Virus record (IMG/VR): IMGVR_UViG_3300020440_000033 | Coordinates: 1-40,220 of that record | Source of the DNA: a virus | Lineage: Duplodnaviria; Caudoviricetes | Direction: 5' to 3' (one strand) | DNA length: 40,220 bases | Part shown: piece by piece, positions 1-40,220 of the stretch | Position numbering within the stretch: the first letter of the stretch is position 1 | Layout of the letters: every line of letters begins with the position of its first letter | Made by a program: the position numbers and the translations under genes | The notes under the pieces: model-generated | What the model was told of the DNA's origin: nothing | The model's input: the letters and a program-made list of their open reading frames with translations, nothing else | Databases searched by the model: none

Positions 1-5
1 GGTGA

Positions 6-281
6 TCACTGCCTCGCCTCCTTCCGCTCGCGGATCATGCGGGCTGTTTCTGAGAAGCACTCCCTACGGGTTTCGTAAGGAATGGCTCGTACCAGCTGTT
101 TGAGTTTGAATTGCAGGAACTGGTCGTCTTCGGAAGTGAGGTTGCCTAGGTCATAGGCAACATTGAGGGCATTAGATAGAGCGCTAACGATCCATGGCAA
201 AAAGGTGGGTGAGTCCAACAGGTCTCGGAGCTGGACTTGTTCGGCTGCTGCCAAGACGTTATCGGGGGTTTTCAGAGCCAT
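6..281 (-). CDS. hypothetical protein (91 aa, MALKTPDNVL...)
   Basis: The ORF track starts this at 326, but a TGTGCTACCGT extended -10 lies at 317-327 (-), so the ATG at 281 is the likelier start. Confidence 0.6.
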   Translation of the reverse strand: MALKTPDNVLAAAEQVQLRDLLDSPTFLPWIVSALSNALNVAYDLGNLTSEDDQFLQFKLKQLVRAIPYETRRECFSETARMIRERKEARQ

Positions 282-341
282 CAGAGTAGTAGTTAGAGGG
301 GCCTTGCGGCCCCCGTACGGTAGCACATAATCAACTGCTTG

Positions 342-2738
342 TCAGACATCCCACTGCCCCCAAGCTTTGTCCCTGAGAGCGTCAGATTCCGCCTTGGTGC
401 GCCCATCGCCCCTCGCGCGGGGATATTGCCCCGAATGTCCACCCAAGGCAGAATCCGCATCAGGACAGGGATCTGAGGGTGGACAGACCCCCAAATCAGC
501 ACCAGTGTGTCCACCCTTGGCATCTCCACCGGACTCAAGGGTGGACACTTCTGTATTTTTAGCGCCTGTGTCCACCCTCGGATCCGTTCCAGTGCAAGGC
601 TTCTCTTTGGGTGGACACTCCTCCTCAACCTCTCCACGCGCAAGGACAGCCTGGTACGTTTTTTTCCCATGCCTTCCTTCCTCTTTTTGCTCTTTAACCA
701 GCCCACGCTTTACAAGGCGTTGGAGCGACTTCTGAATCGCCGCCACCTTGCCACCCACCACAGGGTCAGAGTTGAGATCCGTACGGTAAAAAGCCCGTGG
801 ATAGCCCGTACGAAGGCGCTGGAGCACCCTGTCGGTGATGCCGCTGGGGGAAGTATCCGCTGGATCGATCTCTGGTGTGAAGTCCGCTATAGAGAAGGTG
901 AGGTCTTCTTTCTGCTGCATGATCAGCGAAGTGCCCGACCTGCCAGCCCTGGACTTTTCGATGGTGATGATGCGGCTGTGCGCTGGCGCGAGCCCTTTTT
1001 CAACGTCGTCTTTGCTGGGCTTTTTAAGCGCCCACGTCTCATCCACAGCATCACGAATGGCTGAGGTGCCCCTGAAGCCACCCTGCTTGTTGGCGTGGTG
1101 GATGATCAGGATCGTCGCGGCGGGGAACAGCACACCGTTATTCCTGGTGAGCCAGTAAAGCGGCGTAGCGAAGTCGGATTTGTTCTCATCAAACGCCCGA
1201 CCACCGCTGCAACCGATGAGGGAGTCAATCACCACCAGCTTGGGCTGGATCGTTTCCATCATCTTGATGAACTGTGCGTAGCGCTGGAGCTGCCAGTCGG
1301 TCAGCACCTTGGTGTTGGAGTCCATTGGGTAGTCAACCTCTTCCAGCTGCTCTTTGAGCTGGATCAAAGGCTGGTCACCATTCAGCAGCAGCACCGGCCC
1401 CCGCTGGACCGGCATGTGCTTACCGCGCACCACAAAGGGAGAGCCAGTCGCAATGTGTTTCGCAAGAGTCCAAGCCGACATGGACTTGCCATCGCCACCA
1501 GCGCCATAAATCAGCACCACGGAAGGATGCGGCAACACATCAGGAATCAAGTAATCCCGCTTTTCATTCATCTGCTGGAGCGCCTCCACATCCATAACGC
1601 CTTTGGCACCCTCGAACTGAATCTGGTCAACGATCAGCTTTTCCAGCGCCACTTGATCCCGATAACCCGCCTGGAGCGCGAGGTTATTGAGGTTGAAGTT
1701 CATCTCCGCCGGGTTGTCCAGTTCGAGGTACGACTTGGCTTTGGCGATGACTTCGTTAAAGGAAAGACTTGCACGGGCATAGAAGACCGGCTTCGCCTCG
1801 ACCTCTTCGACAACCGATGCACAACCGTCCCTTTGAAATCGCGCCCTCTCTGGGTCGTAGTGGTCAGCCAGCTTGATCAGGCTGCCAAACCCAAGTCCGC
1901 CCTGATCCTTGAAACCGGCTTCCCAACGAGCAAGGCATGGATCTTTGCCATCAGTCCAGTCATCGGCGTATTCCTCATCCTGGAGCGACCACTGCCGCCA
2001 GAGGTTGAGACCTTCTTCACCGGGCAGTTCGGAGTGGAGCATTGCACCGATGCGCCACCACAGATCTTCAGATCCGCGTCCCTGCGGCTGAATCACCGAA
2101 AGGCAGGACTCAGCGATAACCATCCGTTCTTCCTTGGAGCGTGTTCCCCAGCGGCCATCGCGGAGCCCTTTACCGCTGGTTTTATTTTTCTTCTGGGTGA
2201 AGGATTCCTTCATCCGCTCCACAAGCCACCCAGGAGCCTCTGGAATACCGTTCAAATCCCCTTCAAGTGTGTATACACCTCCAGACTTGTAAGCGCCCCC
2301 TACAAGCCCCTGACGGCCCCACAGAACTTCCCAACCTTCACCACTAGCAGCAAGGCTGATGTCGGACACCTCAGCCCAAGACTCCTGTGGCACGTAGAAA
2401 AGGAACTTCGCAGCCGCTTTTTTAGGTGACAGCACCCGTGGAGCGCCCTCCAAAGTGCTGCCCCACTTCTTCATCACAGCGCCGAGGTTGGCGTCCACGT
2501 CAAGGATCACCAAGCCCTTGCTGCGCGGACCAGTGAACACACCAATCGCCTGGTACGTCTCAGGTGCCCGCTCGATGTAGAGCGCCGCAGCTTCAGGCGA
2601 GAGGTTCTCGTGGTGCGCCCTACCTAGAGGGTTTTTGCCGCATGCGGTGCCGCCGTTGGGCATCTCAACGCCGTTGGCGTAGATCGGAGCACAAGCCAAG
2701 TTACTTGGCAACGACCGTACAAAGGATGGAAGATCCAT
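342..2738 (-). CDS. bifunctional AEP primase-polymerase / PriCT-2 / SF4 (AAA_25, RepA-like) helicase with C-terminal winged-helix-like segment
   Basis: LVILDVD (AEP DxD); WWRIGAMLHSE...WRQWS (PriCT-2-like); Walker A GAGGDGKS; Walker B LVVIDS; IIHHANK and RGTSA SF4 motifs; KSLQRLVKRGLV wHTH-like; AGGAG SD upstream. Confidence 0.88.
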   Translation of the reverse strand: MDLPSFVRSLPSNLACAPIYANGVEMPNGGTACGKNPLGRAHHENLSPEAAALYIERAPETYQAIGVFTGPRSKGLVILDVDANLGAVMKKWGSTLEGAPRVLSPKKAAAKFLFYVPQESWAEVSDISLAASGEGWEVLWGRQGLVGGAYKSGGVYTLEGDLNGIPEAPGWLVERMKESFTQKKNKTSGKGLRDGRWGTRSKEERMVIAESCLSVIQPQGRGSEDLWWRIGAMLHSELPGEEGLNLWRQWSLQDEEYADDWTDGKDPCLARWEAGFKDQGGLGFGSLIKLADHYDPERARFQRDGCASVVEEVEAKPVFYARASLSFNEVIAKAKSYLELDNPAEMNFNLNNLALQAGYRDQVALEKLIVDQIQFEGAKGVMDVEALQQMNEKRDYLIPDVLPHPSVVLIYGAGGDGKSMSAWTLAKHIATGSPFVVRGKHMPVQRGPVLLLNGDQPLIQLKEQLEEVDYPMDSNTKVLTDWQLQRYAQFIKMMETIQPKLVVIDSLIGCSGGRAFDENKSDFATPLYWLTRNNGVLFPAATILIIHHANKQGGFRGTSAIRDAVDETWALKKPSKDDVEKGLAPAHSRIITIEKSRAGRSGTSLIMQQKEDLTFSIADFTPEIDPADTSPSGITDRVLQRLRTGYPRAFYRTDLNSDPVVGGKVAAIQKSLQRLVKRGLVKEQKEEGRHGKKTYQAVLARGEVEEECPPKEKPCTGTDPRVDTGAKNTEVSTLESGGDAKGGHTGADLGVCPPSDPCPDADSALGGHSGQYPRARGDGRTKAESDALRDKAWGQWDV
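436..617. repeat. six TGTCCACCC/GGGTGGACA 9-mers in alternating orientation; putative replication origin
   Basis: Exact copies at 436-444(+), 477-485(-), 508-516(+), 539-547(-), 569-577(+), 609-617(-). Confidence 0.8.
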
Positions 2739-2768
2739 CTGCTAGACTCCTACAGGAATGTTAAGACA

Positions 2769-2804
2769 CGCTCCAGGGCTTCAGCCACCCTGGAGCGCTT
2801 TTTT
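2769..2804 (+). terminator. intrinsic terminator antisense to the primase leader
   Basis: CGCTCCAGGG-9 nt loop-CCCTGGAGCG followed by CTTTTTT. Confidence 0.7.
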
Positions 2805-2805
2805 C

Positions 2806-2845
2806 ATTCTACGGCACTTGCCAACCCCCGTCACTGTGCTACGTT
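2806..2845. promoter_or_regulatory. overlapping divergent promoters for primase (-) and SSB (+)
   Basis: Minus strand GTGACG(2834-2829)-N17-TAGAAT(2811-2806); plus strand TTGCCA(2818-2823)-N16-TACGTT(2840-2845) with TG extension. Confidence 0.6.
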
Positions 2846-2887
2846 GTGCAAGCACCGGGCAGATTTCGCCCACAGCAAAACCATTCA

Positions 2888-3466
2888 ATGGGATTTCTGA
2901 AGAACAAAGACGCAGTGTCTGGAGGCAGCGGTGGCGGAGGCTACCTGAACCCCAGCAAGATCCAATCAGGCGGCAGCGTGCGTTTTGCACTGCTGGACGA
3001 TGAACCACTGGAGTTTTACGAGTGCTGGGGCGAAGCCACTGACGGCAGCGTCCGCCCATTCAGGTTTGCGGATGATCCGAGCCCTACAGACATCGAGGAA
3101 GAGATGGGACCGAACTTCAGCCGCCGCATGAACCGCGAAGGCACTGGCCCTGAACCCGTCAAGTTTGCCATCGCAGTTCCCGTCTACAACTTTGAGACTG
3201 GTTCGGTGCAGGTGATGAGCCTGACCCAAAAAAGTCTGATCAAAGAGCTGGATCAGGTGTCTCAAACCGAGGACTACAGCGATCTACTGGCGTGGGACTT
3301 TGTGTTGAGCAAGACCGGCAGCGGACTCTCCACCGAGTACAAGCTGCTGCCAGCACCCCGCAAGGCCGCATCCCAAAAGGCAATCGATGGTGCGTGGAGC
3401 AAAGCCCAGTCCGAAGGCTTCAACGTAAACCGCCTGCTGGTGGGTGGAAACCCATTCAAGGAGTGA
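2888..3466 (+). CDS. putative single-stranded DNA-binding protein
   Basis: 192 aa from ATG 2888; OB-fold-like pattern (VRFALL..., WDFVLSKTGSGLSTEYKLLP), C-terminal NPF; lies between helicase and exonuclease and is followed by a terminator. Confidence 0.6.
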   Translation: MGFLKNKDAVSGGSGGGGYLNPSKIQSGGSVRFALLDDEPLEFYECWGEATDGSVRPFRFADDPSPTDIEEEMGPNFSRRMNREGTGPEPVKFAIAVPVYNFETGSVQVMSLTQKSLIKELDQVSQTEDYSDLLAWDFVLSKTGSGLSTEYKLLPAPRKAASQKAIDGAWSKAQSEGFNVNRLLVGGNPFKE

Positions 3467-3486
3467 CCTACTAAGGGCTAAAACAT

Positions 3487-3513
3487 CCCCCAGCCATTCA
3501 CTGGGGGTTTTTT
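3487..3513 (+). terminator. intrinsic terminator
   Basis: CCCCCAG-CCATTCA-CTGGGGG then TTTTTT. Confidence 0.8.
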
Positions 3514-3547
3514 ATTGGCTATAGTGAGTATGGGAAGGTGTATTTAC

Positions 3548-3706
3548 ATGCTCAAGCCACCCAATCCAAGACTTGAAACCGAACCAAACGGCATGGTTCG
3601 TATCATTGTAGGAGACCAGATAGGATGGGTAAGTAGTTACCATTTGGTTGACACTAAGGTCAGGCAATTAAGACACGCATGGCTAAAGGAGCACAGAACA
3701 GACTAG
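3548..3706 (+). CDS. small hypothetical protein (MLKPPNPRLETEPNG...)
   Basis: ATG at 3548 downstream of TATAGT (3520-3525); overlaps the nuclease start. Confidence 0.5.
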   Translation: MLKPPNPRLETEPNGMVRIIVGDQIGWVSSYHLVDTKVRQLRHAWLKEHRTD

Positions 3707-4485
3707 CTTTACTGCGTAAGTCTGCCCTGGTCCGTGATGACTCTGGCCCTTTCCGCGTGTATCGGGATGACGCTGGCTGCATTTTTCACAGCGTTACGCA
3801 CATTCTCAAAGAAACAGCACCCGAATGGCAACAACAAGCCCTGGAACGGTGGCTTACTCGACCGACTGCTCACGAAGACCGAGACATGGCGGCAACGCGG
3901 GGCACGCTGGCACATAATCACGCGGAATATCTCCTAAAGACTGGAGCGAAACTCGCCCGCCAAACCGCCAACAAACGCAACGCCTGGAAAACCTCTGCAG
4001 ACGGCCTGGAGCGTTGTCCGGGCTCTATCACTCGCTGGGGCATCGAAAGGGCCATTCAAGGGGCACCTAGAGTCCCCTGGAGCGCTTCCGGCTATGCACG
4101 CGGACTCCGTGGCTGGATCGCGGACAACTGTACGGCCATTCATGCGGTGGAATTTTCCATTCATCACCCAGCGGGTATGGCTGGAACGTGTGATGCCCTG
4201 CTGGACATCAACGGCAAAGGGCCATTCATTGTGGATTGGAAAACCAGCGTACGAGAACGCAGCGAAGATATGCTCACCAACTACATCGATCAGCTTGGTG
4301 CGTACAGTTTGGGACTCAAGAGTCTCACCGACATACAGCCAGTAGGCGGCCTGGTTGTGGTGGCACGTCGAACAGGAGCCCCGCAGATCCGAGAACTTAG
4401 TGAACTCGAACTGCGGGGTGCTGAGGCTAGGTTCCTGGAGCGGGTGGAGCGTTATTTCTCGGCCCTGCCGGGCCTCGAAAAGTAA
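3679..4485 (+). CDS. PD-(D/E)XK (RecB/Cas4-like) exonuclease
   Basis: SVTHIL, RGTLAH, E...AGTCDAL, IVDWKT and QLGAY motifs typical of phage PD-(D/E)XK exonucleases. Confidence 0.85.
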   Translation: MAKGAQNRLALLRKSALVRDDSGPFRVYRDDAGCIFHSVTHILKETAPEWQQQALERWLTRPTAHEDRDMAATRGTLAHNHAEYLLKTGAKLARQTANKRNAWKTSADGLERCPGSITRWGIERAIQGAPRVPWSASGYARGLRGWIADNCTAIHAVEFSIHHPAGMAGTCDALLDINGKGPFIVDWKTSVRERSEDMLTNYIDQLGAYSLGLKSLTDIQPVGGLVVVARRTGAPQIRELSELELRGAEARFLERVERYFSALPGLEK

Positions 4486-4490
4486 AACCC

Positions 4491-4847
4491 TCAGACGTAG
4501 CCACCCTGGGACGTGCCGTAACCCTGCCAGCGTTTAACTTGGTCCGCTGCTTTGACCAACTGGCACAAGCTCTTAACGTCGCCGGTTGCTGTGGCCACGT
4601 CGATTAAGTGTGCCAGCTGCCCCTGGATCGTTCCGGGGTCCAAAGCCTGGGACGTTTCCTCAATTGCGGGGCCATCGTCGCTGCTGTCTATTTCAACAGA
4701 TGCAGCTTGGGTGTCAGCGTATGCGGTGGAGCGTGAGACTTGAAACTTTGCGCTGAGCATGGTGGCCACGCTTGCAACGCGACAGCCACGTTCAAGCATG
4801 GCGCGTGCGTAGCTGAGGCGCTGCGCGATCTCCTGGGACGTTGCCAT
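4491..4847 (-). CDS. HTH protein, apparent paralogue of the putative small terminase at 7925
   Basis: KFQVSRSTAYAD HTH; aligns by eye without gaps to the 7925..8455 N-terminal region (see findings). Confidence 0.65.
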   Translation of the reverse strand: MATSQEIAQRLSYARAMLERGCRVASVATMLSAKFQVSRSTAYADTQAASVEIDSSDDGPAIEETSQALDPGTIQGQLAHLIDVATATGDVKSLCQLVKAADQVKRWQGYGTSQGGYV

Positions 4848-4848
4848 T

Positions 4849-5181
4849 TCAGAAGCCAAAGGTTTGGTTTACTTCTGCGGCAGTCCATGCCCAGCCATCA
4901 ACAGCCCAGCGGGTGGAGTAGACGGCACCGTAAGTGCTGATAAAAAGCTTGATGGTCACTTTGCGGCCACGGATAACCACAGATTCGTCTACCTGGAACG
5001 TTCCACGCTTGTTGTCGGCGTGGAAAAGCTCCCAAGCTTGCTTACGGGCAATCGTCCGCAAGTAGTGGAGTGCCGTGCCGGTGACAATGGAGGAAGCGTC
5101 AAAAGCTTCAGCACGGTCGAATACTTGCTGGATCGGAAGCCTTGCGAAGGTCGTGCTTCCTATGGTCGGCGTGGTTCCCAT
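4849..5181 (-). CDS. hypothetical protein
   Basis: 110-aa ORF, ATG start downstream of TGTGCTACGGT (5205-5215, -), abuts the next gene. Confidence 0.6.
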   Translation of the reverse strand: MGTTPTIGSTTFARLPIQQVFDRAEAFDASSIVTGTALHYLRTIARKQAWELFHADNKRGTFQVDESVVIRGRKVTIKLFISTYGAVYSTRWAVDGWAWTAAEVNQTFGF

Positions 5182-5218
5182 AGTGGCGGGAAGAAGGCCT
5201 CTTTACCGTAGCACAGTA

Positions 5219-5263
5219 AAAACCAGAAAACCAGAAAATCGGACAAATCGGACAAATCGGACA
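5219..5263. repeat. tandem direct repeats between divergent promoters
   Basis: AAAACCAG x2 (5219-5234), then AATCGGACA x3 (5237-5263), just upstream of TTGACA (5270-5275). Confidence 0.85.
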
Positions 5264-5330
5264 GGACTGTTGACAGATCCCTGGTGCGTGGTTCATATTG
5301 GAGGAGTCCCACACGCCACACCTAGGCACC

Positions 5331-5813
5331 GTGACAACAACACAACAACAGAACCACGCCGAAGCCAACGCCACCAGCTACGGCGAAACAATTGAAGCGC
5401 TCTTTGAGTTGCACTGCTGGTGCTTCAGCACCGGGGAAGCACCACATCCCTTGACTCGTGCGGGGGCCGATGTCCTCCGTGACCTTTACTGGGACGCTGA
5501 AACCGGCACGCAAGACAGCCTGAAGGATTCAGTCACTGAATACGTTCAGCAGATGCCTCTGAGCGTTCAAGTGCGTTCAGGCTGGCATTCACCCGGCGAA
5601 ACATTCGAGACCGCAGCATTCGAGATTCTGCTGAGCACTGGCGGTCCCGCTTGCCGCATTCTCGGTGAGCTGGACCGTGGGTCGGTTGCCTGCGCTGGCC
5701 GCTATCCAGTCATTCAACATCGGGACTGGTTCAAGCCGTGGACTGAATCCAATTACAACGTGGACACCGACGCTCTGCTCTGGTTCTGCGAGCAGTTCTA
5801 TTACGGGGAATAA
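5331..5813 (+). CDS. phage hypothetical protein
   Basis: PLSVQVRSGW...FEILLSTGGPACRILGEL...DWFKPW motif of a kind I recall from small phage proteins; start uncertain (track 5298, GTG 5331 fits the TTGACA...CATATT promoter better). Confidence 0.65.
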   Translation: MTTTQQQNHAEANATSYGETIEALFELHCWCFSTGEAPHPLTRAGADVLRDLYWDAETGTQDSLKDSVTEYVQQMPLSVQVRSGWHSPGETFETAAFEILLSTGGPACRILGELDRGSVACAGRYPVIQHRDWFKPWTESNYNVDTDALLWFCEQFYYGE

Positions 5814-5831
5814 AAAGCCCCCGTAGGGGCT
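5812..5831 (-). terminator. terminator between convergent units
   Basis: AGCCCC-CGTA-GGGGCT, with a T5 tail on the minus strand. Confidence 0.7.
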
Positions 5832-5890
5832 CAGGATTGGAGGGCGTCAGCTATGGCGTCCTCCTCAGTCAGGAATGGTCCGAATGTAGC

Positions 5891-6127
5891 TCATTTGCTC
5901 AGCTCCTGGATCATGTCATCGAGTGCTTCGTGATCAATTCGGTGATCGTCAAAGTAGACACCGTCGGGCGTCATTGGCGGCATTACACCATCAACGCAGA
6001 GCCAGATAAAGTCTCTGTAGTGCTGGCACATTATTGCTCCAGAATAGAAACTGAAGTCATTCTGGATCCACATCGCAACGTTCCAGGTCTCATAATTAGA
6101 CCAGCCGTTGTAAGTTTCAGAAACCAT
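5891..6127 (-). CDS. small acidic phage protein (YNGWxNYETW family)
   Basis: YNGWSNYETWNVAMWIQND N-terminal motif, widespread in phage accessory proteins. Confidence 0.75.
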   Translation of the reverse strand: MVSETYNGWSNYETWNVAMWIQNDFSFYSGAIMCQHYRDFIWLCVDGVMPPMTPDGVYFDDHRIDHEALDDMIQELSK

Positions 6128-6178
6128 GATTAGATGAGAAATAGTGAGCCAGAGAATGAACCCCTGGCTCGTTTACGT

Positions 6179-6787
6179 TCAGGCATAAGCGGTCGGATAC
6201 TCGTTCGCGCAGGAGATTAGGTAGTCTCTCAATCGGTCGAACGAGTCTCGCCACGGCGCATTGTCATCACGGGCCGCGAATATACACAACCCAAGATGCT
6301 GCATGGTGCGGACACGGTCAGCGATCGATTCACTGGCCCAATCTTTCTCGATGATCTCGCATTCAAGTTCTGAAAGCTCATCATCAGAGATTAAAGGGTA
6401 GTCTTCAAGCCCCTGGACCGTTTCCAACATGTCATCAGTGACATATCGGAGATCAATACAGATACCCGCACCATTCCAGCCGTACCCGATAGCGTGCACT
6501 GCCTCGTGTGGATCTGGCACGCTTGCCGCATCGATGAAGACACGGTAATTGGCCAGACCCACTAGACCGGTGTCCGCGTAATCACTGAAACCTAGATAGG
6601 TCGGAACGAAACCTAAAGAAAGGTTCCGCCAGCGATCTGCGAGGCAGGCTGCGAGATGTTCATCCGGCGACTGGTGCCACTGGTGCGAACAGTCGCGCTC
6701 TGGCTCGCCGTCTCGGATGAGCACCCAGTGACCTTGACAGCCGCTGAGTGCGTCGATCCGGCGCTCTAGTTCTGGTGACAGCGTCAT
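6179..6787 (-). CDS. hypothetical protein
   Basis: 202-aa ORF in a tight minus-strand operon; SDY...GLANYR and LEDYPLISDD motifs. Confidence 0.7.
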   Translation of the reverse strand: MTLSPELERRIDALSGCQGHWVLIRDGEPERDCSHQWHQSPDEHLAACLADRWRNLSLGFVPTYLGFSDYADTGLVGLANYRVFIDAASVPDPHEAVHAIGYGWNGAGICIDLRYVTDDMLETVQGLEDYPLISDDELSELECEIIEKDWASESIADRVRTMQHLGLCIFAARDDNAPWRDSFDRLRDYLISCANEYPTAYA

Positions 6788-6789
6788 TG

Positions 6790-6993
6790 TCAGTTAATCC
6801 GCGAGGTTAGCCAGGTATGAACTGAATCTGCGAGATCTTCGCAGTCAGCGTCAGAACGGAGTTCAGACTCTATGCGAACAGTGAAACAAAGAGCTTCGTA
6901 AAGCTCTTCATCGTCAAAGTCGCCAGCTTGGACTCGTTCCTGAACCTGAGGAAAGAAGAGGCGGATTAGATCCGCCTGTGTAATGTCGGACAT
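6790..6993 (-). CDS. small acidic hypothetical protein
   Basis: 67 aa, 2-nt gaps to both neighbours. Confidence 0.6.
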   Translation of the reverse strand: MSDITQADLIRLFFPQVQERVQAGDFDDEELYEALCFTVRIESELRSDADCEDLADSVHTWLTSRIN

Positions 6994-6995
6994 TA

Positions 6996-7175
6996 TCAGA
7001 GAAAAGAAGGGAGTTCAACTGGCACGGTTTCGACGCGGTACAGGTACCGATCAGGGTCAATCCGCCGTAGCAGACCAGCCAACCGCTGTGCGTCATCGTG
7101 TCGCCTGAGGCGACCAGATCCCGCAGGGATCCAGCCGCGCTCAGTGCCACGGTACGTGGTGACAAGATGCCTCAC
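6996..7175 (-). CDS. hypothetical protein, 59 aa (MRHLVTTYRGTERGWIPAG...), absent from the ORF track
   Basis: GTG start overlaps the upstream stop (GTGA); TGA at 6998-6996, 2 nt before the next ATG; fills the operon gap exactly. Confidence 0.6.
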   Translation of the reverse strand: MRHLVTTYRGTERGWIPAGSGRLRRHDDAQRLAGLLRRIDPDRYLYRVETVPVELPSFL

Positions 7176-7465
7176 TTTGCTTTTTCCTCGATCTTCTCCC
7201 TGATAGAGCCGATCGATCCTTCAGCGTCCCTGATTAACTCAGAGAGCCAATCCACGGCATGCTGACGCTTAGTCTCATCGTGAGACCATTTAAGGCACCG
7301 AACATAAAAGCGAAGCTCACATTCGATACGTTTGCGCGTCAGACCCGCGACAGTAACGCTGTCACCCGTTTCACTATCGGTGATAATTACATCACCGGTC
7401 GAGAGACTTAGGTGGCAATCTTGCGACTGCATTGTGAACTTAAGGTTCGTAGTTTGCCTGATCAT
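7172..7465 (-). CDS. hypothetical protein, first gene of the putative early operon
   Basis: 97-aa ORF downstream of the structured leader. Confidence 0.65.
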   Translation of the reverse strand: MIRQTTNLKFTMQSQDCHLSLSTGDVIITDSETGDSVTVAGLTRKRIECELRFYVRCLKWSHDETKRQHAVDWLSELIRDAEGSIGSIREKIEEKAK

Positions 7466-7502
7466 TGGGAAAACTTAAGCGGTGGAATTAGGGTTGGGAT
7501 TA

Positions 7503-7615
7503 AGTGAAGAACGCCAGGCACTGTCTGCCCGTTGCCGCTGAGGTTCTCCAGTACAGACCTTACGGTCATCGGTGGATCATCCCAGCTTGGCGGGAGCACC
7601 TGGCACTCCTTCACT
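7503..7615 (-). ncRNA. ~113-nt rod-shaped structured RNA in the early leader
   Basis: ~20-bp closing stem with G-U pairs that only work on the minus strand, nested helices and a GACC-GUAA-GGUC GNRA cap. Confidence 0.6.
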
Positions 7616-7621
7616 GTTCCC

Positions 7622-7685
7622 TATTCAGTTTTCGAGGTGCTAACCGGTCGGCTTGGTGTGCCTCCCGGTTGAACATAGTGTAGCA
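7622..7685 (-). promoter_or_regulatory. extended -10 promoter, boxB-like hairpin and boxA-like antitermination element
   Basis: TGCTACACT (7685-7677); AACCGG..CCGGTT hairpin (7670-7642); GCACCTCGAAAACTGAATA (7640-7622). Confidence 0.6.
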
Positions 7686-7924
7686 AAGAAGTGGCCGTCT
7701 GGATCACCCAAACCGGGGGAAGTGTTCGGAAATATTATTGGCACAGGGAAGACTTAGGGAACCTACTGAATTACCACCAAAAATCACTAATGTACTACCC
7801 CTACATCTTACTGTGCTAGGGGGGAGGGGTCAAGTTTCTGCTGGCGCGTAAACCGGGGGCAAAAATAATACGGATACGCTATTTTTGTGCTAAGTGATAA
7901 AGTAAAGACAAAGCGCAGTCTGTA

Positions 7925-8455
7925 ATGGCGGAAGACACCGCTGGTAAGTTCGACAGTGGTTTCGACGACGAGGCCGAAAAGTTTGACAACCTAAAACCGA
8001 ACCGTGCTTTCGGTCCAAAAAGCACAAAGGAAGCACAGCAAGCCCGAATCCAGCGTCTTTACAAACGCCAACTCGAAGGTTTGCCCGTCCGGCAGCTCGT
8101 TATGGAGCACGCCACCAAGGAACAGATAGGGATGGCCACGGCCTGGCGCGACTGGAAAGGCGTCTACGCACTTCTTGCTGAGGATTTCGAGAAAGAGCGC
8201 ACCAAGATGGCAGGCCGCATCTTCATGCAGCGCCAGCGTCTCTTCCACGCAGCCATGAAACGCGGCCAAATGCAAACCGCCGCCAACGTCCTGGACTCCC
8301 TGGCACGTCAAGTCGGCTGCGACATGCCCGAACAGACCAATTCACTCCCCGAAATCCGCGTTACTGTCGAACCACCGACCGAATTACCTGGATCGGACGC
8401 TGCTCAGCTGCCCCAAGGCGAAGTTATCGACGTAAAAAGTGAGCAAAATGATTGA
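7925..8455 (+). CDS. putative terminase small subunit
   Basis: HTH-like IGMATAWRD plus helical region; directly upstream of and overlapping terL. Confidence 0.65.
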   Translation: MAEDTAGKFDSGFDDEAEKFDNLKPNRAFGPKSTKEAQQARIQRLYKRQLEGLPVRQLVMEHATKEQIGMATAWRDWKGVYALLAEDFEKERTKMAGRIFMQRQRLFHAAMKRGQMQTAANVLDSLARQVGCDMPEQTNSLPEIRVTVEPPTELPGSDAAQLPQGEVIDVKSEQND

Positions 8456-9689
8456 GATCAACCTAAAAAACGCCCAAGCGCAGGTTTTCCACAGTAAAAA
8501 GCGCTTCCGCGTCTTAGTAGCAGGCCGCCGCTTTGGAAAGTCCTATCTAGCCTGCATCGAACTCTTCACTAAGGCTCTAGCAAACCCTGGCGCGACCTTT
8601 TTTTACTGCGCCCCCACTTACCGAATGGCGAAAGACATCGCCTGGAAAGTGCTAAAAAAGATCATCCCACGAGAATACATCCGCAGCAAGAACGAAACCG
8701 ACCTAAAGCTTGAACTGATCAACGAATCCACGATCGAATTAAAGGGCACCGAGAACGCAATGGCGCTCCGAGGCCGCAGCCTTTCAGGCGTGGTACTAGA
8801 CGAAGCCGCCTTTATGGAAGCAGAAGTCTGGTTCGAGGTTATCCGCCCTGCACTAGCCGACAAACAGGGCTGGGCATTGTTCATCTCCACCCCCACTGGA
8901 ACGGCCTCTTGGTTTTATGACCTGTGGTGTTATTGCGAGGAAGACCCAAAGGCTGAATGGCAGAGGTGGTGCTTCACGACAATCCAAGGCGGCAACGTAC
9001 CGCCCGAGGAAGTTCAAGCTGCCCGCACCCAACTAGACGCTCGAACATTCCGCCAAGAGTTTGAGGCAAGTTTTGAAAATCTCGCCGGTCTCGTCGCGGT
9101 ATCTTTTAGCGACAGCAACATAAGTACCGACGCCAAAGACGTACCGATTCTTCCACTTTTACTAGGCGTGGATTTTAACGTGGACCCAATGTCCGGCGTC
9201 TGTGCCGTCAAAGCGGACGACACTCTCTATGTTTTCGACGAGATTACACTGACCGGCGGCGCAACCACCTGGGACTTTGCCGACGAAGTAATCAGCCGCT
9301 ATGGCGTGGACCGTCGAATCGTCGCCTGTCCAGACCCCACAGGAGGCGCTCGCAAAACCCAAGGTGTCGGCGCAACAGACCACAACATCCTGCGTAAATC
9401 GGGTTTTTCAGTGCAAACACCCCGCAGCCCCTGGAAAGTCCGCGACAAGATAACCGCCGTCAACACCGCCCTACTGGACGCCACCGAAACACGCCGCTGC
9501 TATATCCACCCCCGCTGCAAAGAGCTAATCAAGGCCCTACGAACCCTCACCTACGCCCCTGGAACGGGCCTTCCCAACAAAAATCTCGGGGTTGACCACG
9601 CCTTCGACGCATTCGGCTATTTAGTGCTACAACAGTTTAACCTAGTTAATTACGGTAAACTAGGAAAGACGAGTTATAGGTTGTACTAA
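8448..9689 (+). CDS. terL: terminase large subunit
   Basis: Walker A VAGRRFGKS, Walker B VVLDEAA, coupling motif ISTP, nuclease GVDFN and DHAFDAFGY. Confidence 0.95.
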   Translation: MIEINLKNAQAQVFHSKKRFRVLVAGRRFGKSYLACIELFTKALANPGATFFYCAPTYRMAKDIAWKVLKKIIPREYIRSKNETDLKLELINESTIELKGTENAMALRGRSLSGVVLDEAAFMEAEVWFEVIRPALADKQGWALFISTPTGTASWFYDLWCYCEEDPKAEWQRWCFTTIQGGNVPPEEVQAARTQLDARTFRQEFEASFENLAGLVAVSFSDSNISTDAKDVPILPLLLGVDFNVDPMSGVCAVKADDTLYVFDEITLTGGATTWDFADEVISRYGVDRRIVACPDPTGGARKTQGVGATDHNILRKSGFSVQTPRSPWKVRDKITAVNTALLDATETRRCYIHPRCKELIKALRTLTYAPGTGLPNKNLGVDHAFDAFGYLVLQQFNLVNYGKLGKTSYRLY

Positions 9690-9754
9690 TGCCCGGACAC
9701 TATGGCCAAGGCGGTAAGAAAAAACCCAAGTCCAAGGGCACAAAAAAGAAGTAA
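9689..9754 (+). CDS. 21-aa basic peptide MPGHYGQGGKKKPKSKGTKKK
   Basis: ATG overlaps the terL stop (TAATG); Lys-rich. Confidence 0.5.
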   Translation: MPGHYGQGGKKKPKSKGTKKK

Positions 9755-9779
9755 AATTGGACTAACCGCCGCTAAATCC

Positions 9780-9947
9780 ATGCCAAAACGCGGTCTTTAC
9801 GCGAATATCAACGCAAAGCGTAAGCGTATCGAGGCTGGATCGGGCGAAAAAATGCGTAAACCCGGTTCCAAGGGCGCACCAAGCGCAAAGGACTTCAAAG
9901 AGTCCGCCAAAACCGCCAAAAAGAAGCCCAAGCGAGGTAAGAAGTAA
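9780..9947 (+). CDS. small basic protein (GLYANINAKRKR family)
   Basis: MPKRGLYANINAKRKRIEAGSGEKMRKPGSKGAP; TAATG coupling to the next gene. Confidence 0.7.
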   Translation: MPKRGLYANINAKRKRIEAGSGEKMRKPGSKGAPSAKDFKESAKTAKKKPKRGKK

Positions 9948-10297
9948 TGGCCGCCGTAGCAATCACTGCCTTGGATCGATTCACCAACGTCACTGAAACA
10001 ACAGGCGCTGTAATGAGCAGTGTTGACGACTACCTAGAAGTCCCAGCCCACTCTTCCAGCTATTCTTTCGCCGCCAACGTAACCAGTTCCGCTAATTTTA
10101 CCCTTGCCTTGGAAGCAAACTTCAACGGCAACGGTAACTGGTTTACAGTCGATACCAGCAAAACAATAAATTCCGCTGGTCAGTATGTGTATTTCTACGA
10201 CGGCAAACCCGCAGCAAGAATCCGCATGAGGATAGCCGCCATTTCCTCTGGAACGGTCAGCCTAACCCCCCACATTGTTGTTGCATACCACGGCTAA
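9947..10297 (+). CDS. beta-rich hypothetical, possibly a virion protein
   Basis: 116 aa, translationally coupled on both sides. Confidence 0.65.
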   Translation: MAAVAITALDRFTNVTETTGAVMSSVDDYLEVPAHSSSYSFAANVTSSANFTLALEANFNGNGNWFTVDTSKTINSAGQYVYFYDGKPAARIRMRIAAISSGTVSLTPHIVVAYHG

Positions 10298-10479
10298 TGG
10301 GCACTCGTATTATCCCTGGTTTTTGCACGCACCTAGAAGTTGACGCCGAGTCACGCACAACCGGCGCAAGCTTTGCGTTCATGACACCCCAAGATCCCAT
10401 TGACTTTGGTGCGCTAATGACGCGCCTTGCCTCTGGCATAGAGGTAATGGTCGAAGTTGAGGACGAAGACGATGATTGA
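10297..10479 (+). CDS. small hypothetical protein
   Basis: 60 aa, TAATG coupling. Confidence 0.55.
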   Translation: MGTRIIPGFCTHLEVDAESRTTGASFAFMTPQDPIDFGALMTRLASGIEVMVEVEDEDDD

Positions 10480-10723
10480 ATACCGGGGCGAAAAATTTTC
10501 AGGCTACAACAAGCCAAAGCGCACCCCAAACCACCCAAACAAAAGCCACGCCGTTTTGGCAAAGGACGGTGACCAGGTAAAGCTGATCCGTTTCGGCCAA
10601 CAGGGCGTCCAAGGTAGCCCGGATGGAACGGCCCGCAACAAAGCATGGAAAGCGCGGCACGCGGCTAACATCAAAAAAGGCAAAATGTCCGCCGCTTACT
10701 GGGCAAACCGCGTCAAATGGTGA
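10472..10723 (+). CDS. small basic phage protein
   Basis: YNKPKRTP...KLIRFGQQG...SAAYWAN..KW motif typical of phage head-region proteins. Confidence 0.7.
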   Translation: MIEYRGEKFSGYNKPKRTPNHPNKSHAVLAKDGDQVKLIRFGQQGVQGSPDGTARNKAWKARHAANIKKGKMSAAYWANRVKW

Positions 10724-10728
10724 CCTGA

Positions 10729-12198
10729 ATGACTTACTCGGTTCCCGGTCAAATCCGCACCCATCTAGTCAGCTCCAGCACTGTTGCTGGTGCGGACAGC
10801 CCTTTTACGCGCACCCAAGCGGTGCTGGACATGATGAAGGGCTGGGAGATCATGAAAGCGGTAACGCTTGGGACTGAATACCTACGGGAAAACAGCGAAG
10901 CCTTTTTACCGATTGAACCCCGCGAGGACTACACCGCCTATCTTGCCCGAGTCAACCGCGCCGTATTCTCCCCCTTTACCCAGCGGCTGGTACGAGCCGC
11001 CGCCGGTCTCATATTGCGCAAGCCAATTAGCTTGGTTGGCGATCCTTACTGGACGGACGTATTCGCTAAGGACGTGGATGGCTGTGGATCAGACCTCGAC
11101 GAGTACGCCCGCCGCCTGCTTATCTGCTCTCTAACTTATGGCCAAGCGCACACGCTAGTTGATTTTCCTGCGCCCACAGAAGCCCGCAGTCTTGCCGAAG
11201 AGCGCGACCTAAACCGCCGCCCGTACTGGATTGAGGTTGACCCCGCCAACGTATATGGCTGGCGCCTGGACCGTGAAGTGAACTACGGCAAACTTATCCA
11301 GATCCGAATCAAAGAAAAGGCAGTCGTTCCCGACGGCGACTTTGGCGAAAAAGTTTACGATCAGATCCGTGTAATCGAACCGGGACGCTACCGCGTTTTC
11401 CGTCAAGTGGAATCGTCTAAGGCGATGTCAGGCGGCTTCCCTTATCCAAACGCTTTCGACGCCACCGACGCCACATCCGACTACGAATTAGTCGAATCCG
11501 GCGACTACAGCTTGGGCGAAATTCCCCTTGTGACCACATATTCGGGTAAAACGGACACACTGACCAGCAAGCCCCCGCTTCTGGACATTGCGTACCTAAA
11601 CCTGGCCCATTTCCAGCGCCAAGCCGACCTAATCCACAGCTTGCACATTGCCTCCCAGCCAATCTTGGTCATGGAAGGCTGGGACGACCAGACCAAGGAC
11701 ATGGCGGTCAGTGTTAATTACGCAATGGCCACCGCACCAGGTAACAAGATTTATTACGTCGAGCCAGCCGCCAGTGCATTCGAGGCGCAGTCCGCCGAAA
11801 TCAAAGAGCTACAGATGCAGATGGCGACTTTAGGTATCAGCACCTTGAGCCAGCAAAAGTTTGTAGCAGAGTCAGCCGACGCTCGCCGCTTGGACCGTGT
11901 TGACACAAACTCGATGCTTTCAATGGTGTCAATGGACGTTGAGCAGGCGTTGCAAAAGTCTTTCAACTTGGCCGCCAACTATGTAGGTATCGAGCCCCCC
12001 GAAGTTAGGCTGAGCCGCGACTTCGACATCGACCGTCTAATCGGCCAAGACATCACAGCGCTTACTGCGCTATTCGACCAAGGTGTACTGGGCCGTGATG
12101 AGTTCCGCCAGATTTTGGTACAGGGCGAAGTATTGTCAACGGCAACTGAATTGCCAATACCTCGCACTGAGGAACCCAGAAGTAATTCAGTAGAATAG
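10729..12198 (+). CDS. portal protein (DUF4055-like)
   Basis: 489 aa between terminase and scaffold; YLARVNRAVF, DVDGCG, PPLLDIAYLNLAHFQRQAD, QMATLG motifs. Confidence 0.88.
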   Translation: MTYSVPGQIRTHLVSSSTVAGADSPFTRTQAVLDMMKGWEIMKAVTLGTEYLRENSEAFLPIEPREDYTAYLARVNRAVFSPFTQRLVRAAAGLILRKPISLVGDPYWTDVFAKDVDGCGSDLDEYARRLLICSLTYGQAHTLVDFPAPTEARSLAEERDLNRRPYWIEVDPANVYGWRLDREVNYGKLIQIRIKEKAVVPDGDFGEKVYDQIRVIEPGRYRVFRQVESSKAMSGGFPYPNAFDATDATSDYELVESGDYSLGEIPLVTTYSGKTDTLTSKPPLLDIAYLNLAHFQRQADLIHSLHIASQPILVMEGWDDQTKDMAVSVNYAMATAPGNKIYYVEPAASAFEAQSAEIKELQMQMATLGISTLSQQKFVAESADARRLDRVDTNSMLSMVSMDVEQALQKSFNLAANYVGIEPPEVRLSRDFDIDRLIGQDITALTALFDQGVLGRDEFRQILVQGEVLSTATELPIPRTEEPRSNSVE

Positions 12199-12219
12199 AG
12201 CAGTCACTACAAAAAGCCA

Positions 12220-12387
12220 ATGGGCCAATCCTTAGAGAAGGTGCTCCAACCTGACGGTTCTCATAAATGGGAACTGGTCGAGTTGCGCGAGCCCCAACCG
12301 GAGCCTGCAGTGTGTAAGCCCACCCGTAAACGGAAGCCAGCAGCCGACTCTGCTAGCAAAACCCCGACCCCCGACTTCGACTTTTGA
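12220..12387 (+). CDS. 55-aa hypothetical (MGQSLEKVLQPDGSHKWELVEL...), absent from the ORF track
   Basis: ATG 12220 to TGA 12387, 2 nt before the scaffold ATG; TAGAAT upstream. Confidence 0.5.
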   Translation: MGQSLEKVLQPDGSHKWELVELREPQPEPAVCKPTRKRKPAADSASKTPTPDFDF

Positions 12388-12389
12388 CC

Positions 12390-13106
12390 ATGGAAGAGCA
12401 AGTAATCCAGGAAGCGCCCGTGGCGCAGCCTGAGCAGCCCGTGGCTGCAGAGACCAGTGCTCCAGATCCCATTGCCGCTGTCAAAGCGGAATATGAGGCG
12501 CAGCTTTCTGCACTGAAGACCCAAGCCACCGAAGCCGAGGAACGATTCCAAGGCATCAAGACCAAGCTTGATGAGGTCTACAAAAAGCAGGACGACCAGC
12601 GCAAAAAGACGCTGGAGGACCAAGGCCAGTGGAAAGACCTTTGGGAGGAAGCCAACAAGACCGTACAGGACAAGGACGGCCAAATCAGCGACCTCCAACG
12701 TCAGCTGGAAGACCTGAAAGTGTCCAACGAGCTTGCCTCTACCCGTACGAGTGCTTTGGCAGCCATCAGCCAAGCTGGTGCGATCAACGCGGAGCAAATG
12801 CTGTTGCTTCTGCAGAACAACCTGCACCGCAGTGACGACGGCAGCGTATCAATTTTGGACAAAGGTGTTAAACAGGACATTAACACCTATTTGAGTAATC
12901 TTAAGAACCCAGGATCAGGTTTTGAGCATCATTTTAAGCCCAGCAGTGCTGCGGGTATGGGTGCTAAGCCCACACCAAACTCTGCTGTTTCCCCTGGGAT
13001 GTCTAATCCTTGGAAGGAAGGTAGTATTAACATAACGAGGCAAATGCAGATCGACGCTCAGGATCCCGACCTTGCAGCAGTGCTGAAGCGGGAAGCGTCA
13101 CTGTAA
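12390..13106 (+). CDS. capsid scaffolding protein
   Basis: Acidic coiled-coil with GAKP and NPW C-terminal motifs; directly upstream of the major capsid gene. Confidence 0.8.
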   Translation: MEEQVIQEAPVAQPEQPVAAETSAPDPIAAVKAEYEAQLSALKTQATEAEERFQGIKTKLDEVYKKQDDQRKKTLEDQGQWKDLWEEANKTVQDKDGQISDLQRQLEDLKVSNELASTRTSALAAISQAGAINAEQMLLLLQNNLHRSDDGSVSILDKGVKQDINTYLSNLKNPGSGFEHHFKPSSAAGMGAKPTPNSAVSPGMSNPWKEGSINITRQMQIDAQDPDLAAVLKREASL

Positions 13107-13174
13107 GCCCCTGTGGGGCGGCCTCTACAAGTCTGTGGCTTGGATCCCGTCAACCCTGACTTTGGTTATCAACC

Positions 13175-14260
13175 ATGGCCGCCCCATTTCAGAATTATTC
13201 CGGCGGTGTCCTGCTCGCGGACATCGTAAAAAGGAATAACCTCAGCACCTACGTGTCTGAGGCGATCAAAGAGCGCTCTTTGTTTGTGAAGAGCGGCGCT
13301 GTTGTTCGCAACTCCCTGCTGGATGCCCGCGAAGGCGGCACCCGCATTCAGGTTCCTGAGTTCAACCCTGTGGCTCCTACTGAGGAGATCATGGACGGTA
13401 CTGCAACTTGGGGCACCAGCACTGCTGGCTACCTGACCCCTCAGAAGATCGGCACTGCAACCCAGATTGCGACCATCTGCCATCGCGGTTTCGCGTATGC
13501 CGTAGATGACGTGGCACTGCTGGCTGCTGGTGAAGATCCCATGCTTCACATCCGCAACCAACTGGCCGACGCCATCAACAAGCTGAACAGCGCCCGTCTG
13601 TTCTCCCAGCTGGCCGGTCTGTTTGGCACCGCACTGTCTTCCCACTCTCTGGACAAGGCAATTGCTGCAACCTCTGGTCAAGGCGAAGCCAACTACCTGA
13701 CTGCCGCCACTGTTGCTGAAGCCCGCTCTGTGCTGGGTGAGCGCGGTGACGAGCTGGACATTCTGGTTGTCCACCCTTCTGTTGGCTTCTACCTGTATCA
13801 GGTGGGTCTGCTGACCTTCTCCACTTCGGCACTGGCCGCTTCTGGCGCTGTGACCTGGGGTGGCGGTGGCGTCGGCGTAAATGCCCGCGCTATCGGCGAA
13901 TTTGCCGGTTGTCAGGTCATTATGGACCCTCAGGTCAACACTGTCCGCCCTGGCACTGCAACCCACGTCAGTGAGTTCCGCTGCTACCTGATGAAGGGTG
14001 GTTCAGTGATGGAAGGTGTGCAGCAGGATCTGCGTATCGAGGCCGACCGTAACGTGCTGTCTAAGCAGGACGTTCTGTCCGTTGACTACCACACCGCCTA
14101 CCACGTGATGGGCACCAAGTGGACCAACGCTGGTGACAACCCCACCAACGGCACGCTGGCTACCGCTGGCAACTGGAGCGCTACCTACGACATCGACCTG
14201 ATCCCTATGGTCGAGCTGATCGTGAACACTCCACTGGACACCTCTGCTATCCCTGCCTGA
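13175..14260 (+). CDS. major capsid protein
   Basis: 361 aa; SLFVKSG, GGTRIQVPEF, DPMLHIRNQLA and IEADRNVL motifs; strong codon bias; followed by a terminator. Confidence 0.9.
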   Translation: MAAPFQNYSGGVLLADIVKRNNLSTYVSEAIKERSLFVKSGAVVRNSLLDAREGGTRIQVPEFNPVAPTEEIMDGTATWGTSTAGYLTPQKIGTATQIATICHRGFAYAVDDVALLAAGEDPMLHIRNQLADAINKLNSARLFSQLAGLFGTALSSHSLDKAIAATSGQGEANYLTAATVAEARSVLGERGDELDILVVHPSVGFYLYQVGLLTFSTSALAASGAVTWGGGGVGVNARAIGEFAGCQVIMDPQVNTVRPGTATHVSEFRCYLMKGGSVMEGVQQDLRIEADRNVLSKQDVLSVDYHTAYHVMGTKWTNAGDNPTNGTLATAGNWSATYDIDLIPMVELIVNTPLDTSAIPA

Positions 14261-14288
14261 TACCATCAGTTTGGACTGCGAGACACCG

Positions 14289-14312
14289 GCCCCACTTCGG
14301 TGGGGCTTTTTT
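14289..14312 (+). terminator. intrinsic terminator after capsid gene
   Basis: GCCCCAC-TTCG-GTGGGGC-TTTTTT. Confidence 0.9.
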
Positions 14313-14349
14313 ATTGGCGTTAAACTGAAACAAAGCATCGCACATTGTC

Positions 14350-14880
14350 GTGGCAGCTGTAATTGACGCCACCTTGAAGGGAGCCTCCTCCAACAGCTAT
14401 GTAACGCTGGCCGAGGCAAACTCGTACTTTGAAACCGTCCCAAACAGCAGCACCTGGGACGACAAAACGGACGACCAAAAGAACCGCTCAATCATCAGCG
14501 CCACCCGTTGGATCGACGGCCTGAATTTTTACGGCGACCGCTGCAGCACAAGCCAAGCCCTTAGCTGGCCCCGCAATAACTACCACGTAGACCGCGTAGA
14601 GCTTCTATGCAGCGAGATCCCATCCGAGATCAAGTACGCAACATACGAGCTGGCCCGCGCCCTTGCAAACGACACCGACGCTGTAACCGGCAACACGGGC
14701 ACCACCGGCATCTACGAACAAGTCGAGCTGGGCGAGCTAAAGGTAAAATACAACACCGACAGCCAAGCCGTTGGAGCGATCAACAACATCTTTGATGTTT
14801 ATCCTTGGCTGCAGTCATACCTTGGCGCGTACACGATTGGCGGCTCTGGCGGCTACCAAGTGCGCGTTGTGAGGGGATGA
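14350..14880 (+). CDS. head-tail adaptor (DnaT-like annotated family)
   Basis: NSYVTLAEANSYF, QALSWPR and IPSEIKYATYELA motifs; position after the capsid gene. Confidence 0.8.
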   Translation: MAAVIDATLKGASSNSYVTLAEANSYFETVPNSSTWDDKTDDQKNRSIISATRWIDGLNFYGDRCSTSQALSWPRNNYHVDRVELLCSEIPSEIKYATYELARALANDTDAVTGNTGTTGIYEQVELGELKVKYNTDSQAVGAINNIFDVYPWLQSYLGAYTIGGSGGYQVRVVRG

Positions 14881-14881
14881 C

Positions 14882-15259
14882 ATGAGCTTAATTGACGATA
14901 CCTTTTCGCCAATCCCCAAGCGAATTATGGACGACTGGGGCCAGGACATCACTTACGTCAAAACCACTACACCCCGCACATACGACCCATCCAGTGGGTC
15001 TGTCAGTGGGGCGGACACAAACGTCACGGTGCGCGGCATTATCAGCCGCCTAACCCCACGCGAATCCGAGGGTTTATACCAAAGTACAGATGTAAAGATT
15101 CTTATCGGCACAGAGGAGCTAGGCGACTACTACCCAACTGAAGCCGACCGTGTGCAGTATCCACAGGCTGGAGCGACCCGCGAAGCCAAGATTATCAACG
15201 TCCTCACCTATCGTGGTGACAAGCCTGTCTACCACACCTTGATTGTGAGGCCACAGTAA
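14882..15259 (+). CDS. head closure / stopper protein
   Basis: Position; YDPSSG motif; beta-rich 125 aa. Confidence 0.65.
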   Translation: MSLIDDTFSPIPKRIMDDWGQDITYVKTTTPRTYDPSSGSVSGADTNVTVRGIISRLTPRESEGLYQSTDVKILIGTEELGDYYPTEADRVQYPQAGATREAKIINVLTYRGDKPVYHTLIVRPQ

Positions 15260-15864
15260 TGGCTAAGGATTTTCAAAAGTTTTTCTCAAAGGAACTTAAA
15301 AAGACGATTACTGAAAGTGCGCGTAGGGTGTGCGTAGAAGTGATGAACGACCTTGCTAAAAAAGGTCCGGCATATTCTGGCGAGTTTTCGTCTGCCTGGT
15401 ACGCCGTACCCCCCGGAACGGAACCCGGCGGACCTAGAAGCACTGGAAGAGTGTATAAGTACGATTTGAGAAATGTACCAAAATCGAAGTTTAAGTCTAA
15501 GGGCGCTTACTATGAGCTGGTGAATGGAGCTGAATACGCTCCTGTTGCCTTAGATCTTGAGGAGAGCATATTTATCGGCCAGTACGAGACCTATATTGAT
15601 GCAGACGGCAAAGAAAGACGAGGCGATAAGATACCTCCAGTTGGAAGAATTGTTGAAATAGGCAGCCGTCCTTCGGAACCGCACATTCGAGGTAACGTCG
15701 GCTCTGGAGGCGGTGATCCTACTGCAGTCAGTACAGCAGAGTTAGACTGGTACAACACATACACATCCGGTGGCGGCATGAAAATTGCCCTGGCACGCGG
15801 CGTTCAATTAGGCTTCCGCGAAGGACCGCTATCTGGACAATCCGGTCAAGGATTCAGCGAATGA
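15259..15864 (+). CDS. neck / tail completion protein (HK97 gp10-like)
   Basis: GPAYSGEFSSAW and NGAEYA motifs; synteny. Confidence 0.6.
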   Translation: MAKDFQKFFSKELKKTITESARRVCVEVMNDLAKKGPAYSGEFSSAWYAVPPGTEPGGPRSTGRVYKYDLRNVPKSKFKSKGAYYELVNGAEYAPVALDLEESIFIGQYETYIDADGKERRGDKIPPVGRIVEIGSRPSEPHIRGNVGSGGGDPTAVSTAELDWYNTYTSGGGMKIALARGVQLGFREGPLSGQSGQGFSE

Positions 15865-16292
15865 ACTACCAAGCAATCCGCGCCTCAATGGAATCACCGC
15901 TGCTGACAGCGTTCAACAGCTTGGTGCCTCCAGTCCCGGTGTATTTCGATAACATCACAGCCGTCCCACCCAACACCACTACCGAATACGTCCGGGTCAA
16001 CATCACCTTCGGTTTAACCAACGAACCAACGCTGACCTCAAGCGTCGATAATGCCCGTGGAGCGCTTGTCATACGTATTTTTACTGAAAAAGGCCGTGGC
16101 CCAGCTCGTAACCAAGAGTTAATCACAACGGCTGTCGGCGTCTTAGAGACAATTAACAACACCGCAAAAACTGATACGGGCGTTTATGTAAAAGTAGGAG
16201 AAATTAACGGCCCGACGTTCTCTGCGACTGAAGGAGCACCACATTTTGTGGGCCGAGTTGACACGGGGTATGTAGCAACGGTGCTAACCTAA
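15861..16292 (+). CDS. tail terminator protein
   Basis: PVYFDN and GALVIRIFTEKGRG motifs; just upstream of the tail tube gene. Confidence 0.7.
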   Translation: MNYQAIRASMESPLLTAFNSLVPPVPVYFDNITAVPPNTTTEYVRVNITFGLTNEPTLTSSVDNARGALVIRIFTEKGRGPARNQELITTAVGVLETINNTAKTDTGVYVKVGEINGPTFSATEGAPHFVGRVDTGYVATVLT

Positions 16293-16355
16293 ATAATCGC
16301 TAACCTGTAAGAAGCCGGGCAGTGCCCGCAGAGATCTCTACCATTGGTACGCCCC

Positions 16356-17129
16356 ATGGCCACCACCGTTCTGTCCGGCACTTCAGGTGCCCTCTACTAC
16401 AAGCCCGCTGGTACTACCGGCAGCTTTGGCGAATCCGACGTTACCGTCGCCAGCGATACCGTCACTGTCGCGCCCTACCTGAACTTCAAGGTCGGCGATC
16501 CCGTTGTATTCAGCGTGATCAACAGCCAAACCGGCGGTACAGGTTCCGGCACCCTGCCTGCAGGTATCAGCGCAGGCACCACCTACTACGTTATCAGCTA
16601 CACAGCGGCTACCGGCGTTCTGCAGGTTTCCGACAGTCTCGGTGGTTCGACCATCACCATCACCGACGATGGTACTGCTGCCGCTCCTAACGAGTTCCAA
16701 GTTGCCTACGCGACGTTTGCTGCTGTGGGCCAAGTCCGCGACTGGAGCTTCGAGATCAGCCGCGCTGAAATCGACGTTACGACCATTGGCCAAACCCCCG
16801 GCCAGTATGTGCCGTTCCGCAACTACATCTCTGGTTTTGGCGATGGAACCGGCACTGCAACGGTCTACATGACCAATGAGGACGCCGCGCTTTCCAACCG
16901 CATGATCGAGGACGTTCTTCAGCGTCAACAAACCGGAGCCGCCTTCAAGCTTTACACCGACCGGGTGTTTAGCGGCGGAACCCTGAGCGAGACCCTGAGC
17001 CGTTCCATTGAATTTGATGCAGTGCTGACTTCTGCCAGCCTGAACATCAATCCCGATGACGCCCAGTCTGTCACCGTTAATTTCCGCCCTGCTGGAACGC
17101 CTTCTTTAGACTTCAGCACTACTGCTTGA
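16356..17129 (+). CDS. major tail (tube) protein with inserted beta domain
   Basis: VGQVRDWSFEISRAEIDVTTIG tube motif; followed by a terminator and the chaperones. Confidence 0.85.
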   Translation: MATTVLSGTSGALYYKPAGTTGSFGESDVTVASDTVTVAPYLNFKVGDPVVFSVINSQTGGTGSGTLPAGISAGTTYYVISYTAATGVLQVSDSLGGSTITITDDGTAAAPNEFQVAYATFAAVGQVRDWSFEISRAEIDVTTIGQTPGQYVPFRNYISGFGDGTGTATVYMTNEDAALSNRMIEDVLQRQQTGAAFKLYTDRVFSGGTLSETLSRSIEFDAVLTSASLNINPDDAQSVTVNFRPAGTPSLDFSTTA

Positions 17130-17155
17130 TAGTCCGCTACAGCCTACGGTCATAC

Positions 17156-17178
17156 GCCCCGCCCCGGCGGGGTTTTTT
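17156..17178 (+). terminator. intrinsic terminator
   Basis: GCCCCGC-CCCG-GCGGGGT then T-tract. Confidence 0.8.
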
Positions 17179-17219
17179 ATTACTCGGCGCTACAGTAGTG
17201 ATATACACAAGCATGAACT

Positions 17220-17567
17220 ATGCCTGCTGCACCTACCCGCGCTATTGACCGGCTACGCAAAGCCGCCAATTTGGAACCAACCAAGCGCGAAGTTGAGCTG
17301 TCCGATGGCTCGATATTTGAGATGTACGTCAGCCCACTGACGATGGCTGAGCGCGAACGCGCCCAAAAGCAAGCCAAGTCAGACGATGCCTCTGCATTTG
17401 CACTGCAGCTGCTTATCAGCAAGGCCCAAGACGCTAATGGCGCAAAGCTGTTTTCCCCCGGTGAGATCGACATTCTCAAGAATGAGGTCAAGGACAAAGA
17501 TCTGCAGTCCTTGATGCTGGCGATTCTGGACGACGGCAACGACGAACCAATGGACCCAAAAGCCTAG
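17220..17567 (+). CDS. tail assembly chaperone (gpG-like)
   Basis: Between tube and tape measure genes; ends in the slippery heptamer C_CCA_AAA (17555-17561). Confidence 0.8.
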   Translation: MPAAPTRAIDRLRKAANLEPTKREVELSDGSIFEMYVSPLTMAERERAQKQAKSDDASAFALQLLISKAQDANGAKLFSPGEIDILKNEVKDKDLQSLMLAILDDGNDEPMDPKA

Positions 17568-17752
17568 TAGCGGATCTTCGCAAGGACAACTGGCTCATGC
17601 TTCAGTTTGGCGTTGCCAAGGAACTGGGCATGAGCTTGTCTGAAGTCCGCACCACCATGACGCCCGAGGAACTGATTGCCTGGAGCGCCTACTTCCAGAT
17701 CCTGAACGAGGACCAAGAAAAGCAAGTGAAAAAGGCGCGTCATAAACGCTAG
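17555..17752 (+). CDS. -1 frame extension giving the gpGT-like chaperone
   Basis: -1 frame reads ...KSLVADLRKDNWLMLQFGVAKELGMSLSEVRTTMTPEELIAWSAYFQILNE...KR*, a typical gpT pattern. Confidence 0.8.
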   Translation, partial: PKSLVADLRKDNWLMLQFGVAKELGMSLSEVRTTMTPEELIAWSAYFQILNEDQEKQVKKARHKR

Positions 17753-17779
17753 ACTCCAATAAAGGGATCTTTTTGTACA

Positions 17780-20700
17780 GTGGCCAGCTACGAGGCTTCT
17801 ATTAAAGTTCTTGTAGAGGCCCAACAGGCGTTTCGGGCTATACAGAAACTTGAGAACAAACTAAAAAATATACAAGATAAGGCAACAAAAGCGCAGATAA
17901 AAGCACAGATCACTGAATCTGCCCAGGATGTTCGCCGCGCTGAGCGAAAACTTACAGCTCAGATTGACTTAAACGCGGCTACAGATCTGTATCAGCGCCG
18001 CCTTACCCAAATAAACCGAGCCGGAGGCGCACGGAATGAACAACAGCGAAAAGAGCTGGCCGGTTTAGCAAAAATTGTAGAAACTCAAGGCGACAACGCT
18101 CGTATCGTACAAAAAGTTGCCACAGCAACTGGGCGGATTCTCGAAGTCATTAGAGAGACAAACCGTGTAGACAAACGATCCAATCAGCTCCAATCTCAGG
18201 TACGAGCATACCAAAAACAAATAGACGCTCTAAGGGACGCTGGGGTTGCTGAAAGTCAACTTCGTAAAATTACTGAGTTACGAAATAAACTCTCTGACCA
18301 GCAACAGAAAAAGCAGCTAGATCTTGCTGCGATTACAAAAGACCAGCTGGACCGCAAGCTAAAAATTCTACAAACCGAACGTAAACTTAAAGAAGCCACT
18401 GAACAAACAGCAGCGGCAGAAAGAACAAAACTCCGGCAACAAGGACTCGCCCTAAGAAGCCTGGCGCGTGGAATCAACCCGCTTATTCGTCAAGCAAGCG
18501 GTTTGGGCGGACCAGCACAACAACTGGCTTTACCGAACACAAGGTTGTTGGGTGCCCAAGCTCGCGGCCTGCAGCAGATTGAAACTTCCGAAGAGCGTAT
18601 TGCTCGGTTTGCTGAGCGCACAGCTCAAGCAAAGGCCAAATCTGAAGCTCGCTCAAAGCCTATTATGGAGGCTAACAGGGCTTCAGCAGCAGCTGCAGAG
18701 CGGGCAGCGAAAGCTGCAGAGCGGACAGCGAGAGCAACTAAGGCTACTGCTCGTAACGGAGGTAGAGGTAGAGGTAGAGGTAGAGGTAGAGGCGGCGGGA
18801 ATGTACTTGTTGGCGCAGCTTTTCCCGCACTATTTGGTGCCGGACCAGCCGGTATTCTTGGTGGTGCGATTGGTGAAGCGTTTGGCCCGCTTGGCGGTGT
18901 CGTTGGTAGCGCCTTGGGAGCCCCGGTTGATGCCTTTGTTGCTGAAACAATTAAGGTTGGGCAAGCACTTAATTCAACTGGCAGTGCATTAGATTTAGTA
19001 CGGGAAAAATCTTTATTTAGCAGTGAGCAGACAAAGGAACGTGCCGCCAAACTTGAAGAGCTAGGCCGCGTAGAAGAATTAGCAAACCTGCTCACTTCAG
19101 AACTGGTTTCTGTTATTGGAAATAACGGTGTAACTGCTCTCCAAGATCTTGGAAAGACTACCGACGAAACCACAAGACTTTGGAACGAGCTTACTCTTCA
19201 ACTTTCTGCGCTTATTGCTGGCCCGTTAAACGGATTTCTGTCAATTGTAAACCAGCTTTTAGGCCGTGTGACAACCGGCTTTAGGTTTGACGCTCTTCTT
19301 AATGACCTTGAGCCAGAACAGCGCCAGCAAGCTGAAAACAGGTTAAAAGAGCTAACCCAGCGTGTTGGAACTGGCAGAAGTGCAGCCAAAAGCCAAGAGA
19401 CCAAAGGAATTTCTACTACACAGGCGCAAAAGAAGGTAATTGAAGAGTTTGCGAAGCTAGTACCTAAGACTGCACAAATCCCAGTAACAAGTGAAGACCG
19501 TAAAAGGTTTGCTGTTAAAGGTGGTAAAGGGGTTGATGATGAGTCTCGTGCTGCAAGCGAGCTACTTAGGTTAAATGCCCAGATAACGGCTGAAAAAATC
19601 CGTCAATCGGATATAGGCACCCGCTACAGGAAGTTAATTTTCGGTGAGACCGAAGGGTTACGTCAACAAAACGAAAGACTAAATAAACGGCGCGATCTAC
19701 AAATTCAGCTAGTTGAACAACAAAGAGCGCAAGCTTTACAGCGTAATAAGTACGCTGAAAATGAGGCAACTATAAATAAATTATATGACGCACGAATTGA
19801 AACCATTAAGGGTGAAGCTAGCTTAACGGAGCAGCAGAATCTCCGACGCCTAGAGCTTTTAGACATTGAACGCGAGATTACAAATCAACAACGCGAACGC
19901 GCCATGATGCGTGAGCTCACATCTGTAGATCGTACTATTGAACAAACTAAACTACGAGCACAATCACCTTTTGGCAGTGACGAACAAGAGCGTCAACTTC
20001 AACTTTTAGACCAACGGATACGCCGCGAAGATGCCTTTCAAAAATTCCTGGAACGTAGAGCAGCCCTTGAAGCCGAAATCCGCCGACTTCCTGAACAAGC
20101 CACTACAGAAATAGATAATCTAAACCAAAGAATAAAGCGGGAAGAAGAGCTTCAAGTATCTCTGCAGCAAAGATTCAAAACCCTAGACCAACTTGAACAA
20201 GCAGAACTGCGTCAAGCGCAAATTGTGGAAAAATACGGTTTTATAGCCGACGAGCTTGCGACAGCCATGACCTCAGCCGTGCAGGCCGTGGTAACCGGCA
20301 CTGGAACGGTCGAGGAAGCCTTCAGCACGATGTTTGCGAATATCGGCAAGGCGTTTATCGACATGGCGACCCAAATGATGGCACAACAACTATTCATGAC
20401 CGTGATCGGTGCGCTCGGTGGCGGCAGTGGCTTCAACTTTGCTGGCGGTAGCGCGTCCTCTGGTCTAAGCGCCGCAAACCTTATGGGTGGTACGGGACCA
20501 CTAAATGCTGGTCTGTTTGGGCGTGCCAACGGCGGCCCCGTCACCGCCAACCAGCCTTACATCGTCGGCGAACGCGGCCCTGAGCTATTCATCCCATTCC
20601 AGCGCGGGCAGGTGGTATCGAATGAGGACAGTGAAGACATTATGGAAGCTGCGTTCCAGCGCAGCGGCGGCAGCTCCAACGTGAGCAACAGCTATGGTGG

Positions 20701-21025
20701 CGGCAGCTCCAACGTGAGCAACAGCTATGGTGGCGGCAGCTCCAACGTGAGCAACAGCTTCCAGCAGATGCAGATGGTGAACTTGCCGTTCACACGCACT
20801 GCCGAGCAAGCATCGATGGTGGCAGCCGAGCGCGAAACAGCACAAGCCATCAGCAACCCTGGCCCGATCGACGTGCGCTACGAATCCAGCGTGATCAACA
20901 ACGTAGAGTACGTAAGCGCTGAGCAGCACCGTAGGGGCATGGCGCAGGCCGCTGAACGTGGTCGAGCGTTGACGCTTGAAGCAATGCAGAATTCAGTTAA
21001 GTTCCGCAGGAAAGGAGGCATCTGA
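17780..21025 (+). CDS. tape measure protein
   Basis: 1081 aa coiled-coil with Gly/Ala-rich hydrophobic patch; lambda H-like C-terminal RANGGPV..YIVGERGPELF motif. Confidence 0.9.
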   Translation: MASYEASIKVLVEAQQAFRAIQKLENKLKNIQDKATKAQIKAQITESAQDVRRAERKLTAQIDLNAATDLYQRRLTQINRAGGARNEQQRKELAGLAKIVETQGDNARIVQKVATATGRILEVIRETNRVDKRSNQLQSQVRAYQKQIDALRDAGVAESQLRKITELRNKLSDQQQKKQLDLAAITKDQLDRKLKILQTERKLKEATEQTAAAERTKLRQQGLALRSLARGINPLIRQASGLGGPAQQLALPNTRLLGAQARGLQQIETSEERIARFAERTAQAKAKSEARSKPIMEANRASAAAAERAAKAAERTARATKATARNGGRGRGRGRGRGGGNVLVGAAFPALFGAGPAGILGGAIGEAFGPLGGVVGSALGAPVDAFVAETIKVGQALNSTGSALDLVREKSLFSSEQTKERAAKLEELGRVEELANLLTSELVSVIGNNGVTALQDLGKTTDETTRLWNELTLQLSALIAGPLNGFLSIVNQLLGRVTTGFRFDALLNDLEPEQRQQAENRLKELTQRVGTGRSAAKSQETKGISTTQAQKKVIEEFAKLVPKTAQIPVTSEDRKRFAVKGGKGVDDESRAASELLRLNAQITAEKIRQSDIGTRYRKLIFGETEGLRQQNERLNKRRDLQIQLVEQQRAQALQRNKYAENEATINKLYDARIETIKGEASLTEQQNLRRLELLDIEREITNQQRERAMMRELTSVDRTIEQTKLRAQSPFGSDEQERQLQLLDQRIRREDAFQKFLERRAALEAEIRRLPEQATTEIDNLNQRIKREEELQVSLQQRFKTLDQLEQAELRQAQIVEKYGFIADELATAMTSAVQAVVTGTGTVEEAFSTMFANIGKAFIDMATQMMAQQLFMTVIGALGGGSGFNFAGGSASSGLSAANLMGGTGPLNAGLFGRANGGPVTANQPYIVGERGPELFIPFQRGQVVSNEDSEDIMEAAFQRSGGSSNVSNSYGGGSSNVSNSYGGGSSNVSNSFQQMQMVNLPFTRTAEQASMVAAERETAQAISNPGPIDVRYESSVINNVEYVSAEQHRRGMAQAAERGRALTLEAMQNSVKFRRKGGI
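18761..18790 (+). repeat. (GGTAGA)5 microsatellite in TMP
   Basis: Five exact copies encoding GRGRGRGRGR. Confidence 0.9.
20666..20759 (+). repeat. 33-bp tandem repeat (~2.9 copies) in TMP
   Basis: GGCGGCAGCTCCAACGTGAGCAACAGCT(ATGGT) at 20666, 20699 and 20732. Confidence 0.9.
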
Positions 21026-21028
21026 TCC

Positions 21029-21502
21029 GTGTCTGCATACGCCTTTGTCAATTACGTTCGCTTCAAAACGCAGGCTGATGCGTACACCGGCACGCCATAC
21101 CAGAACTTCAGCATCAACGAGCAGCGCGTGTACGGCGGAGTGACGTACAACTTTGCGCCGTTTGCCGTGTCATCCGGCGGTGGTGCGCGTGGCGGTGAGC
21201 GTTCTAGTGCTGCTTTAGTCGCTGGTACGGATGCACTGTCCGTCAATCTGTTTGCAGAAGCGGTGCAAAACCGTTACATACTGGAAATCAAGACTGTCAG
21301 CCTTGATCCCCTGACGTTTGCAGACGAGGCGTTGATTTCAACCGAAACATGGCGCATCGCGTCCTACGAAATGGACACGACAACAACAACCATGCGACTG
21401 ACATCACCACTTGATGCAGTGAAAGCTCAGATACCTCGGCGCACTCTGAGCACAGAATTGGTTGGAGCATTACCAACCAGCGGAACGTTGGTTATCGGTT
21501 GA
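21029..21502 (+). CDS. minor tail protein (gpL-like position)
   Basis: After TMP; YNFAPF and LTSPLDAV..IPRR motifs. Confidence 0.65.
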   Translation: MSAYAFVNYVRFKTQADAYTGTPYQNFSINEQRVYGGVTYNFAPFAVSSGGGARGGERSSAALVAGTDALSVNLFAEAVQNRYILEIKTVSLDPLTFADEALISTETWRIASYEMDTTTTTMRLTSPLDAVKAQIPRRTLSTELVGALPTSGTLVIG

Positions 21503-21870
21503 TGTGGCATCGTTGGATCGGTCTTCCTCATAAGTTTCGAGCGGACCCTAATGACAGGCAGGGCGCTGACTGTCTGGTTATGACCTGGCACGTTCTAGAC
21601 GCTGCAGGCGTTCCACATCCTGCATTGAATGCGGAGTGGTTGAGTATGGCGGAACGCGGTGATTATGAAGCTCTAGCGCGGCTGTACAGAGAAAGTACAG
21701 TAGACTTGAGCAAGCCGGAAGAATACGCCGTGACGATGTTCCAAGCGGCAGATCATATCGGTATCGGCGTTGTCGTGGACGGTGGGTTGTTGCATGTCAA
21801 CAGACGGAAAGGCGTGCGATGGATTCCGGTGGAACGGTGTAAAAAAATGGAATACCGGAGGTTTAGATAA
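21502..21870 (+). CDS. tail-tip NlpC/P60-like protein (gpK-like)
   Basis: WIGLPH..GADC and HIGIGV...LLH motifs. Confidence 0.75.
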   Translation: MWHRWIGLPHKFRADPNDRQGADCLVMTWHVLDAAGVPHPALNAEWLSMAERGDYEALARLYRESTVDLSKPEEYAVTMFQAADHIGIGVVVDGGLLHVNRRKGVRWIPVERCKKMEYRRFR

Positions 21871-24800
21871 TGCTGCCATCTGATCGTTATATCGCTGAAA
21901 TTCTTGGTCTCACAGAGGCGCAGTATCGGCACTTTCATATTGAGGCACGGAAACGCGCAGCCGAAGGTCCGCAACCTGCTGTAACTGCAGAAGTCGCAAC
22001 AGTTATTGCAATCGTCAACCTCGTAATCGGCCTTGGTTCGTTAGCCGTTTCAGCGCTGCTGAAGCCATCGGTGCCAAAAGCTCCGGGTGAGCAAGGCCAG
22101 CCAACTCAGCGGCAAGAGGAAGGCAGCACAGTCCTAAGAAACAGCCGATTCGCACCAAGGTACGGCTTTGATTCGCAACAAGATATTGCAACACTAGGGA
22201 GCATTATCCCGATTGTTTACGCACGCAAAGAAACCATATCAGGCACAAGTTACGGCGGCATTCGGATCAACATGCCAATGATCTGGAACCAGATTCTGAG
22301 CCTTGGCGGCGGCCAGATGATACGCGGCGTATTCTTACTTAGTGAAGGCAACATTAGCAGCGTTGACCCTAATAACTTTGCAATCGGTAGCAGTACGCTG
22401 CAAGGCTACATTTTTGATAACAATGACGCCAATGAAAAGGCCTCACGGGTAACGCTCTATCTCAGCAAAGATGGAGGAAGGATCGCTGGTGCTGACAGAG
22501 TGGCAGGCCGGTTGAATGCCAACGATGACGGCAGCTCTACCAGCTTAGATGTTTTTAGGGTGTACTGGGACGGAGCAGAGCGAACAGATTTCTGTTCGTC
22601 TAGCAGGCCGTCCACGCAGACGGATTTTGGCGTCTATGCACCAATTGGGAATGACCTGATGTATAAGGTCAATCCGGTAATTAGTCCAGGCGTAAGAAGC
22701 CAGACAGGTCCAGGCAGTGGCGAGGGTAATGTCACTGTTAAATGTCCAGTAGACGCGCCAAAGATGAACAGACGAGATAAATATCGAGCCAATTTTTCAA
22801 CATTCAGTGGCGTCTTTCAGATCATTACCGCCGCAGGAACAGTAATCCCTGGATCAAATCCTGGAACCACGATTTCAGTTGGCGTCGGGGATACCGTTAA
22901 ATACAGTCTTTACAACGGAAGTGACTGGGGGACTGCTTTTAGTACCTATGGGGGATCAGATGATGATGCTGAAGCGAAAGATGTAGCTTCAGCGGTTGCT
23001 TCGCTGCAAAAAACTTGGGATGATCGGTTAGTGGAGGGTGAGTTGTATAAAATCGGAACGGCTTTATGCGTCTGCACAAACCGCACTTTAGAGGAGTTTG
23101 TATCGCAAGCCGATCTAAATGGCAGCGGGGGCCAAGACATTGTCGCTGACTTCACTGTTGTTGAGCCTGGTTCTATTAAAAACTTTTCTGCGTCGAGGCT
23201 CCAAGATGTAGACGGTGATTTAGGCGTACGGGAGAAAGCTACGACAGGCGGCCACCTTTTGCGCTACGCACGGGGATCGGCGTCAACGTCGAGGGCATGT
23301 AAAGCCGTTGAAATTGGCTTAAAATCCACTCTTGGCATCAGGATAACCAATCTATGCAACTTTAGAGACACAAAAACTTATGAATACGCCGATACGGAAT
23401 GGTGTCAACCTTTTGAAAACAATTCGGCTGACGATATAGTCAATAACTTCTATCAAAGCGGTGTCATTACAGCACCAGTGCAGCGATATTCGTTTTTCAA
23501 AATTAAATACAGAACGGTCGGGAGCAATAGCTGGACGGAGCTAGGTAATGCCTACGGGACCAGAAGTGAAACTCAGCAACCTGTTTTTAATTACATACGC
23601 TTTGAATTTAGCTCCGTCAAGGTACGTGAATTCATGTTTGAACCTCTTTCAGGGTTTGAGGTGCGGGAAAACCAATATGGAAGTGCGTTATATGTTCTTG
23701 ACCCTAAGAAAGGTCGAGCTACCATCTCCGATGGTGGCATAAATGTTGTCTTTAATGGTGAAAACGTCGCACTTAATACAAACAACTTTGGCATCACTTT
23801 TGGGAACGCTGATGCTGACTTAAGTTCTAGTTATGTTTATGATCAAGACACGAACGGAGGAAACGACCCTACTTACAACGGCTTACCCCTGGTAGACACC
23901 GACACTTACATCGATGACTATGGAAAATTAGCCGAAACTTTCGTTTACACAGAGATTAGCAGCACTGCAGATTCTGGGCCTGAACATAGCATCGTTTATG
24001 TTAATGAAATCGTACCGAATGTTAAAACGCTCGAAAACGGCTCCATCGTAAGTGCCGCGCCCTTATATGACAATCTTGCGCTGGCTGGCATCAACATTCG
24101 CTCATCAGCTGAATTTCAGCAGTTCAGTCAATTTTCTGCTTATGTCACTGGAGGCCGTGAATGCACCAGGCTTCTAGGTGGATCGGGGGCCACGCATCTT
24201 TTTCCCGACATTTTGTACGACCTGATGACAAACGACCGCTTTGGGGCAGGCTCATTTGTCAAGACTTACATGATCGACAGCACTGAGTTCACGGCTGCAG
24301 CGCAGTGGTGTCAAGATCGCAAGTATTTTTACGACGGTGCTGTTTCTGAACCTGTCAACGTCAGGCAATGGTCAGCAGATCTAGCTGCCACGCATTTATT
24401 GCAATTTGGGGAATCAGACGGAAAATATTTCTTACGCCCCGCAATATCGTTTACAGCTGTTCCCATTGCTGCGCTATTTACGGCAGGCAATATCGCTGAA
24501 AATTCGTTCAAGCTTTCATATTTTGACCCGGAAGATCGTGACCCGATACAGGTCAGCGTTCGTTACCGCGAGGAGCGCACTACCACGGATCCGGCCAACC
24601 CTGGATTGTTCCCCGTTGTACGCGAAGTGCTGGTGCGGGAGCATGACGACATGGGCGGATCAGCTACAGACCCAATTGAACAGATCGATATGAGCGCTTA
24701 CTGCACAAGCAGGCAACACGCGATCGATGCAGCAAAGTTCATTATTCGTATGCGGCGCATCCCTCAACATGTTATAAATTTCTCGACGACACATGAAGGA

Positions 24801-25208
24801 GTGATGTCTAACATTGCGCCCGGTGATTACATCAAAGTCGCAATGGACGAAACAGAATATGACCAGTTCAACAATGGCGCAGTAACGCCAGAAGGCGCAT
24901 TAATCAGTACGAAAGCATTAGCGGATGGAACTCATAGCGTGATTGCTTGGGATGGAACGGAGGGAACCCCACCGGCTGACGCAACACTTACTGTTAGCAA
25001 CAGCGGCAAAACTGCAACGCCCACAGGAGTGGTGTTCACTGTCAAAATTTCAGGGACGCAAATGCGGGTTTATCAGATTGAACGAATCACGTCAGGAGAT
25101 GATGGGTTGTTTACAATAGAAGCAATGCACATGCCAGTGAACAGCTCCGGCATCTTGAAAGTTGCCGATGGTTTTGACACTGCCGGTAACTGGACGATCC
25201 AAGGCTGA
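21870..25208 (+). CDS. tail tip / central hub protein (gpI-J-like)
   Basis: 1112 aa; GSIIPIVY and ILYDLMTNDRFGAG motifs, OB-fold IAPGDYIKV. Confidence 0.8.
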   Translation: MLPSDRYIAEILGLTEAQYRHFHIEARKRAAEGPQPAVTAEVATVIAIVNLVIGLGSLAVSALLKPSVPKAPGEQGQPTQRQEEGSTVLRNSRFAPRYGFDSQQDIATLGSIIPIVYARKETISGTSYGGIRINMPMIWNQILSLGGGQMIRGVFLLSEGNISSVDPNNFAIGSSTLQGYIFDNNDANEKASRVTLYLSKDGGRIAGADRVAGRLNANDDGSSTSLDVFRVYWDGAERTDFCSSSRPSTQTDFGVYAPIGNDLMYKVNPVISPGVRSQTGPGSGEGNVTVKCPVDAPKMNRRDKYRANFSTFSGVFQIITAAGTVIPGSNPGTTISVGVGDTVKYSLYNGSDWGTAFSTYGGSDDDAEAKDVASAVASLQKTWDDRLVEGELYKIGTALCVCTNRTLEEFVSQADLNGSGGQDIVADFTVVEPGSIKNFSASRLQDVDGDLGVREKATTGGHLLRYARGSASTSRACKAVEIGLKSTLGIRITNLCNFRDTKTYEYADTEWCQPFENNSADDIVNNFYQSGVITAPVQRYSFFKIKYRTVGSNSWTELGNAYGTRSETQQPVFNYIRFEFSSVKVREFMFEPLSGFEVRENQYGSALYVLDPKKGRATISDGGINVVFNGENVALNTNNFGITFGNADADLSSSYVYDQDTNGGNDPTYNGLPLVDTDTYIDDYGKLAETFVYTEISSTADSGPEHSIVYVNEIVPNVKTLENGSIVSAAPLYDNLALAGINIRSSAEFQQFSQFSAYVTGGRECTRLLGGSGATHLFPDILYDLMTNDRFGAGSFVKTYMIDSTEFTAAAQWCQDRKYFYDGAVSEPVNVRQWSADLAATHLLQFGESDGKYFLRPAISFTAVPIAALFTAGNIAENSFKLSYFDPEDRDPIQVSVRYREERTTTDPANPGLFPVVREVLVREHDDMGGSATDPIEQIDMSAYCTSRQHAIDAAKFIIRMRRIPQHVINFSTTHEGVMSNIAPGDYIKVAMDETEYDQFNNGAVTPEGALISTKALADGTHSVIAWDGTEGTPPADATLTVSNSGKTATPTGVVFTVKISGTQMRVYQIERITSGDDGLFTIEAMHMPVNSSGILKVADGFDTAGNWTIQG

Positions 25209-25615
25209 TGGCAACCACATTCCCGAGCATCGAACCAACCGGCAGGAGCTTTACCGCTCCATCGTGGGCAACGACAACGCAAGCATCCCAGTCCGGCGTG
25301 ATAACTCGCAGGTTATGGGGCAGCCGCCCAAGCCGCGCCACGCTGAACCTGCAGTTCAACAACATCAGCGACACAAACGTCAGCGCAATCCTCAGCGCCT
25401 ACAACACCGCTCAAGGCCCCGTCGATAGCCTCACGCTGCCAGATGTGCTGTTCAACGGCGCTGATGCAACGCTCAAGACTTGGCTCAATAACAGCGCCAC
25501 AGGAGCTGGGTTGCTTTGGTGCTTCAGTGAGGGCTCACCGCCAAGTGTCGAAAGCACTGCTCCAGGGCGTTCGAATGTGACTGTCAGATTGACTGCAGAG
25601 CTTAGAATGAGCTAA
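25208..25615 (+). CDS. distal tail protein (gpM-like)
   Basis: FPSIEPT..SG..TRR..LNLQF.N pattern. Confidence 0.6.
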   Translation: MATTFPSIEPTGRSFTAPSWATTTQASQSGVITRRLWGSRPSRATLNLQFNNISDTNVSAILSAYNTAQGPVDSLTLPDVLFNGADATLKTWLNNSATGAGLLWCFSEGSPPSVESTAPGRSNVTVRLTAELRMS

Positions 25616-25628
25616 AAGGATTTTTCTC

Positions 25629-26027
25629 ATGGCTGTCAAGACAGGCGCCACCGCTGAACTTAGGCTCGATGGTACGGCCATCGCTAAGGTGCGCGACGTA
25701 TCTATTACGTTTGCTAGGGATGCGCTGGAAACCACCGGCATCGGACAGAATGACCGCACCTATGCCTATGGCATCCGTGGCACGACTGGCAGCGGCACTT
25801 TGCTTTATGACGCCGCCGATACGGCAACGCGCAATACGATCAATCGACTGTTAAGCGATTCAACCTCGACAAATAGCATCTCGATGGTGCTTGACACCTC
25901 AACAACCGATGGCACGATTACCGGCGATGCCTTGATCACCCAAGCTGGTACAAGCGTCAGTGTCGGCGATCTTGTCAGTATCCCGATCTCGTTTACCTTC
26001 AGCGGAAAACCAAGCGGTAGCTACTGA
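25629..26027 (+). CDS. tail tube-fold minor protein
   Basis: IAKVRDVSITFARDALETTGIG matches the tube motif of 16356..17129. Confidence 0.7.
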   Translation: MAVKTGATAELRLDGTAIAKVRDVSITFARDALETTGIGQNDRTYAYGIRGTTGSGTLLYDAADTATRNTINRLLSDSTSTNSISMVLDTSTTDGTITGDALITQAGTSVSVGDLVSIPISFTFSGKPSGSY

Positions 26028-27148
26028 TGGCAGTTCTTGGGAGCGGCGGTGTATTGGAGTTGAGTCGTGAAACGCCTCAGCCCCTTGCGCTTGCCATTGC
26101 ACGCTTCAACGCAACAGCATCACCGCCTTCAATTTCACTTGCCAATCAAGGGTACTGGACCGGCGACCGTGTTGTTATCGCAAGCTCCGATGGTTTGCCG
26201 TTTGACGTTAACGAAGATGGATACGCTGATTGCCCAGACGGCCATGCCATTTACCGTGGATCGCAGTGGCTGACAGGCCCAGCGCGAGCTTTTTACACTG
26301 GCGCCGACACTGATAGTAGTGATTTTTATCACTATGGTTACTCACTGTTGACACAGGATGGTGATGCAATCGTCACTCAATCTGGCGATACGCTTTTGTT
26401 TCCTGGACTCGCGGGAGGCGAAGATTGGTATAACCAAAGTGCTACGACAGGACTGGCTAGTACATTCGACGCTTACATCTACCGCGATGAGTTAGATCGC
26501 ATCACATTCTTCCCAACCGAAAACGCTGCTTACACCGCTGAGGCAAGCGATCGGATTGAAATGAAGAAAGTGAACTTTGGTAACTTTGTCATCGCTGCTT
26601 ATAGCGCTAATGCTGGCTACACCGCAGCAATGAACTCGGTCGCCAGCAGTGTTGATGCGTTGACCTTGATCAACTCAGAGCAGAGCTTGGAGCAGACCAT
26701 CACAATGCCTGCGTTGTTTGACACGTTATGCGAAACCGATCGCACATGGGTGCTGCAGTGCGGCTTGCAGGAATGGGCGCTCAGTATTGATGCTGCCAAC
26801 CTCGACACCACAGCCATTGGCGACACCTTCGGCGAGAACGTCAAAGCCCTGGTTCGTGGCGCCGGGACGCTCCAGTTTATTGTGGATCACCGCGATCAAG
26901 CCAACGAGCTGGATGCGATGACGCTGCTACGCCTGGTGCTGCTGACCGAAAACCAATGCAACACTAACGCGAAGTTCTACCTCTACAAGAACCGCAATGA
27001 GGTCGGCACGCAGATCAACGGTTCTGCCTACTACCAGTGCGACGTGCTGCTGACCAACACCCGTGTCAACACCAGAGCCACGGACTTGATTGCTGGCACG
27101 GCTGATTTCGTCGCTACGTCTGAGATCAAGCTCAAAGTAGCAGCCTGA
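26027..27148 (+). CDS. tail tube-fold minor protein with large insertion
   Basis: MAVLGSGG N-terminus and LQEWALSIDAANLDTTAIGD tube motif. Confidence 0.65.
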   Translation: MAVLGSGGVLELSRETPQPLALAIARFNATASPPSISLANQGYWTGDRVVIASSDGLPFDVNEDGYADCPDGHAIYRGSQWLTGPARAFYTGADTDSSDFYHYGYSLLTQDGDAIVTQSGDTLLFPGLAGGEDWYNQSATTGLASTFDAYIYRDELDRITFFPTENAAYTAEASDRIEMKKVNFGNFVIAAYSANAGYTAAMNSVASSVDALTLINSEQSLEQTITMPALFDTLCETDRTWVLQCGLQEWALSIDAANLDTTAIGDTFGENVKALVRGAGTLQFIVDHRDQANELDAMTLLRLVLLTENQCNTNAKFYLYKNRNEVGTQINGSAYYQCDVLLTNTRVNTRATDLIAGTADFVATSEIKLKVAA

Positions 27149-27190
27149 ATTTTACGATGCTACGATGATTCCATGTAGTGCCAAAGTAGC

Positions 27191-30100
27191 GTGGCGAGTC
27201 TGGAATTTGCCGGTGACAATGGTTCGCTGAGCGACATCAACGCAACCCAAGGTGAGTTCCGCAGCCAGATTGCGGCCTTGACCGATATGGTCAAGCAGAT
27301 TGCTGGCAATGCTGCTGTTTCCGCTGGCGACTCCGCACAGGCTGATCCACTTAACGCCCCATTTACTCTTTACGTCAACCCCTACACCGGCAGTGATGAG
27401 TTTGTCGGTGGATCGTACAACGACTACGAGACCGGAACACTCGAATCCAAGATCAAGCGCCTTGAGAAGCAGCGGCTTGTTTGTGGTTTTAGCCCGCAAC
27501 GTCCGTTCAAAACCATCAACCGCGCCGTCATCGAAGCGGCGATCATCACCAGCAAGGACTGGCTGAACGTTGCCGACCCATCCGGCATCCTGAATACGGT
27601 GAGCATCGTACTCAGCCCTGGTGTCCATACGCTCTACAACGATCCTGGGCAAGCCAGCACCAGCATCGCAAGCTGGGGCGTTTCCAAGAATCCGACCACT
27701 GCAGATCTGATCAAGTTCAACCCGGCCACTGTTGGTGGTGTGTTGCTGCCTCGCGGTTGCAGTCTGTGTGGCCCTGACCTACGCAAAACTACCATCCGCC
27801 CCAACTGGGTGCCTGCTGTTGCCGATGAAGCAGCGGATTACAGCAACCGGCACGGGATGTTGAAGATGACCGGCACCGGTTACTTCTTCGGCCACACCTT
27901 CATGGACAAGATTGGCCTTGATGCCAGTCACCACCTGCTGGACGCTTATCAGTTCGCCAGCAAGGCTGAACTTGATGACTTCTATGCCAAGACCTTCAGC
28001 GCCGTTGGCTCCGGCGCGGACCTCGCTTCGGCGCTGACTGTTACACGCGGCACCGAATATCAGATCGTCGGCCCGATCAATCAAACCGAAACGCCAACCG
28101 CTGCGTGGGATACCACCAGCAGCGCTTCGCCTTACATCTTCAACGTCTCCATCCGTTCCAACTACGGCATGGGTGGTGCGTTCATGGATGGCTCGAAGGT
28201 CGAGGGCCTCAAGTCCATGGTTTGCGCCAATTTCACTGGTGTGAGCCTGCAGAAAGATATGAGCTGCTGGCAGATTTATGACGGCAGCAACTGGGTGCAG
28301 CCAACCTATGAGCAGTACATCGCAGCGGACCCTGATAACACGCGCATGAATCCGGCTCGATTGAGCCGCCACATCAGCGCCATCAATGATGCCTTCATTC
28401 AAGAGGTATCGGTTTTTGCCATCGGCCAAGGCATTCACCACTTCACCGACCTCGGTGGTGAAATCACTGTTACCAACAGCAACAGTTCATTTGGTGGTTG
28501 CGCTGCGTACAGCAAGGGCTACAAGGGCACAGCATTCCCGAGCGACACCAACTGGGCAGTCAGTGGCATCCGTGTGCCTCTCGATCTGCAGGCAAAAACT
28601 GGCAACATCCGAACGATCTATCTCGGCACGATTGATTCGGCTACGAGTAGCAAGATTACCCTGACATCACAGCTTGCAGCTGACGCCTCGTCTAACAGTA
28701 TCCCGGCTGTTTTGCTGGAAGATGGATACACACTCGCTAGCGGCACCTACATCTGGGCTGAAAATCCGCTTGGTGAACCATGGTACGCGCCTCTTGCGTC
28801 TAACGCATGGGAAGCAAGCGCACCAAATGAAATTGACATCAGCAGCGCTTTCGCCGGAAATGATGCAACCACCGACGCCGAAGGCACTAATCTGCTGGTC
28901 GGCAAGCGTGTTTACATCCGCCGCATGGTTGATACACGCACTCCAAGCGAACGTCGGGTTTCAGTTCTGGCTAACAACACCGCGTCAGCTCGGCTGCCGC
29001 AGCGTAACTTTATCATCCAAACAGATCCGTTGCGAACCAACGGCGCCATCAGCCGTGAATTCACAACTACCGGCACTGAAATTTTTGCTGTTAGCAACGC
29101 TGGCGCGGGTAATGAGGCTGGCGTAACGACCTCAACAGAATTCACCCTGCGGCGCTCTGCGCCGAGCACGGCATACAACAACGGTGACTTCTATACCGCA
29201 GGAAGAGTTGTCCGCAGCGGCGGCAAGCACTACGTTGCCACGCGCGATGTTTATGCAACAACGGCATTACCGGATCCTGCATCATGGCTTGAAACCTATG
29301 TCCATACGGCATCGGATTACGACGCTGAGGATCCTATCACGCAAGAAGCTCGGCAGATCATTATTGATACAGACACCGACACTGATCCCTACAGCACAGA
29401 TCTTGGCATTAACTGGTCCAGCGTCTGGGCTGATGATGAGTACCAAGGCTCGACTGACTACAAAGGTGTTCACGCATTCTTGGTTGCATTGGGCCTGACC
29501 AGCAATCAAGCTCATGCTGCACTGGTTCCGCAAACTGCTTCTAATCGATTACTGGATCCCACCAGCGCAACAGATTTTCCGAACGCACCAGCAGGTGGAG
29601 CGGCAACCGGACTCGGCAACTGGGCTATTGAATTCCGCCGCCCGAGCACACTGCGCCTTTATGGCCACGCCTGGGAATGGGCTGGCTTCTTAAACTACTC
29701 AAAGGCCATTCCAGCAGCGCAAAAAGACCTTGGTCCGCAGAACGCTTTCACCTATTATTTCACCAACGAAGCTGGTGGCCGCGTCGTACCGCAAGGCAGC
29801 AACGAGAACGGGTTCAACATTACACCACGCGGTCTCGAAGATATCGAAACTGGTTCAACGCTAACTGTCGAAAACATTGGCAGCAGCTCGATTGACATTA
29901 TCGCTCAAACAGAATTCGAGAATCTCAGCGTTACTGATACGCTAACCGCTGAAAACCTTAATGTAACTGGCACGATCAGCGGCTTGCCAACTGTAGGCTC
30001 AGCAACAACAGGCAATGATGATGATGACCTAGGTTTTGTTCGCTTGGCTAGCATCTCGGACCTACAAAGCAGTGCTACCGCGACAAATGATCCTGCGATT

Positions 30101-31795
30101 GATGCGGCACCTGAAGTTGTTACATACAAAGGATTGAATTATTGGAAAAATTACAACAATTTAGTCAGTGCTCGCACTGGCATACAATACGTTTACGTCG
30201 ATCCAGTTAACGGTCGAGTTGCAAGTGTTAGTGAATTGCTTAACGAGGAACCTAACATGCGAATGGTATGGAACGGAACTGAATGGGTTCGGAGCGCAAA
30301 TCAAAAGGAAGGGACAAGTCAAATGCAAGCGTACCCTCCCGCAAAATCAATTGTAAATGCTGTCGAGTACATCAACGCTCAATTCAGCCCAAACGAAACA
30401 ATTGAATTGCGTATTGGACCTGGATTCTACTTAGAGACAGGTGACTTACGCTTAACATGCAAAGCTCAAGTAAGAGCATGGGATTTTGTTAGGGATAGAT
30501 ACCTGAACAACGATGAAGACGACGGATCGAAGCCATTTATGGGTCAAGCTGCGGTCAACGGTGAACGCGGTAAGTCATGGGAGCAAGATCGTACTTATCT
30601 AGTAAATCCAGAAAATCATCCCATTTTTCTCTCTCGCCCTCGGATGACGTATAGATACAGCCCCCCGAGCGGCACTTTCCAAACAACGCCATTGCGATTT
30701 GTATTCGAGCAAGAGGCAAGTATAATTGGCTGCGTTTGGCTGGGTCCAGCTGAAGTACTTACGAATGATGATATACCAGACAGCTTTTTTGAGCCATCGA
30801 ATAGCGGTGTTGATATTGCAGCAATTAGAGCCGATGCTAGGCTTTATCCCGAAAATGCCCTGAACTATTTAATCAAAGCAGAAATCTCTAGCAGGTCTAC
30901 CGATAACGCAACATGGGAATTTATGTTTGCTCGATCTTGCATTGAGGGTCAAGCAGCGCTTACTGTTAAAAACTGCGCTTTTGACGCTATGGCTCCTGCC
31001 CAGCAAAACAATGGCTCGCTTAGGAAAGATGGAGTCATTACAGTATCGGCTAAACCTGCAAGACTTGCTGGCATATGGGCTATCGGTAATGTTAATGTAA
31101 GCAGTGCGCTAATAGATGCGCCAGCCTATAGAGGCAATACCACCTATCAATACACAGGTCATCACGAAGCGCTTATCGCAGCGACAACAGATGAGCTGGA
31201 AGGCGAACAAGCGACGATAAGCCTAGGTGGAACGAGAGAGATCGGTGGTGGCACTAACGCAGACGCTGATTATAATTTTACTTGGAATAATATCCATTTG
31301 GTTAACAACGAACTTGAATACAGAGATGACTGGAATCCATTCAATCCACCAGTCACAGCAGGCTATCTAAACGAAGACCCTACCATTGGTACTAAATGGA
31401 AACTAATCGGCCCTGGTTACGTTGGATTTATTAACACGGTAAATAGACTAGGGCAGTTTGGTTTTTTTTGGCACGAAAATTTTCTCCAATCAGTAAACCA
31501 TCGGCAAGGTTTTGCAGGTATTTTTGGCAACATTTCACTGATAAGTGGTGTCCAGATGACAAGAGGGGTTAGAGAGATACCGGCTGGATTTACTGGCACA
31601 GAATGGAGAAAATCATACTTCTTGCAGCGCGCTGGGACAACAGACGAAGCGGCTGATTTGGGCAATACACCTGCTAATCCGGGTCAGGTCGGGACGCGTC
31701 TAAATTTTTATCCACTCAATGCTCAGGTATGGCCAATCAAAAAAGGAATTGATGTAAACGAAGCCGTAACGGTCAATCGAAACCTTTGGCTGTAG
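27191..31795 (+). CDS. large tail fibre/spike, receptor-binding candidate
   Basis: 1534 aa; LYVNPYTGSD..RPFKTINRA beta-helix-type start, repeated in degenerate form at YVYVDPVNG..PAKSIVNA; carbohydrate-binding-like YNNGDFYTAGRVVRSGGKHY. Confidence 0.7.
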   Translation: MASLEFAGDNGSLSDINATQGEFRSQIAALTDMVKQIAGNAAVSAGDSAQADPLNAPFTLYVNPYTGSDEFVGGSYNDYETGTLESKIKRLEKQRLVCGFSPQRPFKTINRAVIEAAIITSKDWLNVADPSGILNTVSIVLSPGVHTLYNDPGQASTSIASWGVSKNPTTADLIKFNPATVGGVLLPRGCSLCGPDLRKTTIRPNWVPAVADEAADYSNRHGMLKMTGTGYFFGHTFMDKIGLDASHHLLDAYQFASKAELDDFYAKTFSAVGSGADLASALTVTRGTEYQIVGPINQTETPTAAWDTTSSASPYIFNVSIRSNYGMGGAFMDGSKVEGLKSMVCANFTGVSLQKDMSCWQIYDGSNWVQPTYEQYIAADPDNTRMNPARLSRHISAINDAFIQEVSVFAIGQGIHHFTDLGGEITVTNSNSSFGGCAAYSKGYKGTAFPSDTNWAVSGIRVPLDLQAKTGNIRTIYLGTIDSATSSKITLTSQLAADASSNSIPAVLLEDGYTLASGTYIWAENPLGEPWYAPLASNAWEASAPNEIDISSAFAGNDATTDAEGTNLLVGKRVYIRRMVDTRTPSERRVSVLANNTASARLPQRNFIIQTDPLRTNGAISREFTTTGTEIFAVSNAGAGNEAGVTTSTEFTLRRSAPSTAYNNGDFYTAGRVVRSGGKHYVATRDVYATTALPDPASWLETYVHTASDYDAEDPITQEARQIIIDTDTDTDPYSTDLGINWSSVWADDEYQGSTDYKGVHAFLVALGLTSNQAHAALVPQTASNRLLDPTSATDFPNAPAGGAATGLGNWAIEFRRPSTLRLYGHAWEWAGFLNYSKAIPAAQKDLGPQNAFTYYFTNEAGGRVVPQGSNENGFNITPRGLEDIETGSTLTVENIGSSSIDIIAQTEFENLSVTDTLTAENLNVTGTISGLPTVGSATTGNDDDDLGFVRLASISDLQSSATATNDPAIDAAPEVVTYKGLNYWKNYNNLVSARTGIQYVYVDPVNGRVASVSELLNEEPNMRMVWNGTEWVRSANQKEGTSQMQAYPPAKSIVNAVEYINAQFSPNETIELRIGPGFYLETGDLRLTCKAQVRAWDFVRDRYLNNDEDDGSKPFMGQAAVNGERGKSWEQDRTYLVNPENHPIFLSRPRMTYRYSPPSGTFQTTPLRFVFEQEASIIGCVWLGPAEVLTNDDIPDSFFEPSNSGVDIAAIRADARLYPENALNYLIKAEISSRSTDNATWEFMFARSCIEGQAALTVKNCAFDAMAPAQQNNGSLRKDGVITVSAKPARLAGIWAIGNVNVSSALIDAPAYRGNTTYQYTGHHEALIAATTDELEGEQATISLGGTREIGGGTNADADYNFTWNNIHLVNNELEYRDDWNPFNPPVTAGYLNEDPTIGTKWKLIGPGYVGFINTVNRLGQFGFFWHENFLQSVNHRQGFAGIFGNISLISGVQMTRGVREIPAGFTGTEWRKSYFLQRAGTTDEAADLGNTPANPGQVGTRLNFYPLNAQVWPIKKGIDVNEAVTVNRNLWL

Positions 31796-31853
31796 CTCGC
31801 GGCATGTCTTTGGTAAGATTGAACTAAACCGGACCATCACCTTCGGCTCTGTT

Positions 31854-32750
31854 ATGGCTAACGTCAAAATCACCGATCTAACGGCTTACACCAATCCGGA
31901 CAGCACCGATGTGCTTCCGATTGTGGACGTTGGCGCGGATGTCACCAAGAAGGTCAGCGTTGCGGATTTGCTGAAGAATGCCAGCAGTGGAACGGCTGCT
32001 GCACCTGGCATTGCGTTTGATGGTGACTCCAACACCGGCATTTATTCACCCGGAGCAGACCAAGTAGCGATAGCAACTAATGGCCAGGGGAGGTTGTTTG
32101 TTGACTCCAGCGGCAACGTCGGTATCGGGACGACGACGGATCCCACCAAGCTCCTAGCTGTCAATGGTGACGCATTAATCAACGGCCTGAATGTTGGACG
32201 CGGGCCGGGTGATTTTCAAAGCAACGCCGTCTTTGGTATAGATGCTTTCCGAAGCAACACCACAGGAATTTATAACATTGCCGCTGGTCTAAACGCTCTC
32301 CAAAGCAACACCGAAGGTAGTAACAACACCGCCATTGGTCAAGGTTGTCTCGTCAACAACATCACAGGCAACGCCAACACTGCTGTTGGCCGACAGGCTC
32401 TCATCAGCAACAACACAGGCAGCGCCAACACTGCCATTGGACGACTGGCCCTCTCCAACAATACCACAGGTGAATTTAACACTGCTGTTGGTCGGAATGC
32501 CGGTGAATACATCCAAGGCTCCAACAACACTATCCTTGGTGCCTATGCAGGAACCGCAGCAGATGCAACGTTAAACGAAACAGTTATCATCTCTTCTGGT
32601 ACGACGGAGCGGTTGCGGATTAAGGAAGACGGCACATTCAACTTCGCCCACACTGCTGTGTATGCCGACAACACAGCAGCCAAAGCCGGTGGATTAGTAG
32701 ACGGTGACGTTTATCGCAAGTCGGATGGCACCTTGATGATCGTCTACTAG
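31854..32750 (+). CDS. short fibre protein with 14-aa NTxGxxNTAxG repeats
   Basis: VKITDL N-terminal domain, PGIAFDGDSNTGIY, GNVGIGTT and four 14-aa beta-roll repeats. Confidence 0.8.
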   Translation: MANVKITDLTAYTNPDSTDVLPIVDVGADVTKKVSVADLLKNASSGTAAAPGIAFDGDSNTGIYSPGADQVAIATNGQGRLFVDSSGNVGIGTTTDPTKLLAVNGDALINGLNVGRGPGDFQSNAVFGIDAFRSNTTGIYNIAAGLNALQSNTEGSNNTAIGQGCLVNNITGNANTAVGRQALISNNTGSANTAIGRLALSNNTTGEFNTAVGRNAGEYIQGSNNTILGAYAGTAADATLNETVIISSGTTERLRIKEDGTFNFAHTAVYADNTAAKAGGLVDGDVYRKSDGTLMIVY

Positions 32751-32828
32751 ACTTTGACGTTACTGCGCTTCGGTTGACCACCCTATGTGCTTTTGCAACT
32801 TCTGCACTACAATGTCAACAGGTATCTC

Positions 32829-33140
32829 ATGGCTATGACCGCCACCTTCAGCTGGGCAATCGCCAACCTTGAGCGGGAAACTGCTGATGGTTTCGTCTAC
32901 ACCGCCCATTACACCGTCGCAGCTGCTGACGACAGCTACAACGCTGGCGCGTACGGGAGCATCGGCTTGGAGCGTCCTGAAACCTTGATCCCTTTTGATG
33001 ACCTTACCAAGGACATGGTTATCGGCTGGGTGCAAAATGCTTTGGGCGACGAAAAGGTTGCTGAAATCGAGCAGGCACTCCAAGCTCAACTCGATGAGAA
33101 GCACGCCCCAACCAAGCAATCTGGGGTACCTTGGAGTTGA
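32829..33140 (+). CDS. fibre-associated small protein
   Basis: WAIANLERETADG...IPFDDLT...SGVPW, a family commonly found next to cyanophage fibres. Confidence 0.7.
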   Translation: MAMTATFSWAIANLERETADGFVYTAHYTVAAADDSYNAGAYGSIGLERPETLIPFDDLTKDMVIGWVQNALGDEKVAEIEQALQAQLDEKHAPTKQSGVPWS

Positions 33141-33170
33141 TCGAGTTGTTCCGAGAGCTTGAGGTGCATC

Positions 33171-33509
33171 ATGGCCGTTTCGCCTGGAATCTATAACATC
33201 AGCTTGCAGCGTCGTGCTGACTACTACGTCACGCTGCAGTTCAAAGATTCTACTGTAGCGGCCATTGATCTCACCGGCTGGACAGTAGCCGCACAGGTGT
33301 GGAATAAAAACCGCACTACCAAATATGCAGATTTTGCTGTTGACTACACCGACCGTGTAGCTGGAACGGTTTCGATCAGCCTTACGGACGCCCAAACTGA
33401 AGCATTCCCCGATGAAGTCTATTACGACGTACTGCTGACAAATCCAAGCGGCTTGAAAGAGTATTATCTTGAGGGTATTATTTTTGTTTCGCAGGGGTAC
33501 ACAGCATGA
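33171..33509 (+). CDS. Ig-like / BppU-like virion protein
   Basis: IDLTGWTVAAQV, GTVSISLT..QT, YYDVLL and YYLEG motifs. Confidence 0.7.
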   Translation: MAVSPGIYNISLQRRADYYVTLQFKDSTVAAIDLTGWTVAAQVWNKNRTTKYADFAVDYTDRVAGTVSISLTDAQTEAFPDEVYYDVLLTNPSGLKEYYLEGIIFVSQGYTA

Positions 33510-33661
33510 CCGCAACACGAAATACCGTAGTTGTTTCAGACGATGGCGCAACAGTCACGATCCAGACTGGAGACGTATCCCAGGGCACTTTTGACGCATT
33601 AGTGGCGCGAGTGGAGCAGCTGGAAGCTGTTGATTACCTTGTCTTGCAGGACGGCAACTGA
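33506..33661 (+). CDS. 51-aa hypothetical (MTATRNTVVVSDDG...), absent from the ORF track
   Basis: ATGA overlap with the upstream gene; stop at 33659-33661. Confidence 0.55.
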   Translation: MTATRNTVVVSDDGATVTIQTGDVSQGTFDALVARVEQLEAVDYLVLQDGN

Positions 33662-33693
33662 GTTAAAGTGAAGCGTAGGCCGCTGCAGGCACC

Positions 33694-33939
33694 GTGATCG
33701 AAATCTACGCTGCGATTCTCGGTGCCTCTATCGGCATTGCTGGTATGTCTGTCTCGGGCTTTACGAGGCGCACCAGCGAATCACGCGAAGCTGTGATCCG
33801 TCTCACTGCGGCGGTCGAATCGATCGCTGGCAAGCTCGAAGAGCTGCACCAAGACATGAAAGCAGACCGCAAAGAAATTTATACCCGCCTTAATGCACAC
33901 GGCGAAAGAATTACTGTATTGGAAAACAAGTCACGCTAG
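33694..33939 (+). CDS. membrane-anchored coiled-coil lysis-cassette protein
   Basis: N-terminal TM segment (IYAAILGASIGIAGM) plus coiled coil ending RITVLE. Confidence 0.65.
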   Translation: MIEIYAAILGASIGIAGMSVSGFTRRTSESREAVIRLTAAVESIAGKLEELHQDMKADRKEIYTRLNAHGERITVLENKSR

Positions 33940-33966
33940 GATTTGTGTAAGAGTTAAAGCCTTTCG

Positions 33967-34116
33967 ATGAACATCGAGCAAATCCTATCTCACCCTGCTT
34001 TTTGGGTTGTGGTTGCCGCAGCATCTGAGCTGATCGGCATGTCAAAACTTAAGGACAACAGCGTGATCCAGCTTGTCTTCCACGCACTCCGCAGCCTGAA
34101 GGCAAAAAAGGACTGA
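33967..34116 (+). CDS. 49-aa holin-like membrane peptide, absent from the ORF track
   Basis: MNIEQILSHPAFWVVVAAASELIGMSKLKDNSVIQLVFHALRSLKAKKD; upstream of the endolysin. Confidence 0.7.
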   Translation: MNIEQILSHPAFWVVVAAASELIGMSKLKDNSVIQLVFHALRSLKAKKD

Positions 34117-34349
34117 TCCCTGCTGATGGCCGTTGGCTATTCCGCTTCAGCACCCGTTCTAGTTGGAACGAGGTGCAGCGTGCGATCCAGCGCCGTAAGT
34201 TCGAGGCGACCCTGAAGCCCCGCTTGGATCGTGCCATCGACGATTGGCACAAAACCCAGCCACCGACGACCCCGCCGCCAGTGCGGCTTGATGACCTTCA
34301 CATCCGCGCACATTGGCTCCATGAGCAAGACACCGATCCGACTGATTAG
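34104..34349 (+). CDS. putative -1 frameshift extension of the holin-like peptide
   Basis: A_AAA_AAG at 34104-34110 in the correct phase; the -1 frame stays open to TAG 34347-34349. Confidence 0.6.
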   Translation, partial: KKGLIPADGRWLFRFSTRSSWNEVQRAIQRRKFEATLKPRLDRAIDDWHKTQPPTTPPPVRLDDLHIRAHWLHEQDTDPTD

Positions 34350-35055
34350 CCTCTTCCGCTACTACAAGCGGGAAGGGCACCAAACAGCAGCCATAGAAGA
34401 GCTGGAGCGTGCCATATTGGATGTTGCGCCGGATATTTTTAACCGCGATCAACCGTGGTATGAAACTTGGAGTACGCCAGTTGCAGAAAAGGCACCAGAG
34501 CACTTAATCACGCGAGAACAGATCAGCCTGATCTCAGGCCATGCTGAGCACCTATTTGACGAGTCTTTCATGAATGACTTGAATCGTCTTGTAAAGGCAG
34601 CAGGTATGACAAGCCTGAACCAGCGCAGGATGCTGGTTGCTCAAACCTGCCACGAAACAGCAGGCTACAAGTACATGACAGAAATTGGAGACCGCGCATA
34701 TTTTGCAAGAATGTACGACAACCGCAGTGACCTAGGTAATGGCCCAAGCGACGGGTATAAGTATCGTGGATGCGGCGTAATTCAGCTAACTGGGAAATAT
34801 AATTTCAGCCGTTTTTCTAGATGGATGGAACAGAACGGCATGAAAGATGATCGCATCATGGAGGAAGGAACTGATTACGTTGCAAACAAGTACCCATTTC
34901 TTTGTGCAATCTGCTGGATCGAGGAAAATAACTGGGCAGCTTTGTGCGACCGTGGGGACATCTACGAATGCACACGCAGGCTAAACGGCGGGTACAACGG
35001 GATTGATGACCGTATTTACTACTACAACAGAGCGCAAAAGTACATTGTGAAATAG
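34321..35055 (+). CDS. endolysin, glycoside hydrolase family 19 (chitinase/lysozyme-like)
   Basis: AQTCHETAG, RSDLGN, DGYKYRGCGVIQLTGKYN and TRRLNGGYNGIDDR motifs; ATG 34321. Confidence 0.9.
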   Translation: MSKTPIRLISLFRYYKREGHQTAAIEELERAILDVAPDIFNRDQPWYETWSTPVAEKAPEHLITREQISLISGHAEHLFDESFMNDLNRLVKAAGMTSLNQRRMLVAQTCHETAGYKYMTEIGDRAYFARMYDNRSDLGNGPSDGYKYRGCGVIQLTGKYNFSRFSRWMEQNGMKDDRIMEEGTDYVANKYPFLCAICWIEENNWAALCDRGDIYECTRRLNGGYNGIDDRIYYYNRAQKYIVK

Positions 35056-35115
35056 TTAAGTTCGCTACCATATAAGCAGCCGCAAGTCAAGAACCTTGAT
35101 GTTGCATGGCGCGGG

Positions 35116-35430
35116 GTGGTAGTGGATCACCAGATTGACGAGACCGAACTCGTCCCACGGAAAAAAGCAAAGATCCGCTTCCGTGACCGTATTTTGAACG
35201 AGTGGAATTACTGCTGCGCTTATTGCGCTGAACCATTAGGTAAGAATGCCACCCTTGACCACGTAATACCAAAGTGGAAAGGCGGCTTGACAGAAAAGGG
35301 AAACTTAGTGGGCTGCTGCTTTTCCTGCAATAGCCACAAATCAGGCCACGACTGGCGCGAGTGGTTCAGAAACAGAACCTATTGGACCGAAGCCCGTGAA
35401 GCCCGCATATCGGAATGGATGGAACAGTAA
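35116..35430 (+). CDS. HNH endonuclease
   Basis: CAYC...TLDHVIPKWKGG...NLVGCCFSCNSHK. Confidence 0.9.
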   Translation: MVVDHQIDETELVPRKKAKIRFRDRILNEWNYCCAYCAEPLGKNATLDHVIPKWKGGLTEKGNLVGCCFSCNSHKSGHDWREWFRNRTYWTEAREARISEWMEQ

Positions 35431-35555
35431 ATAGCTTCAGCAACATTTACAGCACGATAAAGTCCATGTATCTCTATACACATGCCACCGCCGACTGTGC
35501 ATACACGGTAAAATCCCCCGCCAATGGGCTCAACCGGAACTGTCGGCCTGTTCAT
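35379..35555 (-). CDS. small hypothetical protein
   Basis: MNRPTVPVEPIGGGFYRVC...; overlaps the thyX end and, convergently, the HNH end. Confidence 0.35.
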   Translation of the reverse strand: MNRPTVPVEPIGGGFYRVCTVGGGMCIEIHGLYRAVNVAEAIYCSIHSDMRASRASVQ

Positions 35556-36183
35556 CCCCAAAAAAGACGCCCGCAATGACAGGAAAGCTCAATCTAAATA
35601 TACGCTGGCACGCCAAGGCAACCTGTCTGTGCTCTAGTTGTGTGTCTGGGTTTGTACGCAATTTGATGTAATGGATCCAACTACGGAGTGTACCAGTCAT
35701 ATACATCGACGTAGGAGTACACATCGGCAGGATGCGCCGAGCGGTTTCTTTGGCAACGCCACATTCGAGTAACGATTCATAAAAAAGAAAAGCATCAGCC
35801 ATGATGCGAGCAGCACGCGCTTGAAAGTCTTCCTGGTGGGACGGGTGGATGTCATCGATGCTGTTTTGTCTGTTTTCGTAGTCCTGCCTCCGAAACCATG
35901 GAGTCTCCGCACGTTGAGTTTTGCTGTACCTAGTGGAAAACTCTTGGAAAGAGAAAGACCTATGCCTCAAGATCTGGGCAGCAATATCGCGCTCTGTGTC
36001 GATTTTGACGCACATACTGGCCATTTCAAAAGGAGACCAGTGCTCGTGCTTAACCAAGTAGCGGATAAGCCCTGGTCCGGTCTCCCAATTGTCCTCATTG
36101 CTTGGGTTACTAACCCGCGCCATCCGCACTATTAGTCTTTCGGCGTCAGGGGTTGCCCAAACCAATTCAACCGAATGGTTCAC
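35530..36183 (-). CDS. thyX: FAD-dependent thymidylate synthase
   Basis: ARVS, HWSPFE, QILRHRSFSFQEFSTRY (RHRx7S), KETARRILP and QLEH motifs. Confidence 0.95.
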   Translation of the reverse strand: MNHSVELVWATPDAERLIVRMARVSNPSNEDNWETGPGLIRYLVKHEHWSPFEMASMCVKIDTERDIAAQILRHRSFSFQEFSTRYSKTQRAETPWFRRQDYENRQNSIDDIHPSHQEDFQARAARIMADAFLFYESLLECGVAKETARRILPMCTPTSMYMTGTLRSWIHYIKLRTNPDTQLEHRQVALACQRIFRLSFPVIAGVFFGDEQADSSG

Positions 36184-36184
36184 A

Positions 36185-37048
36185 TCAACAAAGCTCTTTA
36201 GTTTTATATGCTAGCGACCTCAGCCTGTTTAAGGCTCTTTCAGCCCGCTGCCTGGCCCGTTCCCGAGATATACCTAACTCTTTGGAAATCTGCATATAAG
36301 TTTTAGGTGGAGATCCATTTAACCCATAAAAGCCCACAATGATAACATGGTCAACTGGATCAAGCTGATGTAAGTATTTATCCAAGAAATCACCATCAAA
36401 TATGGTATCTATATTGTTCATGCCATGCTCCCCGTCAGTAATAAGATCAATAAGCGCGGTTGATTCACCGTCTGAATCATTGCCACCGCTGCTATCTAAA
36501 CTGGCGCAGTCATTACTGTGAATCAGGTATTCCTGTAACCGCTGAGGTTTTACGTTACAGTAATCAGCACACTCTTCAAGCGAGGGCGGTCTACCATTTC
36601 TAGCGTCAAACTCAACAACCCAACCTCTTAATTTTGATAATACTTCTATTGCCTGGGTCGGAAGTCTAATTACACGATCGTGGTAACTTAAATGACGCGA
36701 AATAGCCTGACGAATCCACCAGTACACATAAGTTGACAAAGCGTACCCACGTTCTGGATCGAACTTTTTAATACCATGAGCGAGACCTATATTGCCTTCT
36801 TGCACAATATCAAATAACTCTGTACGTTTTGCCCTTGGAACGTACCGCTTGGCGATAGACACAACTAAGCGAAGATTGCAATTAATCAGCTTGTGATACG
36901 CCCGCGTTCCCTGCTTAATTTGTCTAGGCGTTGGTTCGGGCGAAGAAATCCAAGCCTGTACTTGCCGCGCCAGCATGATTTCTTGCTGTTTGGTCAGCAG
37001 GGGATAACGCAAGATCCCATTGATGTACTGAGTAAAGCCTTCCATCAA
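36185..37048 (-). CDS. sigma70-family RNA polymerase sigma factor (RpoD/group 2-like)
   Basis: Region 1.2 YPLLTKQQEIMLA; 2.1 LINCNLRLVVSIAKRY; 2.2-2.4 DIVQEGNIGL..KFDPERGYALSTYVYWWIRQAI; region 4 ISKELGISRERARQ. Confidence 0.93.
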   Translation of the reverse strand: MMEGFTQYINGILRYPLLTKQQEIMLARQVQAWISSPEPTPRQIKQGTRAYHKLINCNLRLVVSIAKRYVPRAKRTELFDIVQEGNIGLAHGIKKFDPERGYALSTYVYWWIRQAISRHLSYHDRVIRLPTQAIEVLSKLRGWVVEFDARNGRPPSLEECADYCNVKPQRLQEYLIHSNDCASLDSSGGNDSDGESTALIDLITDGEHGMNNIDTIFDGDFLDKYLHQLDPVDHVIIVGFYGLNGSPPKTYMQISKELGISRERARQRAERALNRLRSLAYKTKELC

Positions 37049-37257
37049 CCCCTAACCTCGATGATGGTGGGAAGATAGCCAATGGAATCTTCAAGTAGAC
37101 GAGCTGTTTCTGCCGCTTTTTCAACAGTTACAAAAGAGCAGGCATCTTCTTTTTTGTTTGTAAGCCTGATGCCGTTGTCTTTGGCTGATTTAGGGTAAGC
37201 AGCTGCGAGATACATGGGCTTTTTCGACCGCAAAGACTGGAGCGCGTAACGTGCCAT
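37045..37257 (-). CDS. hypothetical protein
   Basis: 70 aa, overlaps the sigma start; TGTGCTACTTT upstream (37280-37290). Confidence 0.6.
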   Translation of the reverse strand: MARYALQSLRSKKPMYLAAAYPKSAKDNGIRLTNKKEDACSFVTVEKAAETARLLEDSIGYLPTIIEVRG

Positions 37258-37291
37258 GGAGAAAAACTGAGGCCCACCTAAAGTAGCACAC

Positions 37292-37567
37292 TTAATCAGC
37301 TTGGCTAGGCTCCGTAGCAGCCTTTTTATTTTTTGACCTGCCTTCTACACGGCGGCGCACAGACTCACGCCACGATGCTTGGTCCTTTGCCAGAGCTTCT
37401 TGATAGACCGAAGAAGGCAGGGCTTTTTCAAGCGCAGCATAAACAGCATCACGAATCCAAGCGGTGGAACGCACACCCTGCTGCTTAGCTAAGTCAGCCA
37501 GCAGAGCAGCTCTGTGCGGATCCAACAGAATCTGCATGTAGGTTTTATTGCCGTGGCGTATCGCCAT
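37292..37567 (-). CDS. ribbon-helix-helix-like DNA-binding protein
   Basis: YMQILLDPHRAALLADLAKQQGVRSTAWIRDAV fits a strand-helix-G-helix RHH pattern. Confidence 0.6.
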   Translation of the reverse strand: MAIRHGNKTYMQILLDPHRAALLADLAKQQGVRSTAWIRDAVYAALEKALPSSVYQEALAKDQASWRESVRRRVEGRSKNKKAATEPSQAD

Positions 37568-37614
37568 AAAAGTCTTTCGTGCTACAGAATAGTCTAGCGT
37601 TGCATTACCATGCA

Positions 37615-37830
37615 TTACCAAGCGATAGAATCGTCTACATGCTTTTTCCATCCACTGGCTTGGTTCTTCCGAGCGTTTGTACGTTGCTTACGACAGCCCT
37701 GACGTACCTCCCTGGCCCGCTCCAGGAACTCAGCAGCCCTTTGCAAGTCGGCAGTAGTAGCACGCGCTATTTCGTATCTGAGGTATGCGATCATGATCTG
37801 CCTCCCTGTTTTCGGCTGCATAGGCAGCAT
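37615..37830 (-). CDS. hypothetical protein
   Basis: 71-aa helical basic ORF. Confidence 0.55.
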   Translation of the reverse strand: MLPMQPKTGRQIMIAYLRYEIARATTADLQRAAEFLERAREVRQGCRKQRTNARKNQASGWKKHVDDSIAW

Positions 37831-37918
37831 CCATCACTTCCGCAAGGCTACTGTAATACCCCCTCTCTTTTAGTAGAGAAAACGTCCACCCGTTAGGGGT
37901 GTGATAGATGCTGACCAT
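37730..37918 (-). CDS. small hypothetical protein
   Basis: ATG with AAGGAG SD just after the polA stop; 3' part overlaps the next ORF. Confidence 0.4.
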   Translation of the reverse strand: MVSIYHTPNGWTFSLLKERGYYSSLAEVMDAAYAAENREADHDRIPQIRNSACYYCRLAKGC

Positions 37919-37928
37919 GCCTTCTCCT

Positions 37929-39866
37929 TTAATGAATTTCAGACCACCGCTTACCAACCTGAGGCTCTGCCAGCGGTGGGACATCCCCAAGCCACTTAGC
38001 TTCGGCGCTCTCCATTATCTGTTTTAGCTGGGCAGCCCAGTAATCTGCCTTAGGCTCACGCACTAGAAGCAAAATTTCATCGTGAACACAAGCGGCCAAC
38101 TTGACCTCATCTTCACCAGCCTCTTCCAAAAGCGACCAGAGGTTACCCAAAGCGCATTTAAGGATGGCCGCACCAGCACCTTGGATCGGCGTGTTACAGC
38201 GCACTGTTAGCCGATTCATATCGCCAGGCAAGTATCGACGCATATCAGAAAGCGGGATCCTGACTTCAGGCCATTTGTCGCCTTTGCTGTCTTCAGCCAA
38301 CTGCGCGTTCTGTGCCTGCCAAGCTTTGACCCCTTGGTACGTGCTTAACCACTGATTACGAATTTCAGTTGCTTCTTCAGTGGTCATAACAATGCCCGAG
38401 GCACCTGCGTAATTACGGAGACCTTTAGCACCCGAGCCATACAGCAGGCCAAAGTTTGCGGACTTTGCAATTTGGCGGGAACACCCAATAGCTTCAGCAG
38501 TGACGCTGTGCAGATCTTCCCCATCCTGGAACGCTTTGATCATGCGTTCATCTTCCGCGATGGCAGCCGCGAGGCGCAGTTCCATCTGACCAAAATCCGA
38601 GTCAACAAGAACCCAACCATCAGGAGCCTCAACGCATTGGCGAAACTCCGAATCACGGGGAATCTGCTGATTGTTCGGCTTAATGCAGGACATGCGACCT
38701 GACTCCGCCCCAAGCTGCAGATAGCTGGCACGTACAAAACCATCGGGGGTCATCTTTTCAAGAATGGACTCTACCATTTGCCTACGCTTTTCAGACCTCT
38801 TCCAAGCCAGGTAGGTTTGAATTACATGATGGTCCGCAGCATATTCTTGCAGCGCGGCGCGTGATGCACTGGGCTTGCCGGTCTTGCTGTCCACAGGAGC
38901 CTCGCCCAGCAGGGCGGTGAACTTCTGCAGCAGCTGTTTTGGACTATTGAGGTTAAACCCAGCCTTGAGCTTTGTCCCGAGTCTTACAGACCCGCTGTCT
39001 TTAGCACGCAAATTAAACTGTTGAGAAGCATTCTCAATTTCTTCAATTTCGGCGTACCACTTTTCGTACATATCGTCGTCATGGCCCATTTGTGTGACCA
39101 GATCTTTAAGCATCTTCAAGCGTCTAATGTTTTTGGGCTCCCTTGGGAGCTTGTGCTCCTTGGGCAGCGCTGCATCCAATTCCAGCAAGAAATCCTTGCT
39201 GTGCATTTCAATGTCGTGCTCATAGTCGCCCTTTAAGTTTTCCAAAGCAACTTTGTTCCAGGGCAGCCCAGTGCGCCACATCTGCGCCATTGCAGGCAAA
39301 GCCCTGCATTCCAGCGCATACGCTCCAGCCAGTCGATGTGTCTGCAGCATCTGATCAAGCCGAATATCAAGTTTCAGCAGCACCTCAACATCCTTAGCGG
39401 CGTAGACCAACTGGTCTCGGTTTAAGACTGGTGCGCTCCAATCAGACCGCTGCTGTTCTTTGTCCAGGTCAATCTTCAGGACTCGCTTTGCGACATTGAC
39501 TAGGCCGTGTTTGACGTTCGGTTTGCCGTTGTGCAGCAGTTTGCTGGCAAGCATGGAACACCTAACTTTGCCCCTTACATAGATGCCGTGTTCCTGCAGC
39601 CAACCCAAGTCAAATACCGCGTTGTGAGCAAGCCAGAAGCGATCCCCGTTAGTAAAAAACAGGCGGAGCTGGTCCCAATCGGCTTCATCAAGCTCAAAAC
39701 AGTCGATGACAACGATGATGCGCCGAGATTCACAGCCAAGCTGGATCAGCCGTAACTTGCCAACCTCAGGCTGTAGCTGGAGCGTTTCCGTATCGAAGGC
39801 AAGGGAAACCGAGGTCGAGATCTCTTTTAGATGCTCGACCCCAAACAGGATCTTGTAATCAGACAT
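37929..39866 (-). CDS. polA: family A DNA polymerase (3'-5' exo plus polymerase)
   Basis: Exo FDTET, HNAVFD, YAAKD; pol motif A DSDFGQMELR, motif B RQIAKSANFGLLYG (Phe at the E. coli 762-equivalent), motif C VHDE. Confidence 0.95.
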   Translation of the reverse strand: MSDYKILFGVEHLKEISTSVSLAFDTETLQLQPEVGKLRLIQLGCESRRIIVVIDCFELDEADWDQLRLFFTNGDRFWLAHNAVFDLGWLQEHGIYVRGKVRCSMLASKLLHNGKPNVKHGLVNVAKRVLKIDLDKEQQRSDWSAPVLNRDQLVYAAKDVEVLLKLDIRLDQMLQTHRLAGAYALECRALPAMAQMWRTGLPWNKVALENLKGDYEHDIEMHSKDFLLELDAALPKEHKLPREPKNIRRLKMLKDLVTQMGHDDDMYEKWYAEIEEIENASQQFNLRAKDSGSVRLGTKLKAGFNLNSPKQLLQKFTALLGEAPVDSKTGKPSASRAALQEYAADHHVIQTYLAWKRSEKRRQMVESILEKMTPDGFVRASYLQLGAESGRMSCIKPNNQQIPRDSEFRQCVEAPDGWVLVDSDFGQMELRLAAAIAEDERMIKAFQDGEDLHSVTAEAIGCSRQIAKSANFGLLYGSGAKGLRNYAGASGIVMTTEEATEIRNQWLSTYQGVKAWQAQNAQLAEDSKGDKWPEVRIPLSDMRRYLPGDMNRLTVRCNTPIQGAGAAILKCALGNLWSLLEEAGEDEVKLAACVHDEILLLVREPKADYWAAQLKQIMESAEAKWLGDVPPLAEPQVGKRWSEIH

Positions 39867-39880
39867 GGGTGGTCAGGGGT

Positions 39881-40207
39881 TCAAAGGATGTACTCAGGAG
39901 CCAAGCCGGTAAGCTCGGTTTCGTGTTTACCGCATGGTGCGTACCAGCCGCTGTCGTCCAGCTTCCAGCCGTGGGCAACGCGCTTTTCCGCTTTATAGGC
40001 TTCCCATTCGGGTTCGTAAGGAAGCGGAAGACCATAGTCGTGCTCCCAGTCATAGTCGGAAATACCGCTAGGTGAGCACCAACCTTCTTCATCGCCGTCC
40101 CAGCCTTCTCTATCAAAGGCTTTGCAGACACGATCTTGCTCAGCCATAGCTGCGTCAACAGCATCGGCAACCTTGCCGTAGTTTTCCCACCTTGCAGCAG
40201 CCTGCAT
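39881..40207 (-). CDS. Trp/Asp-rich hypothetical protein, possibly 5'-incomplete
   Basis: Internal duplication GWDGDEEGWCSPSG / GWKLDDSGWYAPCG; start lies near the window edge. Confidence 0.55.
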   Translation of the reverse strand: MQAAARWENYGKVADAVDAAMAEQDRVCKAFDREGWDGDEEGWCSPSGISDYDWEHDYGLPLPYEPEWEAYKAEKRVAHGWKLDDSGWYAPCGKHETELTGLAPEYIL

Positions 40208-40220
40208 GTTGTAATGACAC

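Follow-up and report, generated by a model that had tools for sequence, protein, structure and literature searches.

A conserved boxA-like leader with exchangeable RNA modules precedes five small genes in a probable picocyanobacterial phage

Introduction

Bacterial rRNA (rrn) operons carry a boxB-boxA-boxC signal served by NusB-S10, NusA, NusG, SuhB and S4. The E. coli rrn complex is described as transcribing twice as fast, suppressing pausing and chaperoning RNA folding (PMC8632103). Phages use boxA as well: T7 early transcription by the host polymerase is reported to be boxA-antiterminated (PMC3709561, citing Savalia et al. 2010), and RNase III sites are described in T7 RNA (PMC5829567). Outside rRNA operons, CRISPR leaders and the suhB 5' UTR have a boxA that is given an anti-Rho or autoregulatory role in accounts that concern gammaproteobacteria (PMC5725501; PMC13753749), and the latter account also has B. 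subtilis NusB binding boxA-like RNA, in a species where Rho is dispensable (PMC13753749). The common explanation for boxA and its Nus partners is that they shield transcription from Rho, but picocyanobacteria have retained both boxA and NusB although they lack Rho. Cyanobacteria are reported to lack this factor, and most picocyanobacterial transcript ends are described as not explained by known mechanisms (PMC12642595).

Here we describe a phage leader that probably works like an rrn or T7 boxA leader and is neither an rRNA leader nor a nut/N system. It shares with rrn leaders a boxA of the cyanobacterial form and the order promoter, hairpin, boxA and long helix, as in four picocyanobacterial 16S leaders, an arrangement that needs no phage antiterminator. 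Unlike an rrn leader, it heads small protein genes rather than rRNA or tRNA, its helix closes locally within 126 nt without leader-trailer pairing around a long RNA, and its hairpin and rod do not resemble those of the host. With T7 it has in common a host-type boxA that comes after the putative early promoters for host polymerase and before the first putative early gene, and no recognizable N protein. T7, in contrast, grows in a host with Rho and has its own RNA polymerase, whereas this phage has a sigma factor and gave no RNA polymerase match, and exchangeable structured RNAs lie next to its boxA. The analogy with lambda nut lies in a phage boxA that would recruit host Nus factors on early transcripts, as predicted here; in this leader, however, the hairpin comes before boxA, the place of a short boxB hairpin after boxA is taken by a 126-nt rod, no N-like protein was detected, and the two conserved first genes are predicted to encode folded alpha/beta proteins. 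Like the CRISPR leaders and the suhB 5' UTR, it puts boxA to use outside rRNA. A boxA ahead of early genes is already published for T7; what is new here is that a fixed boxA goes together with a set of uncatalogued RNAs that can be swapped, in a probable host without Rho. In the literature searched, which covered few subscription papers, we found no paper on a cyanophage boxA leader.

Results

A leader between terS and a putative early operon

The window, by which we mean the whole stretch of 40,220 bases that was analyzed, is virus record IMGVR_UViG_3300020440_000033. It is 96% complete and linear without end repeats, and the contig ends of its relatives near terS are scattered. From terS onward (7925; labeled from its place before terL), the plus strand encodes siphovirus head and tail genes, while primase, PolA, a sigma70 factor and ThyX are encoded on the minus strand. 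The leader occupies the gap between terS, from which the element is 240-430 nt away, and five small minus-strand genes (7465-5891). The best NCBIfam model for the sigma factor is Sig70-cyanoRpoD, with a score below cut-off, and its top phage matches are S-CBS1, S-CBS3 and KBS-S-2A; the DUF7249 gene matched 221 phage records, 217 of them cyanophage-named, and terL and portal have cyanophage S-2L as top match. Judged from gene relatives alone, the host is likely a Synechococcus-type picocyanobacterium. Pfam and PHROG gave no phage RNA polymerase match among the scanned ORFs, Rfam families and tRNAs were absent from the window, and neither leader blastn nor terS tblastn matched cultured phages.

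The features discussed below are, from the 5' end of the minus strand:

7805..7833, minus strand: upstream sigma70-type promoter motif TTGACC-17-TAAGAT, presumed active, in a possible tandem-promoter layout
7677..7685, minus strand: extended -10 promoter motif TGCTACACT, with a predicted start near 7670
7642..7670, minus strand: 5'-terminal hairpin in the boxB position, with a 6-bp stem, an internal loop, a 3-bp stem and an A/C-rich loop
7621..7640, minus strand: boxA-like motif GCACCTCGAAAACTGAATAG, given as GCACCTCGAAAACTGAATA at 7640-7622 in the first-pass annotation
7496..7621, minus strand: type-A rod RNA, with a closing helix, an outer stem of ~20 bp, fixed internal loops and an apical tetraloop hairpin
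5891..7465, minus strand: putative early operon of five small genes (97, 59, 67, 202 and 78 aa), the last being DUF7249
6977-6959, minus strand: terminator-like site inside gene 3
6146..6170, minus strand: intergenic CCAGG...TGG hairpin before the DUF7249 gene
5815..5832, minus strand: strong intrinsic-terminator-like operon end, GAGCCCC...GGGGCTT followed by a U run

The first-pass annotation had placed the extended -10, the hairpin, the boxA-like motif and the rod correctly on the minus strand. Its rod (7615-7503) gains an extra GGGA/UCCC closing helix, which brings the true span to 7621-7496 (126 nt). The term early, as applied to the operon, reflects its layout (gene size and position).

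The boxA-like motif is conserved across relatives

With up to 4 mismatches allowed, the degenerate consensus matches the window at the boxA-like 20-mer and nowhere else, and none of 200 local shuffles produced as good a match. Searches with terS yielded 14 viral, 30 metagenome and 3 distant loci. Including the window, 43 leaders were examined; after 14 duplicates or near-duplicates and 2 truncated leaders were dropped, 27 were kept. Five loci had no usable leader (L013, L085 and L086-L088, the last three excluded as terminase sequence instead). Exactly one match per locus was found in 24 of the 26 distinct relatives, always on the minus (sense) strand of the leader, and none elsewhere in 248,920 strand-bases (at most 4 mismatches of the degenerate 20-mer). 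As the consensus was written after the first leader set, in which 10/11 match, the fairer count is 14 of the 15 leaders seen later. Seven relatives match only at 4 mismatches, and two (L004 and L073) have no recognizable boxA. The leader is real, conserved and beyond chance.

The distance from boxA to the ATG ranges from 20 to ~190 nt. In 8 of the 25 boxA-bearing leaders no rod follows, and the first ATG comes 20-22 nt downstream; because boxA is kept in these leaders, its function appears independent of the rod. We found no convincing comparable boxA in five cultured cyanophage siphoviruses. When the window leader is folded in isolation, most of boxA is paired with sequence near the start codon and with the rod end: its GAAAACU (7633-7627) pairs with AGUUUUC (7474-7468) just before the first ATG, a pairing absent in L059.

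Resemblance to host rrn boxA

A scan of species genomes for the motif returned at least 119 loci, among which GAACCTTGAAAACTGCATAG (32 loci) and GAACCTTGACAACTGCATAG (31) were the commonest forms. The resemblance to cyanobacterial rrn boxA that had been proposed for this leader was borne out for both spacer and leader forms: the window boxA agrees at 17/20 letters with the commonest cyanobacterial spacer form, GAACCTTGAAAACTGCATAG, and at 16/20 with both the picocyanobacterial spacer boxA and a host 16S-leader boxA. Its exact 20-mer is absent from the 119 genome matches, and its variant positions all vary among host or phage copies. The boxA of one relative, L080, equals a host leader boxA at 19/20 letters. 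Among 20 hand-picked cyanobacterial loci, 16 lie just upstream of 23S rRNA and one before CRISPR repeats, and three had no Rfam hit; the motif also occurs outside cyanobacteria, in Bacillota and Chloroflexota. Of five picocyanobacterial genomes searched, four carry a related G[AC]ACCTGGACAA motif upstream of 16S, and for each of these four leaders the predicted fold runs from a short hairpin through boxA to a long rod. The phage copies what appears from these comparisons to be the host leader layout, as well as the boxA motif.

Promoters, 5' hairpin and RNA evidence

A conserved -10 element sits 36 nt upstream of boxA, and a TA[CT]A[AC]T hexamer was found upstream of the best boxA-like site in 23/27 leaders; the extended -10 pattern has a single matching site in the whole window. 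A second promoter-like site, TTGACC-17/18-TAnnnT, was detected by script in 16/27 leaders. The 11 leaders missed comprise two in which an earlier TTGACC was caught and nine that are more distant. The 5' hairpin belongs to a loop family common to 7 of the 27 distinct leaders (the window, L001, L004, L005, L006, L008 and L071), in which the loop is kept while the lower stems differ yet still pair. The earlier description of this hairpin as boxB-like holds for its position only; it is unlike host pre-boxA hairpins.

Two further repeats or blocks were seen in this region. A conserved non-coding block upstream of terS (window 7750-7835, minus strand; TTGACCCCTGCCCC...GTAGGTTCCC) occupies the same place in L001-L014 and L057-L083, and its C-rich part is kept even in distant relatives without the -10 box; the block may also serve as a packaging or origin signal. 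In eight leaders (L009, L012, L014, L057, L062, L076, L077 and L083), the unit CTACACTGACAGAGTCAG is repeated, so that -10-like sites stand in tandem with a hairpin after each, much as in P1/P2 promoters.

The sole RNA evidence over the leader is one unstranded contig. A marine metatranscriptome run, selected using this leader region, contains a 167-nt contig identical to 7511-7677, another over gene 4 and four more over late genes at similar depth. Such contigs show presence in an RNA library rather than strand, start or abundance, and DNA carry-over is possible. The depth of the leader contig was 3.4 against 2.8-4.2 over coding genes, contig depth being a poor measure. The contig reaches 7677, 7 nt upstream of the predicted start, which fits either the upstream promoter or DNA. 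From runs X2 and X3 no contigs were obtained, which is uninformative either way.

The rod is a folded, covarying RNA

The 211-nt leader region folds at -82 kcal/mol (z -4.33), and none of 200 shuffles was as stable. For the rod, the minus strand reaches -63.4 kcal/mol with 45 pairs, 5 of them G-U, and the plus strand -54.2. The G-U pairs had been said to fix the strand; the minus strand does fold better, though this does not settle the strand alone. Type A comprises the window, L006 and L059, whose alignment differs by a single 2-nt gap in the apical loop and whose core GAUCCACCGAUG...UGG is invariant in the three sequences.

Compared across homologous leaders, a check that the first-pass annotation had proposed, the rod covaries: 14/44 pairs change on both sides among the three versions, and 94.7% of cells in the consensus structure are paired, in a structure derived from that same three-sequence alignment. 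None of 500 shuffles reached this level, and slid controls (n=3) gave at most 2 double-changed pairs. Many G-C to G-U changes occur among the homologues. The inner UCCA/UGGA pairing described earlier is found in the single-sequence fold, and the three-sequence consensus gives CACCG/UGGWG instead; the modeled pairing register of the core is ambiguous. The outer stem has 20 pairs, with 96.7% of cells paired; RNase III substrates are about 20 bp of double-stranded RNA. Two ORFs of 50 and 59 codons overlap the element, and because the 2-nt indel between homologues would shift either frame, we consider the rod non-coding. The five small phage genes are preceded by a leader that is conserved, folded and non-coding.

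An Rfam search, also suggested in the first-pass annotation, found no relevant family for the rod or leaders in the window, 14 relative loci and 13 loci mostly of a second lineage (described below), where hits stayed at chance level. A model of the rod had no match in 121 host-family genomes and, against 87 and 33 further sources, recovered L006, L059 and their duplicates only. Looser core patterns added no type-A member: they returned one locus, then one true locus of 26, both being the L006 contig.

Several likenesses were set aside. Hammerhead, twister-sister, c-di-GMP-I, SRP and K-turn resemblances of the modules were dropped (no Rfam support; the tandem GA loop is symmetric), and a retron was rejected since the scan of 54 ORFs found no reverse transcriptase. 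An 8-nt complementarity of the rod core to 23S rRNA was judged chance, as was a 12/13 match of the rod stem to a host leader rod, which is missing in L006 and L059.

Close relatives carry different RNA modules in the same slot

Close relatives replace the type-A rod by at least five other RNA modules. We sorted 25/27 leaders by eye into six types (A-F), whose flanks are not conserved as sequence. In type B, 7/39 pairs are double-changed (6 rows, two nearly identical), and in type C, 11/29 (4 rows); types A, B and C keep invariant loop sequences. With the type-A model, type B reaches 26-37 bits, whereas other boxA-only sites do not exceed 25.5, which suggests that types A and B share an outer scaffold. 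Types E and F have their structured RNA upstream of boxA instead. First genes starting with MKTTH and with MKTTVQ each occur with rod types A, B and C. The two, rod type and allele of the first gene, appear to assort independently, and the recurrence of alleles with different rod types points to cassette exchange.

A second phage lineage shows a comparable arrangement in 13 distinct loci out of 33: a -10, a hairpin, boxA and then a branched RNA closed by GGGAG...CUCYC before the first gene (L262-L264, L269, L274, L278, L280, L282-L286 and L294, around 501-640, with L284 at 255; also L042). The GGGAG closing start was partly built into the search pattern. The RNA shares ACAGCCTCCGG with type-E modules, folds differently and has no Rfam match.

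The downstream operon is short

In most relatives a GC hairpin with a U run follows 0.9-2.1 kb after boxA, so that the operons are short. That of the window measures only ~1.8 kb; a strong terminator closes it, and the gene beyond lies on the opposite strand. A similar intergenic hairpin stands before an internal gene in all 19 operons examined, with a U run directly after it in four (L072, L074, L076 and L082). In the window and 18 relatives this conserved CCAGG...CCTGG hairpin is separated from an internal early gene by a stretch that is poor in purines and has no Shine-Dalgarno motif; the hairpin is possibly a processing site or a leaky terminator.

The two conserved first genes are predicted to encode folded alpha/beta proteins. 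No notable PADLOC, Atlas or PDB-sequence match was found for the early proteins, and fold searches gave middling Z values (best 6.3, with rmsd 2.3 over 48 aligned residues, helices only; best 5.5, with rmsd 2.8 over 57 aligned). Neither the 54 ORFs nor the gene 1 and 2 homologues gave a Pfam or PHROG match to an N-like antiterminator, a search that short, divergent N proteins can escape. This agrees with the earlier suggestion that the phage does without an N-like protein, insofar as none is recognizable in these sets. Convergent on the operon terminator is a 171-codon gene (5298-5813, plus strand) with its own near-consensus promoter, TTGACA-18-CATATT, and no PADLOC or NCBIfam match.

Host factors

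The probable host family was represented by 61 genomes around a Synechococcus genome. NusB scored over cut-off in 61/61 of them, with one NusB over cut-off in the hosts. RNase III was found in 15/16 host-family genomes, 10 over cut-off. Rho was over cut-off in 0/61 (best 39 bits vs 509), while the same search found it in 8/14 reference genomes as a control. The first-pass proposal of antitermination, taken in the anti-Rho sense known from E. coli, does not hold for hosts of this kind: if the host assignment is right, the role of boxA is not to block Rho.

Discussion

On balance we think it probable that boxA loads a host rrn-type Nus complex for fast, pause-resistant transcription of the early operon, and that the rod is an exchangeable RNA, most likely for processing or stability. 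Host sigma70 polymerase would start near 7670, possibly also near 7798, and the 5' hairpin may protect the RNA end. NusB-S10 would then bind boxA, and an rrn-type elongation complex with NusA and NusG could form without a phage N protein. Through the operon, this complex would suppress pausing and premature release (Mfd-type, diffuse or weak intrinsic). The rod, an exchangeable cassette, would fold right behind it, most likely to serve RNase III processing or the stability of the early mRNA. With no Rho in the probable host family, the benefit would be pause resistance rather than Rho-proofing.

We favor this account over its rivals because boxA persists where no rod follows, the observation that discriminates among them. 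The four of 19 operons with a hairpin and U run between early genes count for a benefit from read-through. The case for long-range antitermination is weakened by the short operons, and the need for processivity is not obvious in the window, where the operon soon ends in a strong terminator and an opposite-strand gene.

It could instead be that the leader is a small-RNA expression module, which we consider doubtful: the boxA/Nus ring would chaperone a cargo RNA held in a processing stem, and RNase III would release it. The swappable cargo would be an early decoy or anti-defense RNA acting on the host. The variety of the slot speaks for this, with at least six module types, of which A, B and C each covary and keep invariant loops, as do the apparent independence of rod type and first-gene allele, the differently folded GGGAG/CUCCC-closed RNA after boxA in the second lineage, and the presence of RNase III in nearly all host-family genomes searched. 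Yet in 8/25 leaders the structured RNA lies upstream of boxA, beyond chaperoning by a boxA-loaded complex. No terminator follows the rod, and the leader contig is no deeper than those of coding genes, by that poor measure. The full picture, a miniature rRNA-style production line with a fixed boxA, a processing stem and a swappable effector-RNA cargo used against the host in the first minutes, is in our estimate unlikely.

We find it improbable that the boxA RNA acts as a sponge, the bulk early transcript titrating NusB-S10 off host rrn and dampening ribosome synthesis. Tandem promoter-like sites, a boxA conserved while its neighbors vary and a single host NusB over cut-off would suit such a role. 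There is, however, only one boxA per transcript and per genome, always just after the promoter, like a cis-acting loading site, and loss of boxA in E. coli is reported to cost rRNA only 2- to 3-fold (PMC10250234).

We also give slim chances to control of the first gene, in its translation or stability, by boxA and the rod, whether through Nus occlusion, as in E. coli suhB, or through a switch in which boxA pairs with the start region. Such regulation by a start-proximal boxA is described (PMC5725501), the eight leaders without a following rod have boxA close before the ATG, and the GAAAACU of boxA finds its AGUUUUC partner in the window fold. Against this stand the wide range of boxA-ATG distances and the lack of the pairing in L059; repressing the first early gene would also bring no obvious benefit. 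Hardly any credence goes to the element working as DNA (a packaging or origin hairpin by terS) or as a short protein-coding gene: proximity to terS and the overlapping 50- and 59-codon ORFs suggested it, but rod covariation largely refutes it. Five pairs of the window rod are G-U, homologues show many changes from G-C to G-U, an indel between them would shift either frame, and the module is swapped among close relatives.

If boxA does load a Nus complex as we favor, its position before ordinary protein genes makes it a small natural reporter for what that complex does without Rho, with speed, pause suppression, resistance to Mfd or weak terminators and RNA folding as candidate roles that could be read from it. 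The slot itself accommodates six or more structured RNA modules that are uncatalogued and exchanged among close relatives, and covariation supports three of them; were the effector-RNA reading true, they would be an RNA counterpart to hypervariable early proteins.

The boxA motif also occurs in other settings. In L099 (422-720), from a filamentous cyanobacterium and thus a phylum without Rho, boxA lies directly before CRISPR repeats (Rfam CRISPR-DR57), and a similar CRISPR layout is visible by eye near the boxA match in L104 and L119. A 19-nt boxA form is also present in 33 other viral contigs (L015-L047), in many of which it seems to come right after a promoter, while some of the contigs look like Bacillota phages, which suggests that phage use of boxA is widespread.

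What the first reader, a model, noticed from the sequence alone, without database searches (positions are those of the whole stretch)
33967..34349. Candidate programmed -1 frameshift in the lysis cassette: one holin-like gene, two proteins
Seen: a 49-aa membrane peptide ORF (33967-34116) ends ...GCA AAA AAG GAC TGA, putting A_AAA_AAG (34104-34110) in X_XXY_YYZ phase just before the stop. The -1 frame reads KGLIPADGRWLFRFSTRSSWNEVQRAIQRRKFEATLKPRLDRAIDDWHKTQPPTTPPPVRLDDLHIRAHWLHEQDTDPTD* to 34349. It fills the otherwise empty 200-nt gap, overlaps the endolysin start, and has no ATG of its own. A possible hairpin (UGCUGA 34121-34126 / UCAGCA 34147-34152, inner UGGCC/GGCUA) starts 10 nt downstream. 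Known: A_AAA_AAG is the efficient slippery heptamer of E. coli dnaX and IS3-family elements. Phage -1 frameshifts are best known in tail chaperones and capsid genes. Inference: a short (49 aa) and a long (127 aa) form are made at a fixed ratio, e.g. a holin/antiholin pair or a membrane-tethered lysis regulator. I do not know of this being described as a lysis-timing mechanism.
Basis: partly seen in the sequence, partly recalled or inferred. Interest (0 to 1): 0.8.

Follow-up and report, generated by a model that had tools for sequence, protein, structure and literature searches.

The report
Frameshift extends cyanophage lysis-cassette membrane protein
A tiny membrane-protein gene just before the cell-wall-cutting enzyme of this marine cyanophage ends in a slippery sequence that hundreds of related phage sequences keep only together with a conserved second reading frame, so some ribosomes very likely slip back one base and make a longer form, predicted to hold a cyanophage-wide domain of unknown function on a likely holin at a fixed low ratio.

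Summary
Confirmed, and far beyond chance. The window is a Synechococcus siphovirus close to KBS-S-2A. ORF1 (33967-34116, 49 aa) ends A_AAA_AAG in phase; a -1 shift would give 127 aa. Among 426 distinct related loci, 301 have a terminal heptamer plus a homologous -1 extension, 118 have neither and 7 are discordant. The heptamer switches between A_AAA_AAG, C_CCA_AAG and G_GGA_AAG. Synonymous codons break it where the extension is absent. The extension has dN/dS about 0.09, also upstream of its first GTG, and no conserved start. The extension belongs to a cyanophage-wide family. In S-CBS2, S-CRES1 and S-CRES3 it is a separate gene behind an ORF1 homologue (behind a terminator-like hairpin in both S-CRES phages); myoviruses encode it alone with its own hydrophobic N-terminus. 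Best reading: programmed -1 frameshift (about 0.93) giving a likely holin plus a minority anchored accessory form (lysis role about 0.65). Holin and antiholin activity are untested. No report was found in ten literature searches. This scan noted the same frameshift earlier in at least eight other genomes.

The parts
33694..33939 (+). 81-aa gene with an N-terminal hydrophobic segment; phrog_26178 (unknown), weak XhlA/hemolysin-like hits; probable member of the lysis cassette
   Evidence: a homologue lies within 800 nt in 129 of 225 extension loci
33967..34116 (+). ORF1, 49 aa (phrog_22542, unknown): hydrophobic helix 10-25 with an invariant Ser-Glu, amphipathic helix 32-47, basic tail; the short (0-frame) product, likely holin-type
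   Evidence: (pLDDT 87)
34104..34110 (+). Slippery heptamer A_AAA_AAG (Ala46 wobble base, Lys47, Lys48), one codon before the 0-frame stop
34110..34349 (+). -1 frame extension, 79 aa, no start of its own: linker, one predicted 32-residue helix (about 34161-34256), Pro-rich spacer, conserved I-x-A-P-W-type tail; member of a cyanophage-wide family (PHROG 6464/22672/3316, all unknown)
34122..34200 (+).
   Evidence: z -2.78; pairing and covariation above shuffles; RNAalifold finds no consensus
34321..35055 (+). Endolysin, 244 aa (PHROG endolysin/chitinase families) with a conserved N-terminal domain of about 50 aa; its ATG lies 29 nt inside the end of the extension
   Evidence: annotated as endolysin in KBS-S-2A

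Best explanation
Ribosomes translating the 49-residue membrane-protein gene very likely slip back one base at its in-phase A_AAA_AAG, so that most would stop at TGA 34116 and make a likely holin-type peptide while a minority would add the conserved 79-residue -1 extension, giving a 127-residue form predicted to anchor a cyanophage-wide accessory domain in the same membrane assembly at a fixed low ratio. Shown by sequence comparison: site, phase, co-occurrence with the extension, purifying selection, absence of a start. Inferred from established knowledge: tandem slippage of tRNA-Lys(UUU), favoured because most host-family genomes have no CUU isoacceptor. Inferred from context: a lysis role for the short form, and a minority, co-assembling role for the long form. 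Possible side effect, untested: only shifted ribosomes terminate over the endolysin start, so the shift may also feed endolysin translation. My odds: frameshift 0.93; lysis function given the frameshift 0.65.
For: (1) Of 426 distinct ORF1 loci: heptamer and extension 301, heptamer only 6, extension only 1, neither 118. All 302 extension hits are in the -1 frame and open back past the ORF1 stop; none is in frame 0 or +1. Loci retrieved with ORF1 queries only give 213/6/0/118 of 337. (2) The heptamer changes but stays canonical: A_AAA_AAG 213, C_CCA_AAG 79, G_GGA_AAG 8, C_CCA_AAA 1. (3) Synonymous control: ORF1s ending in Phe-Pro-Lys use TTC CCA AAR in 83 of 84 loci with the extension and in 5 of 41 without. 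Terminal Lys-Lys is A_AAA_AAG in 210 of 224, against 1 of 58 in neighbouring long ORFs. (4) dN/dS is 0.090 before the first GTG and 0.083 after it (104 loci, 805 pairs). (5) There is no ATG in the -1 frame upstream of the site in 221 of 221 loci, and a start-type codon at the V23 column in only 50 of 203. The codon overlapping the stop is never ATG and is CTA, GTA or TTA in 81 of 302. (6) The junction is present in 7 of 14 phage records read, siphoviruses and T7-like podoviruses alike, and none annotates it as joined. (7) The host family has a tRNA-Lys(UUU) motif in 151 of 151 genomes and a CUU motif in 24, about 7 of them tRNA-like; Atkins 2016 (PMC5009743, passages) ties the shiftiness of A_AAA_AAG to a single tRNA-Lys. 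(8) An endolysin N-terminal domain follows within 700 nt in 205 of 260 extension loci, and the catalytic type varies. In S-B28 and WH11-B the gene sits between tail fibre and terminase small subunit, the T7 holin position (recalled). (9) S-CBS2, S-CRES1 and S-CRES3 encode the extension family as a separate gene right behind an ORF1 homologue, the two S-CRES phages with a terminator-like hairpin in between. This fits a pair that works together with the second partner in the minority.
Against: There is no direct evidence of frameshifting (no proteomics, profiling or reporter). No conserved stimulator was found: RNAalifold gives no consensus, the excess folding is not confined to the first stem (z -2.1 at 0..+90, but -1.1 to -1.3 further on), and there is no internal Shine-Dalgarno (17% against 47% in a control window). 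ORF1 matches no named holin family or fold, and its hydrophobicity is modest (best 19-residue Kyte-Doolittle mean 1.47; family median 1.74). Stand-alone extension homologues in myoviruses lie mostly among DNA-metabolism genes, not lysis genes (3 of 4 read). 55 of 260 extension loci lack the endolysin domain downstream, and 118 loci do without the extension. Many loci are near-copies, and the ORF1 tree is poorly resolved (11 changes of extension state on 102 rows, 4 starred branches), so the counts overstate independence. L246 keeps the extension without a canonical heptamer.
Confidence: 0.6

Rival explanations
1. The frameshift is real, but the pair is not a holin system. ORF1 is only a membrane anchor or assembly partner, and the extension family does a cyanobacteria-specific membrane job (outer-membrane disruption of a spanin-like kind, thylakoid handling, or something unrelated to lysis).
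For: All phage-record hits of the extension family are cyanophages. S-CREM1 gp30 and the DSL-LC03 homologue have a basic N-terminus plus a strong hydrophobic segment (KD19 about 2.0) ahead of the domain, a type II membrane layout as in inner-membrane spanins; P-HM2, P-RSM6 and S-CREM1 homologues sit outside lysis clusters. The extension is one long helix plus a Pro-rich stretch. No holin family matches.
Against: ORF1 directly precedes endolysins of several catalytic types (30 of 38 and 8 of 16 downstream ORFs scanned). ORF1 and the extension have no Cys and no lipobox-like signal was found in the cassette. The charge distribution of ORF1 (N-terminal net -1.3, C-part +4.1) points to a cytoplasmic C-terminus if there is one membrane span.
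Confidence: 0.2
2. The main output of the shift is translational control: only shifted ribosomes terminate on top of the endolysin start and re-initiate or unmask it, so the slip rate meters endolysin per holin.
For: The endolysin ATG lies -41..-1 nt from the extension stop in 221 of 223 loci, and -21..+7 from the ORF1 stop in 36 of 38 loci without the extension. L355 has lost most of the extension but keeps the heptamer and the -29 overlap; L063 lost both and joins ORF1 to the endolysin by ATGA. Coupling at -38 and -50 is documented for the fr and MS2 lysis genes (PMC12548453, passages). A Shine-Dalgarno at the endolysin start is seen in 10% of extension loci against 50% of 22 no-extension loci.
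Against: The extension protein is under strong purifying selection. Short overlaps are the default in compact genomes. The endolysin start is no more structured than the ORF1 start (p 0.10 and 0.34), and ORF1 starts lack an SD just as often (10%). In T7-like members the next gene is terminase small subunit.
Confidence: 0.12
3. The downstream frame is an ordinary gene with its own start (CTG/TTG/GTG overlapping the stop, or an internal GTG), and the Lys-Lys end is protein-level conservation.
For: S-CBS2 appears to do exactly this (annotated GTG overlapping the stop, no heptamer), and S-CRES1 and S-CRES3 have an ATG. The codon over the stop is CTG in 197 and TTG/GTG in 24 of 302. Gene callers annotate internal starts in S-CBS1 and S-CBS3.
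Against: It is never ATG, and is a non-start codon in 81 of 302; 236 of 301 have no ATG/GTG/TTG before the tenth matched codon. Selection acts on codons before the GTG. The synonymous codon choice tracks the extension. The separately started versions carry their own N-terminal segment and lack the heptamer.
Confidence: 0.05
4. RNA polymerase slips on the A run and adds a base (transcriptional realignment), giving the same fusion.
For: An A6 run is present in 213 loci. One database protein (P0152) shows the fusion in frame with an extra Lys, although it looks like a sequencing indel.
Against: C_CCA_AAG and G_GGA_AAG (87 loci) have no long homopolymer; the sites are always in codon phase with AAG almost always last; the metatranscriptome contig shows no indel (contigs drop rare variants).
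Confidence: 0.02
5. Chance heptamer and chance open frame, or an assembly error.
For: AAAAAAG occurs 16 times in the window.
Confidence: 0.01

Closest known systems
Tail assembly chaperone G/GT -1 frameshift of lambda and other long-tailed phages (Atkins 2016, PMC5009743, passages seen)
   Same: A -1 shift near the end of a short gene gives a majority short and a minority extended product; the heptamer varies while the arrangement is kept; G_GGA_AAG (the lambda site, recalled) occurs here too.
   Different: No sequence relation, and the gene is a membrane peptide beside the endolysin, not between major tail and tape-measure genes. The window has its own chaperone shift at 17555-17561. Also present in podoviruses.
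E. coli dnaX and IS3-family A_AAA_AAG sites (dnaX in PMC5009743 passages; IS3 recalled)
   Same: Identical heptamer; hosts mostly with a single tRNA-Lys(UUU).
   Different: No internal Shine-Dalgarno and no single conserved 3' hairpin; the shift extends the protein rather than truncating it as in dnaX.
Holin/antiholin pairs from one gene, lambda S105/S107 and phage 21 dual start (recalled)
   Same: Two isoforms of a small lysis-cassette membrane protein from one gene at a set ratio.
   Different: Isoforms here would share the N-terminus and differ by a 79-residue C-terminal domain made by recoding; no similarity to known holins; inhibition is untested.
MS2/fr coat-lysis coupling (PMC12548453 passages; the 1982 frameshift claim and the 1987 termination paper seen only as reference titles)
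   Same: A lysis gene start lies some tens of bases upstream of an upstream stop (-29 here; -38 and -50 there).
   Different: ssRNA phage, single-gene lysis, no programmed heptamer and no conserved transframe protein.
PHROG 22542/15106 (ORF1) and PHROG 6464/22672/3316 (extension family), all of unknown function
   Same: Direct family matches.
   Different: The libraries list them as separate hypothetical proteins; the frameshift link is not recorded in the phage records read.

Membership tests
Programmed -1 ribosomal frameshift (tandem slippage) | X_XXY_YYZ heptamer in phase, conserved | tested here: met
   301 of 302 extension loci; synonymous controls
Programmed -1 ribosomal frameshift (tandem slippage) | Coding -1 frame reachable only through the site (no own start) | tested here: met
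   dN/dS 0.09; start surveys
Programmed -1 ribosomal frameshift (tandem slippage) | 3' stimulatory structure | tested here: inconclusive
   Mean z -2.14 over 90 loci, long stem above shuffles, no consensus, short hairpin fails
Programmed -1 ribosomal frameshift (dnaX/IS911 subtype) | Internal Shine-Dalgarno 5' of the site | tested here: not met
   17% of 191 loci against 47% in a control window
Programmed -1 ribosomal frameshift (tandem slippage) | Transframe protein or reporter shift measured | not testable with these tools
   needs MS, ribosome profiling or a reporter
Holin | Small protein with a membrane-spanning segment and a charged C-terminus | tested here: met
   Helical hairpin; KD19 1.47, family median 1.74, 77% of 292 at 1.6 or more; C-part net +4. 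Modest in the window itself.
Holin | Gene adjacent to an endolysin | tested here: met
   205 of 260, 37 of 51 and 19 of 59 loci by class
Holin | Similarity to a characterised holin family | tested here: not met
   Pfam and PHROG scans of 72 members, Atlas, Foldseek
Holin | Timed membrane permeabilisation that releases or activates endolysin | not testable with these tools
   bench test
Holin/antiholin dual-start pair | Isoforms differ at the N-terminus through two starts | tested here: not met
   Isoforms would differ at the C-terminus
Holin/antiholin dual-start pair | Long form delays lysis | not testable with these tools
   bench test
Spanin (Rz/Rz1 or unimolecular) | Outer-membrane lipoprotein signal (lipobox Cys) | tested here: not met
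   No Cys in ORF1 or the extension; Cys in 8 of 292 extensions; no lipobox-like hit on the + strand of 33401-35500
Spanin (Rz/Rz1 or unimolecular) | Periplasmic helical domain on an inner-membrane anchor | tested here: inconclusive
   Helix predicted; ORF1 charges suggest a cytoplasmic tail, two myovirus homologues suggest a type II anchor
Tail assembly chaperone G/GT | Position between major tail and tape-measure genes, and homology | tested here: not met
   The window's chaperone is 17220-17752

The most novel reading that the evidence does not exclude
Cyanophages share a two-part membrane lysis module (a 49-aa pore former plus a cyanobacteria-specific accessory domain) whose ratio has been set in three convergent ways: a programmed -1 frameshift in most small sipho- and podoviruses, a leaky terminator or start-stop coupling between two genes in S-CRES- and S-CBS2-type phages, and a self-anchored gene in myoviruses. 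In the frameshift form the same slip also delivers ribosomes to the endolysin start, making ribosomal recoding the lysis clock.
Probability: 0.2. Interest if true: 0.85.

Novelty: new variant of a known kind. Interest (0 to 1): 0.64.

Why it matters
The phage frameshift passages I read in Atkins 2016 concern tail chaperones and head or tail proteins. This is a second, widespread frameshift in the same genomes, in the lysis cassette of phages that kill Synechococcus, a major ocean primary producer. It nominates a holin candidate and an accessory family for phages whose lysis genes other than the endolysin are annotated as hypothetical in the records read. It explains a 200-nt annotation gap and several mis-started genes in GenBank. 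It is directly testable in cultured phage-host pairs (KBS-S-2A on WH7803, S-CBS1, S-CBS3, S-B28). Natural alleles (extension lost, shortened, fused to the endolysin, or split off as its own gene) provide ready comparisons.

Tried and rejected
A single consensus stimulator: none. Internal SD: none. GTG of V23 as a start: not conserved, GTA in KBS-S-2A. Natural in-frame ORF1-extension fusions: the longer-protein search gave 3 hits, whose tails match other frames or chimeras; of the proteins held, only P0152 and P0147 carry both parts, and both look like indel errors, so they are not used as evidence. Named families for ORF1 or the extension: none in Pfam, PHROG, the ESM Atlas or Foldseek/BFVD. 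Masked endolysin start: not seen. The ORF1 tree was too poorly resolved to count origins or losses. The script stopped before the ORF1 dN/dS and the codon-model estimate, so these are missing. The seven genome-contig hits were short contigs in six MAGs and one Rhodobacteraceae assembly, probably binned phage DNA, and say nothing on hosts. Complex prediction of the extension with the endolysin N-terminal domain was not available, so binding is neither claimed nor excluded. The one RNA run is contigs only and cannot show strand, level or rare slippage. Literature searches were seen as listings only, apart from the five papers named in the full report.

Full report
Setting. The window is a 40-kb virus record with terminase, capsid, tail and replication genes. 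Its closest record is cyanophage KBS-S-2A of Synechococcus WH7803 (ORF1 88%, extension 80% identical). The region reads tail fibre genes, an 81-aa gene (33694-33939), ORF1 (33967-34116), a 204-nt gap, endolysin (34321-35055), HNH.

Observation. ORF1 ends GCA AAA AAG GAC TGA, with A_AAA_AAG at 34104-34110 in phase. The -1 frame is open to 34349, has no ATG and overlaps the endolysin start by 29 nt; a tandem slip would give 127 aa. Contigs from four runs show no indel. In one genome this is weak, since the window has 16 such heptamers.

Conservation. I collected loci with ORF1 queries (isolates in 15-28) and with extension queries. Of 629 loci, 625 had an ORF1 hit; 14 were dropped as cut off, duplicates and rows without the Ser-Glu anchor were removed, and 426 remained. 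301 have a terminal in-phase heptamer and a -1 extension matching a profile of 82 extensions, 6 have the heptamer only, 1 the extension only, and 118 neither (57 short, 61 longer in-frame forms of the P60/S-CBP type). The profile was built from heptamer-bearing loci, but ORF1-only retrieval gives the same split, 213/6/0/118 of 337. All 302 extension hits are in frame -1. The heptamer is A_AAA_AAG (213), C_CCA_AAG (79), G_GGA_AAG (8) or C_CCA_AAA (1). The cleanest control is synonymous: proteins ending Phe-Pro-Lys use TTC CCA AAR in 83 of 84 loci with the extension and in 5 of 41 without; terminal Lys-Lys is A_AAA_AAG in 210 of 224, against 1 of 58 in neighbouring long ORFs (earlier set). Many loci are close relatives, and the 42-column tree cannot count events, so these numbers are not independent trials. 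Among 14 phage records read, KBS-S-2A, S-CBS1, S-CBS3, S-EIV1 and the T7-like S-B28, WH11-B and 7B11-B carry the junction; S37-C6 and six long-form podoviruses do not. None annotates a join.

The extension is a protein without a start. dN/dS is 0.090 for the 19 codons before the first GTG and 0.083 for the next 30 (104 loci, 805 pairs; the two other frames hold stops in 16 and 92, and in 102 and 101, of 104). No locus of 221 has an ATG in the -1 frame upstream of the site, and the V23 column is GTG/TTG/ATG in 50 of 203. The codon that overlaps the ORF1 stop always reads Leu or Val, never ATG, and is a non-start codon in 81 of 302. AlphaFold gives one 32-residue helix in an otherwise extended chain (pLDDT 72, pTM 0.35).

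Shift machinery. Atkins 2016 (PMC5009743; passages from the first 300,000 of 449,034 characters) states that A_AAA_AAG is especially shift-prone in E. coli and links this to a single tRNA-Lys. In 151 genomes of the family of a Prochlorococcaceae MAG, a UUU-type motif is in all, and a CUU-type motif in 24, mostly chance; about 7 look like tRNAs, and ARAGORN confirmed 2 of the 15 such loci fetched. The actual host of the window is inferred from KBS-S-2A. A longer stem, 34122-34200 (z -2.78), pairs and covaries above shuffles (0 of 500), but it was derived from one member, conserved codons can mimic it, and RNAalifold finds no consensus. Across 90 loci the 90 nt after the site fold better than shuffles (mean z -2.14; upstream -0.20; further downstream -1.1 to -1.3), which suggests lineage-specific stems. 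There is no internal SD.

What the proteins do. ORF1 models as a helical hairpin with an acidic N-terminus, one moderately hydrophobic helix holding an invariant Ser-Glu, an amphipathic helix and a basic tail. No named family or fold matches; the profile finds 296 cluster representatives without names. The neighbourhood is lysis: an endolysin N-terminal domain follows in 205 of 260 extension loci. Of 61 downstream ORFs picked, I scanned 54 (four mis-picked and three near-duplicate ORFs left out; 12 loci had none), and 30 of 38 and 8 of 16 were endolysins of several catalytic types. In S-B28 and WH11-B the gene lies just before terminase small subunit, where T7 has its holin (recalled). 'Holin' is therefore a works-like reading, not a membership.

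The extension as a family. A search with the S-CBS2 homologue finds 31 records, all cyanophages, many weakly. In S-CBS2 (gp049/gp048), S-CRES1 (gp105/gp104) and S-CRES3 (gp116/gp115), an ORF1 homologue (E 9e-8, 4e-11, 4e-7) is followed by a separately started extension homologue (E 1e-9, 2e-9, 0.012), with no heptamer and with an added amphipathic N-terminus. In both S-CRES phages a 6-bp all-GC hairpin with a U-tract lies between the genes; none lies there in the window. In S-CBS2 the -1 frame is open across the ORF1 end, so a non-canonical shift is not excluded. P-SS2 gp054/gp055 show the same order, weakly (E 2.5e-4 and 0.46). Myoviruses S-CREM1, DSL-LC03, P-HM2 and P-RSM6 encode it alone (E 9e-7, 8e-7, 2e-5, 0.017), the first two with a strong N-terminal hydrophobic segment; only DSL-LC03 has a lysozyme-annotated neighbour, and the S-CBP2 hit is weak (E 0.31). 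So the domain nearly always comes with a membrane-seeking N-terminus, and in small phages it travels with ORF1. I infer that the frameshift supplies both the anchor and a low ratio. This also keeps a non-holin or spanin-like role open.

Coupling. The endolysin ATG sits -41..-1 nt from the extension stop in 221 of 223 loci, and -21..+7 from the ORF1 stop in 36 of 38 loci without the extension. L355 keeps the heptamer and the overlap with a 21-aa remnant, L063 couples ORF1 to the endolysin by ATGA, and L386 has the extension in frame with the endolysin. Spacings of -38 and -50 support coupling in fr and MS2 (PMC12548453, passages). Against this, the start is not masked and the protein is selected, so I rank it as a side effect.

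Prior art. Ten searches (listings) showed no paper on this by title or abstract start. 'Holin' and 'cyanophage' occur 0 times in the held text of PMC5009743 and in PMC10885494 (passages). 'Frameshift' and 'holin' occur 0 times in PMC6157547 (passages). The KBS2A genome note (PMC3751600, whole text) does not mention it. Huang et al. 2012 on the S-CBS genomes was seen only as a reference, subscription papers are largely missing, and I opened no supplements; PRFect-type prediction tables could list the site. Earlier notes of this scan report the same frameshift in at least eight other genomes; they are not independent support. The few lines shown of them do not mention the split-gene and stand-alone forms.

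Verdict. Real and conserved; a programmed -1 frameshift is very likely (0.93), and a lysis-cassette role likely (0.65). It is a new variant of a known recoding mechanism in a gene class where I found no report. Interest 0.64.

Noticed in passing
window 17220-17752 (+), heptamer 17555-17561: Canonical tail assembly chaperone frameshift: the chaperone ORF ends with C_CCA_AAA in phase and the -1 frame runs 65 codons to the tape-measure gene, matching tail PHROGs. The phage thus carries two -1 sites.
   Followed up: partly
L650:1159-1649, L652:1204-1693, L653:1198-1641 (S-CBS2, S-CRES1, S-CRES3): ORF1 and extension homologues as two separate genes; terminator-like hairpin between them in the S-CRES phages. 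The 'Rob transcription factor', 'spike glycoprotein' and 'fibritin' labels nearby look doubtful.
   Followed up: partly
L656:1282-1701, L659:1279-1671 (S-CREM1 gp30, DSL-LC03): Stand-alone extension-family proteins with a basic N-terminus, a hydrophobic segment ending near a conserved Cys and further Cys in the tail; the DSL-LC03 copy follows a gene annotated 'tail tip lysozyme'. Worth testing as lipoprotein or spanin-like.
   Followed up: no
L386, junction near 1587: The -1 extension runs in frame into the endolysin (324 aa), so a shift would give a membrane-tethered endolysin; a single locus, possibly a mutation or error.
   Followed up: partly
L246: Full extension in the -1 frame but TTC CCG AAG AAG at the site, one change away from C_CCA_AAG; the only such case in 302.
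   Followed up: no
L355, L538, L063: Degenerate alleles: 21-aa and about 27-aa -1 remnants that still overlap the endolysin start, and complete loss with ATGA coupling.
   Followed up: partly
window 34333-34473: An N-terminal domain of about 50 aa (invariant His-Gln, two Trp) shared by endolysins with different catalytic domains; no Pfam match for the window's endolysin.
   Followed up: partly
L168-L173, L257-L336 (P60, S-CBP1/3/4, S-SRP01, DSL-LC07 and relatives): A separate clade of ORF1 homologues with an in-frame charged C-terminal helix and no heptamer (61 distinct loci; 98% support).
   Followed up: partly
L631, L632 (G067, G034): A minority of host-family genomes carry tRNA-Lys(CUU), in G034 next to the UUU gene; such hosts might lower the shift rate.
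   Followed up: no
window 36185-37048 (-), 35530-36183 (-), 37929-39866 (-): Phage-encoded RpoD-like sigma factor, ThyX-like and DNA polymerase I-like ORFs (read from translations; labels recalled, sigma factor annotated in KBS-S-2A).
   Followed up: no
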